DNA of 64,000 nucleotides, from the IMG/VR virus record IMGVR_UViG_3300029288_000006, positions 28,275 through 92,274 of that record; one strand, written 5' to 3'. Positions within the stretch are counted from its first letter, which is position 1. Each line of letters begins with the position of its first letter. Under the pieces are notes generated by a model, which was not told the origin of the DNA, made no database searches, and saw only the letters and a list, made by a program, of their open reading frames with translations. Source of the stretch: a virus (Duplodnaviria; Caudoviricetes). A program made the translations under genes and the position numbers. Below are positions 1-64,000 of this stretch, one piece after another.

Positions 1-1633
1 AACATTTTCTTTTTTGTAATGAAAGTATATGATCTTCGTTGACTATATAATCTTTTGCCCCACGACATTGTCTAATCTTGTACATATAACCATAACCATT
101 TATGGTATTTAATACTGTTCTATGAGTACCATCAATACCCATTACTTTATCACCAATAATAATATTTTCTATGGGTTTTAATTCCCCACTGTGCATAACT
201 ACCAACGTACCTTTTATTAAACACTTTGCTATTATCTGAAATCTAGCCATATCATCAGGCAAACTTATCCCGCGTTCCATACTCGGACTAACTAATATCA
301 TTGGTTGATCTGTTCTTCTGAATTCCTCCAATACATCCATGCGCGTTTCTGTATTATGTATCATCATACGCGGACTAATTTCTTTTATTTTATATGCCAG
401 TCTATAGTTGGATGTATGTATTAACCCCTTATGATCTTTATGTATATCTATAATTTCCTTTATTCTCACTAGTAATTTATTTATTTCTTCATCCGTAACT
501 TTGGAATTGATTCTTGCTACTGGATTAATATATATCGGTCTATTTTCTATTCTAAAATTACTTGGTACTTCCATATAATCTATTTCTTTAACTGGTATAC
601 CTAAAGTTTTAGATATAGAACTTAAGTCTGGGAATGTTGCACTCATAAGAATAATTTTTTTACCATGACGTTTTAATACATCATTTGTCATGGTAGAACT
701 AATCCATACTGGTTTAAATACATGGTATGGGTTCATTGAATCTGGATTAACTATATCATAAATCCAAGATTCATCCACGGAACTTATAAAACTCTTTAGT
801 TTATTTAATGTACCAGAAAAGTATTCATCTTCTTTCTTGGTTAATGTTTCTAATGTTATTTTTTCTTTATATTCTATGTCAATTTTTTTTACTATTTCTT
901 TAGCCCATAGTTTCCATGATACTATACCACCCTTAGCTGTTGCTGTTTTATATCTAGGTATTCCCACACCATACTTTTTAATCATATTCTCGGATATAGA
1001 AAACTGTATAAACCCCAATAATTCTTTTTCTAATACATCTGCTTCGTCACATACTATTAGAGAATTATTAGAAAACCCACCAACGTAATTAGATTCTAAT
1101 AAAAAGTATACATAGTTTAATACCCTGAGTTTACTTGCTAATGCTTTATTCTTTTGTTTAATATATAAACACTGATCATAAAAATCACATGTTGGTAAAT
1201 ATCCCTTGCAAGAATTTATTCCCACACATTTATCTATCTTACCATCAGCACCAATCAATCTATAACATACATCAGTATCAACGTTCATACACTTGGATGG
1301 ATTAATAAATGCACAATCCGCACAACTTACCCCACAATTATGTAAACATGGGTAATTATTTTTACCCATTAGAATAGTAAACTCAGGGAAATCTTCCATA
1401 ATTTGTTGTTGAAGGGTTTTGGAATGTACAAGATAAGTAGAATCTCCCGCTAATTTACAACATATAGCGCCACTTAAAGACTTGCCAAATCCAGTTGGGC
1501 ATTCAAGTACCACTATATTTTTATCTGAATTCATGGCAAACATAATAACTTCAGCTTGATTCTCTCTGAATTCTTTGCCCTTAAATTTGCTGAATGAGTC
1601 TCTTGCTTTTTCTATGTCCTTAATGTTTACCAT
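1..1633 (-). CDS. DinG/Rad3/XPD-family SF2 helicase (3' end runs off window)
   Basis: Not in the ORF track because it is open to the window edge. Read manually from ATG 1633: MVNIKDIEKARDSF..FRENQ (Q motif), ECPTGFGKS (Walker A), Cys-rich segment, VCDEAD (motif II), QSCGRGKR (motif VI). Confidence 0.88.
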   Translation of the reverse strand, partial: MVNIKDIEKARDSFSKFKGKEFRENQAEVIMFAMNSDKNIVVLECPTGFGKSLSGAICCKLAGDSTYLVHSKTLQQQIMEDFPEFTILMGKNNYPCLHNCGVSCADCAFINPSKCMNVDTDVCYRLIGADGKIDKCVGINSCKGYLPTCDFYDQCLYIKQKNKALASKLRVLNYVYFLLESNYVGGFSNNSLIVCDEADVLEKELLGFIQFSISENMIKKYGVGIPRYKTATAKGGIVSWKLWAKEIVKKIDIEYKEKITLETLTKKEDEYFSGTLNKLKSFISSVDESWIYDIVNPDSMNPYHVFKPVWISSTMTNDVLKRHGKKIILMSATFPDLSSISKTLGIPVKEIDYMEVPSNFRIENRPIYINPVARINSKVTDEEINKLLVRIKEIIDIHKDHKGLIHTSNYRLAYKIKEISPRMMIHNTETRMDVLEEFRRTDQPMILVSPSMERGISLPDDMARFQIIAKCLIKGTLVVMHSGELKPIENIIIGDKVMGIDGTHRTVLNTINGYGYMYKIRQCRGAKDYIVNEDHILSLQKRKC

Positions 1634-1777
1634 ATATTACTATCCAAAGTTATGGGTTTTTTATTTCTAAATCTGTACGAAACTTTTTTGCAAGTTAAAC
1701 AATTAGATATAACATCATGTTTACTACACCATAATATTATATTATTATTTATAACCTTATATGTAGAATATACGCAT

Positions 1778-2368
1778 TTACTTTTCTTTTTTATCACCAT
1801 TGGATATATCTACACTTTTTAATTGTTTATATGCATAGGTTAATGAATCCAGTACATATCGTTCCAGCATTTCCCTATCTTCATTCATGTAATAATGAAT
1901 TCCATATTTAACCCTGATACATTTCAGAAATCCACGTACATGTTCATGTGTAAGTTTTGTTGGGATAGATGGGTTATATAAATCATATTCATCCACCTGT
2001 ATTACTAACGCAGAAAAATACATATTGCTCATTGCTTCTAACTTCTTAGTAGTTTTAATTCTTTCACTACCTATATAACTAAAAAAATCACTCTCGCATT
2101 TACGTTCTATTGCTACTTTGGTTTCCAATCCCATGATTGTATAGTCACCAATCTTAACCGTATCACGTATTACAGCTAAACCTTTTGGTATGGGATCGAA
2201 TAATGGATATTGTTCACGAGTATCTACTACAATTACAAATCCATCGGGAATGTCGGTAGGTTTCCAGAGTACAGAATTAAAACAATCAAGTTTATTTTGA
2301 ACAGTTTGCGATACTGTTTTTCTTTTAATTATCTTCTTGGGTTTATTTGCTCTATCTCTAATATTCAT
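1778..2368 (-). CDS. ERCC4/XPF-family structure-specific nuclease (possible resolvase)
   Basis: VDTREQ, GDY and IERK..SDF motifs. Confidence 0.88.
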   Translation of the reverse strand: MNIRDRANKPKKIIKRKTVSQTVQNKLDCFNSVLWKPTDIPDGFVIVVDTREQYPLFDPIPKGLAVIRDTVKIGDYTIMGLETKVAIERKCESDFFSYIGSERIKTTKKLEAMSNMYFSALVIQVDEYDLYNPSIPTKLTHEHVRGFLKCIRVKYGIHYYMNEDREMLERYVLDSLTYAYKQLKSVDISNGDKKEK

Positions 2369-2410
2369 AAAGTAACTCCAATTAAGTAATGGATTTCTAT
2401 GTTATATATT

Positions 2411-2659
2411 TTATGTATTTAATTTCTTAAAATTGTACCATGATCCAATTCCGCAAGAAGTACATTTTACTTCTATAATATCACCGACTTCAAAACCGAA
2501 TGTTTCTTCTGGTACTTTGGGCAACCATACAAAATCATCTCTACCCATAACCTTATATGAAAAGCTATCATTACTGTCATCATCAATAACTGTTTTAAAT
2601 ATTTCTACCTTATTCCCATTATCTTCATAAAACATTTTGTATACTTCGTCATTAGCCAT
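2411..2659 (-). CDS. hypothetical protein
   Basis: Co-oriented ORF with GGGAG RBS. Confidence 0.55.
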   Translation of the reverse strand: MANDEVYKMFYEDNGNKVEIFKTVIDDDSNDSFSYKVMGRDDFVWLPKVPEETFGFEVGDIIEVKCTSCGIGSWYNFKKLNT

Positions 2660-2694
2660 GTAATATTCTCCCGTGTTTAAATTTTTAATTAAGA

Positions 2695-3108
2695 TTAAAT
2701 ATCTGGTAAATCTATACCATCTATTGTATGCTTAGAATTTTCTATTCTTTCTTCACACTTAATAATCGCACCTGATATTCTATTAATAGCATCATGTCTT
2801 AATTCATTTACCATAGAATCTCTATATGTTGCGCTTGCCAGACAATTCAATTCATTCATTACTATTTCTAATACCTCATGTAACGCACAATATTTCAATG
2901 AATGAGATGCACTGCGATTCTTTCTTATAGTTATATTAGCTTGTTTAGCTTGAAAATAACATTCTGTTTGTGCATCTGCATGAACGGGTAAACTATTATT
3001 ACAGAAACAATGCACATCCCAATTCCCCAACCCAAATAACTCACAATATTGTTTCACGGATTCTTGGAATTGTATGAAATCTTCTTCTGTTGTTTTTATT
3101 GACTTCAT
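2695..3108 (-). CDS. HExxE zincin-like protein, paralog 1
   Basis: DF..FQ...FGL.NW N-terminus, ALHEVLE, distal H; similar to 4684-5142 and 45803-46282. Confidence 0.6.
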   Translation of the reverse strand: MKSIKTTEEDFIQFQESVKQYCELFGLGNWDVHCFCNNSLPVHADAQTECYFQAKQANITIRKNRSASHSLKYCALHEVLEIVMNELNCLASATYRDSMVNELRHDAINRISGAIIKCEERIENSKHTIDGIDLPDI

Positions 3109-3133
3109 AGGATACCCTTAAAATAATGTTCGA

Positions 3134-3418
3134 TTAATGGTCGCCCAACAATGGTAGTGTTTGACCTGCTCTTCGCATGTAATCTTCGTCACTGTCATGT
3201 TTATAATTTATAAAATGATTCAATCTATGCAATAATTCAATAGCCATTTCCATGTGTGCATAAGAATGATTGGCCCATTTATCTATTTCTGATAAAAATC
3301 CACTACCGTCCATATATTCTAGTTTTTCTGGTGGCATATTAAGACTACTCATCGCGCTAGTCAATTCTTTAATAGCTCCATACAATAATCCTGCATAATC
3401 ATTTCTCGGTTCACTCAT
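3134..3418 (-). CDS. hypothetical protein
   Basis: Co-oriented, tightly packed ORF. Confidence 0.55.
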   Translation of the reverse strand: MSEPRNDYAGLLYGAIKELTSAMSSLNMPPEKLEYMDGSGFLSEIDKWANHSYAHMEMAIELLHRLNHFINYKHDSDEDYMRRAGQTLPLLGDH

Positions 3419-3426
3419 TATATATA

Positions 3427-3795
3427 TTACTCTTTCCCAATCAATGTCTTTATCTTATTAACAGTTACACCAATAGAGAACGCACTTTCCTTGAGTGAAT
3501 CTAATAATTTAACCACCGAATCATTATCCTTTTCTCTAACTGTTTCATCCACTACTCTTGCTATTGGATTTCTTGCATTCATAAGTTCTTCTTTAATTAA
3601 TTCACAGCCATATCCATCATATACCATTTCCCCTACACATATTATTTCACAATATTTTACAACAAACCATCCTTCATATCCTATATGTACACCATCGGGT
3701 AAATCAATTATATCACCACATTCATAATCTTTCATCTCACAATTAGTACTTTTAATTTTAATTCCATGTACAGTATCATATGTTCCCATTAACAT
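3427..3795 (-). CDS. hypothetical phage protein
   Basis: Co-oriented ORF overlapping the end of the ligase gene. Confidence 0.55.
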   Translation of the reverse strand: MLMGTYDTVHGIKIKSTNCEMKDYECGDIIDLPDGVHIGYEGWFVVKYCEIICVGEMVYDGYGCELIKEELMNARNPIARVVDETVREKDNDSVVKLLDSLKESAFSIGVTVNKIKTLIGKE

Positions 3796-4687
3796 TGTCT
3801 CCCACGATCAACTTTTTCTTATACCATTCTGGAAATCCAGCGATTAACTTATTCCTTATATCTCTACAAAAATAAGAAAACAATTCTTGAGTAATTTCTT
3901 CCCTACATTCCTTTATAACATCATCCTGAATTTCTTTTATCAATATACCAATATCTTTTGGACTATCTTCTAACTCTCCATTATCTCTCAAGTGTTGTAT
4001 TGCTTTTTCCCATCTCGCTTCTGTACCATATTCTTTACCAATTTTCTCTACTATATTAGAGAATCCAGTCTTACTTTCTATTTTATGTTTCTCTTTGAAT
4101 TTTTCTGATACTAATTTTCCCATCAACACTTTATCATCTTCACCAAATGATTTATAATTTTTAATAACTACACCCTCTATATTAACACCACCCAAGATAG
4201 ATTCCGTATCAAATAATTTAATCAATTCATTATACAATTCTTCTCTGGATATGGTAAGTATAAATTGTGCAAGTAACGGAGCGACCTCTAATCCAATCCT
4301 ATTAGCTTCATACTTCTTTTCTTCGTATGATAAAAAATCCTGATTACCCCTCTCTATATCAAATATAATAATATTTTTGTTCGGAGTTCTACTATAGTTT
4401 AATACATTATGATGTGGTACACGTAAATATTCACCCCTATAAATCCAATCATTACATAAATTTAATGTTAATATTTGTTCTATTGCCATCCCGAACATAC
4501 TATCTGGTTTATTAATATCTATTTGTTTATTCTTTGATCGTACATGATAACCATTTGAATCTTTCATGAATGATATTTGGGAACCATCTAATTTTTCTTC
4601 AATGTATACTTCACTATCAAATAATTTTCCTAATAATTTATGACCAAAAGTATGTATAGATGGGTACGAATGAATCATTGAACTCAT
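3776..4687 (-). CDS. ATP-dependent RNA ligase family protein (Rnl2-like nucleotidyltransferase)
   Basis: Motif I EEKLDGSQ, YRGEY, IFDI, motif IV EGVVIK, motif V KLVSEKFKE. Confidence 0.85.
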   Translation of the reverse strand: MSSMIHSYPSIHTFGHKLLGKLFDSEVYIEEKLDGSQISFMKDSNGYHVRSKNKQIDINKPDSMFGMAIEQILTLNLCNDWIYRGEYLRVPHHNVLNYSRTPNKNIIIFDIERGNQDFLSYEEKKYEANRIGLEVAPLLAQFILTISREELYNELIKLFDTESILGGVNIEGVVIKNYKSFGEDDKVLMGKLVSEKFKEKHKIESKTGFSNIVEKIGKEYGTEARWEKAIQHLRDNGELEDSPKDIGILIKEIQDDVIKECREEITQELFSYFCRDIRNKLIAGFPEWYKKKLIVGDNVNGNI

Positions 4688-5142
4688 TTATGACTTTCCC
4701 CTTCTTTAACACAGCCTGTATCCATATAACTTATCTCTTTCGCACATCTCCTATTCATGTCTCCCTCAAATACTATATTCTCCATGATTCTAATAAATGA
4801 ATGTATGGCAGTTTCTATCTTATCTTTCGATGCAAATCTTTCATTTGCTAGTATACTGATCTCAGCTAGTAATATTTCCATAACTTCATGGAATGCACTA
4901 CGTCTAATCAAATATTCACTTGGTTTAATTGAATACCACAAAAATGGTAACACTAATGTAGCGATATGAGATTGTGGTTCTATGTAACACAATGCTCTAT
5001 CGGTTTCTTCATCATATAGATTATGCTTGAACATAATCTCCCAATTAGTGAGACCGAATTTATTAATCCAATATAAACTTTCTTGTTGAAACACATTAAA
5101 ATCAGTCTCACTTGTTTCATATTTCTTATTACTATCAGACAT
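4684..5142 (-). CDS. HExxE zincin-like protein, paralog 2
   Basis: DFNVFQ..YW..KFGLTNWEI, SAFHEVME, distal IHSFI. Confidence 0.6.
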   Translation of the reverse strand: MSDSNKKYETSETDFNVFQQESLYWINKFGLTNWEIMFKHNLYDEETDRALCYIEPQSHIATLVLPFLWYSIKPSEYLIRRSAFHEVMEILLAEISILANERFASKDKIETAIHSFIRIMENIVFEGDMNRRCAKEISYMDTGCVKEGESHK

Positions 5143-5163
5143 GATAACCCCATGATATAAGAT

Positions 5164-5700
5164 TTACATTCCACCCCGCACAGTTTCCATGGCATTGCAC
5201 TCTTGAATATTTTCTATTGCCTCACATTTAATACTCTTTCTATCTTCGTAATCCCGAACTCTCATGGTAAATCTTTCAACATCATCTTTTATACTATCGG
5301 GAATCTTTCCAAACTTACCAGACAGTGCTCTATTGATAGCCACCATAGTACCAAATTCCTTATTAAACCTATCTTTCTTACAACACTTAGACCAACCAAC
5401 ATAAATAGAATCATTAAATTTAATGGCTACCATAACACCAATATTATATGTTGTCATGGGGTTAATGATATCTAGTATGCCTTCGATTGTTTTATCACTA
5501 TCACCATCACTAATTAATTTATCAACTAACTGAGTAACTCGTTTTTCATGTTTATGAGACCATGTATTGTTATTTGATTCTCTCTTAATATACTGTTTAA
5601 AGACAATAGAATATCCATCATCACAACTATTAGTTTTGTTATCAACTTCTACTGTAGAATCCATAACTTTTGGCGGTAATATTCTTTTCCACCACATCAT
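5164..5700 (-). CDS. conserved phage protein (GWSxC..DxF...G..VA..RA motif)
   Basis: The motif is recurrent in phage hypothetical proteins. Confidence 0.5.
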   Translation of the reverse strand: MMWWKRILPPKVMDSTVEVDNKTNSCDDGYSIVFKQYIKRESNNNTWSHKHEKRVTQLVDKLISDGDSDKTIEGILDIINPMTTYNIGVMVAIKFNDSIYVGWSKCCKKDRFNKEFGTMVAINRALSGKFGKIPDSIKDDVERFTMRVRDYEDRKSIKCEAIENIQECNAMETVRGGM

Positions 5701-5710
5701 GAACTTCTCC

Positions 5711-6007
5711 TCAACTAAATTTAGTTAGGTGAATCTCAATTATTTCTACATCATCTGGCATAACTTTGCGATAACAAGGGACATTACGCGATGTATATGG
5801 GAACCCATGAAAATTAGGATTTCGTATACTATTACCAATAGAATTTAATATTGCACTGTGTGATCTAAAAACAAATGCCTCATTAATTGATTCAACTAAT
5901 TTTCTATGATATTTTGTTTTTAATTTGGGATACAATGTAGGGCAACAATAAGATTTTTTATGAGTACCCAAAAACAATCCAGATACTTTGTCTTTTACTA
6001 TAAACAT
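5711..6007 (-). CDS. hypothetical protein
   Basis: Co-oriented ORF. Confidence 0.5.
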   Translation of the reverse strand: MFIVKDKVSGLFLGTHKKSYCCPTLYPKLKTKYHRKLVESINEAFVFRSHSAILNSIGNSIRNPNFHGFPYTSRNVPCYRKVMPDDVEIIEIHLTKFS

Positions 6008-6010
6008 TTA

Positions 6011-6280
6011 TTACCCACCTATTCCACGCATACCGCACCACCGCAATACATAGTCTCTGCAACTATTGTCTTGTCTTGGTTTTGATTTTTTAACCGATGT
6101 AATAACAAATAAAGCATCTTGACCACAATCATCACATTTTACTTTACCACGTAAGGGAGTTTTTGATAAATTAATAACATAAATTTTCTTACCATATAAA
6201 TACATATTCCTGTTATTACATTTATAAATCCCAGTACGTAAATTATGTAATGATCTGGTCATTGTATTAAACTTCTCCAT
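6011..6280 (-). CDS. hypothetical protein with CxxC
   Basis: AGGAGG RBS; CDDC motif. Confidence 0.55.
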   Translation of the reverse strand: MEKFNTMTRSLHNLRTGIYKCNNRNMYLYGKKIYVINLSKTPLRGKVKCDDCGQDALFVITSVKKSKPRQDNSCRDYVLRWCGMRGIGG

Positions 6281-6302
6281 TTTTTTCCTCCTTTAAATTT
6301 TA

Positions 6303-6334
6303 TGGGGTAAGAAATATATCAATCTCTTACCCCA
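6303..6334 (-). terminator. stem-loop downstream of SSB-like gene
   Basis: TGGGGTAAGA/TCTTACCCCA 10-bp inverted repeat; the U-tract is weak. Confidence 0.5.
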
Positions 6335-6373
6335 CTAATTTACCCATTACATTTACTTCTAACTTATTTTATT

Positions 6374-6901
6374 TTACTTCCCCCACGCCTCTGTTGCAGT
6401 TGTACCAACTTTCTTACCGGCGGGAGAAATCTTTTTAACACGTATATAATCGCGCGTTTCTTCACCAACCTTAACTTTATTCATCTCGGTCGTGAAGGTA
6501 GCAATTTTATCTGTGAGTTTGAGTTTTAAATCGTCAACAACATTACTGATAATAGAATCGTCAAACAATGTATCGAATGCCGCATACTTTTTAGTAAAGA
6601 AATCCGTTACGGTTCCGGCAGCATCAGCAGTATCAATGATAGTGCAGAGTTGATCGAAAGACCTATCTTTTTGCCATGCTTCACCATCAACAAACAGAGA
6701 AATAAAGAATCTCTTCCCGTCATTATCACCTTCGATAACCGCGACTGGAATATTAATTCTCCTACTTCCAGTTTCCTCATTCTTTACCAGATCAATTCCC
6801 TCATCATACCGACCCAAATAAGTACCTGGAGTTGGTTGCTGAGCACCACCAAATTCGCCTGCACCATCTTTACCATACTTCACGCGACTTTTGATTTCCA
6901 T
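6374..6901 (-). CDS. putative single-stranded DNA-binding protein (DUF669-like OB fold)
   Basis: PGTY..G..GKRFF pattern and aromatic C-terminal tail (AWGK); lies directly downstream of a Sak4-like ATPase. Confidence 0.6.
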   Translation of the reverse strand: MEIKSRVKYGKDGAGEFGGAQQPTPGTYLGRYDEGIDLVKNEETGSRRINIPVAVIEGDNDGKRFFISLFVDGEAWQKDRSFDQLCTIIDTADAAGTVTDFFTKKYAAFDTLFDDSIISNVVDDLKLKLTDKIATFTTEMNKVKVGEETRDYIRVKKISPAGKKVGTTATEAWGK

Positions 6902-6999
6902 AACACACTCCCAATGATAGATAGATAATTAAAATAACCGAAACAACTATAGATGTTATACTTCTAATAAATTATTGTACAACTAAAATTACCCAACAA

Positions 7000-7848
7000 T
7001 CATACTGTTTTCGCCTGAGCATCACCCCTTTTTGTTTTACTTTCTTCGCATGGATTTTCATAACTACCGAACATAAATCCTATTATATATCTAATCAGCG
7101 CGTCAAATGGCCCGACTGCTTGTGTTGCACCCTCCGGTAATACACCAGTCCATTTACAATATATATCTGGCATACCATGAAAATATACTTTTGCGGGATA
7201 AATTGGTTGTACATTCTCATCATACCGTGGTTCCAACCAACCAACATAATCAAAGAATGCACCCATATTGTCACCAAACTTTTTACCATCTACCAGAGGA
7301 GCGTTTAAATGTCTACGTCCCCACGATGGACTGGAATCATGTAAAAAAGTACATATAACAAGTTTACCCAAATCGGATAGTCTGCCTAATGGCGCGATCA
7401 ATCTATACATCTGTCCAGCCAATGCACCCCATCCCTCAAACTCTTTTTTGGTAGACAGAATAAGAGATTTTAATTCTTTCTTTTTATCATCATCTCTTGC
7501 CGCAAATGTTTCATCTTCTATTTCTTGTGACAAATGAATATTCATAAGCTGAGAGATTGAGTCAACTACTACGGTATCATAGTTTACAAAGTTTGCATCA
7601 TTTTCTAGAAACTTTTTTAATTCACCAAATGATTCATATCCAAGAGTATCAACTGGATGTTTAGTTAAATTCCTACCTGAAGTTCTCAATGAGATATTCG
7701 CATTTCTATTTTCTGCTTTAATATACAACATTCTACCAGGTATATATTTAAATACATTTACTGTTTTACCCACACCAGTTTCGCCATATAGACCTATTAA
7801 TGCTCCTGTTGATTTAGTATCTTGAATCGGAATGGGAACTAGAGACAT
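7000..7848 (-). CDS. Sak4-like / AAA_24 phage NTP-binding recombination protein
   Basis: LYGETGVGKT Walker A, YDTVVVDSIS Walker B, GWG..A, FDYVG. Confidence 0.8.
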   Translation of the reverse strand: MSLVPIPIQDTKSTGALIGLYGETGVGKTVNVFKYIPGRMLYIKAENRNANISLRTSGRNLTKHPVDTLGYESFGELKKFLENDANFVNYDTVVVDSISQLMNIHLSQEIEDETFAARDDDKKKELKSLILSTKKEFEGWGALAGQMYRLIAPLGRLSDLGKLVICTFLHDSSPSWGRRHLNAPLVDGKKFGDNMGAFFDYVGWLEPRYDENVQPIYPAKVYFHGMPDIYCKWTGVLPEGATQAVGPFDALIRYIIGFMFGSYENPCEESKTKRGDAQAKTV

Positions 7849-7889
7849 AAATATACTCCTTATATTATACTACAAGTTAATTGTGTTGT

Positions 7890-8537
7890 TTAACTTTTTG
7901 TATTAGTTTTGCTCATATTGTGATTATAACTATCTTGAATATTACCAGTATCGCCAGTTGATCTGTAACTTGATACTGCACCACTTACCGCTGAATACAT
8001 ACACATAGTTCCAATATGAGTCGCATCATACGTAGCTGATTTATATATACCAATACTAGAACCGGATTTAATTGCGTCTTGATTAGACCCTACAAATATA
8101 AATTCCCATTTATATTTATTTTTCTGATGCTCGATTTTATCAAAGATTTGTTTGTGATTATATTCCATACTATTATTTTCTTCACCATCAGTTATAACAA
8201 CAAATATAACTTTAGATGGACGCTCTGATTCTGGTATATAATTCAATCTTCTTCCAACGTCATCAATAGTTCTTCCCATAGCATCTAATAGCGCAGTCAT
8301 ACCACCGGGTATATAATTAGATTGATTAAACTTTTCTACATTCTCTAACTTGACACCATTATACTTAATTTTATAATTACCATGAGAATCAAATAACACA
8401 AGACTTAGCTTTGCATTACCCGGAGTATTAATTTGATCATCAAGAAACGAATTGAACCCACCAATAGCATCATACTTTGTTGATTCCATAGAACCAGACT
8501 TATCAACAATCACTACAATCTCTGTGTAATCTTTCAT
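7890..8537 (-). CDS. von Willebrand factor A domain protein
   Basis: MIDAS motif DKSGSM, GGMTALLDA, VITDGEEN. Confidence 0.9.
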   Translation of the reverse strand: MKDYTEIVVIVDKSGSMESTKYDAIGGFNSFLDDQINTPGNAKLSLVLFDSHGNYKIKYNGVKLENVEKFNQSNYIPGGMTALLDAMGRTIDDVGRRLNYIPESERPSKVIFVVITDGEENNSMEYNHKQIFDKIEHQKNKYKWEFIFVGSNQDAIKSGSSIGIYKSATYDATHIGTMCMYSAVSGAVSSYRSTGDTGNIQDSYNHNMSKTNTKS

Positions 8538-8740
8538 AATATATACTCCTTAACCAAATGAAGTTTACCGCCCTTACTAGCAATCCAATTATAAATATTA
8601 TCTATCTTTTTACCTATCATCCAACGGGCAATCGGGGCAACATCTATGACCAACCCATTATGTGTTTCTATTCCATAGCAAGCATATGACAAAGTTACTT
8701 GATAAAGATTATTATTATTAATATTAAACAACTGGTTCAT
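8534..8740 (-). CDS. hypothetical phage protein
   Basis: Coupled ORF containing APIARWMIGK. Confidence 0.55.
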   Translation of the reverse strand: MNQLFNINNNNLYQVTLSYACYGIETHNGLVIDVAPIARWMIGKKIDNIYNWIASKGGKLHLVKEYIL

Positions 8741-8966
8741 TCTCTTTATACAACATCTTTCTTGGACTATTGGATTTTATTTCACCTAACAATTCTTTAA
8801 TTGTATTTATCTTAGTCCATTGCCATTGTTCTAATTCATGATGTTCCATTTTGATAACAGTCAATAAAAATTCTAATGCCTTGAATAGTTCATTTCTTTC
8901 ATGTATCAATCCACTCAATTGTTTATAGCTAACAGTAACAGTATCATTTTTAATTAGTCTTTGCAA
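8724..8966 (-). CDS. hypothetical protein
   Basis: Overlapping, co-oriented ORF. Confidence 0.5.
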   Translation of the reverse strand: MQRLIKNDTVTVSYKQLSGLIHERNELFKALEFLLTVIKMEHHELEQWQWTKINTIKELLGEIKSNSPRKMLYKENEPVV

Positions 8967-9966
8967 TTTCCTTCTCCCACGGTTTCTCTCTCCTCACAAA
9001 ATTTTCCAAATTCATCTTACCATTTAACTCACACACAACATTTAACATTGGACACGTAGTTCCCCACTTTTCACATGAAGTTTCATCATGATAATATGAA
9101 TCTCTTTCCATCATCTCTCTAATTTCTCTAATAATAATACCATAACGTTCGTTAAGTCCAACTAAATCGAATTCATTTCTGTAAAATATCTTACCGAACA
9201 TATGTTTGCTTTTATCTAATCCAATTAAATAATAACTTGGACGTTTGATTAGATCACCATAGACTCTGCGTTCAAACATATCAGATGTTTCATTATCTTT
9301 AACTTTTAATTGTGGTTTCCGCGCAACTTCCATAATAACATATTCAAGTTTCTCATCCACCAGAAAGTAAGTACCAATCTGCGAGAGTATATGAAATGGA
9401 TGAGTTATGTACATATCTGGATAACCAGTAAATTTACTCTCTACAAAATGATTATCATACAATCTATCATAAAATCCATGAATTAATATATCACCATTTA
9501 TACTATCATATCTGGAATACTGAAACTCTTTTTGTAATCCTACAAATCCATCTAGATTTGGTTCAATAAATTCTTGCATACCCCTTACAAATCCATTCAC
9601 CATAGCTAGATTAAATTCATTTATCTTAGATGATTCTATATAATCATGTAAATGTTTTCTGTAATCAGTATCATTCTCATACATTCCACCAACCATAATA
9701 TCGTACATCTTACCCATTTTCATGGGAGAAGTAACCAAATCATCACGAGTAGTAAGACCGGCGATATGTTTAATATAGAATAATCTACGACATTTGAGAT
9801 AATCCTGAATTGCTGAATGAGATAGTTTAATAGAATAATGTTTGAGTGCTTCTACACATCTAAACATACTTGGTAACTTACAATATCCAGCTTCTTTAGT
9901 ATTTGTGTTGGGAATATAATGAGCACATGGAGAGTTAGGTATAGGTATTATCTTAGGACAATTCAT
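8950..9966 (-). CDS. PD-(D/E)XK (Cas4/RecB-like) exonuclease
   Basis: LSHSAIQDYLKC, GFYD..ESKFT, QIGTY and C-terminal cysteines; sits in the Sak4/SSB module. Confidence 0.8.
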   Translation of the reverse strand: MNCPKIIPIPNSPCAHYIPNTNTKEAGYCKLPSMFRCVEALKHYSIKLSHSAIQDYLKCRRLFYIKHIAGLTTRDDLVTSPMKMGKMYDIMVGGMYENDTDYRKHLHDYIESSKINEFNLAMVNGFVRGMQEFIEPNLDGFVGLQKEFQYSRYDSINGDILIHGFYDRLYDNHFVESKFTGYPDMYITHPFHILSQIGTYFLVDEKLEYVIMEVARKPQLKVKDNETSDMFERRVYGDLIKRPSYYLIGLDKSKHMFGKIFYRNEFDLVGLNERYGIIIREIREMMERDSYYHDETSCEKWGTTCPMLNVVCELNGKMNLENFVRREKPWEKEIAKTN

Positions 9967-9971
9967 TTTCC

Positions 9972-10478
9972 TTATCCTGACATCGCGGTTACAAACTCTT
10001 CTTCTAACTCCTTTGCCATCGCTAACTTTTTAGTATCTGCCGCACCGTTATTAATCATACTCTTTCTTAGCTTATCAAATATACCATTCAACTCTATGAT
10101 TCTTTCCATCCTATATATAGTCATTAACTTACTGTGCAACTCTCTCAACTCATTGACATCTTCAACCTTATCTGGAACTTTTTCTTCCAATAATTGTGTC
10201 ATTATATATAGACCAACCCTGAATATTACTCTATTAAAATCACTTCTGGTTTTGAACATTCCCTTCGGGGCAATCTCATGCAACTTCTCTATTATATCTA
10301 CTTCATGCGGATTTTCCCTGAATGTTATTGGGACAGAATGCCCATGCTCATCACTAACATCAGACCCGGAACCTTTCCATAATCCACGAGCAGATGAACG
10401 AGCACCGGACAGGGTAAATATTCTCATTACCCCATCCATTAAATTTTCCCATATTTTAATTTCTTCCTCTGTAAGCAA
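9972..10478 (-). CDS. putative ribbon-helix-helix DNA-binding protein
   Basis: VPITFR..DIIEKL..KTRSDFNRVIFR resembles RHH; TTG start with GGGGGAGG RBS. Confidence 0.45.
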   Translation of the reverse strand: MLTEEEIKIWENLMDGVMRIFTLSGARSSARGLWKGSGSDVSDEHGHSVPITFRENPHEVDIIEKLHEIAPKGMFKTRSDFNRVIFRVGLYIMTQLLEEKVPDKVEDVNELRELHSKLMTIYRMERIIELNGIFDKLRKSMINNGAADTKKLAMAKELEEEFVTAMSG

Positions 10479-10546
10479 ATGAATAAACCTCCCCCGCTAT
10501 GAATTATATAACTAAAAATTCATAAGAAACACTATAAAAATTCTAC

Positions 10547-10582
10547 AATAAATCCCAAATAAATTCCAAATAAATCCCGAAT
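10547..10582. repeat. three tandem ~11-bp repeats (AAATAAATCCC-like)
   Basis: aataaatccc aaataaattcc aaataaatccc, read directly from the sequence. Confidence 0.7.
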
Positions 10583-10603
10583 CAATCTAGTTGTATAACT
10601 ATA

Positions 10604-10632
10604 AATATAATACATGAACGAATTTTTAGCAA
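10604..10632 (-). promoter_or_regulatory. sigma70-type promoter
   Basis: TTGCTA-17-TATATT on the minus strand. Confidence 0.55.
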
Positions 10633-10976
10633 GAGAAATTTGTAACAGAACATGATTTATTTTATTGCTACATAATGAGTTAGATATAATATTAGACTAT
10701 AGAAATAGATGGAAAATAGTTGAAAATAATTTAAGTTTTATTCTTGAGAATGTTATTGTGTATTTTCTCCAACAAATAACCAATCTCATTTAGTATACTA
10801 GCACACACAAAAATACCAAAACAAACGATACTTTCAAATGATGGGAAATTGAATTGGAATAAACATATTATCGCTGCTATCATACATGCGATGTCAGATA
10901 TTAAAAATAACATAATATTATTTCTCCTTCATTATCCTAATTAATTTTGTAACTTCCATTTAACTTCTCCTCATGT

Positions 10977-11450
10977 TCAATAATCAAGTGGGAAACACAC
11001 ATTATATTCTTGTTCCAATAATTCTACGAGACATACTATTATAGCTATTCTCAAATACCCCCCTATAGTATTTGAGAAATATCCGAAATCTTTATTATGA
11101 GCATTAAAAACCTCATATAAATATTGGTTCATTCTCGAAGATAATTTTCTCTCAAAATTTTGATCAATACAAAAGTGTTTATCTAATATACCATCTCCTT
11201 TAAGTTGTTCTATTTCTGAATTAAATCTATTCCTCAAAACTCCGAGATAATCCAAATCTATTCCGTAACGTTCATTGGGTTTACATTCTTCAAATAATCC
11301 CGAATCATAACTCCAATTATTTGGAGATCGCATACGATAACACTTTTGACATAATTCACAATACATGGAATCATTGGCATTACCATTAACCATTTTATGT
11401 GATGGATGGATTCCCCTGTATTTTCCATCAATAGTTAATATATTAACCAT
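10977..11450 (-). CDS. hypothetical protein (CxxCxxC)
   Basis: Co-oriented ORF with GGAG RBS. Confidence 0.55.
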   Translation of the reverse strand: MVNILTIDGKYRGIHPSHKMVNGNANDSMYCELCQKCYRMRSPNNWSYDSGLFEECKPNERYGIDLDYLGVLRNRFNSEIEQLKGDGILDKHFCIDQNFERKLSSRMNQYLYEVFNAHNKDFGYFSNTIGGYLRIAIIVCLVELLEQEYNVCFPLDY

Positions 11451-11464
11451 AAGAATATATCTCC

Positions 11465-11725
11465 TTACACATAAATCATTCCTATTTCAGTTCTAATAGG
11501 ATAAACCTCCGCATCTTTTAATTCATCTGTTTCCCATAAATCTTTTGCTGTAACATTTAATATGTGACTCCATACATACATTACTCTATGCGGTGGGATA
11601 ATATCTCCGCGCAAAATTTTGCATACATCTTCATATCTCATACCAACTTCTCGCGCGAATGATTTTATACTACCATAATGTATAATTATTTCACCCCGCA
11701 ACCGGTTCTTTGGTATCTTCAGCAT
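11465..11725 (-). CDS. XRE/Cro-like HTH transcriptional regulator
   Basis: SIKSFAREVGM..VCKILRG..P..L.V..DLW pattern. Confidence 0.75.
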   Translation of the reverse strand: MLKIPKNRLRGEIIIHYGSIKSFAREVGMRYEDVCKILRGDIIPPHRVMYVWSHILNVTAKDLWETDELKDAEVYPIRTEIGMIYV

Positions 11726-12371
11726 TTTTAACTTCTACTTTCGAGTCAAGATTAATTGATTGTTGTTCACCAACAGTATCTACGAATTTCTCTGCAATTT
11801 GATTTGTAACATCTATTGGTTTATTATTAGTATCAGCATTGGTATCAATCGGATTACTAACATCTTCACAATAATATTCCAACATTAATATATCATTGAT
11901 TTTCTTTATGGAATCTATGTTACCATTAATTGCAGCAAGAAAACTATTGGAATCCAATATCTTATAGAACACATCACACACTGAAGTTCCAAAGGATTTT
12001 TCTAATTGACTTAGATCATAACCCAAACTTATAATAGATGAATTTCTTGCCGCCAATAATATTTTACATGTATTAAATATATTTGTTAAATATTTTTTCT
12101 GATCAAGCGGTATGATAGAATAGACAATATTGTGATTAGCATATCGTTCTATTTGATCCGATACATCTTCCGATAGGAATATACCACCCAAAAATTCCAA
12201 GAAATCTCGTATTAAATAATCTATACCATCAAAGATAGATTGGGCAAAAAATGAAGTGTATTCTTCGGATGTATATATATCTGTATCATCTACGGTAATG
12301 GGAATACGGTTTATTTTCTTAACATCTTTTTCTTTATTTATTTTCCCCATGTTTTTATTCCTCCATATCAC
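11691..12371 (-). CDS. hypothetical protein
   Basis: Long co-oriented ORF. Confidence 0.6.
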   Translation of the reverse strand: MIWRNKNMGKINKEKDVKKINRIPITVDDTDIYTSEEYTSFFAQSIFDGIDYLIRDFLEFLGGIFLSEDVSDQIERYANHNIVYSIIPLDQKKYLTNIFNTCKILLAARNSSIISLGYDLSQLEKSFGTSVCDVFYKILDSNSFLAAINGNIDSIKKINDILMLEYYCEDVSNPIDTNADTNNKPIDVTNQIAEKFVDTVGEQQSINLDSKVEVKNAEDTKEPVAG

Positions 12372-12549
12372 TTTCTGTGAGTAGTTCTTTCATAATATCA
12401 CTATTCAATTTAACATCATCATCATGCATACCAGTAATACCCTTAAGAAATGTTACATATCCACAATATATACACACAATCTCTTTACTCGGATTTAATT
12501 TAATATCTTTCCATAGTGTAACCTTCTTACCGCATTTATCGCATTCCAT
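12355..12549 (-). CDS. small zinc-ribbon protein
   Basis: CDKC...CIYC. Confidence 0.55.
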   Translation of the reverse strand: MECDKCGKKVTLWKDIKLNPSKEIVCIYCGYVTFLKGITGMHDDDVKLNSDIMKELLTESDMEE

Positions 12550-12570
12550 AATTATTTCTCTCCTTATTTA

Positions 12571-13545
12571 TTATTCCATAGTACCATGAAATCGCTGAAC
12601 ACTATCATGTACATTATCCTGATGTACAATATTTTTACCCAAACCAATGTTATATCTTTTATATTGAGGATGGTTACTCGGATATACCGAAACCCATGAA
12701 TGACCACAATGATTACATTTCCATACAACATAATCGAAATAGGAATTCGATATTTTCTTATCAGCAATACCAAATGAATGCGTTGATAAATTACATCCGG
12801 GACAAACACCCCTCTCCATCCCATGTAAAGTCTTATACTGTTCTATGTGGGAAGTTAATGTATATGATAGTCTACCGGACGAATAACCATTATAGCTGTA
12901 ACTATCCCAAGAATTTTCACCTCTATATCCGTTCATGCTACTCCAGTCATACCCAATACTCTTCACACTCTTATACAAACTATTACTAAAATACGAATCT
13001 CCATCCTTTTCAAAATCACCTATCATAGAACACTTACCATGATGATCCATTATAACAAATTTTGAATGAGTCATAGCTATTAATTCGGTTACCGTCTTAT
13101 CAAATATCAATCCTTTTCTGGCTAATGGGTATAATATGTCTATAATAAAACACTGTGTGTCTGATAACTTTTTATTACCAGAACTTACTATACCATTATG
13201 AGCTACACCATAATCACAAGATACGTTCCCATGATTTAGCAGATGTACATTATCTGTTATGGGAAACGGGTGACATTTGCTCTCGGAAATACCACCACTA
13301 GTAGCTATTCTAAAATGAGCTACAAACGGGGTATTTAATGTACCATCTGAATCACATATAATATTTCTTACATTATCTAATCTTTTTTCAAATGCATTGA
13401 ATTTCATGAATCCTTTTTGTACTATCACTCTATCCCTAAACGGATACATGAATCCACATCCGTTTGAGTTTCTATCAAAACAACTCCTGAACGTATCTAT
13501 ACTTGGTAATTTTGCACCATGTGGACTATAAACTATTACACACAT
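12571..13545 (-). CDS. class II (Ntn) glutamine amidotransferase with C-terminal Zn ribbon
   Basis: N-terminal Cys (MCVI), NxxGxG, HFRIATSG, CHPF, HNG, SDT; CPGC/CNHC at the C-terminus. Confidence 0.9.
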   Translation of the reverse strand: MCVIVYSPHGAKLPSIDTFRSCFDRNSNGCGFMYPFRDRVIVQKGFMKFNAFEKRLDNVRNIICDSDGTLNTPFVAHFRIATSGGISESKCHPFPITDNVHLLNHGNVSCDYGVAHNGIVSSGNKKLSDTQCFIIDILYPLARKGLIFDKTVTELIAMTHSKFVIMDHHGKCSMIGDFEKDGDSYFSNSLYKSVKSIGYDWSSMNGYRGENSWDSYSYNGYSSGRLSYTLTSHIEQYKTLHGMERGVCPGCNLSTHSFGIADKKISNSYFDYVVWKCNHCGHSWVSVYPSNHPQYKRYNIGLGKNIVHQDNVHDSVQRFHGTME

Positions 13546-13569
13546 TAATAATTTACCCTCCTCCCTGAT

Positions 13570-14667
13570 TTATGCCCCGATTATTCTTATAGCTCTTTCA
13601 ATTTGTTTTTTATATAGCTCATACATCTTTACATCAAACAATCCATGAATATCCATGTACCTTATTAAATATATATATCTCCAGGAATTAGAAAGAATAT
13701 ATTCACACAGTTCATTCCATACTAATTTTTCATCCATTGAATTAATAGTCTTAAAAAATACCAGATTTGAACCTTGCTTAATATAATTTGAAACAGCATC
13801 GCACATTTCAAAAGTAGCTAATACAGTTTTATATTTCAAAGAACCCCTGAATGATCGTATCTCTATTGTATTTGGGGTTACATTGGTAGATACATATTTC
13901 CCACCGATAGTTGGTTCACGTAACATATATAGTTTTGGTTTATATCTCATCCTATTAACATTAACAAATTGGGCATATGTACAATCATACCTTCTGGAAA
14001 ATATAGACATTTGACCTTTTAACAAATTAAACATATTAACAAATTTATGCATATCAATCGTACTAAAAAACAATTTATTAAGATGTATATGCAATCCACA
14101 ACATTTACCATCATGACTTACAAAACCACATCTTATAATATCCCCCAACAATTCACGCATGGGGAATTCTCTATGATAATATTCCAATGTACATGGATTG
14201 AATATCATCTCAAATCCAGAACATGTTCCATCGTGTTTGAAATATATTTTATTCCCATTGTTTGAATATTTTTTATATAAGACATTTACCGCATCTTCAA
14301 CAGAACATATATTATGATTCTTACAAAATGGACTTTCCCTGACTCTTGAAGTAGAATCTGTTTCTATTTCTGCCCCCATATACAATAAATTTGATGAAGA
14401 TTTATCACCAACTCTATCTAAATGAGTATCATAGAAACTGGGTCGAGGTTTATATGAATGATTATTTATACCATTCATCGCTCTTTCTGGTTTATTATTC
14501 CTGATAACACATTCGGGACAAATTGATCGGCCCCTATTGGAAATAAAATATTTACCACAGGTAGTACATTTTGCTCCCAATATAAGCAAACATGATGAAC
14601 AATAATTCACTCCATTTACCATAGTTATATTACTTTTTTCTTTACCACATATAAAACATTTTGCCAT
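13570..14667 (-). CDS. putative amidoligase (COOH-NH2 ligase superfamily) with N-terminal Cys clusters
   Basis: GAEIE, KHDG, GFEM, CGLHIH, TIEIRSF; adjacent to the GAT-II gene. Confidence 0.85.
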   Translation of the reverse strand: MAKCFICGKEKSNITMVNGVNYCSSCLLILGAKCTTCGKYFISNRGRSICPECVIRNNKPERAMNGINNHSYKPRPSFYDTHLDRVGDKSSSNLLYMGAEIETDSTSRVRESPFCKNHNICSVEDAVNVLYKKYSNNGNKIYFKHDGTCSGFEMIFNPCTLEYYHREFPMRELLGDIIRCGFVSHDGKCCGLHIHLNKLFFSTIDMHKFVNMFNLLKGQMSIFSRRYDCTYAQFVNVNRMRYKPKLYMLREPTIGGKYVSTNVTPNTIEIRSFRGSLKYKTVLATFEMCDAVSNYIKQGSNLVFFKTINSMDEKLVWNELCEYILSNSWRYIYLIRYMDIHGLFDVKMYELYKKQIERAIRIIGA

Positions 14668-14680
14668 TAAAATAAACTCC

Positions 14681-15058
14681 TTATGATTTGGTTAGATTGT
14701 AGTTTTCATATATATTACCAATGAGTTTGATACCATCCATAACTATGGGGAACGGGAACCTTTCATCACAATCATATAACATAATAAAAGAATTGGTTAG
14801 TTTATTATATGCTATCAGATAAATATCATTGGTATGCATATCCAAAAGCAAATCGTTACAGTAAAGATACAACCCATTTAAAGTTTCAAAACCTATATCA
14901 AAAGAACCCGGTAAACAAGTTATATAGTCTGGATGATCCGTCCATAACATATTTCTATCTCTATCCTTATATATTTTTACTATTAATGCATCAGAATCTA
15001 TTGTAGAATATCCCCAAATCTTATTCTCTCTTATTATTCTAAATCTAATTTCTTTCAT
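14681..15058 (-). CDS. YopX-like phage protein
   Basis: MKEIRFR N-terminus and IGNIYEN C-terminus. Confidence 0.65.
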   Translation of the reverse strand: MKEIRFRIIRENKIWGYSTIDSDALIVKIYKDRDRNMLWTDHPDYITCLPGSFDIGFETLNGLYLYCNDLLLDMHTNDIYLIAYNKLTNSFIMLYDCDERFPFPIVMDGIKLIGNIYENYNLTKS

Positions 15059-15257
15059 GATATTCCTTCCGCATAATCAATCCAAAGTTCTATACTCCAG
15101 AATAACCATGATAAAGAATAACATGCACTATGATTATACCAATTTTGGGTTTTATCATAAAAAGAAAATAATTCAAATGATATTGTTGGAATAAATACAA
15201 ATAAAATAACTATATGGTCATCATCACCATCCGAATACCCATTTCTACATTTTATTT

Positions 15258-15608
15258 TTACATGTAACTCTCTCCCCATTTTCTCAACTCCCTGTTAATT
15301 TGTTTTAACTTCTTTTTATTTCCAATAAACTTGTAAAATATTTCTTTCTTATGTGTTACAATATCTTCGGAGATTTTATTCCCGGATTTTTTTATTTTCT
15401 TATGAACATTACACACAGTTACAACAGTATTTTTAGCAACATCAAATACCCATCGTCTATTTTTATATTCATATACAACGGTATTCCTAACATCATCAAA
15501 CTTAATGAAGTTACCCATCAATCTTGCATCAGTAGCTTCATCCCTGATATTATTTATACCATTAAATCTTTCATACGCTCTATTAATTGCATGTCTCATT
15601 ATGTTCAT
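15258..15608 (-). CDS. hypothetical protein (HA..RA.ERF motif, possibly RelE/DUF4258-like fold)
   Basis: Motif resemblance only. Confidence 0.4.
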   Translation of the reverse strand: MNIMRHAINRAYERFNGINNIRDEATDARLMGNFIKFDDVRNTVVYEYKNRRWVFDVAKNTVVTVCNVHKKIKKSGNKISEDIVTHKKEIFYKFIGNKKKLKQINRELRKWGESYM

Positions 15609-15789
15609 GGCGAATTTACCTTAACTTTATTTGTAATCATATTTAATCTCTGTTTGCTTCTCCATTCAGGAGGTGAACTTTTATGAACAAAATAAATACA
15701 GTTACCAGATTCACTCGGAACTATTTTATGATCACACTCATGTTCTAAATCACAACTAGAACATGAAAATTTAAGTTTAACTACATTAC

Positions 15790-16086
15790 TCATAAGATAA
15801 TTTCTCCCACTTCATTATTATATTCTTCTATAGTTTTAATCACTTTATAAATATAATTAGCTGATACATGGAACTGCCGGTCATCCATATCAGTGTCAGA
15901 ACCCCTGACAAATAGTTCATCACTATCTTCACATATATCGGGAAATGAAAAACTACATAAGGAAACTCCATTAGATGCATGAAAATAATCATTGCCCCGG
16001 TAGAAATCACAGCATCTTGAATCCTGATGAGTAATAAAAAAAAGTAATACATCACAATCAACTTGTATAATCTTATATTTTATCAT
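15790..16086 (-). CDS. MI[KR]Y tandem-array paralog 8
   Basis: MIKY..Q, ITHQ, FHASNG, LFVRG, IEEYN. Confidence 0.85.
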   Translation of the reverse strand: MIKYKIIQVDCDVLLFFITHQDSRCCDFYRGNDYFHASNGVSLCSFSFPDICEDSDELFVRGSDTDMDDRQFHVSANYIYKVIKTIEEYNNEVGEIIL

Positions 16087-16472
16087 AATCCCACGCGATA
16101 CTTTATATGTTCATTATACTCATCAATCGCACTAACTATTTTATAAATATAAGAAATGGATATTGTCATAATACAATTATCCATTCCCTTATTCGATCCC
16201 ATTGTATATAACGTATTATATTCTATATCAAAATCTGGATGTGAACAACTAATCAATTGCAATCCATTAGACGCTGTAAAGCGATCATGAAAAATATTAG
16301 ACTTACAATAAAAACTAGACCCCCTAAAATCTTGATGGGTAATAACAAAAATAATTTTATCTTTACTATCTATATCGTGTTTCTGACGAGTAGAAAGAGC
16401 ATCAACATTCCGCTCCAATAAACCCACAATATACTGATCCTTATATGATTGGAATATCCTATATCTAATCAT
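16083..16472 (-). CDS. MI[KR]Y tandem-array paralog 7 (about 25-aa insertion)
   Basis: MIRY..Q, ITHQ, FTASNG, LYTMG, IDEYN. Confidence 0.85.
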   Translation of the reverse strand: MIRYRIFQSYKDQYIVGLLERNVDALSTRQKHDIDSKDKIIFVITHQDFRGSSFYCKSNIFHDRFTASNGLQLISCSHPDFDIEYNTLYTMGSNKGMDNCIMTISISYIYKIVSAIDEYNEHIKYRVGL

Positions 16473-16724
16473 TTATGAAATCATCCTATCTATTGTACTT
16501 TTATTATACTCTTCAATTGCGTTGATCACTGTATTTATCTGATCAATGCTTATATTTAACCAGTCAAAATATTTGTTATCTAATCCATTGGATGCGATAA
16601 ATGAACTGTGATAATATCCTGAACTGTCTTTAAAAAATTCTCCACGTATAAAGTATTGTTCGGTAATTTGGAATTTTACATATTGATTGGATGAAATAAA
16701 CTGAATTATTTTATACTTAATCAT
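16473..16724 (-). CDS. MI[KR]Y tandem-array paralog 6 (internally deleted)
   Basis: MIKY, ITEQ, FIASNG, IEEYN; lacks the S...P/LYxRG block. Confidence 0.8.
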   Translation of the reverse strand: MIKYKIIQFISSNQYVKFQITEQYFIRGEFFKDSSGYYHSSFIASNGLDNKYFDWLNISIDQINTVINAIEEYNKSTIDRMIS

Positions 16725-17020
16725 ACATCTCTCACCTTATCATTATATTCATTAATCGCATTTATTACGGAATATATATGAATAATAGGAATAATTATCA
16801 TATAATTATATTTATCCACCTGTCTACCTCTCGTAAATAATATACGATGACCACTAGAACTCCATGATGGGTATGCTTCACTAGCTAAAATCATTCCGTC
16901 TGATGCACGAAATTCGCTCATACCATGATAAAAATTATAACAAACATCATCTTGATATGTGATAGTCATGTATATACAATGTGGAAAAGCTAAATCCTGA
17001 GTTATTTTATATCTTATCAT
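16721..17020 (-). CDS. MI[KR]Y tandem-array paralog 5
   Basis: MIRY, ITYQ, FRASDG, LFTRG, INEYN. Confidence 0.85.
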   Translation of the reverse strand: MIRYKITQDLAFPHCIYMTITYQDDVCYNFYHGMSEFRASDGMILASEAYPSWSSSGHRILFTRGRQVDKYNYMIIIPIIHIYSVINAINEYNDKVRDV

Positions 17021-17023
17021 ATA

Positions 17024-17299
17024 TCATTCCATCTCATTTAATAAATTTAATGTTGTAAGAACTCTGTAAATACATCCTATTGGTACTACCAGTGGACTAT
17101 GATTGAGATGATAATTGTTTCCCCTAATATATAATATACCAGCACCGGGTTGCAACTCTGGATGGTCTACAGAATAAACATAAAAATCCCCAACTCTACT
17201 GCCATTTAGTTTATATAATTCTTTCGACTGGTAGGTTATTTCTATATGAATAGTCTTAGAACTAATCTGTGTAACCCCATATCTGATCATAATTATCAC
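17024..17299 (-). CDS. MI[KR]Y tandem-array paralog 4
   Basis: MIRY, ITYQ, YS..HP, LYIRG, VPI..IYRV. Confidence 0.8.
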   Translation of the reverse strand: MIIMIRYGVTQISSKTIHIEITYQSKELYKLNGSRVGDFYVYSVDHPELQPGAGILYIRGNNYHLNHSPLVVPIGCIYRVLTTLNLLNEME

Positions 17300-17604
17300 T
17301 CCAAATTGCTAAAATTATTTAGGGATTCAAGCGCACAAATTACTCTATATATGAATTGTATTGGTATTCTTATATTAGTATGATCCATAGATTTATCCGA
17401 ACCGCTCAAGAATAATTTTATAACCTCTCCAATAATTGTGGAATAACTTATGAATGATGGATATTGTACTGAATATATAAATACACCATTTAATTCTTGT
17501 CCATAGTTGCCACATAGATTATATAAGTCATAAGATTGTTCGGTAATCTGCAACCATACTGCACTTTTGTTTGGGGATTTTTGTCTTATAATATATTTTA
17601 TCAT
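17296..17604 (-). CDS. MI[KR]Y tandem-array paralog 3
   Basis: MIKY, ITEQ, LNG..YS..YP, LFLSG, IPI..IYRV. Confidence 0.8.
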   Translation of the reverse strand: MIKYIIRQKSPNKSAVWLQITEQSYDLYNLCGNYGQELNGVFIYSVQYPSFISYSTIIGEVIKLFLSGSDKSMDHTNIRIPIQFIYRVICALESLNNFSNLE

Positions 17605-17903
17605 AAACTATTAACCCTAATATTATTATACTCTTCAATTGCATTTATTATACCATTAATATAAATAACAGGGATACGAATTATATAATCATCTTTACTC
17701 CAATCTATCCCCCGCACATACAATATTGGTGCTACGAGTGATGAATCATGTGCCGGGTATGATTCGCTTGTCAGGTAAACTCCATTAGAAGCATGAAATA
17801 CACGGCCATAATAAAAATCAATTCCCCTATAAGACTGATGTGTGATCATGAAACATATATAATTATCAAACTTAGAGTCCTGTGTTATCCTATACTTAAT
17901 CAT
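17601..17903 (-). CDS. MI[KR]Y tandem-array paralog 2
   Basis: MIKY, ITHQ, FHASNG, LYVRG, IEEYN. Confidence 0.85.
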   Translation of the reverse strand: MIKYRITQDSKFDNYICFMITHQSYRGIDFYYGRVFHASNGVYLTSESYPAHDSSLVAPILYVRGIDWSKDDYIIRIPVIYINGIINAIEEYNNIRVNSL

Positions 17904-17906
17904 ATG

Positions 17907-18203
17907 TCATCCGATCTCACAATTATATTCATCAATTGCGAAAATCACATTATATATATATACGATTGGGATGCGTAATCTATAATTATTTTTATCAAAT
18001 GCATTTCCCCTTACATATAATGTATTATGGGAATATATACTAAATTCAGGGTACATTTCACTTGCTAATTCAAATCCATTTGATGCAGTAAATGTACGGC
18101 TACTACCATCTATCCCAAAATATATACCAATTTTATCTTGGCGTGTAACAGTAAAATTTATATAACTAGAACCAGAACTTTGTTTTATACTATACTTAAT
18201 CAT
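17907..18203 (-). CDS. MI[KR]Y tandem-array paralog 1
   Basis: MIKY, VTRQ, FTASNG, LYVRG, IDEYN. Confidence 0.85.
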   Translation of the reverse strand: MIKYSIKQSSGSSYINFTVTRQDKIGIYFGIDGSSRTFTASNGFELASEMYPEFSIYSHNTLYVRGNAFDKNNYRLRIPIVYIYNVIFAIDEYNCEIG

Positions 18204-18245
18204 AATATACCTATCCTATTGCTTCGATTGGTTAGTTGTATTAAA

Positions 18246-18551
18246 TTAATCATTGTTACCAAAATTATATAAATTATACATAAGTATCAATTGTTTTGTA
18301 TCCACCCTATGAGCGCCAAACTCCTCGGCTAATTGTACCTTACCTTTCATTAGATCATAATGATGTATCCTGTGATCTTGAGACCATTCGCGTTTTAAGC
18401 CAATAAGTTTGGCAAAAGAATGTAATTCCTCATCCGAATTGGCAACTAGATGTTTCCCATCAGTATAAACGGCCATTATCTTACCCCTACCGTATCTAGA
18501 GTACCGACATAAAGTGTATCTTGTGCTCCGATAATATTTGTTGTCACCCAT
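18246..18551 (-). CDS. DUF4031-like protein (true start probably at MAVYTD)
   Basis: VYTD..HLVA..ELHSFA..IGLKREW.Q..HYDL. Confidence 0.75.
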   Translation of the reverse strand: MGDNKYYRSTRYTLCRYSRYGRGKIMAVYTDGKHLVANSDEELHSFAKLIGLKREWSQDHRIHHYDLMKGKVQLAEEFGAHRVDTKQLILMYNLYNFGNND

Positions 18552-18754
18552 CTATACTGGCTCATACCATCCGATCTTTCAATCTCTCTTTGCATGATTT
18601 CTCCCCGCTTCCTTACCAGTTCCATTTGTTCTCGCGTGACCTTCCATTTTTCTTCTTCCGCGCTATAATCATACTGATACCACAATATTGAAATCCACAA
18701 TACAATTATCACAGAAATTACAGCGGGTATAATCCAATCTCTTTCACCTGACAT
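18476..18754 (-). CDS. small membrane-anchored protein
   Basis: N-terminal hydrophobic helix; GAGG RBS. Confidence 0.55.
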   Translation of the reverse strand: MSGERDWIIPAVISVIIVLWISILWYQYDYSAEEEKWKVTREQMELVRKRGEIMQREIERSDGMSQYRWVTTNIIGAQDTLYVGTLDTVGVR

Positions 18755-18966
18755 ATCATTTTCCTCTCTTACGCACTCCTTACCATATCCTGAGTTGAAA
18801 TATGAACCTAAAGGGGAACAATATTATTCCCATGAGTGTTGGCTGTTGTGATGTATGGTCGAACGGGCCAATACCTATATATGCAGCACTGGCAACGACC
18901 CATAGAACTACACAGCATATTAAATAAATGCCAATTCCTATGATTGCTTTCTTAATGACTTCCATC

Positions 18967-19467
18967 TCACTTTCCTTCCTTTTCGAGTTCGGCGCGGGCT
19001 TGGGTGATATATTCCATATCCCACATAAATGTACGACCACTGGCTTCATTCGCTTTTCTTAAAGCAGCCTTTAATACAAGTTCGAAGTGTTGAGATTGGT
19101 TGTGTTTCTCAACCGCCTCATCCCGCTCGGCTTCCATTAACCCAAGTTTGCGACCTATTGTTCCAATTTCGCGTATTGTCTCATCACGCTCAGCCCGAAG
19201 TCTTACAATGATCGCCCCTGCATCTTCAACAGCCTTATCTGTTCCGTGCTTGCCCTGATAGTGACCACCGTCTCTGTGTATGTTGGCGAGGAGTTCACCC
19301 AAGTGAAGTTCCGCTTTCTTTGCGCGCTCGGTCTGCGCACTACACTCAGATTCGATGGTCTCGATGGTGGTACGGAGCCGATCAACGCACCCATCAATCT
19401 CGTCGGGATGTGCAATATGACCGATAAAATGTTCTATGATCTCAAACTCATTCATCAGCTCGCTCAT
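18967..19467 (-). CDS. coiled-coil phage protein (IHRDGGHY motif)
   Basis: Coupled to the MazG-like gene; motif recurrent in phage hypothetical proteins. Confidence 0.6.
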   Translation of the reverse strand: MSELMNEFEIIEHFIGHIAHPDEIDGCVDRLRTTIETIESECSAQTERAKKAELHLGELLANIHRDGGHYQGKHGTDKAVEDAGAIIVRLRAERDETIREIGTIGRKLGLMEAERDEAVEKHNQSQHFELVLKAALRKANEASGRTFMWDMEYITQARAELEKEGK

Positions 19468-19799
19468 GGTTTCCTCTCTATACTTCGGGCACTGTCAAAC
19501 CCATCTGGGTATCGCTCGCGCAGTTTTTTGACATTCATCTCAGCAATTTCGTCGAGAGTGAGGTTTATTGCTTTCGCCGCCTGTGCGAGATACCAAAGCA
19601 CATCTCCGAGTTCATGAGCTATCTTGTCTTTTGAAAGTTCATGTCCCTGTGCTGCCCACTTCTTGATATGGTCTGCGATTTCACCGCTTTCACCACATAA
19701 TCCCAAAGAGCACACAATGATTGATACATCAGGCGAGGAGGTGCGATTTGTTTCTGATTGATATTCGTTAAATGTCATGGTTTCCTCATTTCCCCACAT
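19464..19799 (-). CDS. MazG-like nucleotide pyrophosphohydrolase
   Basis: GLCGESGEIAD, HELGDVLWY, N..KL..RYPDGF. Confidence 0.9.
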   Translation of the reverse strand: MWGNEETMTFNEYQSETNRTSSPDVSIIVCSLGLCGESGEIADHIKKWAAQGHELSKDKIAHELGDVLWYLAQAAKAINLTLDEIAEMNVKKLRERYPDGFDSARSIERKP

Positions 19800-20005
19800 G
19801 GAGCGTTGTCGAATGGAACCTCTGGATACACATGACCAACATAGATTGTTCTAAACCAACGTATCACAAAATTGGGTTGAGGTGGAAAACGGACACACCA
19901 ACCATATGCACTATCAAGCATTTGATAATACTTACAACTTTCACAACAATTACCTTTTTGTCCCTCTGGATACATTATCATGCTGATTCCCTCATTTCTT
20001 GTCAT
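19775..20005 (-). CDS. small Cys-rich protein (CESCKYY..GWCVRFPP)
   Basis: Common phage C..C.Y...C.R.PP motif. Confidence 0.55.
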   Translation of the reverse strand: MTRNEGISMIMYPEGQKGNCCESCKYYQMLDSAYGWCVRFPPQPNFVIRWFRTIYVGHVYPEVPFDNAPCGEMRKP

Positions 20006-20720
20006 CGAAGGGTTTAATGGGGATGTGATTGTCCGCGCAGAATTTACGGATAACTGCTATCGTGTTTTCCTCATAGAATCTTTGCCATATCCCCGCAGGA
20101 AAATCCAGTCGTACAAAACCCTGCTTTCCCTCACTTGCGCTCACCTTTCCAACACCCGGAACATAAACAACCCACTTGTCTGGTTCTATTGGCGAAAGAT
20201 TCTCGCGAGAAGTCCAATAACAGAAATTATCATTATATCGTACTTTAATATTAAATTCGGTTTTGTGGTCATCTTCTATTATTGTAACATTTCCTGGGGT
20301 ACGGTAACCCCCACCTGCACCTACCCCATCCCACCAACAAGTTTCTCCGACCTTTGGTTCCCACTTCGGGACGACGCGGAGAATCCAGACCGACCTTTGT
20401 GCACTATCCCAACCAAATGTAATTACTGTACCATGAGTATAAGTACTTTCAGCTACATGCCACTCTTGTTTTGAAGCTGGAACGGTTCTATATTCACCAG
20501 TATATTCAAAGCGCAATCCTTTTGCTTCCTCGGTATGTTTGATGTCTGTCAATTCCCAAATTGGTAGATTACATGGCTCACCTGCGCAATGCTCCGGTTT
20601 GGGTGCTGGCTTGGTAGCCGGTCTCTGCCGTTCCGTATATACCTCATTCGCAATCCTTCTGATGCGCCTGTCAAGTCTCGATGTGGTGCTCATCTCATTT
20701 CTCCTTTCACCTGTTCCCAT
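19992..20720 (-). CDS. hypothetical protein, paralog of 20690-21520
   Basis: Shares GEPCNLPI and WILR.VP..WEPKVG blocks with 20690-21520. Confidence 0.7.
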   Translation of the reverse strand: MGTGERRNEMSTTSRLDRRIRRIANEVYTERQRPATKPAPKPEHCAGEPCNLPIWELTDIKHTEEAKGLRFEYTGEYRTVPASKQEWHVAESTYTHGTVITFGWDSAQRSVWILRVVPKWEPKVGETCWWDGVGAGGGYRTPGNVTIIEDDHKTEFNIKVRYNDNFCYWTSRENLSPIEPDKWVVYVPGVGKVSASEGKQGFVRLDFPAGIWQRFYEENTIAVIRKFCADNHIPIKPFDDKK

Positions 20721-21520
20721 GCCCCAAACGGCAATATAGGAACCTTGCCTTCGAGGACGGAGCGGATGAGATTGTATTCAAGATGTACTGTGTAATAAGT
20801 CATACCCCCGTCTGGGTAAACAATTACCAAGTCACCATCGTCATCCTCATGCGCCAGCAACATCATCCCCGCGACTTCCCCATAGCAGTCATCGAGGGTG
20901 AGACGACGGAGATAATTTGGCATAATCGCAGTTACTACATTATTCATAAAACGTACACATATTGCTCCTTCTCGCAGTTCACTCTGGAATATCCCCACTG
21001 TTTTAGGGTCTACTATTACCGCAATACCCTTAACGAATATATCTTCACACCATACCCACATCCCCACTTTCGGCTCCCATTCCGGCTTGATGGGAACGGC
21101 GCGGAGAATCCATGCTTTAGATGATGGATGATAGTCATCGTATATCGTGCGATAAACTGCACTATCATCCCCATTATTGGTTAAATCCCGTGACTTATAA
21201 AAAGTAGTAGGATGGTCATATACAAAATGATGTGTCTTTGCTAATTTTTGGCAACTATCGTGGATCGGCAAATTACATGGCTCGCCGTCGTAGTGTCGCC
21301 ATGCCCGCTCCACTCGCTCCTGCTCCATCTTCGCTTCGGGAGTCATGGGCATTGGTTCCGTTGTTATCCCTTCCGAGTACACTTCGGCTTCTGCCAATGC
21401 ATTTGCAAGTTCAACTCGCGCAAATGCCAGCCCAACTTCCTTAACACGTGCATCAAATTCATTACAGATTGACTTTACTCGCTTAATCAAATTTGTTTCA
21501 ATTCGCTTAGTCATATTCAT
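20690..21520 (-). CDS. hypothetical protein, paralog of 19992-20720
   Basis: Shares GEPCNLPI and WILR.VP..WEPKVG blocks with 19992-20720. Confidence 0.7.
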   Translation of the reverse strand: MNMTKRIETNLIKRVKSICNEFDARVKEVGLAFARVELANALAEAEVYSEGITTEPMPMTPEAKMEQERVERAWRHYDGEPCNLPIHDSCQKLAKTHHFVYDHPTTFYKSRDLTNNGDDSAVYRTIYDDYHPSSKAWILRAVPIKPEWEPKVGMWVWCEDIFVKGIAVIVDPKTVGIFQSELREGAICVRFMNNVVTAIMPNYLRRLTLDDCYGEVAGMMLLAHEDDDGDLVIVYPDGGMTYYTVHLEYNLIRSVLEGKVPILPFGAWEQVKGEMR

Positions 21521-21789
21521 TCCAATTCTTCCCCATCATTTATTGTTGGAAACATTGACTTGTATGATCATTTCCAGACTTGTAACATTAATTTATCGTA
21601 ACTATACTTTTCATACTCTTCCCACGGTTGTCTCCAATAATTTATACGGCCACTGTTTATTATTTTTCTTACCCTTTTATCTGTAATTTCAATAGCATGT
21701 GTGAAATTTTTGTCTACAAGATTGTTCCTAATCCACATGATAATTGTGCACAGCAATGCGGTTATAAAGAAACACTTTGTAATTATCAT
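21517..21789 (-). pseudogene. small membrane-anchored ORF with an in-frame TGA at 21568-21570
   Basis: The frame stays open for 16 codons past the TGA and ends in an ATGA overlap with the next gene. Confidence 0.45.
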
Positions 21790-22094
21790 TTCAACTCCTC
21801 CCTTGCGGCTTTCATGGCCGCGTCTTTGCGAGCGGTGATGCAGATAGTACCATCGGAGGGACGATATTCGCATTCATTGCATCCCAGGTCATTATGATGC
21901 AAGCATAATTGTGGAGCCATTAACTCTGCCAGCTTCTCCATCGCCTTGTCGCGGACGGCGAGTTCATCTTTTAGGTTTCCGGCGAGATTAGCGAGCCTGT
22001 CACGGATGGTGCTTAGCCTACCATGAGCAGTATGATAGTAATCGCTATTCAACATACTATCTATCGCTGCCAGTACAAATGTTTCGTCGGTCAT
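21786..22094 (-). CDS. hypothetical protein
   Basis: Co-oriented ORF; ATGA-coupled to the downstream gene. Confidence 0.55.
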   Translation of the reverse strand: MTDETFVLAAIDSMLNSDYYHTAHGRLSTIRDRLANLAGNLKDELAVRDKAMEKLAELMAPQLCLHHNDLGCNECEYRPSDGTICITARKDAAMKAAREELK

Positions 22095-22399
22095 CTTCTC
22101 TTCCTATCTTATTATAATAAAAGCGCATTGCACAATCTGACACACCAACAGAAGTGCAGATACAACAGCGATAACGGTAACATTCTTGTCTAAATCCCTC
22201 ACGTATCCCAATATCTCCCGCAGTTGAAATTGTTCCTTTGAATCCACATCTGAGTCCTGTGTGATGGTCATTTTCATTCTCCTTTTGGTGAGCGCGGGCA
22301 GGCGGGCTAACATCTGATACAGACCCTTCGACAGACATCAGATGCCGGGCTCTATTCGGCTTTTGACCTACACCGCGCTCATTTCGTTCCGGGTTTCGT

Positions 22400-22654
22400 T
22401 TAAAACAGAATCTCTCTCAGTTCCGCAATTATCTTGTGAAGTTCCTCGTTGATGTTGTTAATTGCGCCAGGAGTTTCATTAAGAACCGTCATTACCGAAG
22501 GTATTTCTTCAGTTCCTGGTTTATTACATTCAACACAGGGTACTACTCCCCTGAGTTCTCTGATGAGTTCTTGAAACTGAGTAGTGGTTCTGCCCAAAGA
22601 CTTGACTGAATTAAACAATACAAGAGCCTTAGATTCGCGAGATGCTGCTTCCAT
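22400..22654 (-). CDS. hypothetical protein
   Basis: GGGAG RBS, downstream of the tRNA. Confidence 0.55.
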   Translation of the reverse strand: MEAASRESKALVLFNSVKSLGRTTTQFQELIRELRGVVPCVECNKPGTEEIPSVMTVLNETPGAINNINEELHKIIAELREILF

Positions 22655-22673
22655 ATTAGTCTCCCTTCATTAG

Positions 22674-22747
22674 TGACTCCGGAGGGACTCGAACCATCAA
22701 TCACAGAATTGAAAGTCCCGTGGCTTAACCAATTCGCCTACGGAGTC
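22674..22747 (-). tRNA. tRNA-Glu(UUC)
   Basis: Acceptor GACTCCG/CGGAGTC, D arm GGC..TGG..GCC, anticodon loop CT-TTC-AA, T loop TTCGAGT; CCA not encoded. Confidence 0.88.
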
Positions 22748-22766
22748 TAGATTATAACCACCAAAA

Positions 22767-23063
22767 TTATTTTATTATTCTACTCACTTTTGGATTTTTT
22801 ATATTAATCATATTATCTTCTAATTTTTTTACTCGTTTCTTGACATCTGCCAGCTCTCTCGCTTGTGAACATGCCATCGAATCAATATAAGCTGGAGACG
22901 CAGATGACAATAACAATCCAAGTCTTATGCGTTCTTGTTGTAATTTAAAATTCTCAGTATATAGATTTTGTATGGTTATAGTTCTGGATATAGTTAATGT
23001 AAGAAAAAACAACGCAAAACATATTAATACGGAAATAATCCAAAATCTATTAATACATCTCAT
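22767..23063 (-). CDS. membrane-anchored coiled-coil protein
   Basis: N-terminal TM helix followed by a coiled coil. Confidence 0.55.
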   Translation of the reverse strand: MRCINRFWIISVLICFALFFLTLTISRTITIQNLYTENFKLQQERIRLGLLLSSASPAYIDSMACSQARELADVKKRVKKLEDNMINIKNPKVSRIIK

Positions 23064-23354
23064 ATAATATATTCTCCTGATTATTTATTATTTTGGGATT
23101 ATTACGTACCCATGTTTATGCATCTCACTCCATAATTCGGTGGGCATATGTATTAAAGAATATGATTCAAATAAATTACCTATATGGATTGGACATTCCT
23201 CACCACATCTCGAACAGTACTTTATTGTAGCATAATAATCTTCTGCTACAATGCCCCATTTAATGACTGGTTTTCTAACAATAACACTTTTTAACTTCCA
23301 CTTATGACCATATTTCTTGCAAATCCACATCCATAAATTCACGTAGCATTCCCC

Positions 23355-23636
23355 CTAGATTTTTGGTTTAACCAATTCACCTTTAATTTTCATTATAGCC
23401 AATCCAAGTCCCATGATATACCTATCGCTAATTGGTAGATTATTTATTAATCTGTCTAATGTTTCTGCACACACCTCACCCAACCTATTACCTTCAATTG
23501 CGCATGACGCAAATGATTCCCGCAATATTAAAAGTTCTCCATATGGTATACTTGATATATACTCCAATGCATAAAAATATGCCGGATGTGGTTCTCCTGA
23601 AACCAACTCACCTCGTTTATTCGTATTCCCATCCAT
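23355..23636 (-). CDS. hypothetical protein
   Basis: Co-oriented ORF. Confidence 0.55.
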   Translation of the reverse strand: MDGNTNKRGELVSGEPHPAYFYALEYISSIPYGELLILRESFASCAIEGNRLGEVCAETLDRLINNLPISDRYIMGLGLAIMKIKGELVKPKI

Positions 23637-23830
23637 AGTTCTACCTTTTCCCTATCTTTTTTAACGCCTTTTTTATATCGCTTGTAATGGATTTGTCAAA
23701 TATTATTCTATTTCCATCAATAATAATATCTGGGAATAATTGCTTGAGTTTACTTCTGATTACACTATCACCCACGTCAATTCTAATTAAATTCTTACCT
23801 ATATACACATATTCTATTTCCATTTAATAC

Positions 23831-24592
23831 TCAGAATGTAATATTATCTAATGGTTCATCCGGCAAACCTGTTGTCCTGGAATATCTAGAATTTATAGTA
23901 CGGTATGATGAAGTTAAACTGATATTATTGGGTTCTACCCGATAACTATACCCAGATAGTTCAGCGATTTGATCACTAACATCAGTAATATTAACATTAG
24001 TAACACTAACATTATTAACATTATCACTACCAACACCACCTGAATTCCTTGTATCATTGAGAATTTTTTCTACCGCCGTCTCACTCATACTATTAACAAA
24101 ATCATATACCTGTTGTGGAGTGGCTGGTAGAATTATTCCCTTTTTATTAGTTATAAAATTTCCATAACATGCTTCAAAATCATCGCGCAAAGTACATCCA
24201 GACGAACAAAATATTGGGTCTGTAGTTTCTCTTTGCGAAGTAATCAACACTGGAACATGCAATGGATAGTTATGACCCCAATGGTTAGCTAATACTTCCA
24301 CCAATGATAAAATTGGGAATTTTACATTAGTTACCATATCAATAGACAATCCAGAATCATTACTTTTTACTTCTGGTTTAGCAATATTTAACAAATTATC
24401 ACACAGTTGTTTCATTTGAGATATAACATGAAATGGTGTGTTATCCTCGTCATAAGTACTATTAACAAAATCTATATACGCTTGCCTGTATTCCATATCA
24501 AAAATCAAACGCGGATCATAATTGTTAATATCCGCAAATTTCCTAGACATTGATATAACTTTATCTCTTAATGTAGCATTCATCAAATTCAC
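23831..24592 (-). CDS. hypothetical protein
   Basis: 253-aa co-oriented ORF. Confidence 0.6.
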   Translation of the reverse strand: MNLMNATLRDKVISMSRKFADINNYDPRLIFDMEYRQAYIDFVNSTYDEDNTPFHVISQMKQLCDNLLNIAKPEVKSNDSGLSIDMVTNVKFPILSLVEVLANHWGHNYPLHVPVLITSQRETTDPIFCSSGCTLRDDFEACYGNFITNKKGIILPATPQQVYDFVNSMSETAVEKILNDTRNSGGVGSDNVNNVSVTNVNITDVSDQIAELSGYSYRVEPNNISLTSSYRTINSRYSRTTGLPDEPLDNITF

Positions 24593-24840
24593 CTTTCATT
24601 TTTAATTGGGAATTATTTATTGTTTTTTATTTCCATTTGGTTTTATTGGTTCTGCTTTATTTTCGCTTATAGGTTTAACCACACCACACACTGAACATCT
24701 GGCATGATTAGAATGTGACGCACTTCTCTTTATTTGATTAAAAACCCGCATCCCCTTACCGTAAAGTCTATCTTGGAATTCATGTTCGCAAGAGCATCGC
24801 ATAATCATAGAAAAATATCTCCTTTTATTCTGATTATAAA

Positions 24841-24900
24841 TGAGCATGGTCAGGATTCAAACCTGTTAGTATCTCCAATGGATACCTTCACTCCATGCTC
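24841..24900 (-). ncRNA. 60-nt three-armed tRNA-like RNA
   Basis: GAGCATGG/CCATGCTC+A acceptor-like stem, a single hairpin GGTATC-CATTGGA-GATACT, T-like arm CAGG-TTTGAAT-CCTG. Confidence 0.55.
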
Positions 24901-24917
24901 ACGATTATATATTAGAC

Positions 24918-25044
24918 AGGTACGGGTAGGATTTGATACCTACATGAAGAACTCGCTGGTGATTTACGCTATTAGTTATATTGACGAGTTTCGCGTCCCG
25001 TGGTTCTTCTACACCGTTGCGTCTGCCAATTTCGCCACCGTACC
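24918..25044 (-). ncRNA. 127-nt tRNA-Leu-like RNA with an enlarged, non-canonical central region
   Basis: GGTACGG/CCGTACC acceptor, Leu-type D arm TGGCGAAATTGGCAGACGC, T arm GTAGG-TATCAAAT-CCTAC; about 74 nt between D and T arms with no canonical anticodon arm. Confidence 0.65.
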
Positions 25045-25089
25045 TACCTAATATTATTTATTACTGGTTACAATTTTTACTAGGATACC

Positions 25090-25602
25090 TTATTCCAAAA
25101 CCTCAACGCTCTTGACCGAAACGCCGAGTTTGGAAATGAGTTTGGAAATCTGCAACTGGCACATACTACCAACGAAATCCGCAATCTCAGCATCCTTAAG
25201 CAGTTTGATGTGCTTACGCCGGAATGTGAGATTGCCGTCGGTAGCAAGATTACCGGAACCGCCGAAAAACGCGAAAGTATTATTCTCTGGATCAATACAT
25301 ACCAGCGGTGTATTGACTGGATATGCATGACGATCCATATGATCTTTTGCGGTCAGAACCGTACCCTTAACATATTTAAGGGTTGTGCTCCCATTCTCGA
25401 CCAGACCGGTGATCGTACCCTCTGCCGAACCTGTGACTAACTCGAATGCACGAGCCATGATTTCCGCATCATCCCCACTCATATCCCCCAATACACTTGC
25501 GATCTCGGCATTGCGTTTGTTGATTGCTTCACCCGGAAAATAATCTTTTCTCACCTGATTCGTGGCGGTGGTGAGGAACGCCTTCAGAGCTTCGTTTCCC
25601 AT
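25090..25602 (-). CDS. hypothetical protein (GC-richer codons)
   Basis: GGGAG RBS; 170 aa. Confidence 0.65.
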   Translation of the reverse strand: MGNEALKAFLTTATNQVRKDYFPGEAINKRNAEIASVLGDMSGDDAEIMARAFELVTGSAEGTITGLVENGSTTLKYVKGTVLTAKDHMDRHAYPVNTPLVCIDPENNTFAFFGGSGNLATDGNLTFRRKHIKLLKDAEIADFVGSMCQLQISKLISKLGVSVKSVEVLE

Positions 25603-25781
25603 TGAACTTCTCCCTACGTAGGATTAAGTAATAAAAGTAATATAAATCTAGAAAAGTTAATAGATGATATAAAACTAATGGTAAAATAAATAGGTAATTA
25701 GAGTTTACATAATACACCTGCCTTTCTTTACTACATGCAGGACGAAATTACACTTTTCTCATTTAAATGGAATTAATTTCC

Positions 25782-26396
25782 TCATTTATTAAATAATTCC
25801 CATGCATATTTAATAACTTCAAAGATAAAATCATCGTTCATGGAAGTTGGGAGTGATCTATATTCAAATCCATATGGTTTTAATTCATAGAATCCGGGTT
25901 TACGCTTAGAATCTTTGATTATTTTTGAAAATTTCCCATCCATACCTATGATTATTGGAATAAAATCATAGAATGGATAAATAGTAATTGATTTGTCTTG
26001 GACAAATCTCTCTTCATTATGAGAAAAATGTACATGCATACCGGCGTGTTGAGATGCTAATGAATGAAACTCATGATGATATATATTCCTTTCGTCACTA
26101 ATATTTTTACCATATCTACGCTGGAATCCTCTCAACATTTTAGCTGGTATTTTCATGTGAGATTCAGATTTTAAAACCAATTGTTTATGTTCTCGAACAT
26201 CTTGGATAATTGAGAAAACTCTCTTCTTCTCTGCAATATAAAATCCAAATGTTTCATATAAACTACTTCCGGGTTTGCATCTTAGTTCTGCTAAATATCC
26301 ACATTCATCTTGTGGAATAGAATAATCACTTGGAGAAACTATGCTATCATCTTTATCGAATAAAAAATACTCAACTTCAATTCCTATTTTGCGCAT
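25782..26396 (-). CDS. phiEco32-like COOH-NH2 ligase type 2
   Basis: IGIEVEYF, DECGYLAELR, AGMHVHFS, KPYGFEYRSLP. Confidence 0.8.
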   Translation of the reverse strand: MRKIGIEVEYFLFDKDDSIVSPSDYSIPQDECGYLAELRCKPGSSLYETFGFYIAEKKRVFSIIQDVREHKQLVLKSESHMKIPAKMLRGFQRRYGKNISDERNIYHHEFHSLASQHAGMHVHFSHNEERFVQDKSITIYPFYDFIPIIIGMDGKFSKIIKDSKRKPGFYELKPYGFEYRSLPTSMNDDFIFEVIKYAWELFNK

Positions 26397-26631
26397 ATTA
26401 TTATCCTTATTCCTCTAATATCACATCGTTTTCTCTGAATGTTTGAGATGTTATGGTTCCATATCCAGTATCAAACTTATCTTCATTACCATCTTGTATG
26501 CTAGACTCCAGGGTTTTTTCAACCCATGATTTTTCTCCTTCATATATTAATAGTCTGAATACTCGTATTCTCATGACATACTCCTTACAAACGTTACTCC
26601 GTTAGATTTTCTATTGCCTATGCTCCTACTC

Positions 26632-26925
26632 TTACTCTTTAAATACCATGTCTTTTACAAATCCCTCTTTGAATAATTTTCTCTTGCTACCAGCGAACAC
26701 CTTCAAATACAACTCACCATCAACTTCCGTTAGTTCGTATTCATAGTCATAATAACCCCTGCCAACTCCATTAATTCTTTCGGCAAAATCACTAAGGGAT
26801 TTACTCCCACGAGAATCATCAATAATTTCATTACCGTAGCATGATGGATAACCATCTGCACTTGTTTCTGTAGAGGCCAATAAATTACCATGACAATCCA
26901 ATACCTTTAATCTACCAGTTGTCAT
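26632..26925 (-). CDS. hypothetical phage protein (DGYP..G, EYEY motifs)
   Basis: Recurrent phage motif. Confidence 0.55.
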   Translation of the reverse strand: MTTGRLKVLDCHGNLLASTETSADGYPSCYGNEIIDDSRGSKSLSDFAERINGVGRGYYDYEYELTEVDGELYLKVFAGSKRKLFKEGFVKDMVFKE

Positions 26926-26930
26926 AACTT

Positions 26931-27317
26931 TTATTCTCCCCTCCCGAATATCGGTACATTGGAAATTACACCAGAAACACCACGATGACTCTCTTTTTTG
27001 CCCCTTCCCTTAACAACCTTATACTGTAATCCCCATATACTCCTGTCACTGTGAATCTTTCTTTTTAACCACTGATACCTATCATCGAAATGGTCTTTAT
27101 ATTCATCCAACAATAATTCTGTTATCTGACATGACTCCTTCTCTAGCTCAATTCTCACATTATATGGTAATGGCAATACCAGTTTACTCGCCCTAATCAA
27201 CCTGTTAAATATGATCTGTTTTACCGCATCTACCATCTCCTGCGTAAGCTGAATCTGTTTCTTTTCTGGTTGGTATAATATTCCGGGTATTGTCTTGAAC
27301 ATAAAGATAACCCCCAC
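26931..27317 (-). CDS. hypothetical protein
   Basis: Co-oriented ORF. Confidence 0.5.
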   Translation of the reverse strand: MGVIFMFKTIPGILYQPEKKQIQLTQEMVDAVKQIIFNRLIRASKLVLPLPYNVRIELEKESCQITELLLDEYKDHFDDRYQWLKRKIHSDRSIWGLQYKVVKGRGKKESHRGVSGVISNVPIFGRGE

Positions 27318-27441
27318 AGTTAAACTTCAAATCATCCAGAATATCACCAATAATCTCAATGTCTGTCTGAAACATAGTCAAACTCTCCTGATTAAACTAT
27401 TACACCGCGCGAATCTCCTCATAGCATATTGGTTTATAATT

Positions 27442-27900
27442 CTATTCTAAAACTTCTATCCTGTCTACCTCATATCCCGAATCACCAATATAAATTGGCA
27501 TAATATACCATTGAATATAATGGAGTTTAATTTTAATACTATTAGTTCTAACGCTATCGGCAAGCACAATCAAATCAGGTCTTGATTTTCGTATGGTGAA
27601 ATCAAATGGTTCTTGTAATGCTGACATATTGCCAGTTCCTGCCTGTATCTGACCCTCAATGGTTTTAAAAATAATTCCCTTTTCTGCCATCTTAGTTATA
27701 TACCCCGTGCGTTCACCTACGCTATACCCACGGTATAAACCTTCAAATTTTAAGGGGAGATATGCAAACATAGATAACCCAATCCATAGTGGAACTACAA
27801 TACCAAGACTACTAAAAATTTCTCCATCACGTATACCCAACTTGATTATAAAAAATCCACATATCAAAGCAACCAGCGTAAAAAGAATAATAGTAAACAT
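27442..27900 (-). CDS. membrane protein (YS.GER.G..K...KG.IFKT.EG family)
   Basis: Two TM helices followed by a conserved soluble motif. Confidence 0.65.
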   Translation of the reverse strand: MFTIILFTLVALICGFFIIKLGIRDGEIFSSLGIVVPLWIGLSMFAYLPLKFEGLYRGYSVGERTGYITKMAEKGIIFKTIEGQIQAGTGNMSALQEPFDFTIRKSRPDLIVLADSVRTNSIKIKLHYIQWYIMPIYIGDSGYEVDRIEVLE

Positions 27901-28408
27901 ATGGAATCTCCCGTATTATATTGTTTAAACTATTTTTTCTATCTCTCTACTTAATCATCAGTTTCTTGCCAATCTCCAACTCCATACCGTTTCTCGGTTT
28001 GAAGGGTAGAACATCAGAGAACCTATTTTCCCGTGCATATAGAGCCTTTCTGATAGCATTGGCACGGGTAAGAAACGTTGTGGTAGCGAGAATCTTGTGG
28101 TTCTTGTCACGCACTACAAACAGTCCATCAACACCGGGTTTAAGATTCATACCATGTGAATTAACCATTGTGAAACCCTCCAGGAATAAGAGTGAAAGAT
28201 AAAAACCGTTTAATTACTTAAAACTAATTCCTACTTAACCTAAACTATCTAATTTATCCACCAATCTATCATTTTCTTCCTTTAATTCTGTATACTTCAA
28301 CTCACTCTCCAATATCTCCACAACCTCATCAATATTATACAATGGATGTGACTCTAAAATTCTAATCGCACAACGCTCAAGTTCTGGTAGCAAAAGCATA
28401 TCTCCCTA

Positions 28409-28780
28409 TTAACTTACACATGTTAATGTAACCCGCTCAGAATAATACCCATTTGAACTCCCATACCATCTAATCGTTACAGAACCTTTAATAGTGGAGA
28501 GTAAATAAAATGTCCAGGTGAAACTACATTGATTTTGTGGTACTTCTACTCCTTGTGGATTTTCACCTACAAATATAGATTCTTCCGCAATAACAATTGG
28601 TATGCCAATCAAATCATCCAGATCGCCGCATATATCTTCAATATAAACAGATTCACAACAATCTTGTTCATGATACATTTCAAATTTTATTCCATCTACA
28701 GTAGTAAAAATCATCTTTGCATCACCAATTGAACCAATAATACTAGTAAAAGTTTTGCCGACTAAAGATTTAAATTTCAT
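28409..28780 (-). CDS. conserved phage protein (HEQDCCE..SNGYYSE family)
   Basis: HEQDCCESV, WTFY, RWYGSSNGYYSE. Confidence 0.75.
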   Translation of the reverse strand: MKFKSLVGKTFTSIIGSIGDAKMIFTTVDGIKFEMYHEQDCCESVYIEDICGDLDDLIGIPIVIAEESIFVGENPQGVEVPQNQCSFTWTFYLLSTIKGSVTIRWYGSSNGYYSERVTLTCVS

Positions 28781-29010
28781 GTTGATCCCACCCTTCTGAT
28801 AGCATTGGAATTTTTATCCCCCCCATCCTTGCTGGTATTAATACATTCATCACATATCGTCCACGGCCATGAGTTATCTATCAGTATATCGGGAACCCAC
28901 TTACCGCAACACCCACAATGACCACCTATTTGAATATCACTTGTAACAATATCAATAACAATTTCTCGAAGTATTCTTCTTATCCATCGCATCATATTCA
29001 TACCCTCCAT
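28777..29010 (-). CDS. small zinc-finger protein
   Basis: CGCC...CDEC; first gene after the strong promoter. Confidence 0.55.
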   Translation of the reverse strand: MEGMNMMRWIRRILREIVIDIVTSDIQIGGHCGCCGKWVPDILIDNSWPWTICDECINTSKDGGDKNSNAIRRVGST

Positions 29011-29059
29011 ATATATTTACCATCATTTTATCGAATCCGTACCGCGTCTGACGGTTAAA

Positions 29060-29088
29060 ATTATAACACACCGGGAAACCGATGTCAA
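29060..29088 (-). promoter_or_regulatory. perfect-consensus sigma70 promoter at the head of the leftward region
   Basis: TTGACA-TCGGTTTCCCGGTGTGT(17)-TATAAT with an extended -10 TG. Confidence 0.9.
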
Positions 29089-29639
29089 GTACTTTTTTTG
29101 ACCCGTCACCCAAAACCACCCACTAACCCCGACGTAAACCGTTGTCGCCCACCGCCGAAAAGAATTTTGATACTTTTTTACTTTAACCGACACAATTAAA
29201 ATATTCAAATATATCCGAATCCGACTTAAATCCAGATTTTACAAAGATTTGACGAAAAGTATAATATTCAGAACTTTATATTTATTATATAGTGAAATTA
29301 AGCCCAGTTACGTATGGGAAAATAGTTCTGTAACACATACCACACAATTACCTCATTATCTGGATACCTAACTTACCTATCTCACTGTCTCCTTACCACA
29401 ATACATCACATACTATCTGCCACACATCTTACCTTCCCATCTTACCTCACCTAATTTGCAACTCTAATTAGCACCGCTTGGATTGACTCGTAATTATACT
29501 ACCTCTCTGCTACGTAATATATAAGATTGACATGACTATTATTGTAATTATTATCACAACTATTACTCTAATTATTACTATAACTATTACTATCACACTT
29601 ATTATAGCTATTATTTCCCCTATTATCCCTAATTTTGTA

Positions 29640-29736
29640 TGCATAATTATTCACAGTTATCTATTAAATCGCTACAATTATGCATAATTATTCATATTCT
29701 CTGCATACCTATACCTGTTAATTGCATAATTATTCA
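29640..29736. promoter_or_regulatory. phased ARG-box-like operators (TGCATAATTATTCA x3)
   Basis: Identical 14-mers at 29640, 29681 and 29723, plus a degenerate copy at 29702. Confidence 0.55.
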
Positions 29737-29911
29737 TATAATACTTTATAACCCTATAAATATTTAATATTATAATTATAATTACAACCCATTACTATTA
29801 TTCTATTTATATCTTACCTTTACTTTAATACTTTATTGTTAATTGTACACGATCTCGATAAAAACCCGTAACCGTCTAACTCTCGATTTTACAAACACTT
29901 ACAAAAAACCC

Positions 29912-29939
29912 TTGGACGATCAAAATCTTGTGGTATATT
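29912..29939 (+). promoter_or_regulatory. sigma70-type promoter
   Basis: TTGGAC-16-TATATT with an extended -10 TG. Confidence 0.55.
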
Positions 29940-30019
29940 GTTTACCATCGGCGGGAAACACCGCCCAATCTTCACTTATCACTTATCACTCACATTCACA
30001 CTAACACGGAGGTATTATT

Positions 30020-30385
30020 ATGGGTTTCAATCCGAGTGCGCCGAGAGTCACGCCAGTCACGACCACCGCCAAGCGGAAAGCCGGTCGCCCTGTTACTAAA
30101 CGCGCCAATCCAGCGCCCGCGCCCGCTCCCGCGCCAAGGGTCACAATGGCTCCGGCGGCTGTTCCGGGAGTAGCTCATGTCGCCGCCGCTCCATCACCCG
30201 CGCCAAGCGCGGAAGGGGCAAGCATCACAGTGAACGCTCCATTCAGCAAGGATACCGGTAACTACCTGCTCTACGCCCATTTTGATAAGGGCAGGATACT
30301 GGCGCAGACTCATATCGCCAAGACCATGATCGAGGGTGACCCGGCGCCGTCGGTCAACATCACTATCGAGGAATGTTGGGAGTAG
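30020..30385 (+). CDS. Pro/Ala-rich basic protein with AT-hook-like KAGRP motif
   Basis: GGAGG RBS, own promoter and terminator, GC-rich codons. Confidence 0.75.
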   Translation: MGFNPSAPRVTPVTTTAKRKAGRPVTKRANPAPAPAPAPRVTMAPAAVPGVAHVAAAPSPAPSAEGASITVNAPFSKDTGNYLLYAHFDKGRILAQTHIAKTMIEGDPAPSVNITIEECWE

Positions 30386-30431
30386 TATAACACTCAGCAT
30401 TCGCGATTAATCTAATACCGATCACATTAAC

Positions 30432-30473
30432 AGGGAGGCTCTGACTGCTATGTTGGAGTCTCCCTTCTATTTT
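30432..30473 (+). terminator. rho-independent terminator
   Basis: AGGGAGGCTC/GAGTCTCCCT stem followed by TCTATTTT. Confidence 0.6.
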
Positions 30474-30514
30474 CCCCCGAATTACTACCATCCCCCGATT
30501 ATACTGGAGAATCT

Positions 30515-30749
30515 CATGTCTACCATTAAAGTTATCACCAAAAAACCGGACGAACTACCATTCATGCTCGCATATGAGACGTATGATGATTCAAAGGTTA
30601 ATTTTATTGCACATATAACACTATCAGATGATTGTATCGGGCTCATGAAATGCGCAGATGAACTCATTGATGACAATGTTACAGATCGCGTTTATATCTG
30701 CGCGATACTCGAATTCAAAACCGCCGAGGTATGTGATGAACCAGACTGA
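30515..30749 (+). CDS. small VY[IV]C-family protein 1
   Basis: GGAG RBS before MSTIK; DRVYICAI. Confidence 0.55.
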
Positions 30750-30950
30750 TATACTTGTCCGAAGTGAATTACCCAGCCCGATTACTTGTCCAAATTGTGA
30801 GAATACCTATACACTCACACACATTCAGACAGGTTCGGATTGGAATGACTTTGGGTATAGGTATTGTCCGTATTGCGGAGATATGTCAGACTTGCATATC
30901 TCATATACTAACTCTAAACCAAGACCCAAACCACGGGAGAACCCACTATT

Positions 30951-31178
30951 ATGAGCACTAATTTCGGCAACATAGACGCTTTCCGAACCGCTAATTATAC
31001 TCCCGGTTCTATTCATACATTACCGGACGTAGACGGGCATAAATACCGCTGGAAAGTTATCGGGAAAGGTACACCAATGCCGGGTTCATACTATGTCACG
31101 TATCTCAATGGCGATATAGTTATGACCGCAATCAAAGCTGTTCCAATGCGTAAGGTACTCGTGAAGAAAGTGAGGTAA
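30951..31178 (+). CDS. hypothetical protein
   Basis: GGGAG RBS. Confidence 0.55.
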   Translation: MSTNFGNIDAFRTANYTPGSIHTLPDVDGHKYRWKVIGKGTPMPGSYYVTYLNGDIVMTAIKAVPMRKVLVKKVR

Positions 31179-31525
31179 ACTGCGTTGCTCGAACCATAGT
31201 ATATCCATTATACTCACTCTCATACTCCCTGAAAGGATGACCCTACGCCATGTCTAAAATACCTAACCCCTTCGCCCTGTTCGCCATAATGTCATCCGCA
31301 TTCACTACATCATATCTCAAATCACCATCCCATGACTACTTCTCCAATGATGGTAATGTTTCCGATGGATGGCAATTTCATGGGAAACATAAGAGTCAGA
31401 ACAAGATTCATAACAATAGTCACAGTAAGAGTCATAATAAACGCAATAAATGGAAATAATGGTGAAATAATCCGCCATTATTAATTAATCACTCACCTTA
31501 ACAACTCTCACCCGGAGGTCTACTC

Positions 31526-31726
31526 ATGAAATCCCAATTCGCTGTCATACGTGTACGTGAAGATTGGGGCGCGCATACCGAACAAGTCACATTCGTAGAC
31601 GAATTAAACCAAGCTCGTGAATTCGCAGAAGATCATATCATTGACTCCGATGATGTGTATATATGCAAAATCATCGGGAAAATAAACAAACATATCACTA
31701 TTGACCCCGAATATATGGGGAAATAG
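31526..31726 (+). CDS. small VY[IV]C-family protein 2
   Basis: GGAGG RBS; LNQARE.A.D.I..DDVYICKIIG. Confidence 0.7.
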   Translation: MKSQFAVIRVREDWGAHTEQVTFVDELNQAREFAEDHIIDSDDVYICKIIGKINKHITIDPEYMGK

Positions 31727-31794
31727 GAGGAAACAGGGAGAAAATAGGACACATACAAACTATTTTCCCTGTAGAAATTTTTAATTCACATTAA

Positions 31795-31995
31795 TTGGAG
31801 GGTAGTAAAATGGAAGATAAGATTCAGTATATTGTTGTTATGTGTGATGGTAGTGCTCTTGCCGCTGTTAATTATTTCACTAATTTGAATGCGGCACGAG
31901 AAGATGCATCGGATCAAATAGATGATTTTCAAGATGTATACGTATGCAAGATCGTCGGGCGTTCAAATAGAACCATGCAATACGACGATAAGTAA
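31795..31995 (+). CDS. small VY[IV]C-family protein 3
   Basis: LNAARE.A.D.I..QDVYVCKIVG. Confidence 0.7.
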   Translation: MEGSKMEDKIQYIVVMCDGSALAAVNYFTNLNAAREDASDQIDDFQDVYVCKIVGRSNRTMQYDDK

Positions 31996-32433
31996 TATCG
32001 CTGAGTAATATCACATGGTCGGGGTGATTAATTATTATGCATAGTAGTATGAATATGCGCATAATTATGCATGTGATTAATTGCTCCGACTATTTTTTTA
32101 TCAGAAGTATGAGTTTAACAGGATGAACTAATGCGATAGATGTGTGTGATAAAGTGTATGATAATTAGAGAGATAAGATAAGTGAGAGTTAGAATTTATG
32201 GCTTTAATTAACGTCGCATGGGAAGTGAGATGATAGACTTATCGCTATGTTGGCTGATTAGAATTATGAATAAGATAATGGTGCTAATAATTAAGATTAA
32301 TTTGTAACTTTAATTAACATCGCATGAAGTGAACTATGAACGTATGTTCCCTACGTTGCGTATATAGATTAAGGTTATAGTGTAGGGTTATAGGTCTTAA
32401 GTTCCTGTTTATTCTCATACTTATAACTTTCTC

Positions 32434-32461
32434 TTGACTTATAAAAGTTATGTGTTATACT
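32434..32461 (+). promoter_or_regulatory. sigma70-type promoter
   Basis: TTGACT-16-TATACT with an extended -10 TG. Confidence 0.7.
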
Positions 32462-32495
32462 GTGAATGGGGAGAGAAAAACGTTCTTTCTCTTGA

Positions 32496-32744
32496 ATGGT
32501 TCTATTAATCATTATAAGAAAGGTTATTACAATGAAAAAACTTATAGCTGGAGAATATCCGAATTATAGAATAAAAACCGTGAATATTCCCGGAAAAAAA
32601 GCGTATAAAGAATCAGATTTTACATTATTTGAGTTAGATATGATAGAATACTCCACAAGGTTATACATGGAAACACAAGAATTAATCCGTGAAAAACTAT
32701 TAAATAAATATCTTGAGGAACATCAGGAAACGGAAATTGAATAA
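32496..32744 (+). CDS. hypothetical protein
   Basis: Downstream of the promoter; likely start is MKKLIAG. Confidence 0.55.
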   Translation: MVLLIIIRKVITMKKLIAGEYPNYRIKTVNIPGKKAYKESDFTLFELDMIEYSTRLYMETQELIREKLLNKYLEEHQETEIE

Positions 32745-32786
32745 TCAGTATGTTTCACCATTAACAATTTTAGAAGGGGAATTACA

Positions 32787-33116
32787 ATGTTTAATCGCAC
32801 AATTAGAGTAACAACGTCCGACAAATCGGACAAAGGCAAGCGCAATGTTCCGGTAGTTCAATTCGATGATAACGGCACGGCAACACTACCGATCACCGAT
32901 GAAACGGACGCTTTCTATTTATTCAGCGGCAAAACTGCTGAAGATGTACAGGACGGAAAGCGGCGAATTCGCGCAACGAATGTGAACGTGTACTTTGGCA
33001 AGTACGAAGTGGCGGACGGCGATCAAGTGCCAGTCGGTTTCAAGGTGACTCTTGAAGCCATATATGAGGAAGTGAAAAAGCCCGTCACAATTCCCCGGAA
33101 GATCGCCCGTAAGTAA
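32787..33116 (+). CDS. hypothetical protein (GC-richer codons)
   Basis: AGGGG RBS; followed by a terminator. Confidence 0.7.
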   Translation: MFNRTIRVTTSDKSDKGKRNVPVVQFDDNGTATLPITDETDAFYLFSGKTAEDVQDGKRRIRATNVNVYFGKYEVADGDQVPVGFKVTLEAIYEEVKKPVTIPRKIARK

Positions 33117-33143
33117 TTGCTTCATACTACACTTATGACTCAT

Positions 33144-33186
33144 AATATGGGAGAGTATCTAATAGATATTCTCTCATATTTTTTTA
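33144..33186 (+). terminator. rho-independent terminator
   Basis: AATATGGGAGAGTATCT/AGATATTCTCTCATATT stem followed by a T-run. Confidence 0.8.
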
Positions 33187-34074
33187 CCACAATCATTATA
33201 TAATCATGGTAAACTAATTAATAGGTAAGTGTATGCTGAATATGGGACTTATGACATATAGGTATAGGGGATAGGTATGTGGATATAGACTGGAGGAAAT
33301 ATATGTTATGTTATATATAATATATGCTCTCAAACACAAAAATTATTTTTTCCCGTAAAATTAGTAAGAGTATATATTAGATTAGTAGGATGATATAATG
33401 TAGACTGAGTCTCTATGTTAGTATGAATGGTGCAGGGTGCGAAGTAGTAGTAGTATGATTAGTAGTATGATGATTAGAATTATTAGAATTAGAGTTAAGG
33501 GTTAAAATGAGAAGTATTAAGGTTAGAAGTATTAGTAAGGTTAGGAGTATCGGTATATATTAGTGTTAGAATTATTAGAATTATTAGTGTTAGAGTTAGG
33601 CTTATCCGAACCATTTATCTAAGTAGTAAATTGCGACAAGTCCGAGTATGAACATGAGAGCGAAATATCCAATTGTACCAAGAACCCAGAGTACGGTTTC
33701 GGAATTAGTTTCAGGTACAGGTTCAAAGTTTATCCAGAGCATTAATAGCATGGGAATTAGACTCCAGTTTAGGTTTGGGTTTTTGATGTTACACCGTGGG
33801 TTCATAGGTTTTAAATATCAAAAATTTAACGCCAGTCTCCACGACCATAGCATACAGCAATGGTCATAAGAACAGATAGTACGAGAACGATAATATAATA
33901 GACAGTGGGTTGCATATTTATTCTCCAAGGTAATTTTTAATGTAAAACATAAGCTGCTAACGTATAACCAGCAATAAACAAACAAAGAGAATAACACACT
34001 ATAAATAACATCACTAAACCTACCATAATTGCAATTAAAACTTTTTCTTTTAGTTCTGACATGGGAGTAATCCT

Positions 34075-34323
34075 TTAACTTTTAATTTTTATTTTTCTGA
34101 TTTTCTGTATACCACTTTTAGGATAAACATTTACATCCCTATAACTATCCTCTTCGTCATGATAATCATTCCCAATAGTAATGAATTCTTCCGTTTCGTT
34201 GATTAATATTCCTGCACTGATTAATTTAATTGGTTCAAAACTTGTGCAGTCTTTACCAGTATAAGAATTCCGTCCATACTTACAAGAATCTTTCCAGTAT
34301 ATGACAGCGATTGTTTTTGACAT
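34075..34323 (-). CDS. conserved phage protein (W.DS..S.G.L..YP..I motif)
   Basis: Recurrent phage motif. Confidence 0.6.
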   Translation of the reverse strand: MSKTIAVIYWKDSCKYGRNSYTGKDCTSFEPIKLISAGILINETEEFITIGNDYHDEEDSYRDVNVYPKSGIQKIRKIKIKS

Positions 34324-34343
34324 TAGAGGTGTCCTTAGTTTAA

Positions 34344-35741
34344 TTATTTTATTTCCGCTAATCCTATGACATATGGTTTGTTATCCCATGAATATAATTT
34401 TATAGGTGTAAGTTTTTTGTTAGATAAATAATTAGATTGTACTCTATGTTTTAGAAATGAACCATTTAGATGAGTGTAGACTATCTGACCGTCAATGATA
34501 TTAAATGTATCAGCTATATAGAGTGGGTGTTTGATTGATAGGATTGAGTCTAGATTAGTATTATGTTTATAATTATTTAGAACATCATATGAGCACAATC
34601 CAAAGGTATCTATGATTTTAAAGTCTTTAGCGGCATATCCAATTGCGCCAAGGTCACCAGACAGAACCCAACGAGATTTGTCACCGTGATCTTGTAATAA
34701 TTTACCAGTTTCTAATCTAGCTTCCTGGACCGGTGATAAATTAGCAGCGTTGGAATACATCCATTTAATTGAATTAACATTCTGATATAGCAGTATGGGT
34801 AATACTATTAGAATAACTTTCCAGTTTTTAAATACCGGTGCTCCACAAATTAACATGAGCGGTAGCATGGGAACACTATATCTAACCCAATCTGAACGCG
34901 GTCCGAGCAGGCAGGCGACTATAGAAATAATTATATACACTCCCAACCATCTAACTCTTATGTCCATAATCATTCCAATAATACACATAACAGGAACAAT
35001 AAGGGCATATCTTACCCATGTGCTGATAATTTGCATAGGATTGGATTCATAATAATTAGTGAGTTGTTTGAATTGTACGGCATGTGAGATCAATGTACCA
35101 TAATATAGATACTTAAATAAATAGAATAGAGAAATAATACCGATAACTATTAATATATCTAATATCTTACGATCATGCACTAACCATAATGATAGAATTA
35201 ATATACCCTCTGGACGAGTTAATGCTATTAAAATAACCAACCACATTGAGAGTTCAGATTTTTTATATAACATTGAGTATGCGAATGCACAGAGTAGGGC
35301 TGTAAAAAATATTGTATCCATTCCCAATATTGCCCACCCAGAAATGAATCCATGCAAAGATGATATTAAAGCAAGTAGTATGGAGATTATTATATTCCCG
35401 GAAAGTTTTAACGCACACAAATATACGAAACCCGCGATTAACCCCAAGGACAGCATATTAAATAAGAAGGATACCATCGCAAGATTGTGTATACCAACGC
35501 GATAGAATAATGCAAGAATAACAGTATATAGGAATGATGATGCCGAATCTACCCGCTCGTTTAGATTGTAAACTAACTGACCGTGCTCAGCTAAGTTTAT
35601 GGCATATCTCATGGAAATTGCGGCGTCATCATAACAATTTCTATATAATGTATTGGTATTATTATAAATAATTACAACTGTTGTTATGGATATTACAGCA
35701 AGTGCAAGCGCAATAATTATGTTTTTCATATGTGTTTCCAT
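34344..35741 (-). CDS. multi-pass GT-C fold membrane glycosyltransferase (PMT/arabinofuranosyltransferase-like)
   Basis: DDAAISMRYAINL..G.LVYN..ERV..ASS.LY, TRPEG, GAIGY, IDTFGL; many TM helices. Confidence 0.75.
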   Translation of the reverse strand: METHMKNIIIALALAVISITTVVIIYNNTNTLYRNCYDDAAISMRYAINLAEHGQLVYNLNERVDSASSFLYTVILALFYRVGIHNLAMVSFLFNMLSLGLIAGFVYLCALKLSGNIIISILLALISSLHGFISGWAILGMDTIFFTALLCAFAYSMLYKKSELSMWLVILIALTRPEGILILSLWLVHDRKILDILIVIGIISLFYLFKYLYYGTLISHAVQFKQLTNYYESNPMQIISTWVRYALIVPVMCIIGMIMDIRVRWLGVYIIISIVACLLGPRSDWVRYSVPMLPLMLICGAPVFKNWKVILIVLPILLYQNVNSIKWMYSNAANLSPVQEARLETGKLLQDHGDKSRWVLSGDLGAIGYAAKDFKIIDTFGLCSYDVLNNYKHNTNLDSILSIKHPLYIADTFNIIDGQIVYTHLNGSFLKHRVQSNYLSNKKLTPIKLYSWDNKPYVIGLAEIK

Positions 35742-36262
35742 CTACTTTTATTTAAAACCGAGTATATGCAAGATTCGCTAACTCCAAATATGTTTGATAT
35801 TTCTTTGGCGGATATTATATCTTTTAATTTCCTGATTTCATGAACATCAATTTCTTTTAATTTTGCGCCACCAGCCCTTTCTCCACAATTATGTGCTCTT
35901 CTGCCTTTCTTTATCATGTCTCGTGTATTATCTGCAAAACTTCCAGCAAATAAGTGGTTAGGATTGCAACATGCAGGATTGTCACACGTATGTAAAACAC
36001 ATGGTTTATCCTTTGTTAAAATTCCACCTGATAATAAAAAAGCCATGCGATGTGCGCCTTCTGCTTTACCATAAATACAAAAAGTTCCATATCCGCAACC
36101 CCTGTCCCCCGCCTTCCATTCCCAACATTCATCACGTCCGCGAATATCAACTTTGCGCCAGAAACGAATCGGGATATTTTCTCTTCTGCTTTGCCACCAT
36201 TTTTTAATCATTGTTGTCATTTGTATTCTTCGTTCTTCAGACCAATGATCTCCCTTTTTCAT
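35726..36262 (-). CDS. HNH homing endonuclease with C-terminal HTH
   Basis: FWRKVD..ECWEW, GYG, AHR, VLHTCDNPACCNPNHL, N..DM..KGR. Confidence 0.92.
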   Translation of the reverse strand: MKKGDHWSEERRIQMTTMIKKWWQSRRENIPIRFWRKVDIRGRDECWEWKAGDRGCGYGTFCIYGKAEGAHRMAFLLSGGILTKDKPCVLHTCDNPACCNPNHLFAGSFADNTRDMIKKGRRAHNCGERAGGAKLKEIDVHEIRKLKDIISAKEISNIFGVSESCIYSVLNKSRWKHI

Positions 36263-36306
36263 CTTAGTTTCCCTATTTTTGATTTTGGCATTATCTAATT
36301 CTTAGT

Positions 36307-36651
36307 TTAATTCTTAGTTGGGTTCTTGATGGAATCACTAATTTCCTTCTTGATTTTATCACTATTTAAATATACATCGCCGTTAATCTCTTCCTTAGCT
36401 AATTCAAATGGAACTACAACTCTACGATAGAATTCCAACTTAACACATTCTAGGACACCAATAATAGCGTTCAGTGTTTTATAATCCAGTCTACCATCTG
36501 GTGACATTTGAATAGTATCGTGGACTGTAATGTTCAGTAAACTAGTAATAAGATAGTTTAGTTCGCCAACCGTGATATGTTCCGGTAAATTCTTATATGA
36601 GTTTAATACATCTTCAAACTTTTTACGGTCAATCTTTTTAATGTATGGCAT
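36307..36651 (-). CDS. conserved phage protein (MPYI..GELNY..LEFYRR..NGDVY family)
   Basis: Recognisable conserved motif set. Confidence 0.7.
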   Translation of the reverse strand: MPYIKKIDRKKFEDVLNSYKNLPEHITVGELNYLITSLLNITVHDTIQMSPDGRLDYKTLNAIIGVLECVKLEFYRRVVVPFELAKEEINGDVYLNSDKIKKEISDSIKNPTKN

Positions 36652-36988
36652 GATAAGACTCCACGGTTATCTTCCTTGAAATTTATCTAATAGTTTAGAT
36701 GCTATGATTAGAATCAAACAAACAAAAATAATATATATAAATTCATATGACATAATTTTATTCTCCCATTTTTGCTTCTAATTTATCCACTCTCTTGACC
36801 AATTCACATATCCTACTATCTTGCATAATTTTTCTATTAACAACATTTTTTAGAAACTCAGAACCAAAGTAATCCAACATCTTTTGCAATTCATAGTCCG
36901 TCCAGTAAATAGCAGTTGGTTCATTAAGCATTCTTCTTAAATCTTTTACCTTATCCTCATCTAATTTATTTAGCATAATCCTATCCTT

Positions 36989-37576
36989 TTAAATTAAATC
37001 ATATTCCCATCTAACTTTAGGAGCTAATGTCTGTTCTTTATTTCTAACCATATACTTATTCGACCATGACATTCCTTCCGAATATCCACGCGCTATCCAT
37101 CCACTTGCTTTATAGATTGTTCCCGTATGAACTTCAGTATCTTGATATGAAATTAATCTAATTATATCAGGTCTTGTTTTTACTATATCCATTCTCATAA
37201 TTCTTAACATTCTCGACGCTGTGTTCTTTGGCGCATCTGGTGATATAGCCATACGTCTTAATTCAAGTATTCTATCACCATCTTTTAATCTATTAGCCGC
37301 CACAGGATTACTCCATAAAGCTACCGCATAATATTTATTGGAATATTCAGCACCATAAGCGAAACAACAGAAATCATTTCCTATGTTCGGCAATCTTGAG
37401 TGCCATAACTTATTGAGCAACACAGCAGTATTGGTAGCTATGCGTGTAATATTTAATTGGAGCGCGGAGGTCGGATTTGCACCGCCATATTCTTCCTGGA
37501 ATAGAGGATATGCTACTCTTGCATCATCCGCGCTTATAGTTAAAAGTATATCTGAACTATTATTTTTGCTAGACAT
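36989..37576 (-). CDS. Mom-like GNAT-fold putative DNA-modifying acyltransferase
   Basis: ELRRMAI..APKNTASRML..LISYQD..HTGTIYKASGW..K.RW. Confidence 0.75.
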   Translation of the reverse strand: MSSKNNSSDILLTISADDARVAYPLFQEEYGGANPTSALQLNITRIATNTAVLLNKLWHSRLPNIGNDFCCFAYGAEYSNKYYAVALWSNPVAANRLKDGDRILELRRMAISPDAPKNTASRMLRIMRMDIVKTRPDIIRLISYQDTEVHTGTIYKASGWIARGYSEGMSWSNKYMVRNKEQTLAPKVRWEYDLI

Positions 37577-37729
37577 TGCCGTCTCTTATATATCTTTGAA
37601 TACATTTTACCGCTTTCTCATACAAATCACGCTCTTCGGATGTCCATACATGATTATGATTTGCGAGTGCTAACCCTAATGCGTCTAACGCTTTTAGAAT
37701 TATTTCCATCATATGACTCCTTATTCTTA

Positions 37730-38176
37730 TTACTGCGCATCATATATAACCTTAATCATCTCAATTAACTTCTCTGGAAACTCACCACCCTCTACCATCA
37801 CATCTCCACTCTCAATCGTCTTTCCCATACACCAAATATAACTAATCATTCCGCAATTGTCAACACTTATTATCAGAGTTCTATCATTTTTTTTGTACCA
37901 CTCGAACGTTATATCTCCGCTAGGTTCACAACTAATAATTGGCATGGGGATATTGTCTGGTATAAGTTCAATAAAAGTATGGGAATATATTAAAGCGGAC
38001 TCACTTATCGGATACGCATCATATCCATCCCAACCCCACTCTTTGCACTCATCGTATATATCGTCGAGTAGAATGTGGAGTCCAGCAATATCATCATAAA
38101 ACTCATGATTCGGTGTAACATTTGATGTAATATTTGATGTAACACTTTCCGCAACATTCGGAACGTTCTCTTCCAT
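37730..38176 (-). CDS. hypothetical protein (WDGYDA.PI family)
   Basis: GGAGG RBS; conserved-looking motif. Confidence 0.6.
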   Translation of the reverse strand: MEENVPNVAESVTSNITSNVTPNHEFYDDIAGLHILLDDIYDECKEWGWDGYDAYPISESALIYSHTFIELIPDNIPMPIISCEPSGDITFEWYKKNDRTLIISVDNCGMISYIWCMGKTIESGDVMVEGGEFPEKLIEMIKVIYDAQ

Positions 38177-38196
38177 GATAAAAACCTCCCGCTTAA

Positions 38197-38931
38197 CTAC
38201 CCTTTTAGGAGTTCACTCGGATTCATCCAGCAGGCTGGTTCGCCCTTGCCTACGGTAGCATCGTTCTCTTCGCGGCTATCGCCGCCAAAAGACGCGCTCT
38301 CTTCGCTATCGCGAAGCTCGCTCCCACATATATCCCCACACTCAATCTTATTATTACTATTATCTAAATTCTCTTTCTTCTCCTTCTTCTTTTTACCCCT
38401 AACCAACCCCAACCTTTTACCCGTAATATATACTGTGTTCGTACTCATATTAAAAATCTTACAAATCACACTACTATTCTCACCATTCTCATACATCTCT
38501 TTAAACAACTCTCTATCACTATCACTCATAATATCATACTTCCCGCTCCTACCTAACTTATGATTAGGTGCGAACTTATGTATATAATTATACACAGTCT
38601 TGGTTGATCTTAGACCATAAATCTTAGCTATATCTTCCGCTCGTACTCCTTGTACGAATAAATTAAACATATGTCTTTTATCTATAATTGAAATCTTTTC
38701 GCTCACTCCAAGAACTTTTTTTCTCTTTACTTCAACATCATCATCAGCACCACGAGTAATCAATTCCTTAACATTCTCTGGGTCTAGTAATGCTACCTCT
38801 GTATACTCACCAAATTTCTTACCTATCAATTTCTTGATTGCGTCTATTTTATCTTCCGGTATATTCCAACTTCTCAATATCTCACCGGTAGTTTTGTCTG
38901 GTGCTATTTCAAATTCGTCATATTCTCCCAT
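38197..38931 (-). CDS. protein with two HTH-like segments
   Basis: G..AEDIAKIYGL..KTVYNYI and G..SSVICKIFNMS..TVY. Confidence 0.55.
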   Translation of the reverse strand: MGEYDEFEIAPDKTTGEILRSWNIPEDKIDAIKKLIGKKFGEYTEVALLDPENVKELITRGADDDVEVKRKKVLGVSEKISIIDKRHMFNLFVQGVRAEDIAKIYGLRSTKTVYNYIHKFAPNHKLGRSGKYDIMSDSDRELFKEMYENGENSSVICKIFNMSTNTVYITGKRLGLVRGKKKKEKKENLDNSNNKIECGDICGSELRDSEESASFGGDSREENDATVGKGEPACWMNPSELLKG

Positions 38932-38958
38932 ATAACAATCTCACTCCTTTGTATAAAT

Positions 38959-39510
38959 TTACTCTCCATTATCTTCCTTAATTCTCTCATCCCCACTACC
39001 GGGAACACTCATTATATACTCATCACCAAAATCATTGTCTACCATCAACTCACCCAACTCACCCTCGATCTCTCCCTCACCACTAAACTTCTTAATAACC
39101 TCAAACTCCCCCTTATCTTTATCCCCGAAATTTTCCACAAACTCTTTCAAACCCCCATTATTTATATTACTAGTCAACACATCCATAGCCCTGCCAAACC
39201 TACTATCTTCCCTGCTTTTTCTATCAATAAAATCATCAATAATAAATCTCAGAATACTACTTGCGCTGGAATTAGTTCTAGCCATCTCAAACGCCAGAAA
39301 CTTTACATGTCTCTCACTTAATATTACACCAACATAAAATTTCTTCATATGTCTTGAAAATTGTTTTATTCCTCTTATTACACCACTTTCCATAATATCC
39401 TCCACTGTCTTAATCTCACAACCAACCTTACGTCTATTACCGCATAACTCCTTATATAACTTACCTTTATATCTACTCTTTAAATCTTCCAACCTATTTG
39501 CCATAATCAC
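38959..39510 (-). CDS. putative ribbon-helix-helix protein
   Basis: VILSERHVKFL..MARTNSSASSILRFIID. Confidence 0.5.
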   Translation of the reverse strand: MIMANRLEDLKSRYKGKLYKELCGNRRKVGCEIKTVEDIMESGVIRGIKQFSRHMKKFYVGVILSERHVKFLAFEMARTNSSASSILRFIIDDFIDRKSREDSRFGRAMDVLTSNINNGGLKEFVENFGDKDKGEFEVIKKFSGEGEIEGELGELMVDNDFGDEYIMSVPGSGDERIKEDNGE

Positions 39511-39647
39511 AACTCCACAAGAACCCCATCAAAACATTATCAAAACCCTATATATTCTACTGTAGAATATACCACTATATCTTATTAGTACACACTAGAA
39601 TAATCACACCAATAACAACAACCAACGCGGCAATAGCTAACATAATA

Positions 39648-40235
39648 TTATTCCCCTATATTAGACTTTATATATAGTTTTGATTTAAACCTATCTAACT
39701 TATATTTATTACCATTCTTATCTTTCTTATCTTTCTTATTCTCACTCATACTCTTCTTCCTAAACTCTATATACTCCCCAATCTCATCCTCCAATATAAT
39801 ATCCATACCATTTATCGTAGCCCTACCTATCTCATACGCCGTTCCGAACGATTCTTTCCACTTATTCATCAACACCATTACATCGCATCTCAACAGTATA
39901 TTTATATCCCCATCCAAATAATCGTGATACCCTACCTCACTCTCATTAAACATCATAGTATTGAGATGTGGACAAATCGCCGTACCACCCAACTTCCAAA
40001 CTCTAATTGCCACCTTTCTCGCTCTCACAATATTCATCACCGTTCTAACCCACACCATTATCTCATGCACAATCGGTATCCCAATCGTTCCCTTACTTCT
40101 ACCCGTGTACGGTCCACTAACATAAAACAGTAACGACCGTGGAAACCCAAACTCAGGATTCTTATTCTTTCTCTTATCAACAATACTTACTTCTATATTA
40201 GTACTACCATACTTTGTAGCATCATAATCTACCAT
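39648..40235 (-). CDS. nucleoside 2-deoxyribosyltransferase-like (DUF4406/DUF1937) protein
   Basis: YVSGPY, ICPH, CDVMVLM..W..S.G..YE. Confidence 0.75.
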   Translation of the reverse strand: MVDYDATKYGSTNIEVSIVDKRKNKNPEFGFPRSLLFYVSGPYTGRSKGTIGIPIVHEIMVWVRTVMNIVRARKVAIRVWKLGGTAICPHLNTMMFNESEVGYHDYLDGDINILLRCDVMVLMNKWKESFGTAYEIGRATINGMDIILEDEIGEYIEFRKKSMSENKKDKKDKNGNKYKLDRFKSKLYIKSNIGE

Positions 40236-40425
40236 AAAATTATCTCCCGTTAAACTATTATTCTACCCCACCATCTTAATCAGCGTAATAGTAGACCCTG
40301 CCAGAAAACATAAACTACCCACAACATACAACACATAAGATATTATCACGATAACCCTCCCCGTCTACAACTTACCTTTCATCTTACTCCTACCCTTACC
40401 CCTACCTCTATTTTTTCTACCCACT

Positions 40426-40454
40426 AATATACCATACTCCCCTACCTTTGTCAA
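40426..40454 (-). promoter_or_regulatory. sigma70 promoter for the 33.6-40.3 kb leftward block
   Basis: TTGACA-17-TATATT with an extended -10 TG. Confidence 0.8.
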
Positions 40455-41329
40455 GAACTATTTTACAAAATCCAGTAAAATCTTAAAAATAGTTTACCCG
40501 TGATACTTAAAACTCACAATGATAAAACCATAAACCATAACCCAAACCACAACCCAAACCACCGGTAGGTTAAATTTTTACACCTGTCCCTCACCCCCTC
40601 ACCCACCCCACGACAAAACATATATAATGTACGCGCGCTGTAGAACTGCGTTGCCAAAACATATACCAAAAACATAATATTCAACCCACGGAGTGTATAA
40701 ATCTTTACACCAAAACTAACCATATAACTCACACTTATACTTATATCTATAATTATCTTAATACTAACTCATATACTAACCCTAACATTAACACATACTT
40801 GCCTATAACTTCTAGCTTATAATCTGTCTATGAGTACCCCATATACATATACTTATAACTTTAAGTATAGAGTACCCCAATGTAATATAATACATACTGT
40901 AAGTAAATACAAGAATTATTTAATAAGAATTATAAGTATTTTAAAGTTGTGTATACATGAAACAAAAATTTAAATATACACATACATTATCTAATAATAA
41001 TTATAAGATATTGATAGTATTAGAGATAGATTTGATTAGTGGAAAGTTTCTTACATTAAACGATAATAATGTAGTTTATTATTCTTGTTTATTGTATTAC
41101 TTAAGTGTAAAAGTTTGGGGTATATATAGTAAAAGTACGATATAGATATTGTTGTTAGATAATGAGTTACGCTATTTTTAGGGTGTTTTTAGATTTTCGC
41201 GTGTATATTGTATACACAACTATTTTGGGAGGGTTAAGTTGTTGTTTTAATTTAAGTTATTTGAGATTATTTCGCAAAGTCCATTAAGACACCACTATAT
41301 TCAGATATATCTTGTGTTTAAAATAATCC

Positions 41330-41358
41330 TTGACAAAGAAAGTGTGGTTGATTATCTT
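41330..41358 (+). promoter_or_regulatory. sigma70 promoter for the rightward block
   Basis: TTGACA-17-TATCTT. Confidence 0.6.
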
Positions 41359-41501
41359 AGTAAAACTCATTTCGATTGGGTGTTAAAACTTTTTGTGGTT
41401 GTGTTTAAAATTTCTTTTGGAAAGTTGAGGAAAAGATGTTATATTAAAGTCATGACGAAAAGGAAGAATACAATACTAATACTAAACTAATACTAATAAT
41501 A

Positions 41502-41969
41502 TTGGAATTAAAATGGAGATACAATATGTCAAAGGATATAGTGGTGTACAGATACAAGAAAATGTTAGAATGTTTTGAAGATTTTTGGCGCTCATCATCT
41601 GGAGATTCGTTAGATAATAGTTACTGGACGTATATACATCGTGATAGAATTGAAAGAATTGACGGTAGTTTTAATAGTAATATAAGTAATAATATAAAAT
41701 TATGGATTGATGCACATACATTTAATTGTTGGGTGTGGGTTGATACAAATAAGTCACAGTTGAATATATGGTTAAACGATAAATGTACACGGGATGAAGC
41801 AATAAAAGAAATTAAACCAATACTTAGAAATTTATATGTACCTAGATTTAAGAACAAGAGTGAAAGTGAGGAAGAAAAAAAATCAATGTTGGACGAATTT
41901 TATAATAAACTAGCTTTAAAATACGCCACCTTATCAATCTTAGATTATCATAAACGGGGTGATATATGA
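41502..41969 (+). CDS. hypothetical protein
   Basis: ATGA-coupled to nrdJ; likely start is MSKDIV. Confidence 0.6.
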   Translation: MELKWRYNMSKDIVVYRYKKMLECFEDFWRSSSGDSLDNSYWTYIHRDRIERIDGSFNSNISNNIKLWIDAHTFNCWVWVDTNKSQLNIWLNDKCTRDEAIKEIKPILRNLYVPRFKNKSESEEEKKSMLDEFYNKLALKYATLSILDYHKRGDI

Positions 41970-44900
41970 ATTCCACAGAGATTATTGAAAAGGTTTCACA
42001 AGATTCAATTCCGTTTGTTACTCCCGATCTTTCCCCCAATGCTATCACAGTTCTAAATACTCGCTATCTAAAAAAAGATGAGAATGGTACTCCCACTGAA
42101 ACTCCCACTGATATGTTTAAGCGGGTAGCTAAGACAATAGCTGATGTGGAATGTACATGGGGAACTGATATAGCATCTATAGAGAAATTATATAGATTGT
42201 TTTATTCAATGATGGCTAATCTGGACTTCCTACCAAACTCACCCACGCTCATGAATGCGGGACGGGAGTTGGGAAATCTGTCTGCCTGCTTCGTCCTCCC
42301 GATCGAGGACTCGATGGATTCTATTTTTGAGACGTTAAAGCAAACCGCGTTAATCCATAAGAGCGGCGGCGGCACGGGTTTTTCTTTTTCTTCTCTTAGG
42401 TCGAGCGGCGATTGTGTTAAGAGTTCCCACGGCGTTGCCAGTGGACCAATTTCTTTTATGGAGATTTATGATAAAGCCACAGAGACAGTTAAGCAAGGCG
42501 GTACGAGACGTGGAGCCAACATGGGTATGTTGCGAGTTAATCATCCCGATGCGAGACAATTTATTACATGCAAAAAAGATACCACAAGATTAACAAACTT
42601 TAATATTTCTATAGCTCTTACTGATGAATTTATGAAAGCTGTAGAATCTAATTCTACATATAATCTTATTAATCCTCATGGCAATAAGATAGTTAAAGAA
42701 GAGAACGCACGTGAGATATTTGATTTGATAGTGAAGAATGCCCATGAGACGGGTGAACCCGGTATTATATTTATAGATGAAGTAAACAGAAAGAATCCAA
42801 TAATAGGTAGTGTAATTTCTTCCACTAATCCATGTTGGACTGGTGATACTAAAATATGGACTATAAATGGGAAAATTCCAATATCAGAACTAGTTGGAAA
42901 AGAAGTTAAAGTATTAACACAATTATATGATGGAACATTGACATTTAGAACTATGCATAATATTAGAAAAACAAATGAATCATCTAAAATATTACGTGTA
43001 ATATTAGATAATGGAACATCATTATATTGTACTCCTAATCATAAATTATATTTAAAAAATGGTATAAAAATTGAAGCACAAAATTTATTGCCGGGATATA
43101 GACTTTCGAGTGTATATAGGTATAAGGCCAATACTAAGGGTTATATAAAATTAGATAATGGATATGAGCAAGTTTTAGAACATTGGGTAGTTGGTGATGG
43201 TAAATATAATAGGAGACCAGATTATCCAAATGAACATTGCCATCATATTGATGGTAATAAAAAAAATAATGTACCAGAAAATTTGGAATACATTAATGGG
43301 ACAATTCATAATAGTGCTAGAATGATGGGGAAAAATAATCCCATGTTTGGAATTTGGGATGCAAGAAATCCATTCTTTAATATTCCAGTTAATGGTTCTA
43401 ATAATCCAAATTATCGTCATGATATTTCAACCGAAGAAATTATCTCGATGCGAAAATCTGGTAAAACAATAAAAAGTATTTGTGATATATTGGGATGTTG
43501 TAAATATACAGTCCAGAAAAGAATTAGAGAATATAAACAATCCATTTGTAATCATAAGGTAATTAAAATTGAATTATTAGAGGATATGTATCCCGTATAT
43601 AATGGGGAAGTTGATGAAACTCATAGTTATTTTGTGGTAACTGGTACTAATGGTGCTATATTATCTTCCAATTGTGGCGAACAACCTCTGTTACCCTACG
43701 AATCATGTTGTCTTGGTTCTATTAATTTGTCCAATATGGTAAAAAATTATAATATTAATTGGAAGAAGTTGAGTGATGCAATCCATCTCTCTACTAGATT
43801 TTTGGATAATGTAATAGAAGCAAACAGATTCCCACTATCAATTATAGAACAGGAAACAAAGAAGAATCGCAAGATTGGTCTTGGTGTTATGGGATTTGCT
43901 GATATGTTAATTAAACTCGGTATTCCCTACGATTCGGACAAGGCGTTGGGAATAGCCGATACAGTTATGGGTTATATACAGGTAGAATCTCATGATGAAT
44001 CTGTGCATCTAGCGCAACTCCGTGGTGAATTTCCAAATTATAGGGATAGTATTTATTCTCATGGCAATGTGATATGTGTCTATATGCGCAATGCTACTAC
44101 CACAACTATCGCGCCTACCGGAACCCTTAGTATTATAGCTTCATGTTCGAGTGGAATAGAACCATTGTTCGCACTTGAATATACAAAGAACGTTATGGAC
44201 GGTAAGAAATTAATAGAAGTACATCCTGAACTGAAAAGAAACTTGGATTTTTATAAAGTTAATAATTTCAATGAGTTACCAGATACGATTAAATCAGTTT
44301 TCAGGGTTGCTCATGATATACCAGTAGAATGGCATGTTAAGATGCAAGCTGCATTCCAGAGATATACAGACAATGCGGTGAGCAAAACTATTAATTTCCC
44401 GTCTACCGCGACAACTGAAGATGTTAAGAAAGCATATCTATTAGCTTATGAGTTAGGATGTAAGGGTGTAACTATTTATCGAGATGGTTCGCGTAGTAAT
44501 CAGGTTCTTACTACTAATAAAGATGAGAGTAAGACAGAAAATAAGGAAGAAGAGGTTGTTGTTTCTAAACCCCGTTCTCGTCCCACCAAAACTTCCGGTA
44601 CAACAGAGAAAATTAAGACTGGTTGTGGTAATTTATATGTAACAGTCAACAATGATTCTGATGGTTTATGCGAAGTATTCTGTACAATGGGTAGATCGGG
44701 AGGTTGCACATCGAGCCAATCGGAAGCGATTAGTCGCCTCATATCCCTAGCATTGCGTAGCAAAATAGATTTATCAGATATAGTCCATCAACTCAAGGGT
44801 ATACGTTGCCCATCTCCAATTTGGCAAAATGGTAAACTTATATTGTCTTGCGCTGATGCAATAGCTAACTCACTCAATAGTCATATCGAAAGTACTATCG

Positions 44901-45016
44901 AATCCACAACCCACGATGATAGAAATAGTTTTCTGTGTCCCGAATGTGGTGAAGAAGTAGAAGTTTCCGAGGGTTGTTTTATATGTAAGCATTGTGGATA
45001 TTCTAAATGTCAGTGA
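41966..45016 (+). CDS. nrdJ: adenosylcobalamin-dependent class II ribonucleotide reductase, intein-containing
   Basis: [36 protein letters not shown]|CGEQ split by an intein, TIAPTGT, C-terminal TSCPD-like domain and Zn ribbon. Confidence 0.95.
42833..43672 (+). mobile_element. intein (280 aa) with HNH endonuclease, inserted at the RNR catalytic NPC motif
   Basis: Starts CWTGDT, block [27 protein letters not shown], ends SSN before Cys+1. Confidence 0.92.
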
Positions 45017-45031
45017 GATTTAAAATAGTAC

Positions 45032-45060
45032 TTGCTAAATGTAATTCAATGTGTTATATT
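45032..45060 (+). promoter_or_regulatory. sigma70-type promoter
   Basis: TTGCTA-17-TATATT with an extended -10 TG. Confidence 0.55.
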
Positions 45061-45812
45061 ATATTAACGTTAAACTTTATATTATAGGATATGATATGCG
45101 AACCTATATAACTGATGCACAAGAAATTGATGGATGTGAAGAAGATAACCCTATTAGAAAACTGAATGTTGAGTATGACATACCCGTAGAAATAGGGAAA
45201 CTTTTTATTGGTAAGACGGAACAGGAAACAGAATACAACGTTGAGTTATTCCGTAAAGTATTAAAACAAATAGTAGATGAAAAAGTTAAGCAGAATACCA
45301 CGGAAGTATGTAATAAGATTCATCTTATCGCTCTTACCTCACTCCAATGTATTTTGAAAGATGTTAAGTGTGTGGCATTATTGTGGGGATTTTTATTGCC
45401 AGCTAATATTATGAGTACATTGATAATGATGTCGAATCTTATGATGAGTAAAATTAAGTGTTTATACCCAGACTATAAATATTGTGGTATTGATATTAAG
45501 AAGATAAATGAAGAATATGTTACCGGTGATTATGATATGAGATCGGGGGTAAAGTATTGGGTTGGTGATTGTGTGAGTCGTGGTAATATACCGTATGGAT
45601 ATGACGTGGATCGTGATAGAAATCTCGTAGAAAATCCAAATGAAATGGCAGTTATACATAAAATTTATGCTATGTATTATAGTGGTACGAGTTATGAAGA
45701 TATAGCGAAATATTTGACCGAACACAATGTAGCAAGCAAGATGAACAGTCAATGGAGTGATAATCTCATACGCGATATTATTAACCGTGGAGTTAAACTA
45801 TCATGGGTTTAG
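45051..45812 (+). CDS. protein with C-terminal serine-recombinase 'recombinase' DNA-binding domain; no catalytic domain seen
   Basis: IPYGY..E..VI.KI..MY..G.SY..IA.YL..W....IRDII; likely start is MRTY near 45096. Confidence 0.65.
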   Translation: MLYYINVKLYIIGYDMRTYITDAQEIDGCEEDNPIRKLNVEYDIPVEIGKLFIGKTEQETEYNVELFRKVLKQIVDEKVKQNTTEVCNKIHLIALTSLQCILKDVKCVALLWGFLLPANIMSTLIMMSNLMMSKIKCLYPDYKYCGIDIKKINEEYVTGDYDMRSGVKYWVGDCVSRGNIPYGYDVDRDRNLVENPNEMAVIHKIYAMYYSGTSYEDIAKYLTEHNVASKMNSQWSDNLIRDIINRGVKLSWV

Positions 45813-46282
45813 CATATTCCGATACAACCGATTCTGATTTTAGATTGTTTATACAAGAGTTTGAATATTGGCAGAAAAAATTTGGGTTATTGGATTGGGA
45901 AATATTATTTGAAAAGAAATATTCAAAGGGGTTGGTCGCCAGTCTTAGTTATAATATGTTGTCTCGTGGTTGTATAGTTATGTTGTCAAGTAAAATACCA
46001 TCGCGTGAATACAATAAGTTATCAATTATGATGTCAGCGTTTCATGAAGTATGTGAATTGTTATTGAGTGGTTTTAATACTATTATTGAGAATTCTAGAG
46101 ATTATTTACCAAAGAATATTGCAGAAAATAGTGAAGGTGAACAGCATAGAATTATTATGATATTACAGAATTCTATGTTTATAGATGATTTAGTGAAGAG
46201 AATGGGGTTAGATAGTTTTAATGGTATAGAACAATTAACTAATGTAGTTGAGGAATATTACAGGGATCGCTTAAATGGATGA
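45803..46282 (+). CDS. HExxE zincin-like protein, paralog 3
   Basis: DF..F..YW.KKFGL.DWEI, SAFHEVCE, distal QHRII. Confidence 0.6.
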   Translation: MGLAYSDTTDSDFRLFIQEFEYWQKKFGLLDWEILFEKKYSKGLVASLSYNMLSRGCIVMLSSKIPSREYNKLSIMMSAFHEVCELLLSGFNTIIENSRDYLPKNIAENSEGEQHRIIMILQNSMFIDDLVKRMGLDSFNGIEQLTNVVEEYYRDRLNG

Positions 46283-46571
46283 TAATCAATATGTTATTAA
46301 TGAACGTCAAATTCCGGTTAGAGCTATAGAAGTATTGCAAGAAGTATTGGATTATGGTAGGGCGCATGGCAAATCTGGTTGGTTTGGTATGAGCCACAAG
46401 GAACATGTGGATCATTTAATCAGGCATATTATTGATTTTTGTGATATAAGGGATGGTAATATTACCGATAATGAAGAGTCTGCTGTTGATCATCTGTCCC
46501 ATGCATTTTGTAGAATGATGATGCTTTATATAACATACTGTAAAGAGAATAACTTGCACGGTGTTAAATAA
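46275..46571 (+). CDS. dATP/dGTP diphosphohydrolase-like (DUF5664) protein
   Basis: EVL.YG.....W..HL.RH..D.ES..HL.HA..R.M. Confidence 0.65.
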   Translation: MDDNQYVINERQIPVRAIEVLQEVLDYGRAHGKSGWFGMSHKEHVDHLIRHIIDFCDIRDGNITDNEESAVDHLSHAFCRMMMLYITYCKENNLHGVK

Positions 46572-46598
46572 TGTAGTTTATATTGGGGAGTATATATC

Positions 46599-47537
46599 AT
46601 GGCAACTACAAACATTGATAGTTGGAATTTGCTCAAAAAACTTCGTAGTATTATAGATAAGTATGGTTACACATTTACTCCAAGTGAATATGATTATATT
46701 AAGGAACCCGATAAACCATCAAGGAGTACGTTGCGTAGGTATATTGGTGGGTGGCAGGTATGTCTTAGTAAAGCTATGGAATTGGATTTAAACAAACCTA
46801 GTATGATTTCTGCGAGCAGTCCAGATAAACTTATCAATGTTATTAGACTTTGTGATTGGCATATACCATTTCACGATGAGGATGCGCTTCATTGCGCAAT
46901 TGACTTCTGTAATAAAATACAACCTGATATTATAGTGTTAGATGAGTTGAATGACTGGTATGTATTAAGTAGATTCGACCAAGACCCAAAACGTATTAAT
47001 TCGCTTCAGGAAGAACTGGATATAACTGAACATTATTTGAATGTTATCCGCCAGTTGTGTCCAAATTCCCAAATGATAATGTTGGAATCGAATCATCAGG
47101 AAAGAATGAGAAAATATATTTGGAGGACAGCTAGTAAATTGTCCAGTCTTAGATGTTTAAAAACACCATCCCTGCTCAACTTAACTCAGTATGGTATAGA
47201 ATTTTTTGAAACATTTACTTATAAGAATTTCTTATTTAAACATGGGAATATTGTTAGACCGCACTCCGCATACTCCGCGCGTATGGAATTTGAACAGGAA
47301 GGTATGAGTGGATGTTCGGGCCATACCCATAGACTCTCGGAATATTTTGTTACCAAACGCGGTGGAGAATATATGTGGATGGAGTGTGGATGTTTGTGTA
47401 AACGTGAAGATGTTGAATATATTAGAGGTACGTCGAATTGGCAACATGGAATTGGGTTGATAAGTTTCAAGGAAGATTCAGATCATTTTGTAGCTCGTGT
47501 CCTTCCAATCATTGATAATGAAATTTTATTTAGTTAG
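46599..47537 (+). CDS. calcineurin-like metallophosphoesterase with N-terminal helical (homing-endonuclease-associated-repeat-like) domain
   Basis: DWHIPF, SNHQER, FKHG, GHTHR, NWQHG; N-terminal PSRSTLRRYIGGW. Confidence 0.8.
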   Translation: MATTNIDSWNLLKKLRSIIDKYGYTFTPSEYDYIKEPDKPSRSTLRRYIGGWQVCLSKAMELDLNKPSMISASSPDKLINVIRLCDWHIPFHDEDALHCAIDFCNKIQPDIIVLDELNDWYVLSRFDQDPKRINSLQEELDITEHYLNVIRQLCPNSQMIMLESNHQERMRKYIWRTASKLSSLRCLKTPSLLNLTQYGIEFFETFTYKNFLFKHGNIVRPHSAYSARMEFEQEGMSGCSGHTHRLSEYFVTKRGGEYMWMECGCLCKREDVEYIRGTSNWQHGIGLISFKEDSDHFVARVLPIIDNEILFS

Positions 47538-47546
47538 GAATATAAT

Positions 47547-47774
47547 GTGCTTGATATAACTGTGAATTTTGATGGTAGTGTTTCGTTTAAATCTAATTTC
47601 CAATGGATGTGCGTGGAAGAGCGTGGGTTTGTACATGTTATGCCAATTAATGATCTCTGTGCTCATGATTATGAATTTTGTTTATGTAACCCGTCCACGG
47701 AAATGGATGGTAAGTTGGTTATACACAATAGTTTTGATGGTAGAGAATATATAGAATCCGGGCAATGTAGTTGA
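47547..47774 (+). CDS. small conserved phage protein (HVMPIND..H..C.CNP..HNSFDGRE)
   Basis: Recurrent phage motif. Confidence 0.6.
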   Translation: MLDITVNFDGSVSFKSNFQWMCVEERGFVHVMPINDLCAHDYEFCLCNPSTEMDGKLVIHNSFDGREYIESGQCS

Positions 47775-48026
47775 GATTATCGGGAGAAATATTATGCTTT
47801 ATAAATATGTGGTATTGGTTAATTGTGGATGGTCACGGGAAACTGGTAAACCAGATGACCCGAAATACACAATGTCTATCCAACCTTATATATGTGATAC
47901 ATTTGAAGAGGCTAGATATATACGTGATAAGTTAAATGATGTTTTATATAAAGACACTCATCATGTACCCTTTAAGTTTTATGATGGTTACACTGCTTAT
48001 GTTTATAAATTAGTTGAAAGTGAAGA

Positions 48027-48542
48027 GTGATAATACTTATGAATAAGAAACAAACGATGCTGGAAGTAGCAAAAGAAGAATTAAAGATTAAACCGGTAGT
48101 TACCGGACAATTAGATAAACGTATTATGGATGATGGATATAGACCAGAATATTGTGATGCGTTGATTGAGTTTTTTAATAGACCTCCATATAAGATAGAG
48201 GTTACAGATAAAAACAAGACTGTTTTTGTTCCCAATGAATTACCGTTAATGGCATCGTTCGCCACAAAGATAGGTATTAGCCAAGTAAGAATAAGAGAAT
48301 GGATAAAGAAGTACCCCGAATTCAAAGAAGCCGTTGAATGTGCTAGAGATATGATGGAAACAATACTTGTAGTTAATTCTCTGCTTGGTAATTATAATCC
48401 AGCGGCTTCTACGTTTGCACTAAAGAATCTACTTGGTTGGTCTGATAGGGTTAAGACCGAGACTGTTACCGAACTTAATATTAATTCGGTGATTCAAAAA
48501 GTTGAAGAAATAAATAGAACAAAGGGTTTTCTTGATGAGTAA
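48027..48542 (+). CDS. terS: terminase small subunit
   Basis: YRPEYC, HTH-like FA.KIGI..EW.KKYPEF.EA, FALKN..GW.D; directly upstream of TerL. Confidence 0.8.
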   Translation: MIILMNKKQTMLEVAKEELKIKPVVTGQLDKRIMDDGYRPEYCDALIEFFNRPPYKIEVTDKNKTVFVPNELPLMASFATKIGISQVRIREWIKKYPEFKEAVECARDMMETILVVNSLLGNYNPAASTFALKNLLGWSDRVKTETVTELNINSVIQKVEEINRTKGFLDE

Positions 48543-50184
48543 TGAAGAACCGAAATACCGTGAAGTATATATAAAGACTGACCCAAAGACCAATAAAGAA
48601 AAGAAATTACTTGAGATTCCCATTGATGTGCCAAGAATTGATGGTAATGACAATTCTGATGGAGATAAATCCGAACAGGAATACAATAATGCTATAGATA
48701 AGATGGCAAGTCGAAGGTGGAGATTAAATCATCTTTATCATATTATAGATAAGAATGGCAAGAAGATACAGTTCCATATGAATGAAGTGCAGGAGAAGTT
48801 ATATAATGACCGATGGTATTTGAATCTTATCCCCAAGGCGCGTCAGCATGGTATTACTACATTTATAGATTTACTTGGATTGGACGCTGCATTATTTACT
48901 CCCAACTTTGGTATTTCTATTATAGCGCATACCAAACCGGATGCGAAACGTATATTCGAGGAAAAAGTAAAGTTCCCATATGAGAGTCTACCGGAACAAT
49001 TAAGGAGTGTTTGCGAATCAAAGATTGATACTGCTAATCATATGAAATTTTCTAATGGTTCTAGTATACGAGTTGAAGCTACAGGTAGAAGTGGAACTTT
49101 CCAGTTTTTACACGTTTCGGAGTTCGCTAAGATATGTAAGGATTATCCAGAGAAAGCGCGTGAGATTATAAATGGTGCGCTCAATACCATTCATAAGGGT
49201 AATATAGTATTTATAGAATGTACACCTGCGGGTGCCGAAGGTTATTTCTTTGAACAATGTAAACGCGCAGAAGATTTAAAGAATTCTAATATACCACTTA
49301 CCGAAATGGATTTTAAATTACATTTCTTCCCGTGGCATGATAATCCTGAATATAATTTAAATCCAGAAGGTATGATAATATACCCATACTTACAGGAATA
49401 TTTTGAACAACTTAAAATTAACGAAGGAATAACATTATCCGAATCGCAAAAAGCATGGTATATTAAGAAGAAAGAATTGCTTGGGGAAGATATAACTTCT
49501 GAATTTCCAAGTACTTATGATGAATGTTTCCGGTCTCATGTCGAGGGTAATTATTATTCTCAACAGTTTATTAAGATGAGACAGGAAAATAGAATGACCA
49601 AAGTACCCTACCAACTTGGTTATCTTGTTGATACTGTTTGGGATTTGGGTGTTGGCGACGATACCGCTATATGGTTTACGCAAATGGTTGGGCGTGAACC
49701 ACATATAATTAACTATTATGAAAATTCCAATGAGGGTATGAATCATTACGCGAATAAACTTTGGGAATTTAGGGAGAAGTTTAACTATCGTTACGGAGAA
49801 CACATAGCACCGCACGATATTATGGTTCGGGAACTTGGTGCGAGAGATGCAGAGACCAGATTTGTTACGGCACGTAATCTTGGGATTAGATTCCGTATAG
49901 CTCCGAACATACCAATAGATGATGGTATTGAACAATCTCGCCAACTACTTTCAATCGCTTGGTTTGACATTGGAAACTGTGAGGCTGGACTTAAACACCT
50001 TGAGGGTTACAAGCGCGCATGGGATAATAAAAATGGATGCTGGAAAGATAGACCCATGAAAAATCAGCACTGTCATGCTGCCGACGCATTTAGATATAGA
50101 GCGGTCACATGGAAAGAAATGAGTAATAGACGCAATATAGTGTCACCCAAAAGAAGGATTATCACGCCCGCGTCATGGAGTTAA
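48532..50184 (+). CDS. terL: terminase large subunit
   Basis: KARQHGITT Walker A, LHVSEFA Walker B, WDLG..D, HAADAFRY. Confidence 0.95.
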   Translation: MMSNEEPKYREVYIKTDPKTNKEKKLLEIPIDVPRIDGNDNSDGDKSEQEYNNAIDKMASRRWRLNHLYHIIDKNGKKIQFHMNEVQEKLYNDRWYLNLIPKARQHGITTFIDLLGLDAALFTPNFGISIIAHTKPDAKRIFEEKVKFPYESLPEQLRSVCESKIDTANHMKFSNGSSIRVEATGRSGTFQFLHVSEFAKICKDYPEKAREIINGALNTIHKGNIVFIECTPAGAEGYFFEQCKRAEDLKNSNIPLTEMDFKLHFFPWHDNPEYNLNPEGMIIYPYLQEYFEQLKINEGITLSESQKAWYIKKKELLGEDITSEFPSTYDECFRSHVEGNYYSQQFIKMRQENRMTKVPYQLGYLVDTVWDLGVGDDTAIWFTQMVGREPHIINYYENSNEGMNHYANKLWEFREKFNYRYGEHIAPHDIMVRELGARDAETRFVTARNLGIRFRIAPNIPIDDGIEQSRQLLSIAWFDIGNCEAGLKHLEGYKRAWDNKNGCWKDRPMKNQHCHAADAFRYRAVTWKEMSNRRNIVSPKRRIITPASWS

Positions 50185-50568
50185 AAAAATGGAAAAGAAT
50201 GAAGAGGAGTGCGGGAAAGTTATTTGTTACATGATTAATACTTCTGATAACCATGAAGATGGTAAAATATATTATTGTGCGTATCCTATTCCAGAATCAT
50301 GTGTTGAAGAATTAATTATTTGTTATATTAAAAGTCATATCCGAGATAATATTAAGTTTATTGGATGGAAAACAATTAATAATGGTGTGGGTATTTATCA
50401 TCCCGACGAAGAAATTCTGGTGTGTACATTTAAAAATATATTATAAGTAATTATTTAATCTTTTAAATTTCTCTTGGAACTTTTAATTATTTTAATTATA
50501 TTATATGATAATGCTAAGATTACTATTATAGGTAAAATACATCTTAATCAAAGTTTGGGTGTAAAACT

Positions 50569-52806
50569 ATGGCCACTGTCGCTATACCATTTATGAAATA
50601 TTCAACACCATCACCATCTCGAACAACTAATCTTAATTCTACCATTGCACCCCCCACACCATCAAAATCTACCAAAGAAATAAATGATGAAAATAAACTC
50701 GAACAAGATTTAAAAGATCAGGAAGATCAATCCAAACAATTACGCGATGAACTAGATAAACAAATTAACAAACAGACTGATGAAATTCAAAGTTCTCAAT
50801 TATTTACCGATCTTTCATCTTATATGCGTAGGTGTTGGGATGCGGCATTGCAAGCTAAACAGGAAATTCAGGAAACATTGCATGAATCTTCTTTGCAACG
50901 ACAGGGTAGATATACTGATGAGAAATTGGGTGAGATAGGTAAGATTAGCAGTTCTACTATATTTATGAATGTGACAAATGTAAAATGTAGAGCGGCTGAA
51001 TCGTGGTTGCGGGATATAGCATCCTCTATAAATGATAAAATGTGGAGTATAGAACCAACTATTCTACCGTCACTTAACCCTGAACTTTCTGAATCTATTT
51101 CACAATACATAAAACAACAAATAACTACCAACCCATATCTGGTAACATTTGAAAGCCAGAAAGAATTATATGATTATTTGCGTAAAGAGGTTGGTAGAGT
51201 TATAGATAAAGATGCCCATGATATTTCTAATCGCATGGAACGCAAGATAGGAGATCAGTTAGAGGAAGCTAAGTGGGATAATACACTTGATGTTGTACGC
51301 GCTGATATTGTTACCTATAAAGCTGGTATTCTAAAGTTTCCTGTAGTGCGCAAGAAAAGAGTTCTTAAATGGGTTCAGGACCCACAAAAAAATAAATGGG
51401 TTGCGCAACAGGTATTTGATACGGTCATGGATTGCGATAGAGTGTCACCGTTTGATTTATATCCCTCTCCGTATTCTACCACAATAGATGACGGATATTT
51501 ATTTGAAGTCCATAGACTTACCCGCCAAGATTTAATTGACATGATTGATATACCCGGATATGATGAATCTTCCATACGTACCGTTCTTAACACCTATCCA
51601 AATGGTCATAGTGTTTCTAGCACACGTAGCGATAGGCAATTAAAAGAAGATGCTGAAAATCGCGAACCCGATCGTTATGATAAGGTTGGTAGCCCAATGG
51701 AAACATTGGAGTTTTGGGGTACTGTACCCGGAAGATTACTACTTGATTGGGGAATGAAGTCAAGTGAAATTCCCGATCCAGATATGGAATATCAGGCTAA
51801 TGTATGGATGGTAGACACATATATAATTAAGGCTGTGTTAAATAAGAACTTGGATGGCAAGAAACCATATTATAAGACTTCATTTGAAAATGTACCCGGT
51901 AGTTTCTGGGGTCGCGGTATACCGGAAATTATAAAAGATATTCAGGATGTTTGCAACGCAACAGCTAGAGCATTGGTTAATAATTTGGCTATTTCTTCAG
52001 GCCCGCAGGTCATAGCAGATACCAGTAAACTTAAAATGGGTAGTGATGTTGAGGATATGTATCCATTTAAAGTCTGGTATTATGATTCTGAAAGTTCTAA
52101 TTGGAGTTCTTCTGTACCCGCCATAGATTTCTTTCAACCAGATAGTAATTCAGCAGAACTATTGCGTGTATATAACGATTTCTCGGCCAAAGCGGACGAC
52201 CATACTGGGATTCCTCCGTATGTATATGGTTCTACGGATGTGGGTGGAGCGGGTCGTACTGCCTCTGGCTTGTCAATGTTAATGACGAACGCCGCAAAGG
52301 GTATAAAATATGTAGTTGCTAATATAGATAGGGATATTATAGAACCAGCTATTACCACTATCTATAATTTTAATATGTTATTCGATCCAGATGATAGTAT
52401 TAAGGGTGATTTGTGTGTAATTGCTAAAGGTGTGTTGTCGCTCATATCCAAAGAACAGTTGCAGATTCGTCGCATGGAATTCCTTAATATTATTGCGAAT
52501 AGTCCGACATATCTTGGTATTGTTGGTAAGAAGGGTGCTGCATATTTACTGCGTGAAGGGGCTAAGACTCTTGATATTGATACGTCAAAGATCATACCCG
52601 ACGAGGAAGAACTTGAACGTATGGAAGAGATGGAACAAAAATTAGCGCAACAGCAACAGGTAATGAATATGATGCAACAATCTGGTCAACCCACACAATT
52701 GAATGGTACACCTCCGAATCTTCGTAATATATCACCATCGGGTGAACCGGTTCAGGGTACTGATACGGCAACCATGATGAACAGCGAAGGATTCAGATCG
52801 GGGTAA
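50569..52806 (+). CDS. portal protein
   Basis: 745 aa after TerL; FWGRGIPE..D.Q..N, TGIPPY.G..RTASG.SML, Gln-rich tail. Confidence 0.9.
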   Translation: MATVAIPFMKYSTPSPSRTTNLNSTIAPPTPSKSTKEINDENKLEQDLKDQEDQSKQLRDELDKQINKQTDEIQSSQLFTDLSSYMRRCWDAALQAKQEIQETLHESSLQRQGRYTDEKLGEIGKISSSTIFMNVTNVKCRAAESWLRDIASSINDKMWSIEPTILPSLNPELSESISQYIKQQITTNPYLVTFESQKELYDYLRKEVGRVIDKDAHDISNRMERKIGDQLEEAKWDNTLDVVRADIVTYKAGILKFPVVRKKRVLKWVQDPQKNKWVAQQVFDTVMDCDRVSPFDLYPSPYSTTIDDGYLFEVHRLTRQDLIDMIDIPGYDESSIRTVLNTYPNGHSVSSTRSDRQLKEDAENREPDRYDKVGSPMETLEFWGTVPGRLLLDWGMKSSEIPDPDMEYQANVWMVDTYIIKAVLNKNLDGKKPYYKTSFENVPGSFWGRGIPEIIKDIQDVCNATARALVNNLAISSGPQVIADTSKLKMGSDVEDMYPFKVWYYDSESSNWSSSVPAIDFFQPDSNSAELLRVYNDFSAKADDHTGIPPYVYGSTDVGGAGRTASGLSMLMTNAAKGIKYVVANIDRDIIEPAITTIYNFNMLFDPDDSIKGDLCVIAKGVLSLISKEQLQIRRMEFLNIIANSPTYLGIVGKKGAAYLLREGAKTLDIDTSKIIPDEEELERMEEMEQKLAQQQQVMNMMQQSGQPTQLNGTPPNLRNISPSGEPVQGTDTATMMNSEGFRSG

Positions 52807-52994
52807 AAGTAAATTATAATAATACGAGGGGAGGTTGGATGAAATGGCTAAAGCACCGGCAAAAAATGCAGTTGGTTCCGAACCGAAGAGTATGGGAAAA
52901 CCCAAAGATGTTTCCAATCCCATGAAGAATATGGGTGCTACAAAAAGAAACCCAAGCGCAAAAAGTAAGTAATGGAAAATAATTAGAGGAATCT

Positions 52995-53258
52995 ATGGAA
53001 GATACATCAAGACTTCTAAAAATTATTGATCATCTTAATTTAGACCCATTGTTTCTTGAATTTACGGAATGGTTGGAAGATAGGAATCAGAAAGTCATCG
53101 GCAAACTAAGATCAGAACATGATAATATGACATATATACTTCAGCTTAATGGTGCTGACATTGAACTTTCTGATATAATAAAAACAATTAAAACCGCTCG
53201 TGAAAAGTTAATGGAGATTGAGAACCGAGAACAAACTAAATCCGGGCGCCAAACATAG
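52995..53258 (+). CDS. small head-region protein
   Basis: GAGG RBS; lies between portal and scaffold. Confidence 0.6.
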   Translation: MEDTSRLLKIIDHLNLDPLFLEFTEWLEDRNQKVIGKLRSEHDNMTYILQLNGADIELSDIIKTIKTAREKLMEIENREQTKSGRQT

Positions 53259-53334
53259 ACTATAAACTAACTTACATACATTATCTCCATGTGTTATGTC
53301 TGTCAATTACAAATGAAAGGAAACGTGTTTTAAG

Positions 53335-54090
53335 ATGGCTCGTTATGAAAATTTGAATGTAACAACGCTGAATGTGAATAAGATAACGCCCATGCGCACA
53401 GGCAGTAGTTTCCCCGTTAATGTCCTGGATTTGACAGGTGTAACACCGGGAACTGGTACTACAGGATTTATTATTAAAGCAGGTACATCTGCGGCTATGC
53501 TTACAGATGCTAATGCTGGTGGTGCTGCAATTAAATGTTATATTAATTATACGGGTACTACGGGTCGTTATACCGGTTTGTGGATGGCTAATTATCTGAA
53601 CGCCGACTGGACTTCTGCTACTCAGGGTGCTGGTATTTATTCAATTCGTGGTGAGGTTGGACAGAAAGCTGCTACCACTATGACCATGAGTTCCAATCAG
53701 GGGTATATGGCTGGTGTTCAGGGTAAAATTTCCGTTAATGGTACAACTGCTGGTTCGTGGTATATGTGTGCTGGTTTGTTCCAGGTTCAGTGTGCTACTA
53801 CTGCAACATTTGGTGCTGGCGCTCAGTTATATGGTATCTGGGTAGATAATCAGGCTAGCGGCGAAGCTTGGCCAGTTGGTGGCAGTCATATGATTAATGT
53901 TACCAATAATGGTGCGGCAATAGATGATTTTATGTATTTCTATGGTGGTAATTCAGTATCTTATGTTTTCCAGTTTAGTACATGTGGAACCTGTGTTTCT
54001 GATTCTGGTGCTGGTGGTTCTACATCTAAGTATCTTAAGTGTACCATTGATGGTGTAGCTTATTCCATTCTTATTAAATCAGATGCGTAA
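53335..54090 (+). CDS. putative virion structural protein (Gly/Thr/Ala-rich, beta-rich)
   Basis: Composition and position in the head module. Confidence 0.6.
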   Translation: MARYENLNVTTLNVNKITPMRTGSSFPVNVLDLTGVTPGTGTTGFIIKAGTSAAMLTDANAGGAAIKCYINYTGTTGRYTGLWMANYLNADWTSATQGAGIYSIRGEVGQKAATTMTMSSNQGYMAGVQGKISVNGTTAGSWYMCAGLFQVQCATTATFGAGAQLYGIWVDNQASGEAWPVGGSHMINVTNNGAAIDDFMYFYGGNSVSYVFQFSTCGTCVSDSGAGGSTSKYLKCTIDGVAYSILIKSDA

Positions 54091-54223
54091 GTAGATAATT
54101 AGCGGATTGTCGTTCGATCTTTAAAATTTCTTTATGTATCTTTATTATATTGTGTTATATTATAGGGGAAGGAAAATAACAATTCTTCCCCTATAAACAT
54201 AAACAATTATTCGCGAGGTATGT

Positions 54224-54562
54224 ATGTTACTGTCAATTCATGAAAGATTATTGTTGCTTAGTATTCTTCCGAGAGAAGGAAGTATTGCTACAATTAAAAT
54301 AGTCAGGGAATTGCGTGAATCTCTAAGTTTTACATCTGATGAAAATATTCTTTATTCTATTAATATTAAACAAAATGATGATGGTAGTTCAAATATTATA
54401 TGGAAAGATAAACCGGATACTGGTGAAGAATGGGAACCGGTTGAAATAAATATAAGTCAAAAGGCTCACGAGATTATTATGGAAACATTTGAAAAGATGA
54501 GTACCAATAAACAGTTTTCTGAAGCTCATCTTGATTTGTATGATAAATTCAAAGAGGAATAA
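54224..54562 (+). CDS. hypothetical protein
   Basis: GAGG RBS. Confidence 0.6.
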   Translation: MLLSIHERLLLLSILPREGSIATIKIVRELRESLSFTSDENILYSINIKQNDDGSSNIIWKDKPDTGEEWEPVEINISQKAHEIIMETFEKMSTNKQFSEAHLDLYDKFKEE

Positions 54563-54653
54563 AATAAATTTTTATAGATTATTTTATTTTGTTATTTTAA
54601 CTGATGCTTGGGATCAACCCCAAACACATCACACATTTTGAGTTCCAGAAAGG

Positions 54654-55724
54654 TTGGACAGTATAATGGCAAATAAGATGCCGAGGGATTTACGCCCATA
54701 CGAGAACGAAGCATATGGAGACGGTAAACCCGTAGAATTTTCTGCTAGCCCTGCAAAACAGGAGACAGCAGAAGAAGTACAGGAAGAAACTCAAGAGGTA
54801 AATGAATTCAATAGTCAGGTTAATACACCAGAAAAACCATCTACAGAAAGTGCGCAACCGGAAAAAACTGATGTTAAAGTTGAGAAACCAACCGAGGATT
54901 TCCAACAGAAGTATAATGTTCTCAAGGGGAAGTATGATGCTGAGGTTCCTAAACTTTCCCGTAAGTTATCGGATCAGCAACGCAAAACCGATCAGCTTGA
55001 GAAAATGATTGGGATTCTTGAGGAACGTATCGCGATGGGTAAAGAACAGGAAGAAGTTAAAGCTGAAGAGAAAAATGTTGAAGTTGCGCAGGAACCCATT
55101 CAGTCGTCTGTTGTTTCCCAGGAAGATATTGATTCTTTTGGTGAACCTTTGATAAGGTTTATTCGCAAGATTGTTAAGGGAGAAATCAAACAGAGTATTG
55201 CAGATGAACTTCCTACACATATCAAGCAACTTTCTGATGAGATTGGTTCACTTCGCGGTGGATTGGCCAAGAGTGATGAGGAAAGATTTTATTCCGATCT
55301 CCATATATTAGCTCCTATGGTAGATATGCTCAATGAGGACGAAGGATTCAATGACTGGCTCGATCAACCCAATGATGAATTGAGTGGATATACCAGACGC
55401 GACTTCTTGAATGCGGCACTGAAGGAACTTAATGTTAAGAAAACTGCAAAGTTTTTTACTACATATGCTGAACTATTGCAAGAGAAAGTACAGATACCCA
55501 CAGAACCAACTAAACCACAGATTAAATCTGATGCTATATCGGAAATGGTAGAACCATCAAAGACTCGCGGTGGTGGTGCTGAGGTGAATAGACCTGTACA
55601 TCAACGGCAATATTCAATGAATGATTTGAATGAATTGGGGAATTTGGTTAAAGAACGTAAAATTTCGCAAGGGGAATTTGATAGGAGATATAAAGAAATA
55701 GTTTCTAATTTAAAAGTGAGATAA
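54654..55724 (+). CDS. capsid scaffolding protein
   Basis: Acidic disordered N-terminus, KY..LKGKYDAEVP.L coiled coil; immediately upstream of the MCP. Confidence 0.8.
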   Translation: MDSIMANKMPRDLRPYENEAYGDGKPVEFSASPAKQETAEEVQEETQEVNEFNSQVNTPEKPSTESAQPEKTDVKVEKPTEDFQQKYNVLKGKYDAEVPKLSRKLSDQQRKTDQLEKMIGILEERIAMGKEQEEVKAEEKNVEVAQEPIQSSVVSQEDIDSFGEPLIRFIRKIVKGEIKQSIADELPTHIKQLSDEIGSLRGGLAKSDEERFYSDLHILAPMVDMLNEDEGFNDWLDQPNDELSGYTRRDFLNAALKELNVKKTAKFFTTYAELLQEKVQIPTEPTKPQIKSDAISEMVEPSKTRGGGAEVNRPVHQRQYSMNDLNELGNLVKERKISQGEFDRRYKEIVSNLKVR

Positions 55725-55823
55725 CAAAAATTGTCTAGTTTTAAATTTAATTTTTCTTTAATCTTTTACCACTCCAATGCGAGATTCTTACATAACATTA
55801 ATACAATTGGAGTGTGAATTTAG

Positions 55824-56750
55824 ATGGCTATTTATCCTGTTTCGAGTGGAGTCGCTGATCTTTCGGGAACTTATATTCCGCAGCTTTGGGACCCCCGTAT
55901 TCAGATGAGGTTTTATGCTAATTCAGTTATTTATGATATATGCAATACAGATATAGAGGGAACTATCAAGAAATATGGAGACAAAGTTTACATCCGTACC
56001 CTTCCCGATATTACAGTGAGTACATACAATAAGGGTCAGAAATTAAATGTCGAGTCTCCTAGTGCTGCGAATAAGACTCTGAGTATTGATAGTGGAAAAT
56101 ATTTTGCGTTTTTGCTTGAAGATGTTGATGAAGTCCAGTCCGATCTGGATCGTCTTTCTGCGTGGACCGAGACTGCTGGTAAACAACTTCAGGAACAAAT
56201 AGATACTGCTGTTCTCCAGGGTATTTACGCCAGTGGTCATGCATCTAATATGGGTACAACCGCAGGTGTGGATTCGGCAGGGTTTAATCTTGGTGCATAT
56301 TCTGGTTCTGGGTTACCAATCACTAAGAGCAATATTATTGATTATATTGCTGACTGTGCATCCGTCCTTGATGAGCAGAATTGCCCTGATGACGGCAAAC
56401 GCTGGATTGTTCTTCCTCCGTTGTTTACCAATCTAATTAGTAAATCCGATCTTAAAGATGCATCTCTTAGCGGTGATGGTGAATCTATTGCTCGTAATGG
56501 TAAACTCGGTATTATTGCCAATATGACAGTATATAAATCTAACCATGTAAAGAGTGTCTCTGATACCAATACTTGTTGGTATTGTCCATTCGGACATCCG
56601 ATGGCAATCTCTTTCGCATCTCAATTGGATAAAACCGAAACAATTACCTCCCAGGATACATTCGGGAAAATTGTTCGTGGACTTATGGTCTATGGATATA
56701 GTGTCACGAAAACTGAGGCACTTGGGATTCTGTATGGTTATAAGGGTTAA
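55824..56750 (+). CDS. major capsid protein (HK97 fold, P22-coat-like family)
   Basis: YIPQLW, EG.IK..GDKV.I, ID..KYFAF..DVD, NGKLG..NM.VY.SN, RGL.VYG. Confidence 0.92.
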   Translation: MAIYPVSSGVADLSGTYIPQLWDPRIQMRFYANSVIYDICNTDIEGTIKKYGDKVYIRTLPDITVSTYNKGQKLNVESPSAANKTLSIDSGKYFAFLLEDVDEVQSDLDRLSAWTETAGKQLQEQIDTAVLQGIYASGHASNMGTTAGVDSAGFNLGAYSGSGLPITKSNIIDYIADCASVLDEQNCPDDGKRWIVLPPLFTNLISKSDLKDASLSGDGESIARNGKLGIIANMTVYKSNHVKSVSDTNTCWYCPFGHPMAISFASQLDKTETITSQDTFGKIVRGLMVYGYSVTKTEALGILYGYKG

Positions 56751-56774
56751 GGATAAAAAGTTGGTTTATGGTAA

Positions 56775-56811
56775 TGGTAGGATAGTATTGTAAATCTTTA
56801 TTATCCTACCA
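56775..56811 (+). terminator. stem-loop after the MCP gene
   Basis: TGGTAGGATAGTA/TATTATCCTACCA. Confidence 0.55.
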
Positions 56812-56852
56812 AATAAATTCATGACTTATATTTTCCCTAGGGGTGTTATATA

Positions 56853-57323
56853 ATGGCAGCTTATGATTATTCGACAACTGCTCATGGGGGTGGACAGGGA
56901 TTCGCAGCTACTACAATGGGTAGGTGTCAAGCATTTAGGATACCCATTAATGTTGCAACTGTTTGCGCGGATTTGAGTCTATCGGCATTTACCGCTGCTG
57001 ATACTCTAAAAATCTGGCTTATTCCTGTTGACTTTCATATGCAGGGTGTTCGTGTTGAAGTTAAAACAGCGTGTACAACTACGGCTGCGCAAACTATTGA
57101 CATTGGAGATGCTATAGGTACTGGTGAGGATTATTGGATGAGCGCAAGAGATATAAAAACTGAATCCGATACCAGTTCAATTACTTACAATACTGCGGTT
57201 GGTGGTAATATTTATACTACTGCTACCAGTTACATCATTATTCTTTTCAATGGTGCGGCTGCTGATGGTATATTCGATGTTGTTATTTGGGGAACTGATA
57301 CTACTGCCCCGGACAAAGATTAA
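56853..57323 (+). CDS. putative capsid decoration/cement protein A
   Basis: Follows the MCP; close paralog of the next gene. Confidence 0.7.
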   Translation: MAAYDYSTTAHGGGQGFAATTMGRCQAFRIPINVATVCADLSLSAFTAADTLKIWLIPVDFHMQGVRVEVKTACTTTAAQTIDIGDAIGTGEDYWMSARDIKTESDTSSITYNTAVGGNIYTTATSYIIILFNGAAADGIFDVVIWGTDTTAPDKD

Positions 57324-57368
57324 TTAAATAGGTATTGATATTTTAAACTTTTTCATTAGGAGAAAAAT

Positions 57369-57830
57369 ATGGCTGCATACGATTATTCAACTACTACTTA
57401 CGGTGGGGGCCAGGCTTTGGCGGCGACTACTTCGGGACGTGGTGTCGCATTTAGAATCCCCGTAAATACCGCAACTCTTTGCACGGCATTTGGTATATCG
57501 GCATTCACTGCTACTGATACTGTCTATATATGGAAAATTCCCGAACATTTTCATATGGAGGGTGTTAGGGTTGAGGTTAAGACCGCTGGTACTCCAGCTA
57601 CTTCCACTATGGATGTTGGAGATGCTACACAGGCTGCGGGTTGGCAGAGTAATACTGATTTGGTTACCGTTGCCGATACCGCTTCAATCACCTATAACTC
57701 TGTTGTTGGTGGTAAGATTTATGTTATCGGTACAGACCCATATATAGTTCTTAGGTTTGACCATGCTGCGGCAACTGGTACTTTTGATCTTGTTATTTGG
57801 GGTATTGATACCGATGCTCCTGAGTGCTAA
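57369..57830 (+). CDS. putative capsid decoration/cement protein B
   Basis: Shares MAAYDYSTT, AFRIP.N, FHM.GVRVEVKTA and FD.VIWG.DT.AP with the previous gene. Confidence 0.7.
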   Translation: MAAYDYSTTTYGGGQALAATTSGRGVAFRIPVNTATLCTAFGISAFTATDTVYIWKIPEHFHMEGVRVEVKTAGTPATSTMDVGDATQAAGWQSNTDLVTVADTASITYNSVVGGKIYVIGTDPYIVLRFDHAAATGTFDLVIWGIDTDAPEC

Positions 57831-57847
57831 ATAAACTATTGAATTTG

Positions 57848-57879
57848 GATGGGAGATTGATATATCACTTTCTCCCATC
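57848..57879 (+). terminator. stem-loop after the decoration genes
   Basis: GATGGGAGA/TCTCCCATC. Confidence 0.5.
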
Positions 57880-57894
57880 TACTTTACCTTAAGG

Positions 57895-58341
57895 ATGAGA
57901 TATATGCGGTACATGAGAAAAATTGGAACCAACATGATATTCCCATATGATCCAAATCCAAATGTTTTAGCGGAATGCGAATTATTGCCAGAAGGATTTG
58001 ATCCCATCACCAAAACTATTAAAAAAGAAGAAGTCAAAGAAGTAGTTAGGGAAACAGTTAGGGAAATAGCAAAGGAAGAAACAAAACCTGATACCAAGAT
58101 CAAGGATGTTAAAGTTCCAGAACCACCGGAGGTTGAAGAACCGCTATTCACCGTTGATTCCGTTGATATGTTTATTGACACAACTCCAAATTATTCAAAT
58201 CTGAGACGTTCTCAGGCTATGAATGAGGCTAAGACTCGAAGCATTCCGACATCTGTTACAGAAACACGGGATGATATTATCGCGAAATTAGTTGAAGATG
58301 ATAAGTCTAAACAAGATAAAGGTAAAACTAAGAATATATAA
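57895..58341 (+). CDS. hypothetical protein with C-terminal Rho-N/HeH-like helix pair
   Basis: L..EAK.R.IP....RDDIIAKL. Confidence 0.55.
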   Translation: MRYMRYMRKIGTNMIFPYDPNPNVLAECELLPEGFDPITKTIKKEEVKEVVRETVREIAKEETKPDTKIKDVKVPEPPEVEEPLFTVDSVDMFIDTTPNYSNLRRSQAMNEAKTRSIPTSVTETRDDIIAKLVEDDKSKQDKGKTKNI

Positions 58342-58352
58342 GGTGAATTGAG

Positions 58353-59027
58353 TTGACATTAATGAGTTACACTTTGGCAACATTAGCCACGCGAACACGC
58401 AGAATACTTCATTCGTATACTCAGATTAATTGGGAAGATACTACGATATATGAGTATCTGAATGAGGGATATGTTAATTTTGGTGTTAGATCGGAATGTT
58501 TAAGAAAAGAAACCAGTGTTACTCTTACTGCTGATACATCAATTCAAACATTACCAACAGATACTATTACAATTTATCGTGCAGAATGGGATAGTCTTAA
58601 AGTTGCCATGACAGATACACATACTATGGACATGACATATGGGGATGGATGGAGAACAACTACTGGTGAAATAGTAGAAAATATTCTTCAAGATAATGAG
58701 GATGCGGGGAAGTTCAGGATTTACCCAATATTAGATACTGAGGCTATAGGTACAACTAAACTTAAACTTATACATTCTTATATACCAGCAGAAATAGTTT
58801 CACCGTGGACAACCGCTTTATCTATCCCCATAATATATCAGGTTAATTTATCTGATTATGCAATATATAGATGTCTATATGAACAGGTACAGTCTGATAG
58901 AAATATACCATTGGCAGATAGGCATTATGATTTATATATGGATGCGGTAATGAGATGTAGAAAAGAAAGTTTTGAAAGTAAATTGTTTGATGTTGAGGGT
59001 AGAGTTAAACATAGGAGATTTGTATAA
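58353..59027 (+). CDS. head-tail adaptor / tail tubular A-like protein 1
   Basis: TL..L..R.R..L..W.D..I..YLNEG, IYP, L.DYAIYRC. Confidence 0.7.
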   Translation: MTLMSYTLATLATRTRRILHSYTQINWEDTTIYEYLNEGYVNFGVRSECLRKETSVTLTADTSIQTLPTDTITIYRAEWDSLKVAMTDTHTMDMTYGDGWRTTTGEIVENILQDNEDAGKFRIYPILDTEAIGTTKLKLIHSYIPAEIVSPWTTALSIPIIYQVNLSDYAIYRCLYEQVQSDRNIPLADRHYDLYMDAVMRCRKESFESKLFDVEGRVKHRRFV

Positions 59028-59076
59028 AAATAGAGTTTATGTAATTAATATATTTTAGAAAGTTAGGTGAACAAAA

Positions 59077-59832
59077 TTGTCTGATGTTCTTGTTATTACA
59101 CAAGCCGAAATGGTTACAAATATTCGAGCATTGCTTAATGAACCAGTCGCGCTTGGAATTTCTGATGATGATATTAAAATGTTTTTAGATGATGCAGTAG
59201 TAGACCTTTCTACTAAAACAAATCTAGCAAGAACAAGAGATACGTTTATCACTCTTGCTGGGAGTGCTACTTATGCAAGTTCTCAGAGCGAATATCTTGT
59301 TTCTGCTGATGCTGCATTAGCCGTATCTGGATATAAAATTGCGAGTGTTATGTATTTAGGTACTACCATTACTGCCGATGATGGTGTTGACGTTGGATTT
59401 GGTACGGCACGAGGTCTGGCAAAGATACACCCCAGGATGGTTGCGCATTTACCATCTACACTTGGTATTCCCATATACTGGTATTATACTACATCTATTG
59501 TTGGTGCATCTAGCGCAGATGTTGTAGGTATTTGGCCTAAACCGGCAGCCGCCCAAACCAGTCAATTGCTTAGAGTATTGTATTATGAATATCTTCCGGG
59601 TTATTTAGATACTGGACAGGATGATAATACTGTTCCAGATTGGGCGCAAGATGTTCTTATGTGGTATACTTATGCCAAATGTCTTGAGCGTGAAGGTAGA
59701 TTCGCTCAAGCCGAACAGTATATGAGTTATTATAATAATATAGCGATGTTCATGAGAAATGATATTACTAATCCAGATATTGATTCTAAGGATATGATGG
59801 TGCAACCTGATTATACTCGTGTTGTACAGTAA
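59077..59832 (+). CDS. head-tail adaptor / tail tubular A-like protein 2
   Basis: IRALLNEPVA..SD.DI..FL, G.P.YW, IWPKP, P.WAQDVL.WY..AKC. Confidence 0.7.
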   Translation: MSDVLVITQAEMVTNIRALLNEPVALGISDDDIKMFLDDAVVDLSTKTNLARTRDTFITLAGSATYASSQSEYLVSADAALAVSGYKIASVMYLGTTITADDGVDVGFGTARGLAKIHPRMVAHLPSTLGIPIYWYYTTSIVGASSADVVGIWPKPAAAQTSQLLRVLYYEYLPGYLDTGQDDNTVPDWAQDVLMWYTYAKCLEREGRFAQAEQYMSYYNNIAMFMRNDITNPDIDSKDMMVQPDYTRVVQ

Positions 59833-59851
59833 AATAGGAAGGTGAAAATAA

Positions 59852-60541
59852 ATGGCAGTAACATTCCCAATATCCAAAGCTAATGCGCTGGCTGAGGTGA
59901 GACGTATTATCCGAGAACCGGTTGCATTGAATTTTTCTGATACAGAAATTAATACATGGTTGCAGAATGGTGCTCGTCAATTTTCGGTACTCACGCTTTG
60001 CAATCCAGTATCGGAATCTATTACACTTGCCCAATATACATTTTGGACTACATGTACTCTTAAGATATTTAAGATTGAACATGTCGTCTATGATATACTT
60101 GGTGCTGATACTAATGCTCAAGGCCCGATTGGTCTTGAACGAATATCAGCAGAACAACTTGGCAATATTGCAACTGGTACGGGAGCACCAAGATTTTATT
60201 CGGTGTGGACTGCTGGTGGTACTGAATATTTACCCGTAATTTATTTATGTCCTGTTACCGTATCTACATCTTCACCCAAACTAACCGTTATGGGATACCA
60301 GTTATTTAGTGATTTTTCTACTGATATTCGTCAATCATATACTCAGTATCCCTGTATTTACTTTGCACTTTCATGTTGTGCAGCAAAAGCTGGACAGCAT
60401 TCCTTATCTGCTTTGTATATGAAGAAGTTTCTTGGGGATTGCGGTTTCTATAGACGCGAGATTGGCGATTGGCGTAAACAGGTTGATTCAAAAGATAAAT
60501 TTAAACTTCCAGATGTTACAAGAACAGCACCCACTGGTTAA
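59852..60541 (+). CDS. head-tail adaptor / tail tubular A-like protein 3
   Basis: VRRIIREPVA..SD.EI..WL, GAPRFY, C-terminal DSKD..PD.TR shared with the previous gene. Confidence 0.7.
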   Translation: MAVTFPISKANALAEVRRIIREPVALNFSDTEINTWLQNGARQFSVLTLCNPVSESITLAQYTFWTTCTLKIFKIEHVVYDILGADTNAQGPIGLERISAEQLGNIATGTGAPRFYSVWTAGGTEYLPVIYLCPVTVSTSSPKLTVMGYQLFSDFSTDIRQSYTQYPCIYFALSCCAAKAGQHSLSALYMKKFLGDCGFYRREIGDWRKQVDSKDKFKLPDVTRTAPTG

Positions 60542-60616
60542 TTATAAAACTAGTTGATTGCATTTCTGATTATATTATTATGATTTTAACTTTTGTTTCT
60601 GGGGGTTGAAATTTAA

Positions 60617-63600
60617 ATGGTCAAAGGTACTGGAAGAGCTACGCAAATTAAAAGAGGTGGGGGTAAAAGTGGATTTTATCAAACTCATTCTGTTACACCA
60701 GAAGGATTAGCACCCTCTTCTCAAATCACACCAGTACCGATTCAGATTGTTGAGGAAACGGAGATAGAACCTGTTATCAATGATAATATCTCCGTTTCAA
60801 ATAATAGTTATGTTGAGAATATAGATCAAAAAAATGATATTAATACTGAAATTATTAGTACAACCGAATCCACATACATAGAAAATATTAAGATAGACAG
60901 TAATATTGGTACAGATATTGCTACGTCCGAATCTACCTATACAGAATTTAATCCACAAGTTTCTAAGATTCCAGATACAATTCCAAATTCTCAAGATAAC
61001 TATATAGAGAACATAAGTAAAGATAGTATATTAGACAATAATGTTGCAACTTCTCCGTCTACCATTATTGAAGTTAATAGTGTTATTCCAACTATAGATA
61101 TAAAGGTTGCTGATTCACCAGATACATATAAAGAGTTAGAAGTTAAAGTATCGAATATACCGAGTGAGATTCCAAAATCTCAAGATAGTTATGTGGAAAA
61201 CATTAGTAATAAGAAAGATATTGATATAGAAGTTTCAACATCAACGGATATTTCCAATGAGTTTGTACCAAACATTTCTAGTATACCAAATGAAATTTCC
61301 AATTCTCAAGATACATATAGGGAATTTATATTAAATAGTTCTAATATACCTAGTGAAATTTCTAATTCTCCCGATACATACAAAGAATTTATACTACAAC
61401 CGTCAAATATTCCGAATGAGATTCCGACTTCTAAAGATAGTTATATAGAAAATATTTATACCAATCACAATATATCACAAGAAGTACAATCTTCACCAGA
61501 TACATATCGCGATTTTATAAATAAATCTATAACTATACCAGCGGAAATTTCCGAGTCTCAGAATAGTTATATCGAATCTATTCGCTCAATACCTCAAATA
61601 TCCCCAGAAGTTGCAACCTCCCAGGATACATATAAAGAATTTATCCCCAACAAGAATTCCATCTTACCATCCCCAGAAGGTATTGTAGTTTCCCAGGAAG
61701 ATTCTTATAAATATAAGCGTCGAGAGTTTGTGTTTTCCAAGGGTAAGTGGATACCATTTAGTAATTTACTTACTATAGATGGAGATAATTTTAGTGTTCT
61801 TAAAAACTTTAGATACCACGATGATGGGTTGGAAGGTGTTGATGGAACAAGTATAGTTAATACCAACGGAACCGGGAAATATATGAAGAGCGGTATACAA
61901 TTACGTACAAACTATACCGAGAAAGATTATATATTAGCACAAATATCTGATTCCTCTGGTGTTAATAGATTAATTATTGAGAATAGAGCAACGGTTCCGG
62001 CTACTGGAGAATTTGATGGATACACACAGATAGTTTTAAGTGTGACATATAATTTATATTTCACAACAGTAAGTGCTGGTGTAACTAAAAGTAATAGTAT
62101 ATCTATACAACAGGGTACATACACCGGTACATCTCTCAAAACTGAATTACAAAGAGTTCTTAATTTAGATGGAGTATTATGTCAGGGTTTACCAGGCGAC
62201 CCGTTTACTGTCACATATTCTGCCAACAAATATACTATAGCATACGCGGGTACATCGGTATCGTTTACCTATTTATTGAGTGACGCAACAATGGCTGGTT
62301 ATTTAGGATTCACCGCAGACGCAGGTCCAGGTGCTACGATCATTAGTGATACTTCTGTTAATTACGAGAACCCACTTTATACTGAGGATACAAGTGCTGC
62401 TGGATTGGCTAGATTCGCGATACTTCCCGCAGGTAATGTTGGGATATGTGATGGTCATGAGAATCTGATTTATGCAGGCGATGAGATACCGGTAGGGGCA
62501 TTTCTGTATGGTACGGAACCTACATTGGCTATTGGGGCATCAGCCAATGATGAAATCCAATTTACAAGCAATCATGGTACAGCTACCATAGATATACCAC
62601 AAGCTACTTATACGGGGATAACGCTTGCAGCAGCGATACAAGTTGCCATAAGAGCTAATGGAACAATAGCACTACCATCGGCAATAGTTGAATTTAGACT
62701 TGGGAAGTTTTATATAGATGCGGGAGAATCTGCGCATACAATATTATTTACCGGAACTGGGGATGGCGCACTTCAACTGGGATTTACAGAAGCGACTACA
62801 GCCGCGAAAACAATGTATGGACAAGCACCGTGGATTAATAGTCCATATTTAAGTGTGTTCAGTGATAACACCAATGCGGTAAATAATAACCTAACAACAT
62901 CAGGTAATACAGTCGCCATAGGTAACGCTTCGGCATATAAATATTTTCTAATAGGCTCCACGAGACCAATACAAGGTATGAGAATAACTACTACAAGTGG
63001 TAATTTTGCAACAGGTACGTTGTCCGGGAAATATTTTGATGGGGAAAAATTAGTTGCATTATCTTCTTTAGTTGTATCCACAAGTGGGTCTGTGGATACC
63101 GTAACATTCACAGACACTTCTACTACCGCGAAACCAATGTTCATAGATGGGTATTATCTGTTTTTCTACCGATTTGAATTGTCTACTGGGGCAGTAACAA
63201 TTTCGAATATAACACTAAAATCAAACATACAAAACATTGTTGATATATGGGATGGTATTTATAGAACGTGTTCTAAATTTACTTATTTTAGATATGAAGA
63301 TTCAAAATATTCTGATTTTGATTTTACACTTGAAGTAGCAAGTGAGTCAATATTAACAACAAGAGAATATGTATATAGTTCATCTTCGGCAGAAACAAAA
63401 ACCGGGATGGTTCCAATAGGTGCTGATGTAGGCGGTTCTGGTTCTGGGCTGAATGAAGCCGATCAGGACTATATTGAAGTCATGTTTGAAGAACCCATGT
63501 GCGCGTTTAAATGGGATTTATATAAAACCGAGCATGGTGGTGACGTGGAGTCCATAACTGTTTATTTTTGGGATGGTACTCAATATGTGAAAGCCCAAAA

Positions 63601-64000
63601 TGTACATGATACACTTAAAAATGATGAAACATATGGAGCTACTACACCAACTTCAAATTATTATATGCTTAAAAGTGGTGGTGTCCAGTTTTTTGGCATA
63701 CCATTATATAACGCAGATGGTACAGCATATACGGGGGTAGAAGTAAAATCAGAAATTAAGGGAATAAGAGGATATAGGTATAAAATTACATGGACATATG
63801 AAGCGGCACAACAGAGATTTTTACATCTTATACTTGATAGATTTACTGGTGTTCCACGGTATAGAACAATTGACAACGCATATGTTTTCCCCATGCAATA
63901 TAGAAATAGAACAATGTTGTGCGGTTGCATAACAGATGATGAACGTAACCGCGTAAACTATTCTGGTAAAAATACTCCTGATGTTTATAACGGTACTGAT
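60617..64000 (+). CDS. large virion protein (nozzle / tail tubular B-like) with N-terminal 21-aa repeats; runs off window
   Basis: Translated manually from ATG 60617 (MVKGTGRATQ..) through the repeats to F..GKW.P..I...NF..L.N.RY. Continuity to the window edge is inferred from its absence from the ORF track. It follows the adaptor genes. Confidence 0.75.
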   Translation, partial: MVKGTGRATQIKRGGGKSGFYQTHSVTPEGLAPSSQITPVPIQIVEETEIEPVINDNISVSNNSYVENIDQKNDINTEIISTTESTYIENIKIDSNIGTDIATSESTYTEFNPQVSKIPDTIPNSQDNYIENISKDSILDNNVATSPSTIIEVNSVIPTIDIKVADSPDTYKELEVKVSNIPSEIPKSQDSYVENISNKKDIDIEVSTSTDISNEFVPNISSIPNEISNSQDTYREFILNSSNIPSEISNSPDTYKEFILQPSNIPNEIPTSKDSYIENIYTNHNISQEVQSSPDTYRDFINKSITIPAEISESQNSYIESIRSIPQISPEVATSQDTYKEFIPNKNSILPSPEGIVVSQEDSYKYKRREFVFSKGKWIPFSNLLTIDGDNFSVLKNFRYHDDGLEGVDGTSIVNTNGTGKYMKSGIQLRTNYTEKDYILAQISDSSGVNRLIIENRATVPATGEFDGYTQIVLSVTYNLYFTTVSAGVTKSNSISIQQGTYTGTSLKTELQRVLNLDGVLCQGLPGDPFTVTYSANKYTIAYAGTSVSFTYLLSDATMAGYLGFTADAGPGATIISDTSVNYENPLYTEDTSAAGLARFAILPAGNVGICDGHENLIYAGDEIPVGAFLYGTEPTLAIGASANDEIQFTSNHGTATIDIPQATYTGITLAAAIQVAIRANGTIALPSAIVEFRLGKFYIDAGESAHTILFTGTGDGALQLGFTEATTAAKTMYGQAPWINSPYLSVFSDNTNAVNNNLTTSGNTVAIGNASAYKYFLIGSTRPIQGMRITTTSGNFATGTLSGKYFDGEKLVALSSLVVSTSGSVDTVTFTDTSTTAKPMFIDGYYLFFYRFELSTGAVTISNITLKSNIQNIVDIWDGIYRTCSKFTYFRYEDSKYSDFDFTLEVASESILTTREYVYSSSSAETKTGMVPIGADVGGSGSGLNEADQDYIEVMFEEPMCAFKWDLYKTEHGGDVESITVYFWDGTQYVKAQNVHDTLKNDETYGATTPTSNYYMLKSGGVQFFGIPLYNADGTAYTGVEVKSEIKGIRGYRYKITWTYEAAQQRFLHLILDRFTGVPRYRTIDNAYVFPMQYRNRTMLCGCITDDERNRVNYSGKNTPDVYNGTD
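60776..61665 (+). repeat. about 14 degenerate 21-codon repeats (IPxEIxxSxDxYxEFIxxxxx)
   Basis: Examples: IPNEISNSQDTYREFILNSSN, IPSEISNSPDTYKEFILQPSN, ISPEVATSQDTYKEFIPNKNS. Confidence 0.85.

Follow-up and report, generated by a model that had tools for sequence, protein, structure and literature searches.

The window analysed here is a stretch of 64,000 nucleotides from an uncultured tailed phage (positions 28,275 to 92,274 of IMG/VR record IMGVR_UViG_3300029288_000006), and positions 15790 to 18203 of its minus strand are occupied by eight consecutive, translationally coupled paralogous genes, here called W1 to W8 (Table 1). The initial annotation had described eight consecutive paralogous reading frames with a common MI[KR]Y.[IV].Q start, packed closely and uninterrupted by any unrelated gene, and this description holds throughout. 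The start motif and a downstream [IV]T.Q are present in 8/8 copies, a profile built from the eight detects each of them in the 92-kb genome with E values from 5.5e-19 to 2.7e-38, and neighbouring genes either overlap or are separated by at most 5 nt. Judged from their sequences, the copies are homologous far above chance and are true paralogs. They are also the sole copies that the profile finds in the whole of the complete 92-kb DTR phage genome. ASNG or ASDG and EYN occur in six of the eight (type A), while W3 and W4 lack both and end in L..LN, forming the subgroup (type B) that had been proposed for them.

Table 1. Genes of the array and the gene adjoining its end (window coordinates).
Gene	Type or description	Position	Strand	Length (aa)	HMM E	Remarks
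W1	A (ASNG...EYN)	17907..18203	-	98	1.7e-37	copy modelled structurally
W2	A	17601..17903	-	100	3.4e-37
W3	B (without ASNG; ..ESLN end)	17296..17604	-	102	1.1e-34
W4	B	17024..17290	-	88 (from ATG)	9e-30
W5	A (ASDG)	16721..17020	-	99	4.7e-38	closest relatives Sb3/R6
W6	shortened A	16473..16724	-	83	5.5e-19	weakest of the eight
W7	A	16083..16472	-	129	3.5e-32
W8	A	15790..16086	-	98	2.7e-38	last gene of the array
Cys-rich gene	conserved	15605..15793	-	62		79-87% aa identity among W, R and S

Overlaps of 4 nt join W2 to W3, W5 to W6 and W7 to W8, the gap between W6 and W7 is 0 nt, and gaps of 3 nt separate W1 from W2 and W4 from W5. The junction of W3 and W4 is a 5-nt gap if W4 begins at its ATG and a 4-nt overlap if it begins at an upstream GTG (17299, giving 91 aa); the ATG is preferred because it preserves the homology of the MI[KR]Y start to the other copies and has a GGAG tract 12 nt upstream. 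A purine-rich tract resembling a Shine-Dalgarno (SD) site precedes the start of each W gene. Synthesis of one long protein by readthrough or frameshifting, as in the fused relative P0008 described below, was considered and rejected, since the frames differ and each gene has its own SD-like tract, ATG and stop. The array sits within a long run of leftward genes, small and serving accessory functions or replication; the head genes lie far off, on the other strand. A scan for transcription signals found promoter-like and terminator-like sites no more often than in shuffled sequence (42 vs 51 and 4 vs 4.1, respectively).

Individual copies depart from the common plan. W6 lacks about 24 residues, corresponding to strands 4-5 of the predicted fold, its profile match is split in two, and it may be a degenerating member. 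W7 carries an insertion of about 30 aa within the first beta hairpin, and W8 is the most acidic of the copies (pI 4.4). In each of the three lineages compared below, the Cys-rich gene comes directly after the array; its start overlaps the W8 stop by 4 nt, and on sequence comparison it marks a sharp return of conservation after the array.

Family membership and predicted fold

No named family had been recognised in the initial annotation, and the curated collections bear this out: Pfam-A, PHROGs v4, NCBIfam 20 and PADLOC-DB 2 gave no match above any family threshold, and the eight-copy profile corresponded to no well-characterised family among the curated entries. The best match to a curated family was DUF6642 (E 4.5e-4; 20.3 bits against a cut-off of 27), and it involved only the truncated copy, W6. 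The Imm, SUKH and SuFu families of Pfam matched neither the window copies nor more than 75 of their relatives. An exhaustive profile search returned 580 metagenomic relatives, all of them unannotated cluster representatives. In about 40 of the 150 top-scoring relatives, two to five domains are fused into one protein; fused relatives include P0008 (five domains) and P0009 and P0010 (four domains each). The linkers in such proteins are mostly ~0-15 aa long, with some of 45-59 aa and a visibly acidic one in P0012. The domain also occurs as solo copies (L020-L023), which indicates that the module can act without paralogous partners. Across the loci examined, the number of domains is 1, 2, at least 4, 5, 8 or 9. 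The Cap15 cyclic-dinucleotide receptor barrel was matched weakly by P0008 (E 0.009; 16.8 bits, cut-off 31.2); no stretch passed, and the match was dismissed as chance.

The family is found mostly in phages, where its neighbours are accessory or early genes encoding MazG, SSB, ArdA, a pentapeptide protein, NYN and DUF4031; no toxin or defence gene was seen adjoining a family member in the neighbourhoods read. Bacterial occurrence is rare (2 of the 399 Clostridia genomes searched). Among 50,697 GenBank phage records, blastn and tblastn searches with the 6-kb region, W2, P0171 and P0008 recovered no family member, the lone match to P0171 covering just its C-terminal extension. Likewise, searches of IMG/VR for related loci with P0019 and with a 116-aa flank found nothing, and the sole product of a metagenome scan with a 125-aa flank was a 1.3-kb piece of the related phage L010.

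No array protein has a signal peptide or a membrane segment. The copies span pI 4.1-9.0, with 19/22 array proteins at pI 4.1-7, a range wide enough to fit diversified protein binders and not a uniform DNA binder or DNA mimic. In an alignment of 84 family members, Q22, S48, P52, G66 and N94 are conserved at 98% or more, and N42, G43, R65, D72, E92 and Y93 at 70-80%. These roughly ten conserved polar or small positions could represent a common ligand or catalytic site instead of diversified surfaces.

The AlphaFold2 model of W1 is very confident (pLDDT 95.9, pTM 0.87) and consists of six strands and a C-terminal helix, with the shared N-terminus (residues 2-7) forming strand 1 (block pLDDT 95). 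In the PDB, Foldseek found nothing better than E 1.6 for this single-domain model. With VIA-align, run on 48,161 chains, the highest Z was 3.0 for the single domain and 4.0 for two domains, where Z 7-8 is usual for an unmatched model, and a second structural look at the Foldseek candidates found none that attained Z 2. A two-domain model of the fused relative P0017 (alignment A7; pLDDT 92.2, pTM 0.75) retrieved POT1, PUR-alpha and telomere end-binding proteins as its best Foldseek rows (E 0.18-1, TM at most 0.21, rmsd 13-21 A), and chromo, Tudor and KOW barrels over ~40 residues with VIA-align (Z 3-4); as far as these models allow a judgement, all such matches are at noise level. Profile searches of PDB sequences gave no match better than E 0.16, and with the A2 profile neither sponges nor receptors came up there at E <= 10. 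In BFVD, four phage proteins (A0A8S5R5N7, A0A8S5T4K4, A0A8D9C9H8 and A0A8D9CC67) resemble the array domain in predicted fold (TM 0.51-0.70 by query, E 2e-3 to 6.5e-3) and in phage origin but differ from the array copies in sequence, being 13-15% identical; since all four are unannotated, they widen the range of the family and give no function. SPRY and Neuralized rows retrieved from the ESM Atlas with W1 (0.84) were set aside as chance-level matches, the Atlas's own W1 model being poor, and with P0171 the nearest entries were only unnamed viral clusters. On the strength of the models, the ~95-residue domain has a confidently predicted common fold for which no comparable solved structure was found in the PDB.

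Evolution of the array in related phages

The window phage (W) was compared with L010 (R) and with the SRR33452759 phage (S), both of which carry collinear nine-gene arrays between conserved flanks. L009, a near-identical strain fragment, has the same copies as the window. The source samples are JGI 3300037067, ERZ27247363 and SRR33452759, and the contig of each relative is broken at the array. The types follow the order A,A,B,B,A,A,A,A in the window (eight genes) and B,B,B,B,C,R5-like,A,A,A in the relatives (nine genes), whose arrays include types absent from the window. DNA homology to L010 stops exactly at the array border and resumes at window position ~15795. In the tree, window and relative copies interleave, the type B clade is common to both, and W7 is a supported ortholog of R7 of L010 (clade support 95/85). 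Such groupings in sequence phylogenies place the origin of the paralogs before the split of the three phage lineages.

The initial annotation had proposed an old, retained gene accordion. Its age and retention are supported by the interleaved tree and with the DNA of the array, in which TRF found no period of ~300 nt and direct repeats between copies are only motif patches of 15-51 nt (62-95% identity). Recent expansion and contraction, as the word accordion would imply, finds no support in these data, because the copy number is just 8 vs 9 in three lineages and the paralogs are ancient. Content does vary among the relatives, with eight against nine genes of differing types, but the count is nearly stable. 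A fixed scaffold with variable loops had also been suggested; length variation does fall in three loops (after W1 positions 12, 23-36 and 54-61), but the contrast in column entropy is weak (means of 2.01 bits for strands and helix vs 2.28 bits for loops; Mann-Whitney p = 0.27). Synonymous positions vary among the copies in the MI[KR]Y start, so its conservation is not at the DNA level and provides no evidence for a recombination motif.

The array evolves faster than its surroundings. Between S and R, identity is 45-59% for positional orthologs of the array and 77-87% for the three downstream genes, and dN between the two phages is 0.34-0.50 in the array and 0.06-0.17 in the flanks, a difference of ~3-6x at comparable dS. 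Estimates of omega are ~0.2-0.5 for the array and 0.08-0.18 for most flank pairs, figures that are rough because dS is near saturation. Together with reading frames that remain intact in three lineages, these values show that the copies are not evolving neutrally. From the identities, the three- to sixfold higher dN and the omega values, the copies are old, kept by selection and fast-evolving, with no recent accordion, and evolution faster than that of the flanks is as a conflict locus should show.

Possible roles of the array

The layout of the array resembles that of homogeneous polyimmunity loci, in which at least four tandem paralogs of one domain family, in the same orientation and uninterrupted, are separated by small intergenic distances (Zhang et al. 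2012, PMC3482391). Tandem SUKH, Imm6, Imm11 and Imm33 paralogs of bacterial polymorphic toxin systems are examples; member number and type vary between related genomes, the same domain occurs as tandem repeats within single polypeptides, and the domain families are linked to toxins, through an adjacent toxin gene in some genomes or through a recognised Imm, SUKH or SuFu family (PMC3482391). The array shares the tandem layout (eight genes with junctions of at most 5 nt), the variation in content and the fused forms. It differs in lying in a lytic-type phage genome and not on a bacterial chromosome, in having no toxin partner or toxin domain in the neighbourhoods read, and in belonging to a family that is rare in bacteria and matches no Imm, SUKH or SuFu entry. 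Since both the toxin link and such a match are missing, the array is not classed among polyimmunity loci and is alike in organisation alone.

By analogy, and with somewhat less than even confidence, we tentatively read the array as the phage equivalent of such a locus, composed of modular binders or inhibitors directed against variable host targets. Each gene would yield a small, soluble cytoplasmic module consisting of an undescribed domain of ~95 residues, and the modules would be co-transcribed and translationally coupled within the leftward block of accessory and replication genes. The common core would preserve the fold, while the remaining surface and the three loops of variable length diverge quickly. 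The modules would bind proteins, with specificities that differ from copy to copy, and the resulting repertoire of binders may act on differing variants of host proteins by neutralising or hijacking them, with defence effectors or toxins as the most plausible targets.

Other viral loci offer partial parallels. Multigene families and accordions are known from poxviruses (K3L amplification), ASFV (the MGF families) and T4-type phages (hyperplastic regions). They share with the array tandem paralogs in a variable region that diverge faster than core genes, and a presumed role in host interaction, whereas the array differs from a poxvirus-type accordion in having no copies of high DNA identity and a nearly stable count (8 vs 9). 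The internal proteins IPI, IPII and IPIII of phage T4, of which IPI* is an injected anti-restriction protein, have a common N-terminal capsid-targeting sequence; leaders of this type are ~10 aa long, and a prohead-protease site marks their end, beyond which the proteins are unrelated. The array is similar in its neighbouring small genes, shared short N-terminal motif and polymorphic locus. A capsid-targeting leader was nevertheless rejected, because the N-terminus is strand 1, homology extends along the entire bodies, and no conserved Glu follows the motif.

The paralogs might instead be subunits of one hetero-oligomer (a pseudo-repeat ring, stack or filament) that is elsewhere built from fused chains, an arrangement we consider unlikely. 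It would account for the near-zero linkers of fused forms, for a pTM of the two-domain P0017 model above expectation for freely jointed domains (a fixed arrangement is predicted), for the conserved types A, B and C and the collinearity of the two nine-gene arrays, and for tight coupling that favours equimolar synthesis. However, the number of domains is variable and solo copies exist, some fused proteins have 45-59 aa linkers, the window array has a set of types unlike that of its relatives, one of its members being truncated, and the elevated dN of the array is at odds with subunit interfaces, which usually slow evolution. Somewhat less probable to us is that the domain is a small enzyme or a sponge for small molecules, such as nucleotides of immune signalling, with copies that broaden ligand range or capacity. 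The persistence of Q22, N42-G43, S48, R65-G66, D72 and E92-Y93-N94 across the 84 aligned members points in this direction, as do the similar size of known phage sponges and the sub-threshold Cap15 match, itself at chance level. On the other hand, every array has kept type B copies, which have neither ASNG nor EY, none of the usual catalytic residues (H, C, K or D/E) is invariant, and the searches of PDB sequences and solved folds retrieved no sponge, receptor or counterpart. Sponges are not known to occur as paralog arrays.

Binding of phage or host DNA or RNA by a tandem domain similar to PUR repeats, the OB folds of POT1 and RPA, or chromo, Tudor and KOW modules seems improbable. Although these proteins head the structural searches, and both known classes function as tandem repeats, the matches themselves are at noise level (Z <=4), most array proteins are acidic to neutral, and the motifs contain no conserved basic patch. 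Least credible, and already largely refuted, is that the array is a functionless remnant whose duplicated reading frames drift neutrally. The truncation of W6 would suit such decay, but 7/8 reading frames in the window and 9/9 in each relative are full length despite dS of at least 0.9, omega is 0.2-0.5, and the motifs are kept across 580 relatives.

Returning to the reading of the array as a locus of modular inhibitors, a more far-reaching version is possible but rather doubtful: the domain would be a new fold and a general-purpose, rapidly retargetable inhibitor, with arrays and fusions that neutralise families of host defence effectors. Given the very confident model and the lack of a solved counterpart, solving a structure by experiment would probably reveal a new fold. 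Comparing the fused with the arrayed forms offers a ready way to ask what multiplicity is for: breadth, avidity or assembly. Should the modules be inhibitors, the family, with at least 580 cluster representatives, would offer a large and so far untapped supply of counter-defence or host-takeover proteins and a natural case of a small scaffold quickly retargeted by evolution. If they are indeed retargetable in this way, phages carrying them would practise counter-defence through breadth of repertoire and not through single dedicated inhibitors.

Array genes and their protein family

The array consists of eight consecutive minus-strand ORFs (98, 100, 102, 88, 99, 83, 129 and 98 aa for copies 1 to 8). 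Neighbouring ORFs overlap by 4 nt or lie 0-5 nt apart, and each start is preceded by an SD-like purine tract (8/8). The copies can be aligned over their full length and are 32-47% identical to the first; a profile built from all eight re-finds every copy (E 5.5e-19 to 2.7e-38) and has no further match anywhere in the 92-kb genome. The shared motifs listed in the initial annotation are present in this alignment, which also bears out the subgrouping of copies 3 and 4 (type B, lacking the ASNG/ASDG and EYN motifs of type A). Two features are new relative to that annotation: copy 7 carries an insertion of ~30 aa in its first hairpin, and copy 6 lacks ~24 residues corresponding to strands 4-5. The ORF of copy 6 is intact, and L009, from a second sample, has it unchanged; the copy is either decaying or a minimal variant.

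No named family had been recognised from sequence, and the curated libraries agree: Pfam-A, PHROGs, NCBIfam and PADLOC gave nothing above threshold for the eight copies or diverse relatives, nor did 59 longer relatives scanned singly. When 1.84 billion cluster representatives were searched exhaustively with a profile, 580 proteins were recovered at E <= 1e-3 (56 at E <= 1e-10); the only one with a name, from a Bacteroidetes MAG, is called 'hypothetical protein'. Searches of 50,697 GenBank phage records yielded no member, and of 399 Clostridia species genomes only 2 carry one; in the ESM Atlas the closest clusters are unnamed and viral. Where neighbouring genes are readable they belong to the accessory or early set of phages (MazG, SSB, ArdA, a pentapeptide protein, NYN, Dam, Thy1 and an integrase). 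The family is mostly phage-borne, and it is undescribed.

Multiplicity is a trait of this family without being obligatory. Scanning the fetched loci with a profile gave at least nine genes in L010, nine in the SRR33452759 phage (overlapping L019, L018 and L017), at least four within 1.3 kb in L012, two adjacent genes each in L013 and L014, five domains fused in one 658-aa protein (P0008, in L011), and one copy each in L020-L023. About 40 of the best 150 matches are proteins of 2-5 domains, with linkers mostly of ~0-15 aa, some of 45-59 aa, and one (P0012) visibly acidic. A subfamily of ~165 aa (L013, 8001-9066; L014, 8001-9009; L015, L022 and L023) adds to the domain a conserved C-terminal extension, ..W.Q.GD.Y.. 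then FGNFFRT.EEAEAALERVKKALKG, for which there is no Pfam match. At least one member comes from a Clostridia MAG, one has an integrase nearby, and some form adjacent pairs beside MazG, SSB and ArdA.

Genomic setting and comparison with related phages

The 92,274-bp IMG/VR record has direct terminal repeats, and its completeness was judged 100%; the window covers bases 28275-92274 of it. It represents a tailed phage and encodes a portal, a helicase, a ribonucleotide reductase and a major head protein (phrog_267); no cultured phage has a portal more than 33% identical to this one. The large subunit of the reductase contains an HNH endonuclease match at residues ~382-623 (phrog_59 and others), which suggests, from sequence, an intein or inserted homing endonuclease.

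Features of the window in and around the array
Feature	Position	Strand	Remarks
365-aa protein	13570-14667	-	N-terminal CxxC pairs, then amidoligase-like domain
62-aa Cys/His-rich protein	15605-15793	-	start 4 nt inside last array gene
Array, copies 1-8	15790-18203	-	
Array copy 6	16473-16724	-	83 aa
Upstream block	18204-22000		GC 41-45%
DUF4031 gene	18246-18551		within higher-GC block upstream of array
MazG-like gene	19464-19799		within higher-GC block upstream of array
tRNA-Glu (UUC)	22673-22747	-	sole tRNA gene in window
Ribonucleotide reductase large subunit	41966-45016	+	1016 aa

GC content is 29-30% across the array and the downstream genes and rises directly upstream. The upstream block is also weakly kept in a related phage, with only short, weak matches in L019 at 3.2-6.4 kb, and hence a second variable, possibly imported, island adjoins the array. 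Downstream, the 62-aa gene directly follows the array in three of three phage lineages (79-87% identity); no family matches its product, which may have a functional link with the array. The 365-aa protein is 77% identical in a related phage, and its amidoligase-like domain matches phrog_16683 at E 1e-25, with Pfam Amidoligase_2 below threshold.

L009 is the same phage as that of the window (W), at 99.5-100% DNA identity, and adds no information. The phages R (L010) and S (SRR33452759) are true relatives. Identity among W, R and S is 72-87% for the downstream genes (62, 116, 125 and 365 aa), and the downstream block is syntenic over 12 kb. DNA homology between W and R ends exactly at the array border (window ~15795). 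The nine-gene arrays of R and S are collinear, with positional orthologs 45-59% identical; the best R or S matches of the window copies reach 34-46% (BLAST), and array composition differs. Each contig of the relatives (L010, L012, L016, L017, L018 and L019), like L009, has an end within the array or at its edge, and the L009 sequence is interrupted by an N-run in copy 1; these breaks hint at assembly failure from strain-level variation within samples.

Copies from W and R are interleaved in a maximum-likelihood tree (6 label changes vs a shuffled mean of 5.6), W7-R7 is the one well-supported ortholog pair, and a type B clade is common to all three phages. This pattern indicates that the duplications predate the split of the three lineages. 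Nei-Gojobori estimates, which near-saturated dS makes approximate, gave dN of 0.34-0.50 for array pairs and 0.06-0.17 for flank pairs, dS of ~0.9-2.4 (one pair saturated) and ~0.4-1.3, and omega of ~0.2-0.5 and 0.08-0.18 (0.27-0.29 when the 62-aa gene of W is compared). The array genes are thus comparable in age to their flanks and under purifying selection, with proteins that change several times faster. The proposal of old, retained paralogs is supported by these data; as for an accordion of recent duplications, there is no sign of one, as TRF found no ~300-nt unit and direct repeats are limited to 15-51-nt patches at conserved motifs. The MI[KR]Y codons vary at synonymous positions, which shows that conservation of this start acts on the protein. 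The idea of a fixed scaffold with variable loops holds in part: indels cluster in three loops, but column entropy across 22 array proteins differs little between secondary-structure elements and loops (2.01 vs 2.28 bits, p = 0.27), so that conservation lies at ~20 motif positions and not in the whole scaffold.

Predicted fold

An AlphaFold2 model of copy 1, built on an 84-sequence family alignment, is unusually confident for a family without a match in any curated library (mean pLDDT 95.9, pTM 0.87). It predicts strands at residues 2-7, 14-22, 37-39, 45-47, 61-63 and 75-79, and then a helix spanning 80-97. Foldseek against the PDB reached a best E of 1.6, and none of its candidates gave Z >= 2 on a second look. 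An exhaustive VIA-align search of 48,161 chains peaked at Z 3.0, and PH-like pieces came up repeatedly at Z 2-3; in the tool's own benchmark, unmatched models typically reach a best Z of 7-8. Because these searches stay at noise level, we say of the predicted fold that no solved counterpart is detectable and do not claim it as proven new, although it is probably undescribed. Four uncharacterised phage proteins in BFVD share it (TM 0.51-0.70). A model of the two-domain relative P0017 (23 two-domain sequences; pLDDT 92.2, pTM 0.75) shows the same fold twice, and its PDB matches are likewise at noise level (POT1 and PUR-alpha, E ~0.2, TM <= 0.21; chromo, Tudor and KOW pieces, Z <= 4).

Potential roles of the array

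Several scenarios could account for the array. A hetero-oligomer of paralogs, for which the main support is the near-zero linkers of fused relatives and the P0017 pTM, is a plausible but minority explanation. Somewhat less probable is a ligand sponge or an enzyme using the conserved polar positions, given that ASNG and EY are missing from type B copies. We consider a tandem nucleic-acid binder improbable, its basis being the noise-level fold matches; it is weakened by the neutral to acidic pI of the array proteins. Neutral evolution, which the initial annotation named as evidence against its proposal, is not seen at the omega values of the array pairs, and a neutral remnant is the least credible scenario.

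Our tentative preference is for a repertoire of binders. The modules are small, are predicted to be soluble, independently folding and co-expressed, occur as arrays, fusions and solo copies, and change fast in protein while keeping their fold, with content varying between relatives at a locus within a phage accessory region. Published homogeneous polyimmunity loci and polyimmunity proteins show the same pattern, and their clusters were argued to concentrate functionally equivalent binders and not subunits of a complex (PMC3482391); these five matching traits, together with that argument, are why we favor it. It should be noted that, unlike those loci, the window array has no toxin partner and no Imm or SUKH homology, and its family is mostly phage-borne; hence it is not a strict member of the polyimmunity class. 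The array is real and the comparative evidence for selection clean. Its organisational principle is already known, and in this phage it may serve to hold a set of modules that would bind or inhibit variable host proteins.

Follow-up and report, generated by a model that had tools for sequence, protein, structure and literature searches.

A putative D-stem-less tRNA-like RNA element between two genes of an uncultured phage

A 60-nt stretch on the minus strand of an uncultured phage genome encodes an RNA predicted to fold into a tRNA-like three-way junction, in which a short linker takes the place of the D arm. What makes this predicted element real is its conservation in a single homolog, found in the contig L002. 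From the comparison of the two copies, we consider it quite probable that a D-stem-less tRNA-like fold is under selection, and the element is probably not a decoding tRNA. More tentatively, we propose that it may be a tRNA-derived module that acts as an RNA-processing or stabilizing signal in a polycistronic message.

Genomic context and fold of the element

The analyzed window (64,000 nt) corresponds to bases 28275-92274 of a 92,274-bp IMG/VR virus record, which has direct terminal repeats and represents an uncultured phage with a GC content of ~33%. Among cultured phages, even the nearest are remote: the portals of Rhizobium, Roseobacter, and Pelagibacter phages share ~33% identity with the portal protein of this phage, and neither megablast nor blastn gave a DNA match to the region among the INPHARED phages. 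A 170-aa gene and a 63-aa Cys-rich gene enclose the gap of 281 nt that holds the element, within a long run of minus-strand genes (Table 1). For ten neighboring proteins, Pfam and PHROGs revealed no function or family. The Cys-rich protein has a homolog in a different phage context, where the element is missing. Neither a CCA-adding enzyme nor an integrase is encoded by the phage.

TABLE 1 Features of the element and its surroundings (window coordinates; L002 and L003 are contigs reached via neighboring proteins)
Feature	Position	Strand	Basis or remark
60-nt tRNA-like element	24900..24841	-	RNA position i = window coordinate 24901-i; sequence, MFE fold, L002 homolog
Full conserved block: element plus G(-2), U(-1), and U(+61)	24902..24840	-	RNAalifold consensus, alignment
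Acceptor-like stem, 5' strand GAGCAUGG	24900..24893	-	8 bp, perfect; pairs with 24849..24842
6-nt linker AGUGAA in the place of the D arm	24892..24887	-	G12 (24889) and A13 (24888), proposed G18/G19 analogs
6-bp hairpin including one G.U, 7-nt loop CAUUGGA	24886..24868	-	loop 24880..24874
"Anticodon" UUG, A at position 33	24878..24876	-	inside hairpin loop
T-like arm, 4-bp stem CAGG/CCUG, loop UUUGAAU	24865..24851	-	loop 24861..24855
U42, analog of C56	24859	-	third base of T loop
Acceptor-like stem, 3' strand CCAUGCUC	24849..24842	-	
Discriminator-analog A, paired or unpaired	24841	-	no CCA encoded after it
Sigma-70-like match TTGAAT-16-TATAAT, 10/12	24860..24833	-	overlaps T loop and trailer
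RBS AAGGAG of the Cys-rich gene	24824..24819	-	~17 nt past element
Downstream 63-aa Cys-rich gene, start MIMRC...	24808..24617	-	start kept in L002 and L003
Upstream 170-aa gene, synteny anchor	25602..25090	-	no family (Pfam, PHROGs)
127-nt aberrant tRNA-like element	25044..24918	-	Leu-type D arm, 8-nt T loop, irregular 75-nt center
tRNA-Glu (UUC), the only canonical tRNA	22747..22674	-	ARAGORN, Rfam; no encoded CCA; 19 nt before next ATG
Third acceptor-stem-closed element, 95 nt, U preceding GAGCGCGG ... CCGCGCUC-ACCA	22380..22286	-	directly before RBS, z -3.8

From 5' to 3', the minus-strand RNA consists of an 8-bp stem strand, the linker, a hairpin, AA, a T-like arm, a single A, the 3' strand of the stem, and a final A. 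The resulting three-way junction is both the MFE and the centroid structure (-21.8 kcal/mol, ViennaRNA), while shuffled sequences reached -12.7 +/- 2.9 kcal/mol (z = -3.16), and 2 of 200 of them folded as well as the element. The junction persisted when a 301-nt context was folded. The plus strand showed a weaker fold (-18.3 kcal/mol) without the T-loop motif, and the G.U pair of the hairpin is possible on the minus strand only. The sequence-only reading had given this minus-strand sequence and a three-way junction; its letters agreed with the genome throughout, and its junction was the MFE fold. The distance of 17 nt that it gave to a second aberrant tRNA was also correct and refers to the 127-nt element. 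With G(-2), U(-1), and U(+61), the closing helix can grow to 10 bp, and in L002 it can reach 12 bp.

Compared to textbook tRNA numbering, the innermost G-C pair of the T-like stem is the analog of G53-C61, and the first U and fifth base A of its loop are the analog of T54-A58. Loop bases U40-U46 thus correspond to positions 54-60, and hence U42 corresponds to C56. The acceptor-like and T-like stems together give 8 + 4 = 12 stacked layers, as do the canonical 7 + 5. The element therefore has the 12-pair acceptor/T stack and the T-loop features of a tRNA, with a predicted tertiary contact at the elbow.

Both the covariance model of the element (R1) and a repeat check found it as a single copy in the 92-kb genome, and a repeat family was rejected for this reason. 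A structural descriptor was composed of three parts: a closing stem of 8 Watson-Crick pairs, a stem of 4 bp that carries a TTYRANN loop and lies 0-2 nt from the 3' strand, and an inner hairpin with 5 bp or more. It matched this locus alone in the genome. At least one match was obtained in 7% of dinucleotide-shuffled genomes, and this rate rose to 15% once the inner-hairpin requirement was dropped. Since 7% of shuffled genomes also give a match, the shape by itself is weakly suggestive and not decisive.

Standard ARAGORN found tRNA-Glu alone, and Rfam 15 gave no match on the element at the gathering threshold or at E<=10. Only ARAGORN -mt, the metazoan-mitochondrial mode, called the element, as a D-armless mtRNA-Gln(UUG); the specificity of this finder is low (16 calls in 92 kb). 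Its call on the L002 copy was mtRNA-Leu(AAG), in a register different from that of the window call. The element falls outside RF00005, with no match at E<=10 and no D stem. RF01684 (mascRNA-menRNA) gave at E<=10 a weak match on the real tRNA-Glu only. A tmRNA is not indicated either: the third pair is G3-C, ARAGORN and Rfam made no tmRNA call, and 60 nt are too short for a tag ORF. An intrinsic terminator was rejected, as the terminator scan did not report the element, with AUUUAUAA as the trailer in the window and AUCCAUCU in L002.

Conservation and pattern of change

The 170-aa protein has two relatives at 71% identity among 5.8 billion proteins and a few further distant ones (exhaustive HMMER search). 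One of the corresponding contigs, L002 (ENA), carries a homolog of the element at 1841-1900, in the matching position and flanked by the same pair of genes, and this is the sole homolog across everything searched. The two copies are identical at 54/60 positions (90%), compared to 68-78% DNA identity in the four flanking genes; the spacers on both sides of the element are unalignable. At background identity, the probability of at least 54/60 matches is 0.003 to 0.013.

The six differences, given from window to L002, are C4-G56 to U-A, A13 to G, U42 to C, and U23 and U24 to A and A. The acceptor pair 4-56 is thus compensated, and the sole change in the linker (AGUGAA to AGUGGA) is matched by the sole change in the T loop, which in L002 has the canonical sequence UUCGAAU. 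The hairpin stem is invariant. Outside the element, U(-1) is kept together with G(+1), the remaining leader differs, and so does the 3-nt trailer (window, UUU; L002, UCC). Six random substitutions would break no pair with P = 0.03, and would break none while including at least one double-sided compensation with P = 0.007. In a covariation test with column shuffles, 113/500 reached the observed score; with n=2 sequences, significance is out of reach for this test. The coupling of positions 13 and 42 was noticed post hoc, and its estimated chance probability is 0.05-0.15. For pairing of the hairpin loop with the T loop or with downstream sequence, inspection by eye revealed no consistent covariation.

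The sequence-only reading had taken the intact stems as an argument against decay and had tied its claim to compensatory changes in homologs. Both points held: one pair is compensated and none is broken at 90% identity, against 68-78% in the flanks, and the compensatory changes are present in L002. An unlikely explanation remains a neutral remnant of a phage tRNA gene with a deleted D stem, which would look intact due to recent local divergence or exchange. Phage tRNA clusters commonly hold pseudo-tRNAs, the element adjoins another aberrant tRNA-like element (127 nt), its distribution is patchy (2/5 syntenic relatives), and its shape alone arises in 7% of shuffled genomes, all of which would suit a remnant. 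However, the identity of 90% contrasts with that of the flanking coding DNA (68-78%) and with the unalignable spacers, 4/6 changes are pairwise compensated with no stem broken, and transfer of a lone 64-nt block with differing spacers is not the usual mosaic unit.

Further copies were sought with patterns, via proteins, and with R1. Exact and degenerate pattern scans of IMG/VR gave no homolog, and pattern scans of JGI metagenomes and GTDB genomes gave none either. One IMG/VR pattern match, L004, was rejected as a homolog, being a chance match to a generic T arm. Scans of IMG/VR anchored on the 170-aa protein, the portal, and P0012 also gave no homolog; P0012 (JGI) is a homolog of a 253-aa neighbor protein, for which no DNA was located. 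DNA contigs from two other samples ended before the element and yielded no variants of it. Contigs reached via proteins were L002, L003, L008, L009, L010, and L012 only, and R1 with filters off detected nothing credible in L003, L008, L009, L010, and L012. Its best match in these contigs was in L012, to a plain hairpin. In L003, a different 71-nt sequence with weak structure fills the gap, and local alignment of this spacer with the element stayed at shuffle level. The element is thus missing from L003, L008, and L012 and present in 2/5 syntenic relatives.

The flat outer face of the elbow is created, in all canonical tRNAs, by two contacts of the D loop: G19 pairs with C56, and G18 touches position 55. 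At the corresponding place, G12-A13 faces U41-U42 in the window, and G12-G13 faces U41-C42 in L002. By their letters, the predicted elbow of L002 is the textbook combination of GG and UUCGAAU, and that of the window is its isosteric A-U version. We infer that the 13-42 change is the analog of the 19-56 elbow tertiary pair. Since A13G is matched by U42C, as expected if G12-N13 plays the role of G18-G19, an anatomy is favored in which the D stem was lost, the linker would still provide two elbow purines, and the hairpin would be the analog of the anticodon arm. Of the two anatomies considered in the sequence-only reading, the 13-42 coupling thus favors the D-armless one and argues against the hairpin as a long D arm.

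Position 33 and the "anticodon" speak against decoding. The hairpin loop was earlier read as a Gln anticodon UUG without U33. These letters hold, and A33 is present in both copies, but at positions 34/35 (U23/U24) the window has UU and L002 has AA, which changes UUG to AAG. Because of A33 in both copies and of the difference at 34/35, the element is probably not a Gln tRNA. It is hardly credible that it is a functional D-armless decoding tRNA (Gln-UUG here, Leu-AAG in L002) or an aminoacylated non-ribosomal carrier. Such a molecule would agree with the call by ARAGORN -mt and with A73 and G1-C72, which are compatible with several synthetases, and the 6-bp anticodon stem recalls that of mitochondrial D-armless tRNA-Ser. 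It would not agree with A33 in place of the near-universal U33, with an anticodon identity that switches between close relatives, with a variable region of 2 nt only, with no CCA in the gene and no CCA enzyme from the phage, or with the lack of any Rfam tRNA score even at E<=10. Furthermore, we know of no use of D-armless tRNAs by bacterial EF-Tu or ribosomes. The idea of an amino acid carrier, also raised earlier, found no support, as there is no encoded CCA and no known identity set.

Putative role in the message and alternatives

Of the functions suggested in the sequence-only reading, a putative RNase P/Z processing signal fits the context best. The element would be carried by a minus-strand polycistronic phage message, in which the parts that host machinery reads would be the acceptor/T stack, the T loop of the UUYGAAU type, and the linker purines on positions 55/56. 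The hairpin would stand in the place of the anticodon arm and would not decode. A T stem-loop joined to an acceptor unit, with U at position -1, is present as in RNase P substrates, and cleavage is predicted. RNase P would cut between the conserved U-1 (24901) and G+1 (24900), and 3' trimming enzymes would finish the 3' side. Such a cut would part the 170-aa message from the Cys-rich gene and/or leave a stable structured end. The element would then be a phage counterpart of tRNA punctuation and plant-mitochondrial t-elements.

A U is the preferred base at -1 for RNase P. According to PMC4919913, RNase P docks on the elbow and gauges the acceptor/T stack; the same paper describes the D loop as dispensable and the T loop as needed, and reports that tRNA-shaped non-tRNA substrates are cut. 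In addition, the fold (z of -3.2), its minus-strand preference, the conservation, the compensated changes, the features that speak against decoding and coding, and the placement of tRNA-Glu and the 22380..22286 element shortly before an RBS support a function of this kind.

Several observations stand against processing. The conserved pairs G(-2).U and U(-1)-A can extend the helix to 10 bp and bury the "discriminator." Leader-trailer pairing hinders RNase P, and a closing helix of 10 bp would therefore do so here. The sequence provides no CCA, and a CCA-adding enzyme is missing from the phage. Covariation statistics are weak with two sequences only. Since the element is absent from L003, L008, and L012, it must be dispensable or replaceable. 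Moreover, the invariant 6-bp hairpin is superfluous for RNase P recognition, and other selection on it is possible.

Since RNase P leaves the hairpin stem unexplained, a role as a trans-acting mimic or decoy stays alive. It is a somewhat unlikely alternative that an excised 60-nt RNA serves as a decoy, sponge, or inhibitor of a host factor that reads the tRNA shape, such as a defense nuclease acting on the anticodon loop or acceptor end, a modification enzyme, a T-box leader, or the L1 stalk/E site of the ribosome. Such a mimic would account for the kept L-shape set (acceptor/T stack, T loop, elbow pair, and 6-bp/7-nt arm), including the hairpin that RNase P does not need, and the conserved A33 would disable decoding yet leave a tRNA look-alike. 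In PMC10264068, anticodon-loop changes in phage tRNAs are proposed to counter tRNA-targeting defenses, and PMC12851939 describes immunity that cleaves acceptor ends. However, a decoy of an anticodon nuclease should keep the target anticodon, and positions 34/35 differ between the copies. Furthermore, no tRNA-repair, nuclease-inhibitor, or other informative gene is present among the neighbors.

We also considered the element as a cis-acting translational or stability element of the Cys-rich gene, which would gate the RBS or protect the 5' end of the message, and hold this to be quite improbable. The 3' strand of the hairpin, GGAGAUAC, copies the real RBS region, GGAGAUAU, so that the 5' strand could pair with the RBS. 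The element lies 17 nt before the RBS in both phages, and GGAG is found in the loop/stem of both copies, with a perfect AAGGAG in L002. Yet L002 (GGAGAUUA) does not keep the partner on the RBS side, in L003 another structure lies upstream of the same gene, and neither the T loop nor the 13-42 coupling would be explained. An N-terminal extension of the Cys-rich protein was rejected, since in the window there are 3 stops in that frame through the element. In L002, the gene caller runs the frame of the small gene through the element.

A feature of the DNA, or a chance feature, is very improbable. It would be the promoter of the downstream gene or the 8-bp inverted repeat of a small mobile cassette. 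TTGAAT-16-TATAAT is the best sigma-70-like match in 5 kb (10/12), and a similar 8-bp inverted repeat bounds the variable interiors of the 22380..22286 element. However, the promoter match is lost in L002 and the RNA fold is kept; a conserved sigma-70 promoter was rejected, since the corresponding place in L002 lacks a -10-like hexamer. An RNA is indicated by the compensated changes and by the G.U pair that only one strand allows, and the phage has no integrase, for which reason an attP/integration site was rejected as well.

Related structures and known systems

Two further acceptor-stem-closed elements are present in the window. The acceptor helix of the 127-nt element can be extended to 17 bp. 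This element was called only by ARAGORN at a noise-level setting, has no Rfam match, and is absent from L002 and L003. The homologs of the 22380..22286 element in L002 and L003 keep the closing stem, with interiors of 122 and 194 nt that are unalignable, and in the L003 copy, a T arm and a Leu-type D arm are still recognizable as remnants. The 60-nt and 22380..22286 elements have in common U(-1), G1-A2-G3-C4 ... G-C-U-C, and an A after the stem. The operon of the 60-nt element also contains tRNA-Glu and the 22380..22286 element, each 0-20 nt away from an RBS that follows it.

After the gene homologous to the 170-aa gene, the distant relatives L008 and L012 carry plain hairpins. Since these occupy the same gap, it can be regarded as a site for RNA ends or stability: it usually holds a structure of this type, which is tRNA-like in two phages.

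Degenerate tRNA-like folds in polycistronic transcripts are known from plant mitochondria as t-elements and tRNA punctuation, where they are cleavage signals for RNase P and RNase Z. Like the 60-nt element, t-elements keep the acceptor/T part between coding regions and do not decode. They differ in being organellar and in that their processing was shown experimentally, whereas the phage element belongs to a bacterial host system, is known from its sequence, and apparently keeps the elbow pair. The mascRNA/MEN-beta RNAs (RF01684) are likewise ~60 nt long, tRNA-like, and non-translational, have a poor anticodon arm, and are excised by RNase P and RNase Z. They are, however, eukaryotic and nuclear and keep the D arm, and RF01684 has no match to the element. 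MALAT-1 and MEN-beta are among the RNase P substrates listed in PMC4919913.

D-armless mitochondrial tRNAs (metazoan tRNA-Ser(AGY) and those of nematodes) resemble the element in the acceptor, a connector of 5-8 nt, an extended anticodon stem, and the T arm. In line with this, its layout is accepted by a mitochondrial tRNA finder, the low specificity of which limits this assignment. In contrast to the element with A33 and a variable anticodon, they decode, have U33 and a conserved anticodon, and use adapted EF-Tu and ribosomes. No paper describing D-armless tRNAs in phages came up in a full-text literature search.

RNase P substrates other than tRNAs include the tRNA-like domain of tmRNA, 4.5S RNA, the C4 RNA of P1/P7, and the stable RNAs C/D of T4. 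They share with the element an acceptor/T-like minihelix as the RNase P handle, and the tRNA-like domain of tmRNA is also devoid of an anticodon arm and a D stem. The element differs from tmRNA by the lack of G3.U70, an encoded CCA, and an mRNA-like domain. By analogy, the element may work like a handle of the t-element/mascRNA type, with a putative function, and it looks like a D-armless mitochondrial tRNA. Organelles, eukaryotic lncRNAs, and RNA viruses provide well-documented non-tRNA tRNA-like structures; from DNA phages, such structures are hardly described. Annotation pipelines skip such phage elements, and this one escapes both standard ARAGORN and Rfam. Only 60 nt long and placed at a point where a message would need an end, the element offers a simple testable case of the use of RNase P/tRNA maturation by a phage for its transcripts or for small stable RNAs.

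An unrelated 123-kb phage fragment (L004/L013) contains 12 tandem "tRNA-scaffold" units in 3.4 kb. The acceptor stem and T arm are identical in all 12 units, most have the same Leu-type D arm, and the centers (72-131 nt) are entirely different; ARAGORN accepted 2/12 as tRNAs. Like the 60-nt element, these units and the 127-nt neighbor keep the acceptor stem and T arm with a replaced center, often with a Leu-type D arm. They differ from it by this D arm and by the length of the centers (72-131 nt in the units), whereas the 60-nt element is D-stem-less with a single hairpin. No sequence homology of the 60-nt element to the L004/L013 units or the 127-nt neighbor was detected beyond the generic T arm.

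A speculative and rather unlikely reading is that phages use the acceptor/T handle as a scaffold, with the 60-nt, 127-nt, and 22380..22286 elements and the L013 array as examples. Host tRNA-maturation enzymes would excise and stabilize the RNA, and the center could be freely swapped for another functional RNA, such as hairpins and antisense or protein-binding modules. The 60-nt element would be the smallest case, with a single 6-bp hairpin as its cargo. If this were true, many phage intergenic "pseudo-tRNAs" would be functional ncRNA genes, and the scaffold would be of practical use for RNA expression. Engineered tRNA-scaffold and tRNA-guide arrays would have a natural counterpart in this strategy. 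The L013 array was reached through the chance T-arm match of L004.

Possible tRNA-like scaffolds with variable interiors

In the phage of the window, a structured element closed by an acceptor-type stem (U|GAGCGCGG...CCGYGCUC, then A(CCA)) is followed directly by a conserved ribosome-binding site and start codon. Its interiors are 91, 122 and 194 nt long and cannot be aligned among the three related phages; in the copy in contig L003, vestiges of a T arm and of a Leu-type D arm remain. The structured element and the D-stem-less 60-nt element have U-1, A73 and the first four pairs of the acceptor stem in common.

A chance T-arm match led to an unrelated phage, in which 12 forward units lie in tandem within 3.4 kb. 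The acceptor stem (AGUCAGG/CCUGACU, followed by A) and the T arm are identical in all of them, and most carry the same Leu-type D arm. The centres are unrelated to one another, so that unit lengths range from 72 to 131 nt. Rfam called 4 of the 12 units over-long tRNAs, while ARAGORN called only two. The arrangement resembles an array of RNAs that are each carried on a tRNA scaffold.

Coordinates of the features in the window, in contigs of two related phages (L002, L003) and a more distant relative (L008), and in a fragment of an unrelated phage (L013)
Feature	Location	Strand	Remarks
Tandem-unit array	L013:295-3813 = G001:C1:29494-33012	forward	Record of L004, IMGVR_UViG_3300017917_004998
Acceptor-closed structured element	window 22286-22380; L002:3294-3415; L003:3410-3603	(-) in window	Copies in three related phages
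Three-frame stop run	window 25041-25092; L002:1806-1830; L003:1998-2025; L008:5496-5520	(-) in window	
tRNA Glu-UUC	window 22674-22747	(-)	Phage's only canonical tRNA
127-nt tRNA-Leu-like element	window 24918-25044	(-)	8-nt T loop, irregular 75-nt centre

The 127-nt element and the stop-codon run

The 127-nt neighbor was present in the window phage and in neither L002 nor L003. Its acceptor helix can be extended to 17 bp using the flanks (AUAUUAGGUAGGUACGG / CCGUACCUGUCUAAUAU), and the 5' strand of the helix is part of a run with stop codons in each of the three frames. In all relatives, the 170-aa gene ends in a stop codon that is directly followed by a run of this kind, such as TAGGTAGG...TAAGTAAGTAA.

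The public gene call L002:1830-2162 starts the small Cys-rich protein 34 codons further upstream, so that its reading frame runs through the tRNA-like element. Since stops occur in the same frame in the window, we consider this extension probably an annotation artifact.

tRNA-Glu and a probably composite reductase gene

tRNA Glu-UUC lacks an encoded CCA, and the ATG of the next gene lies 19 nt downstream. L002 and L003 appear to lack an approximately 1.3-kb block containing this tRNA, since both have a different gene order at this place and neither contig yielded a tRNA with ARAGORN.

Elsewhere, the window encodes a 1016-aa ribonucleotide reductase large subunit (41966-45016, plus strand), the middle of which (about residues 380 to 620) matches HNH endonuclease families and is probably an intein or inserted homing endonuclease.
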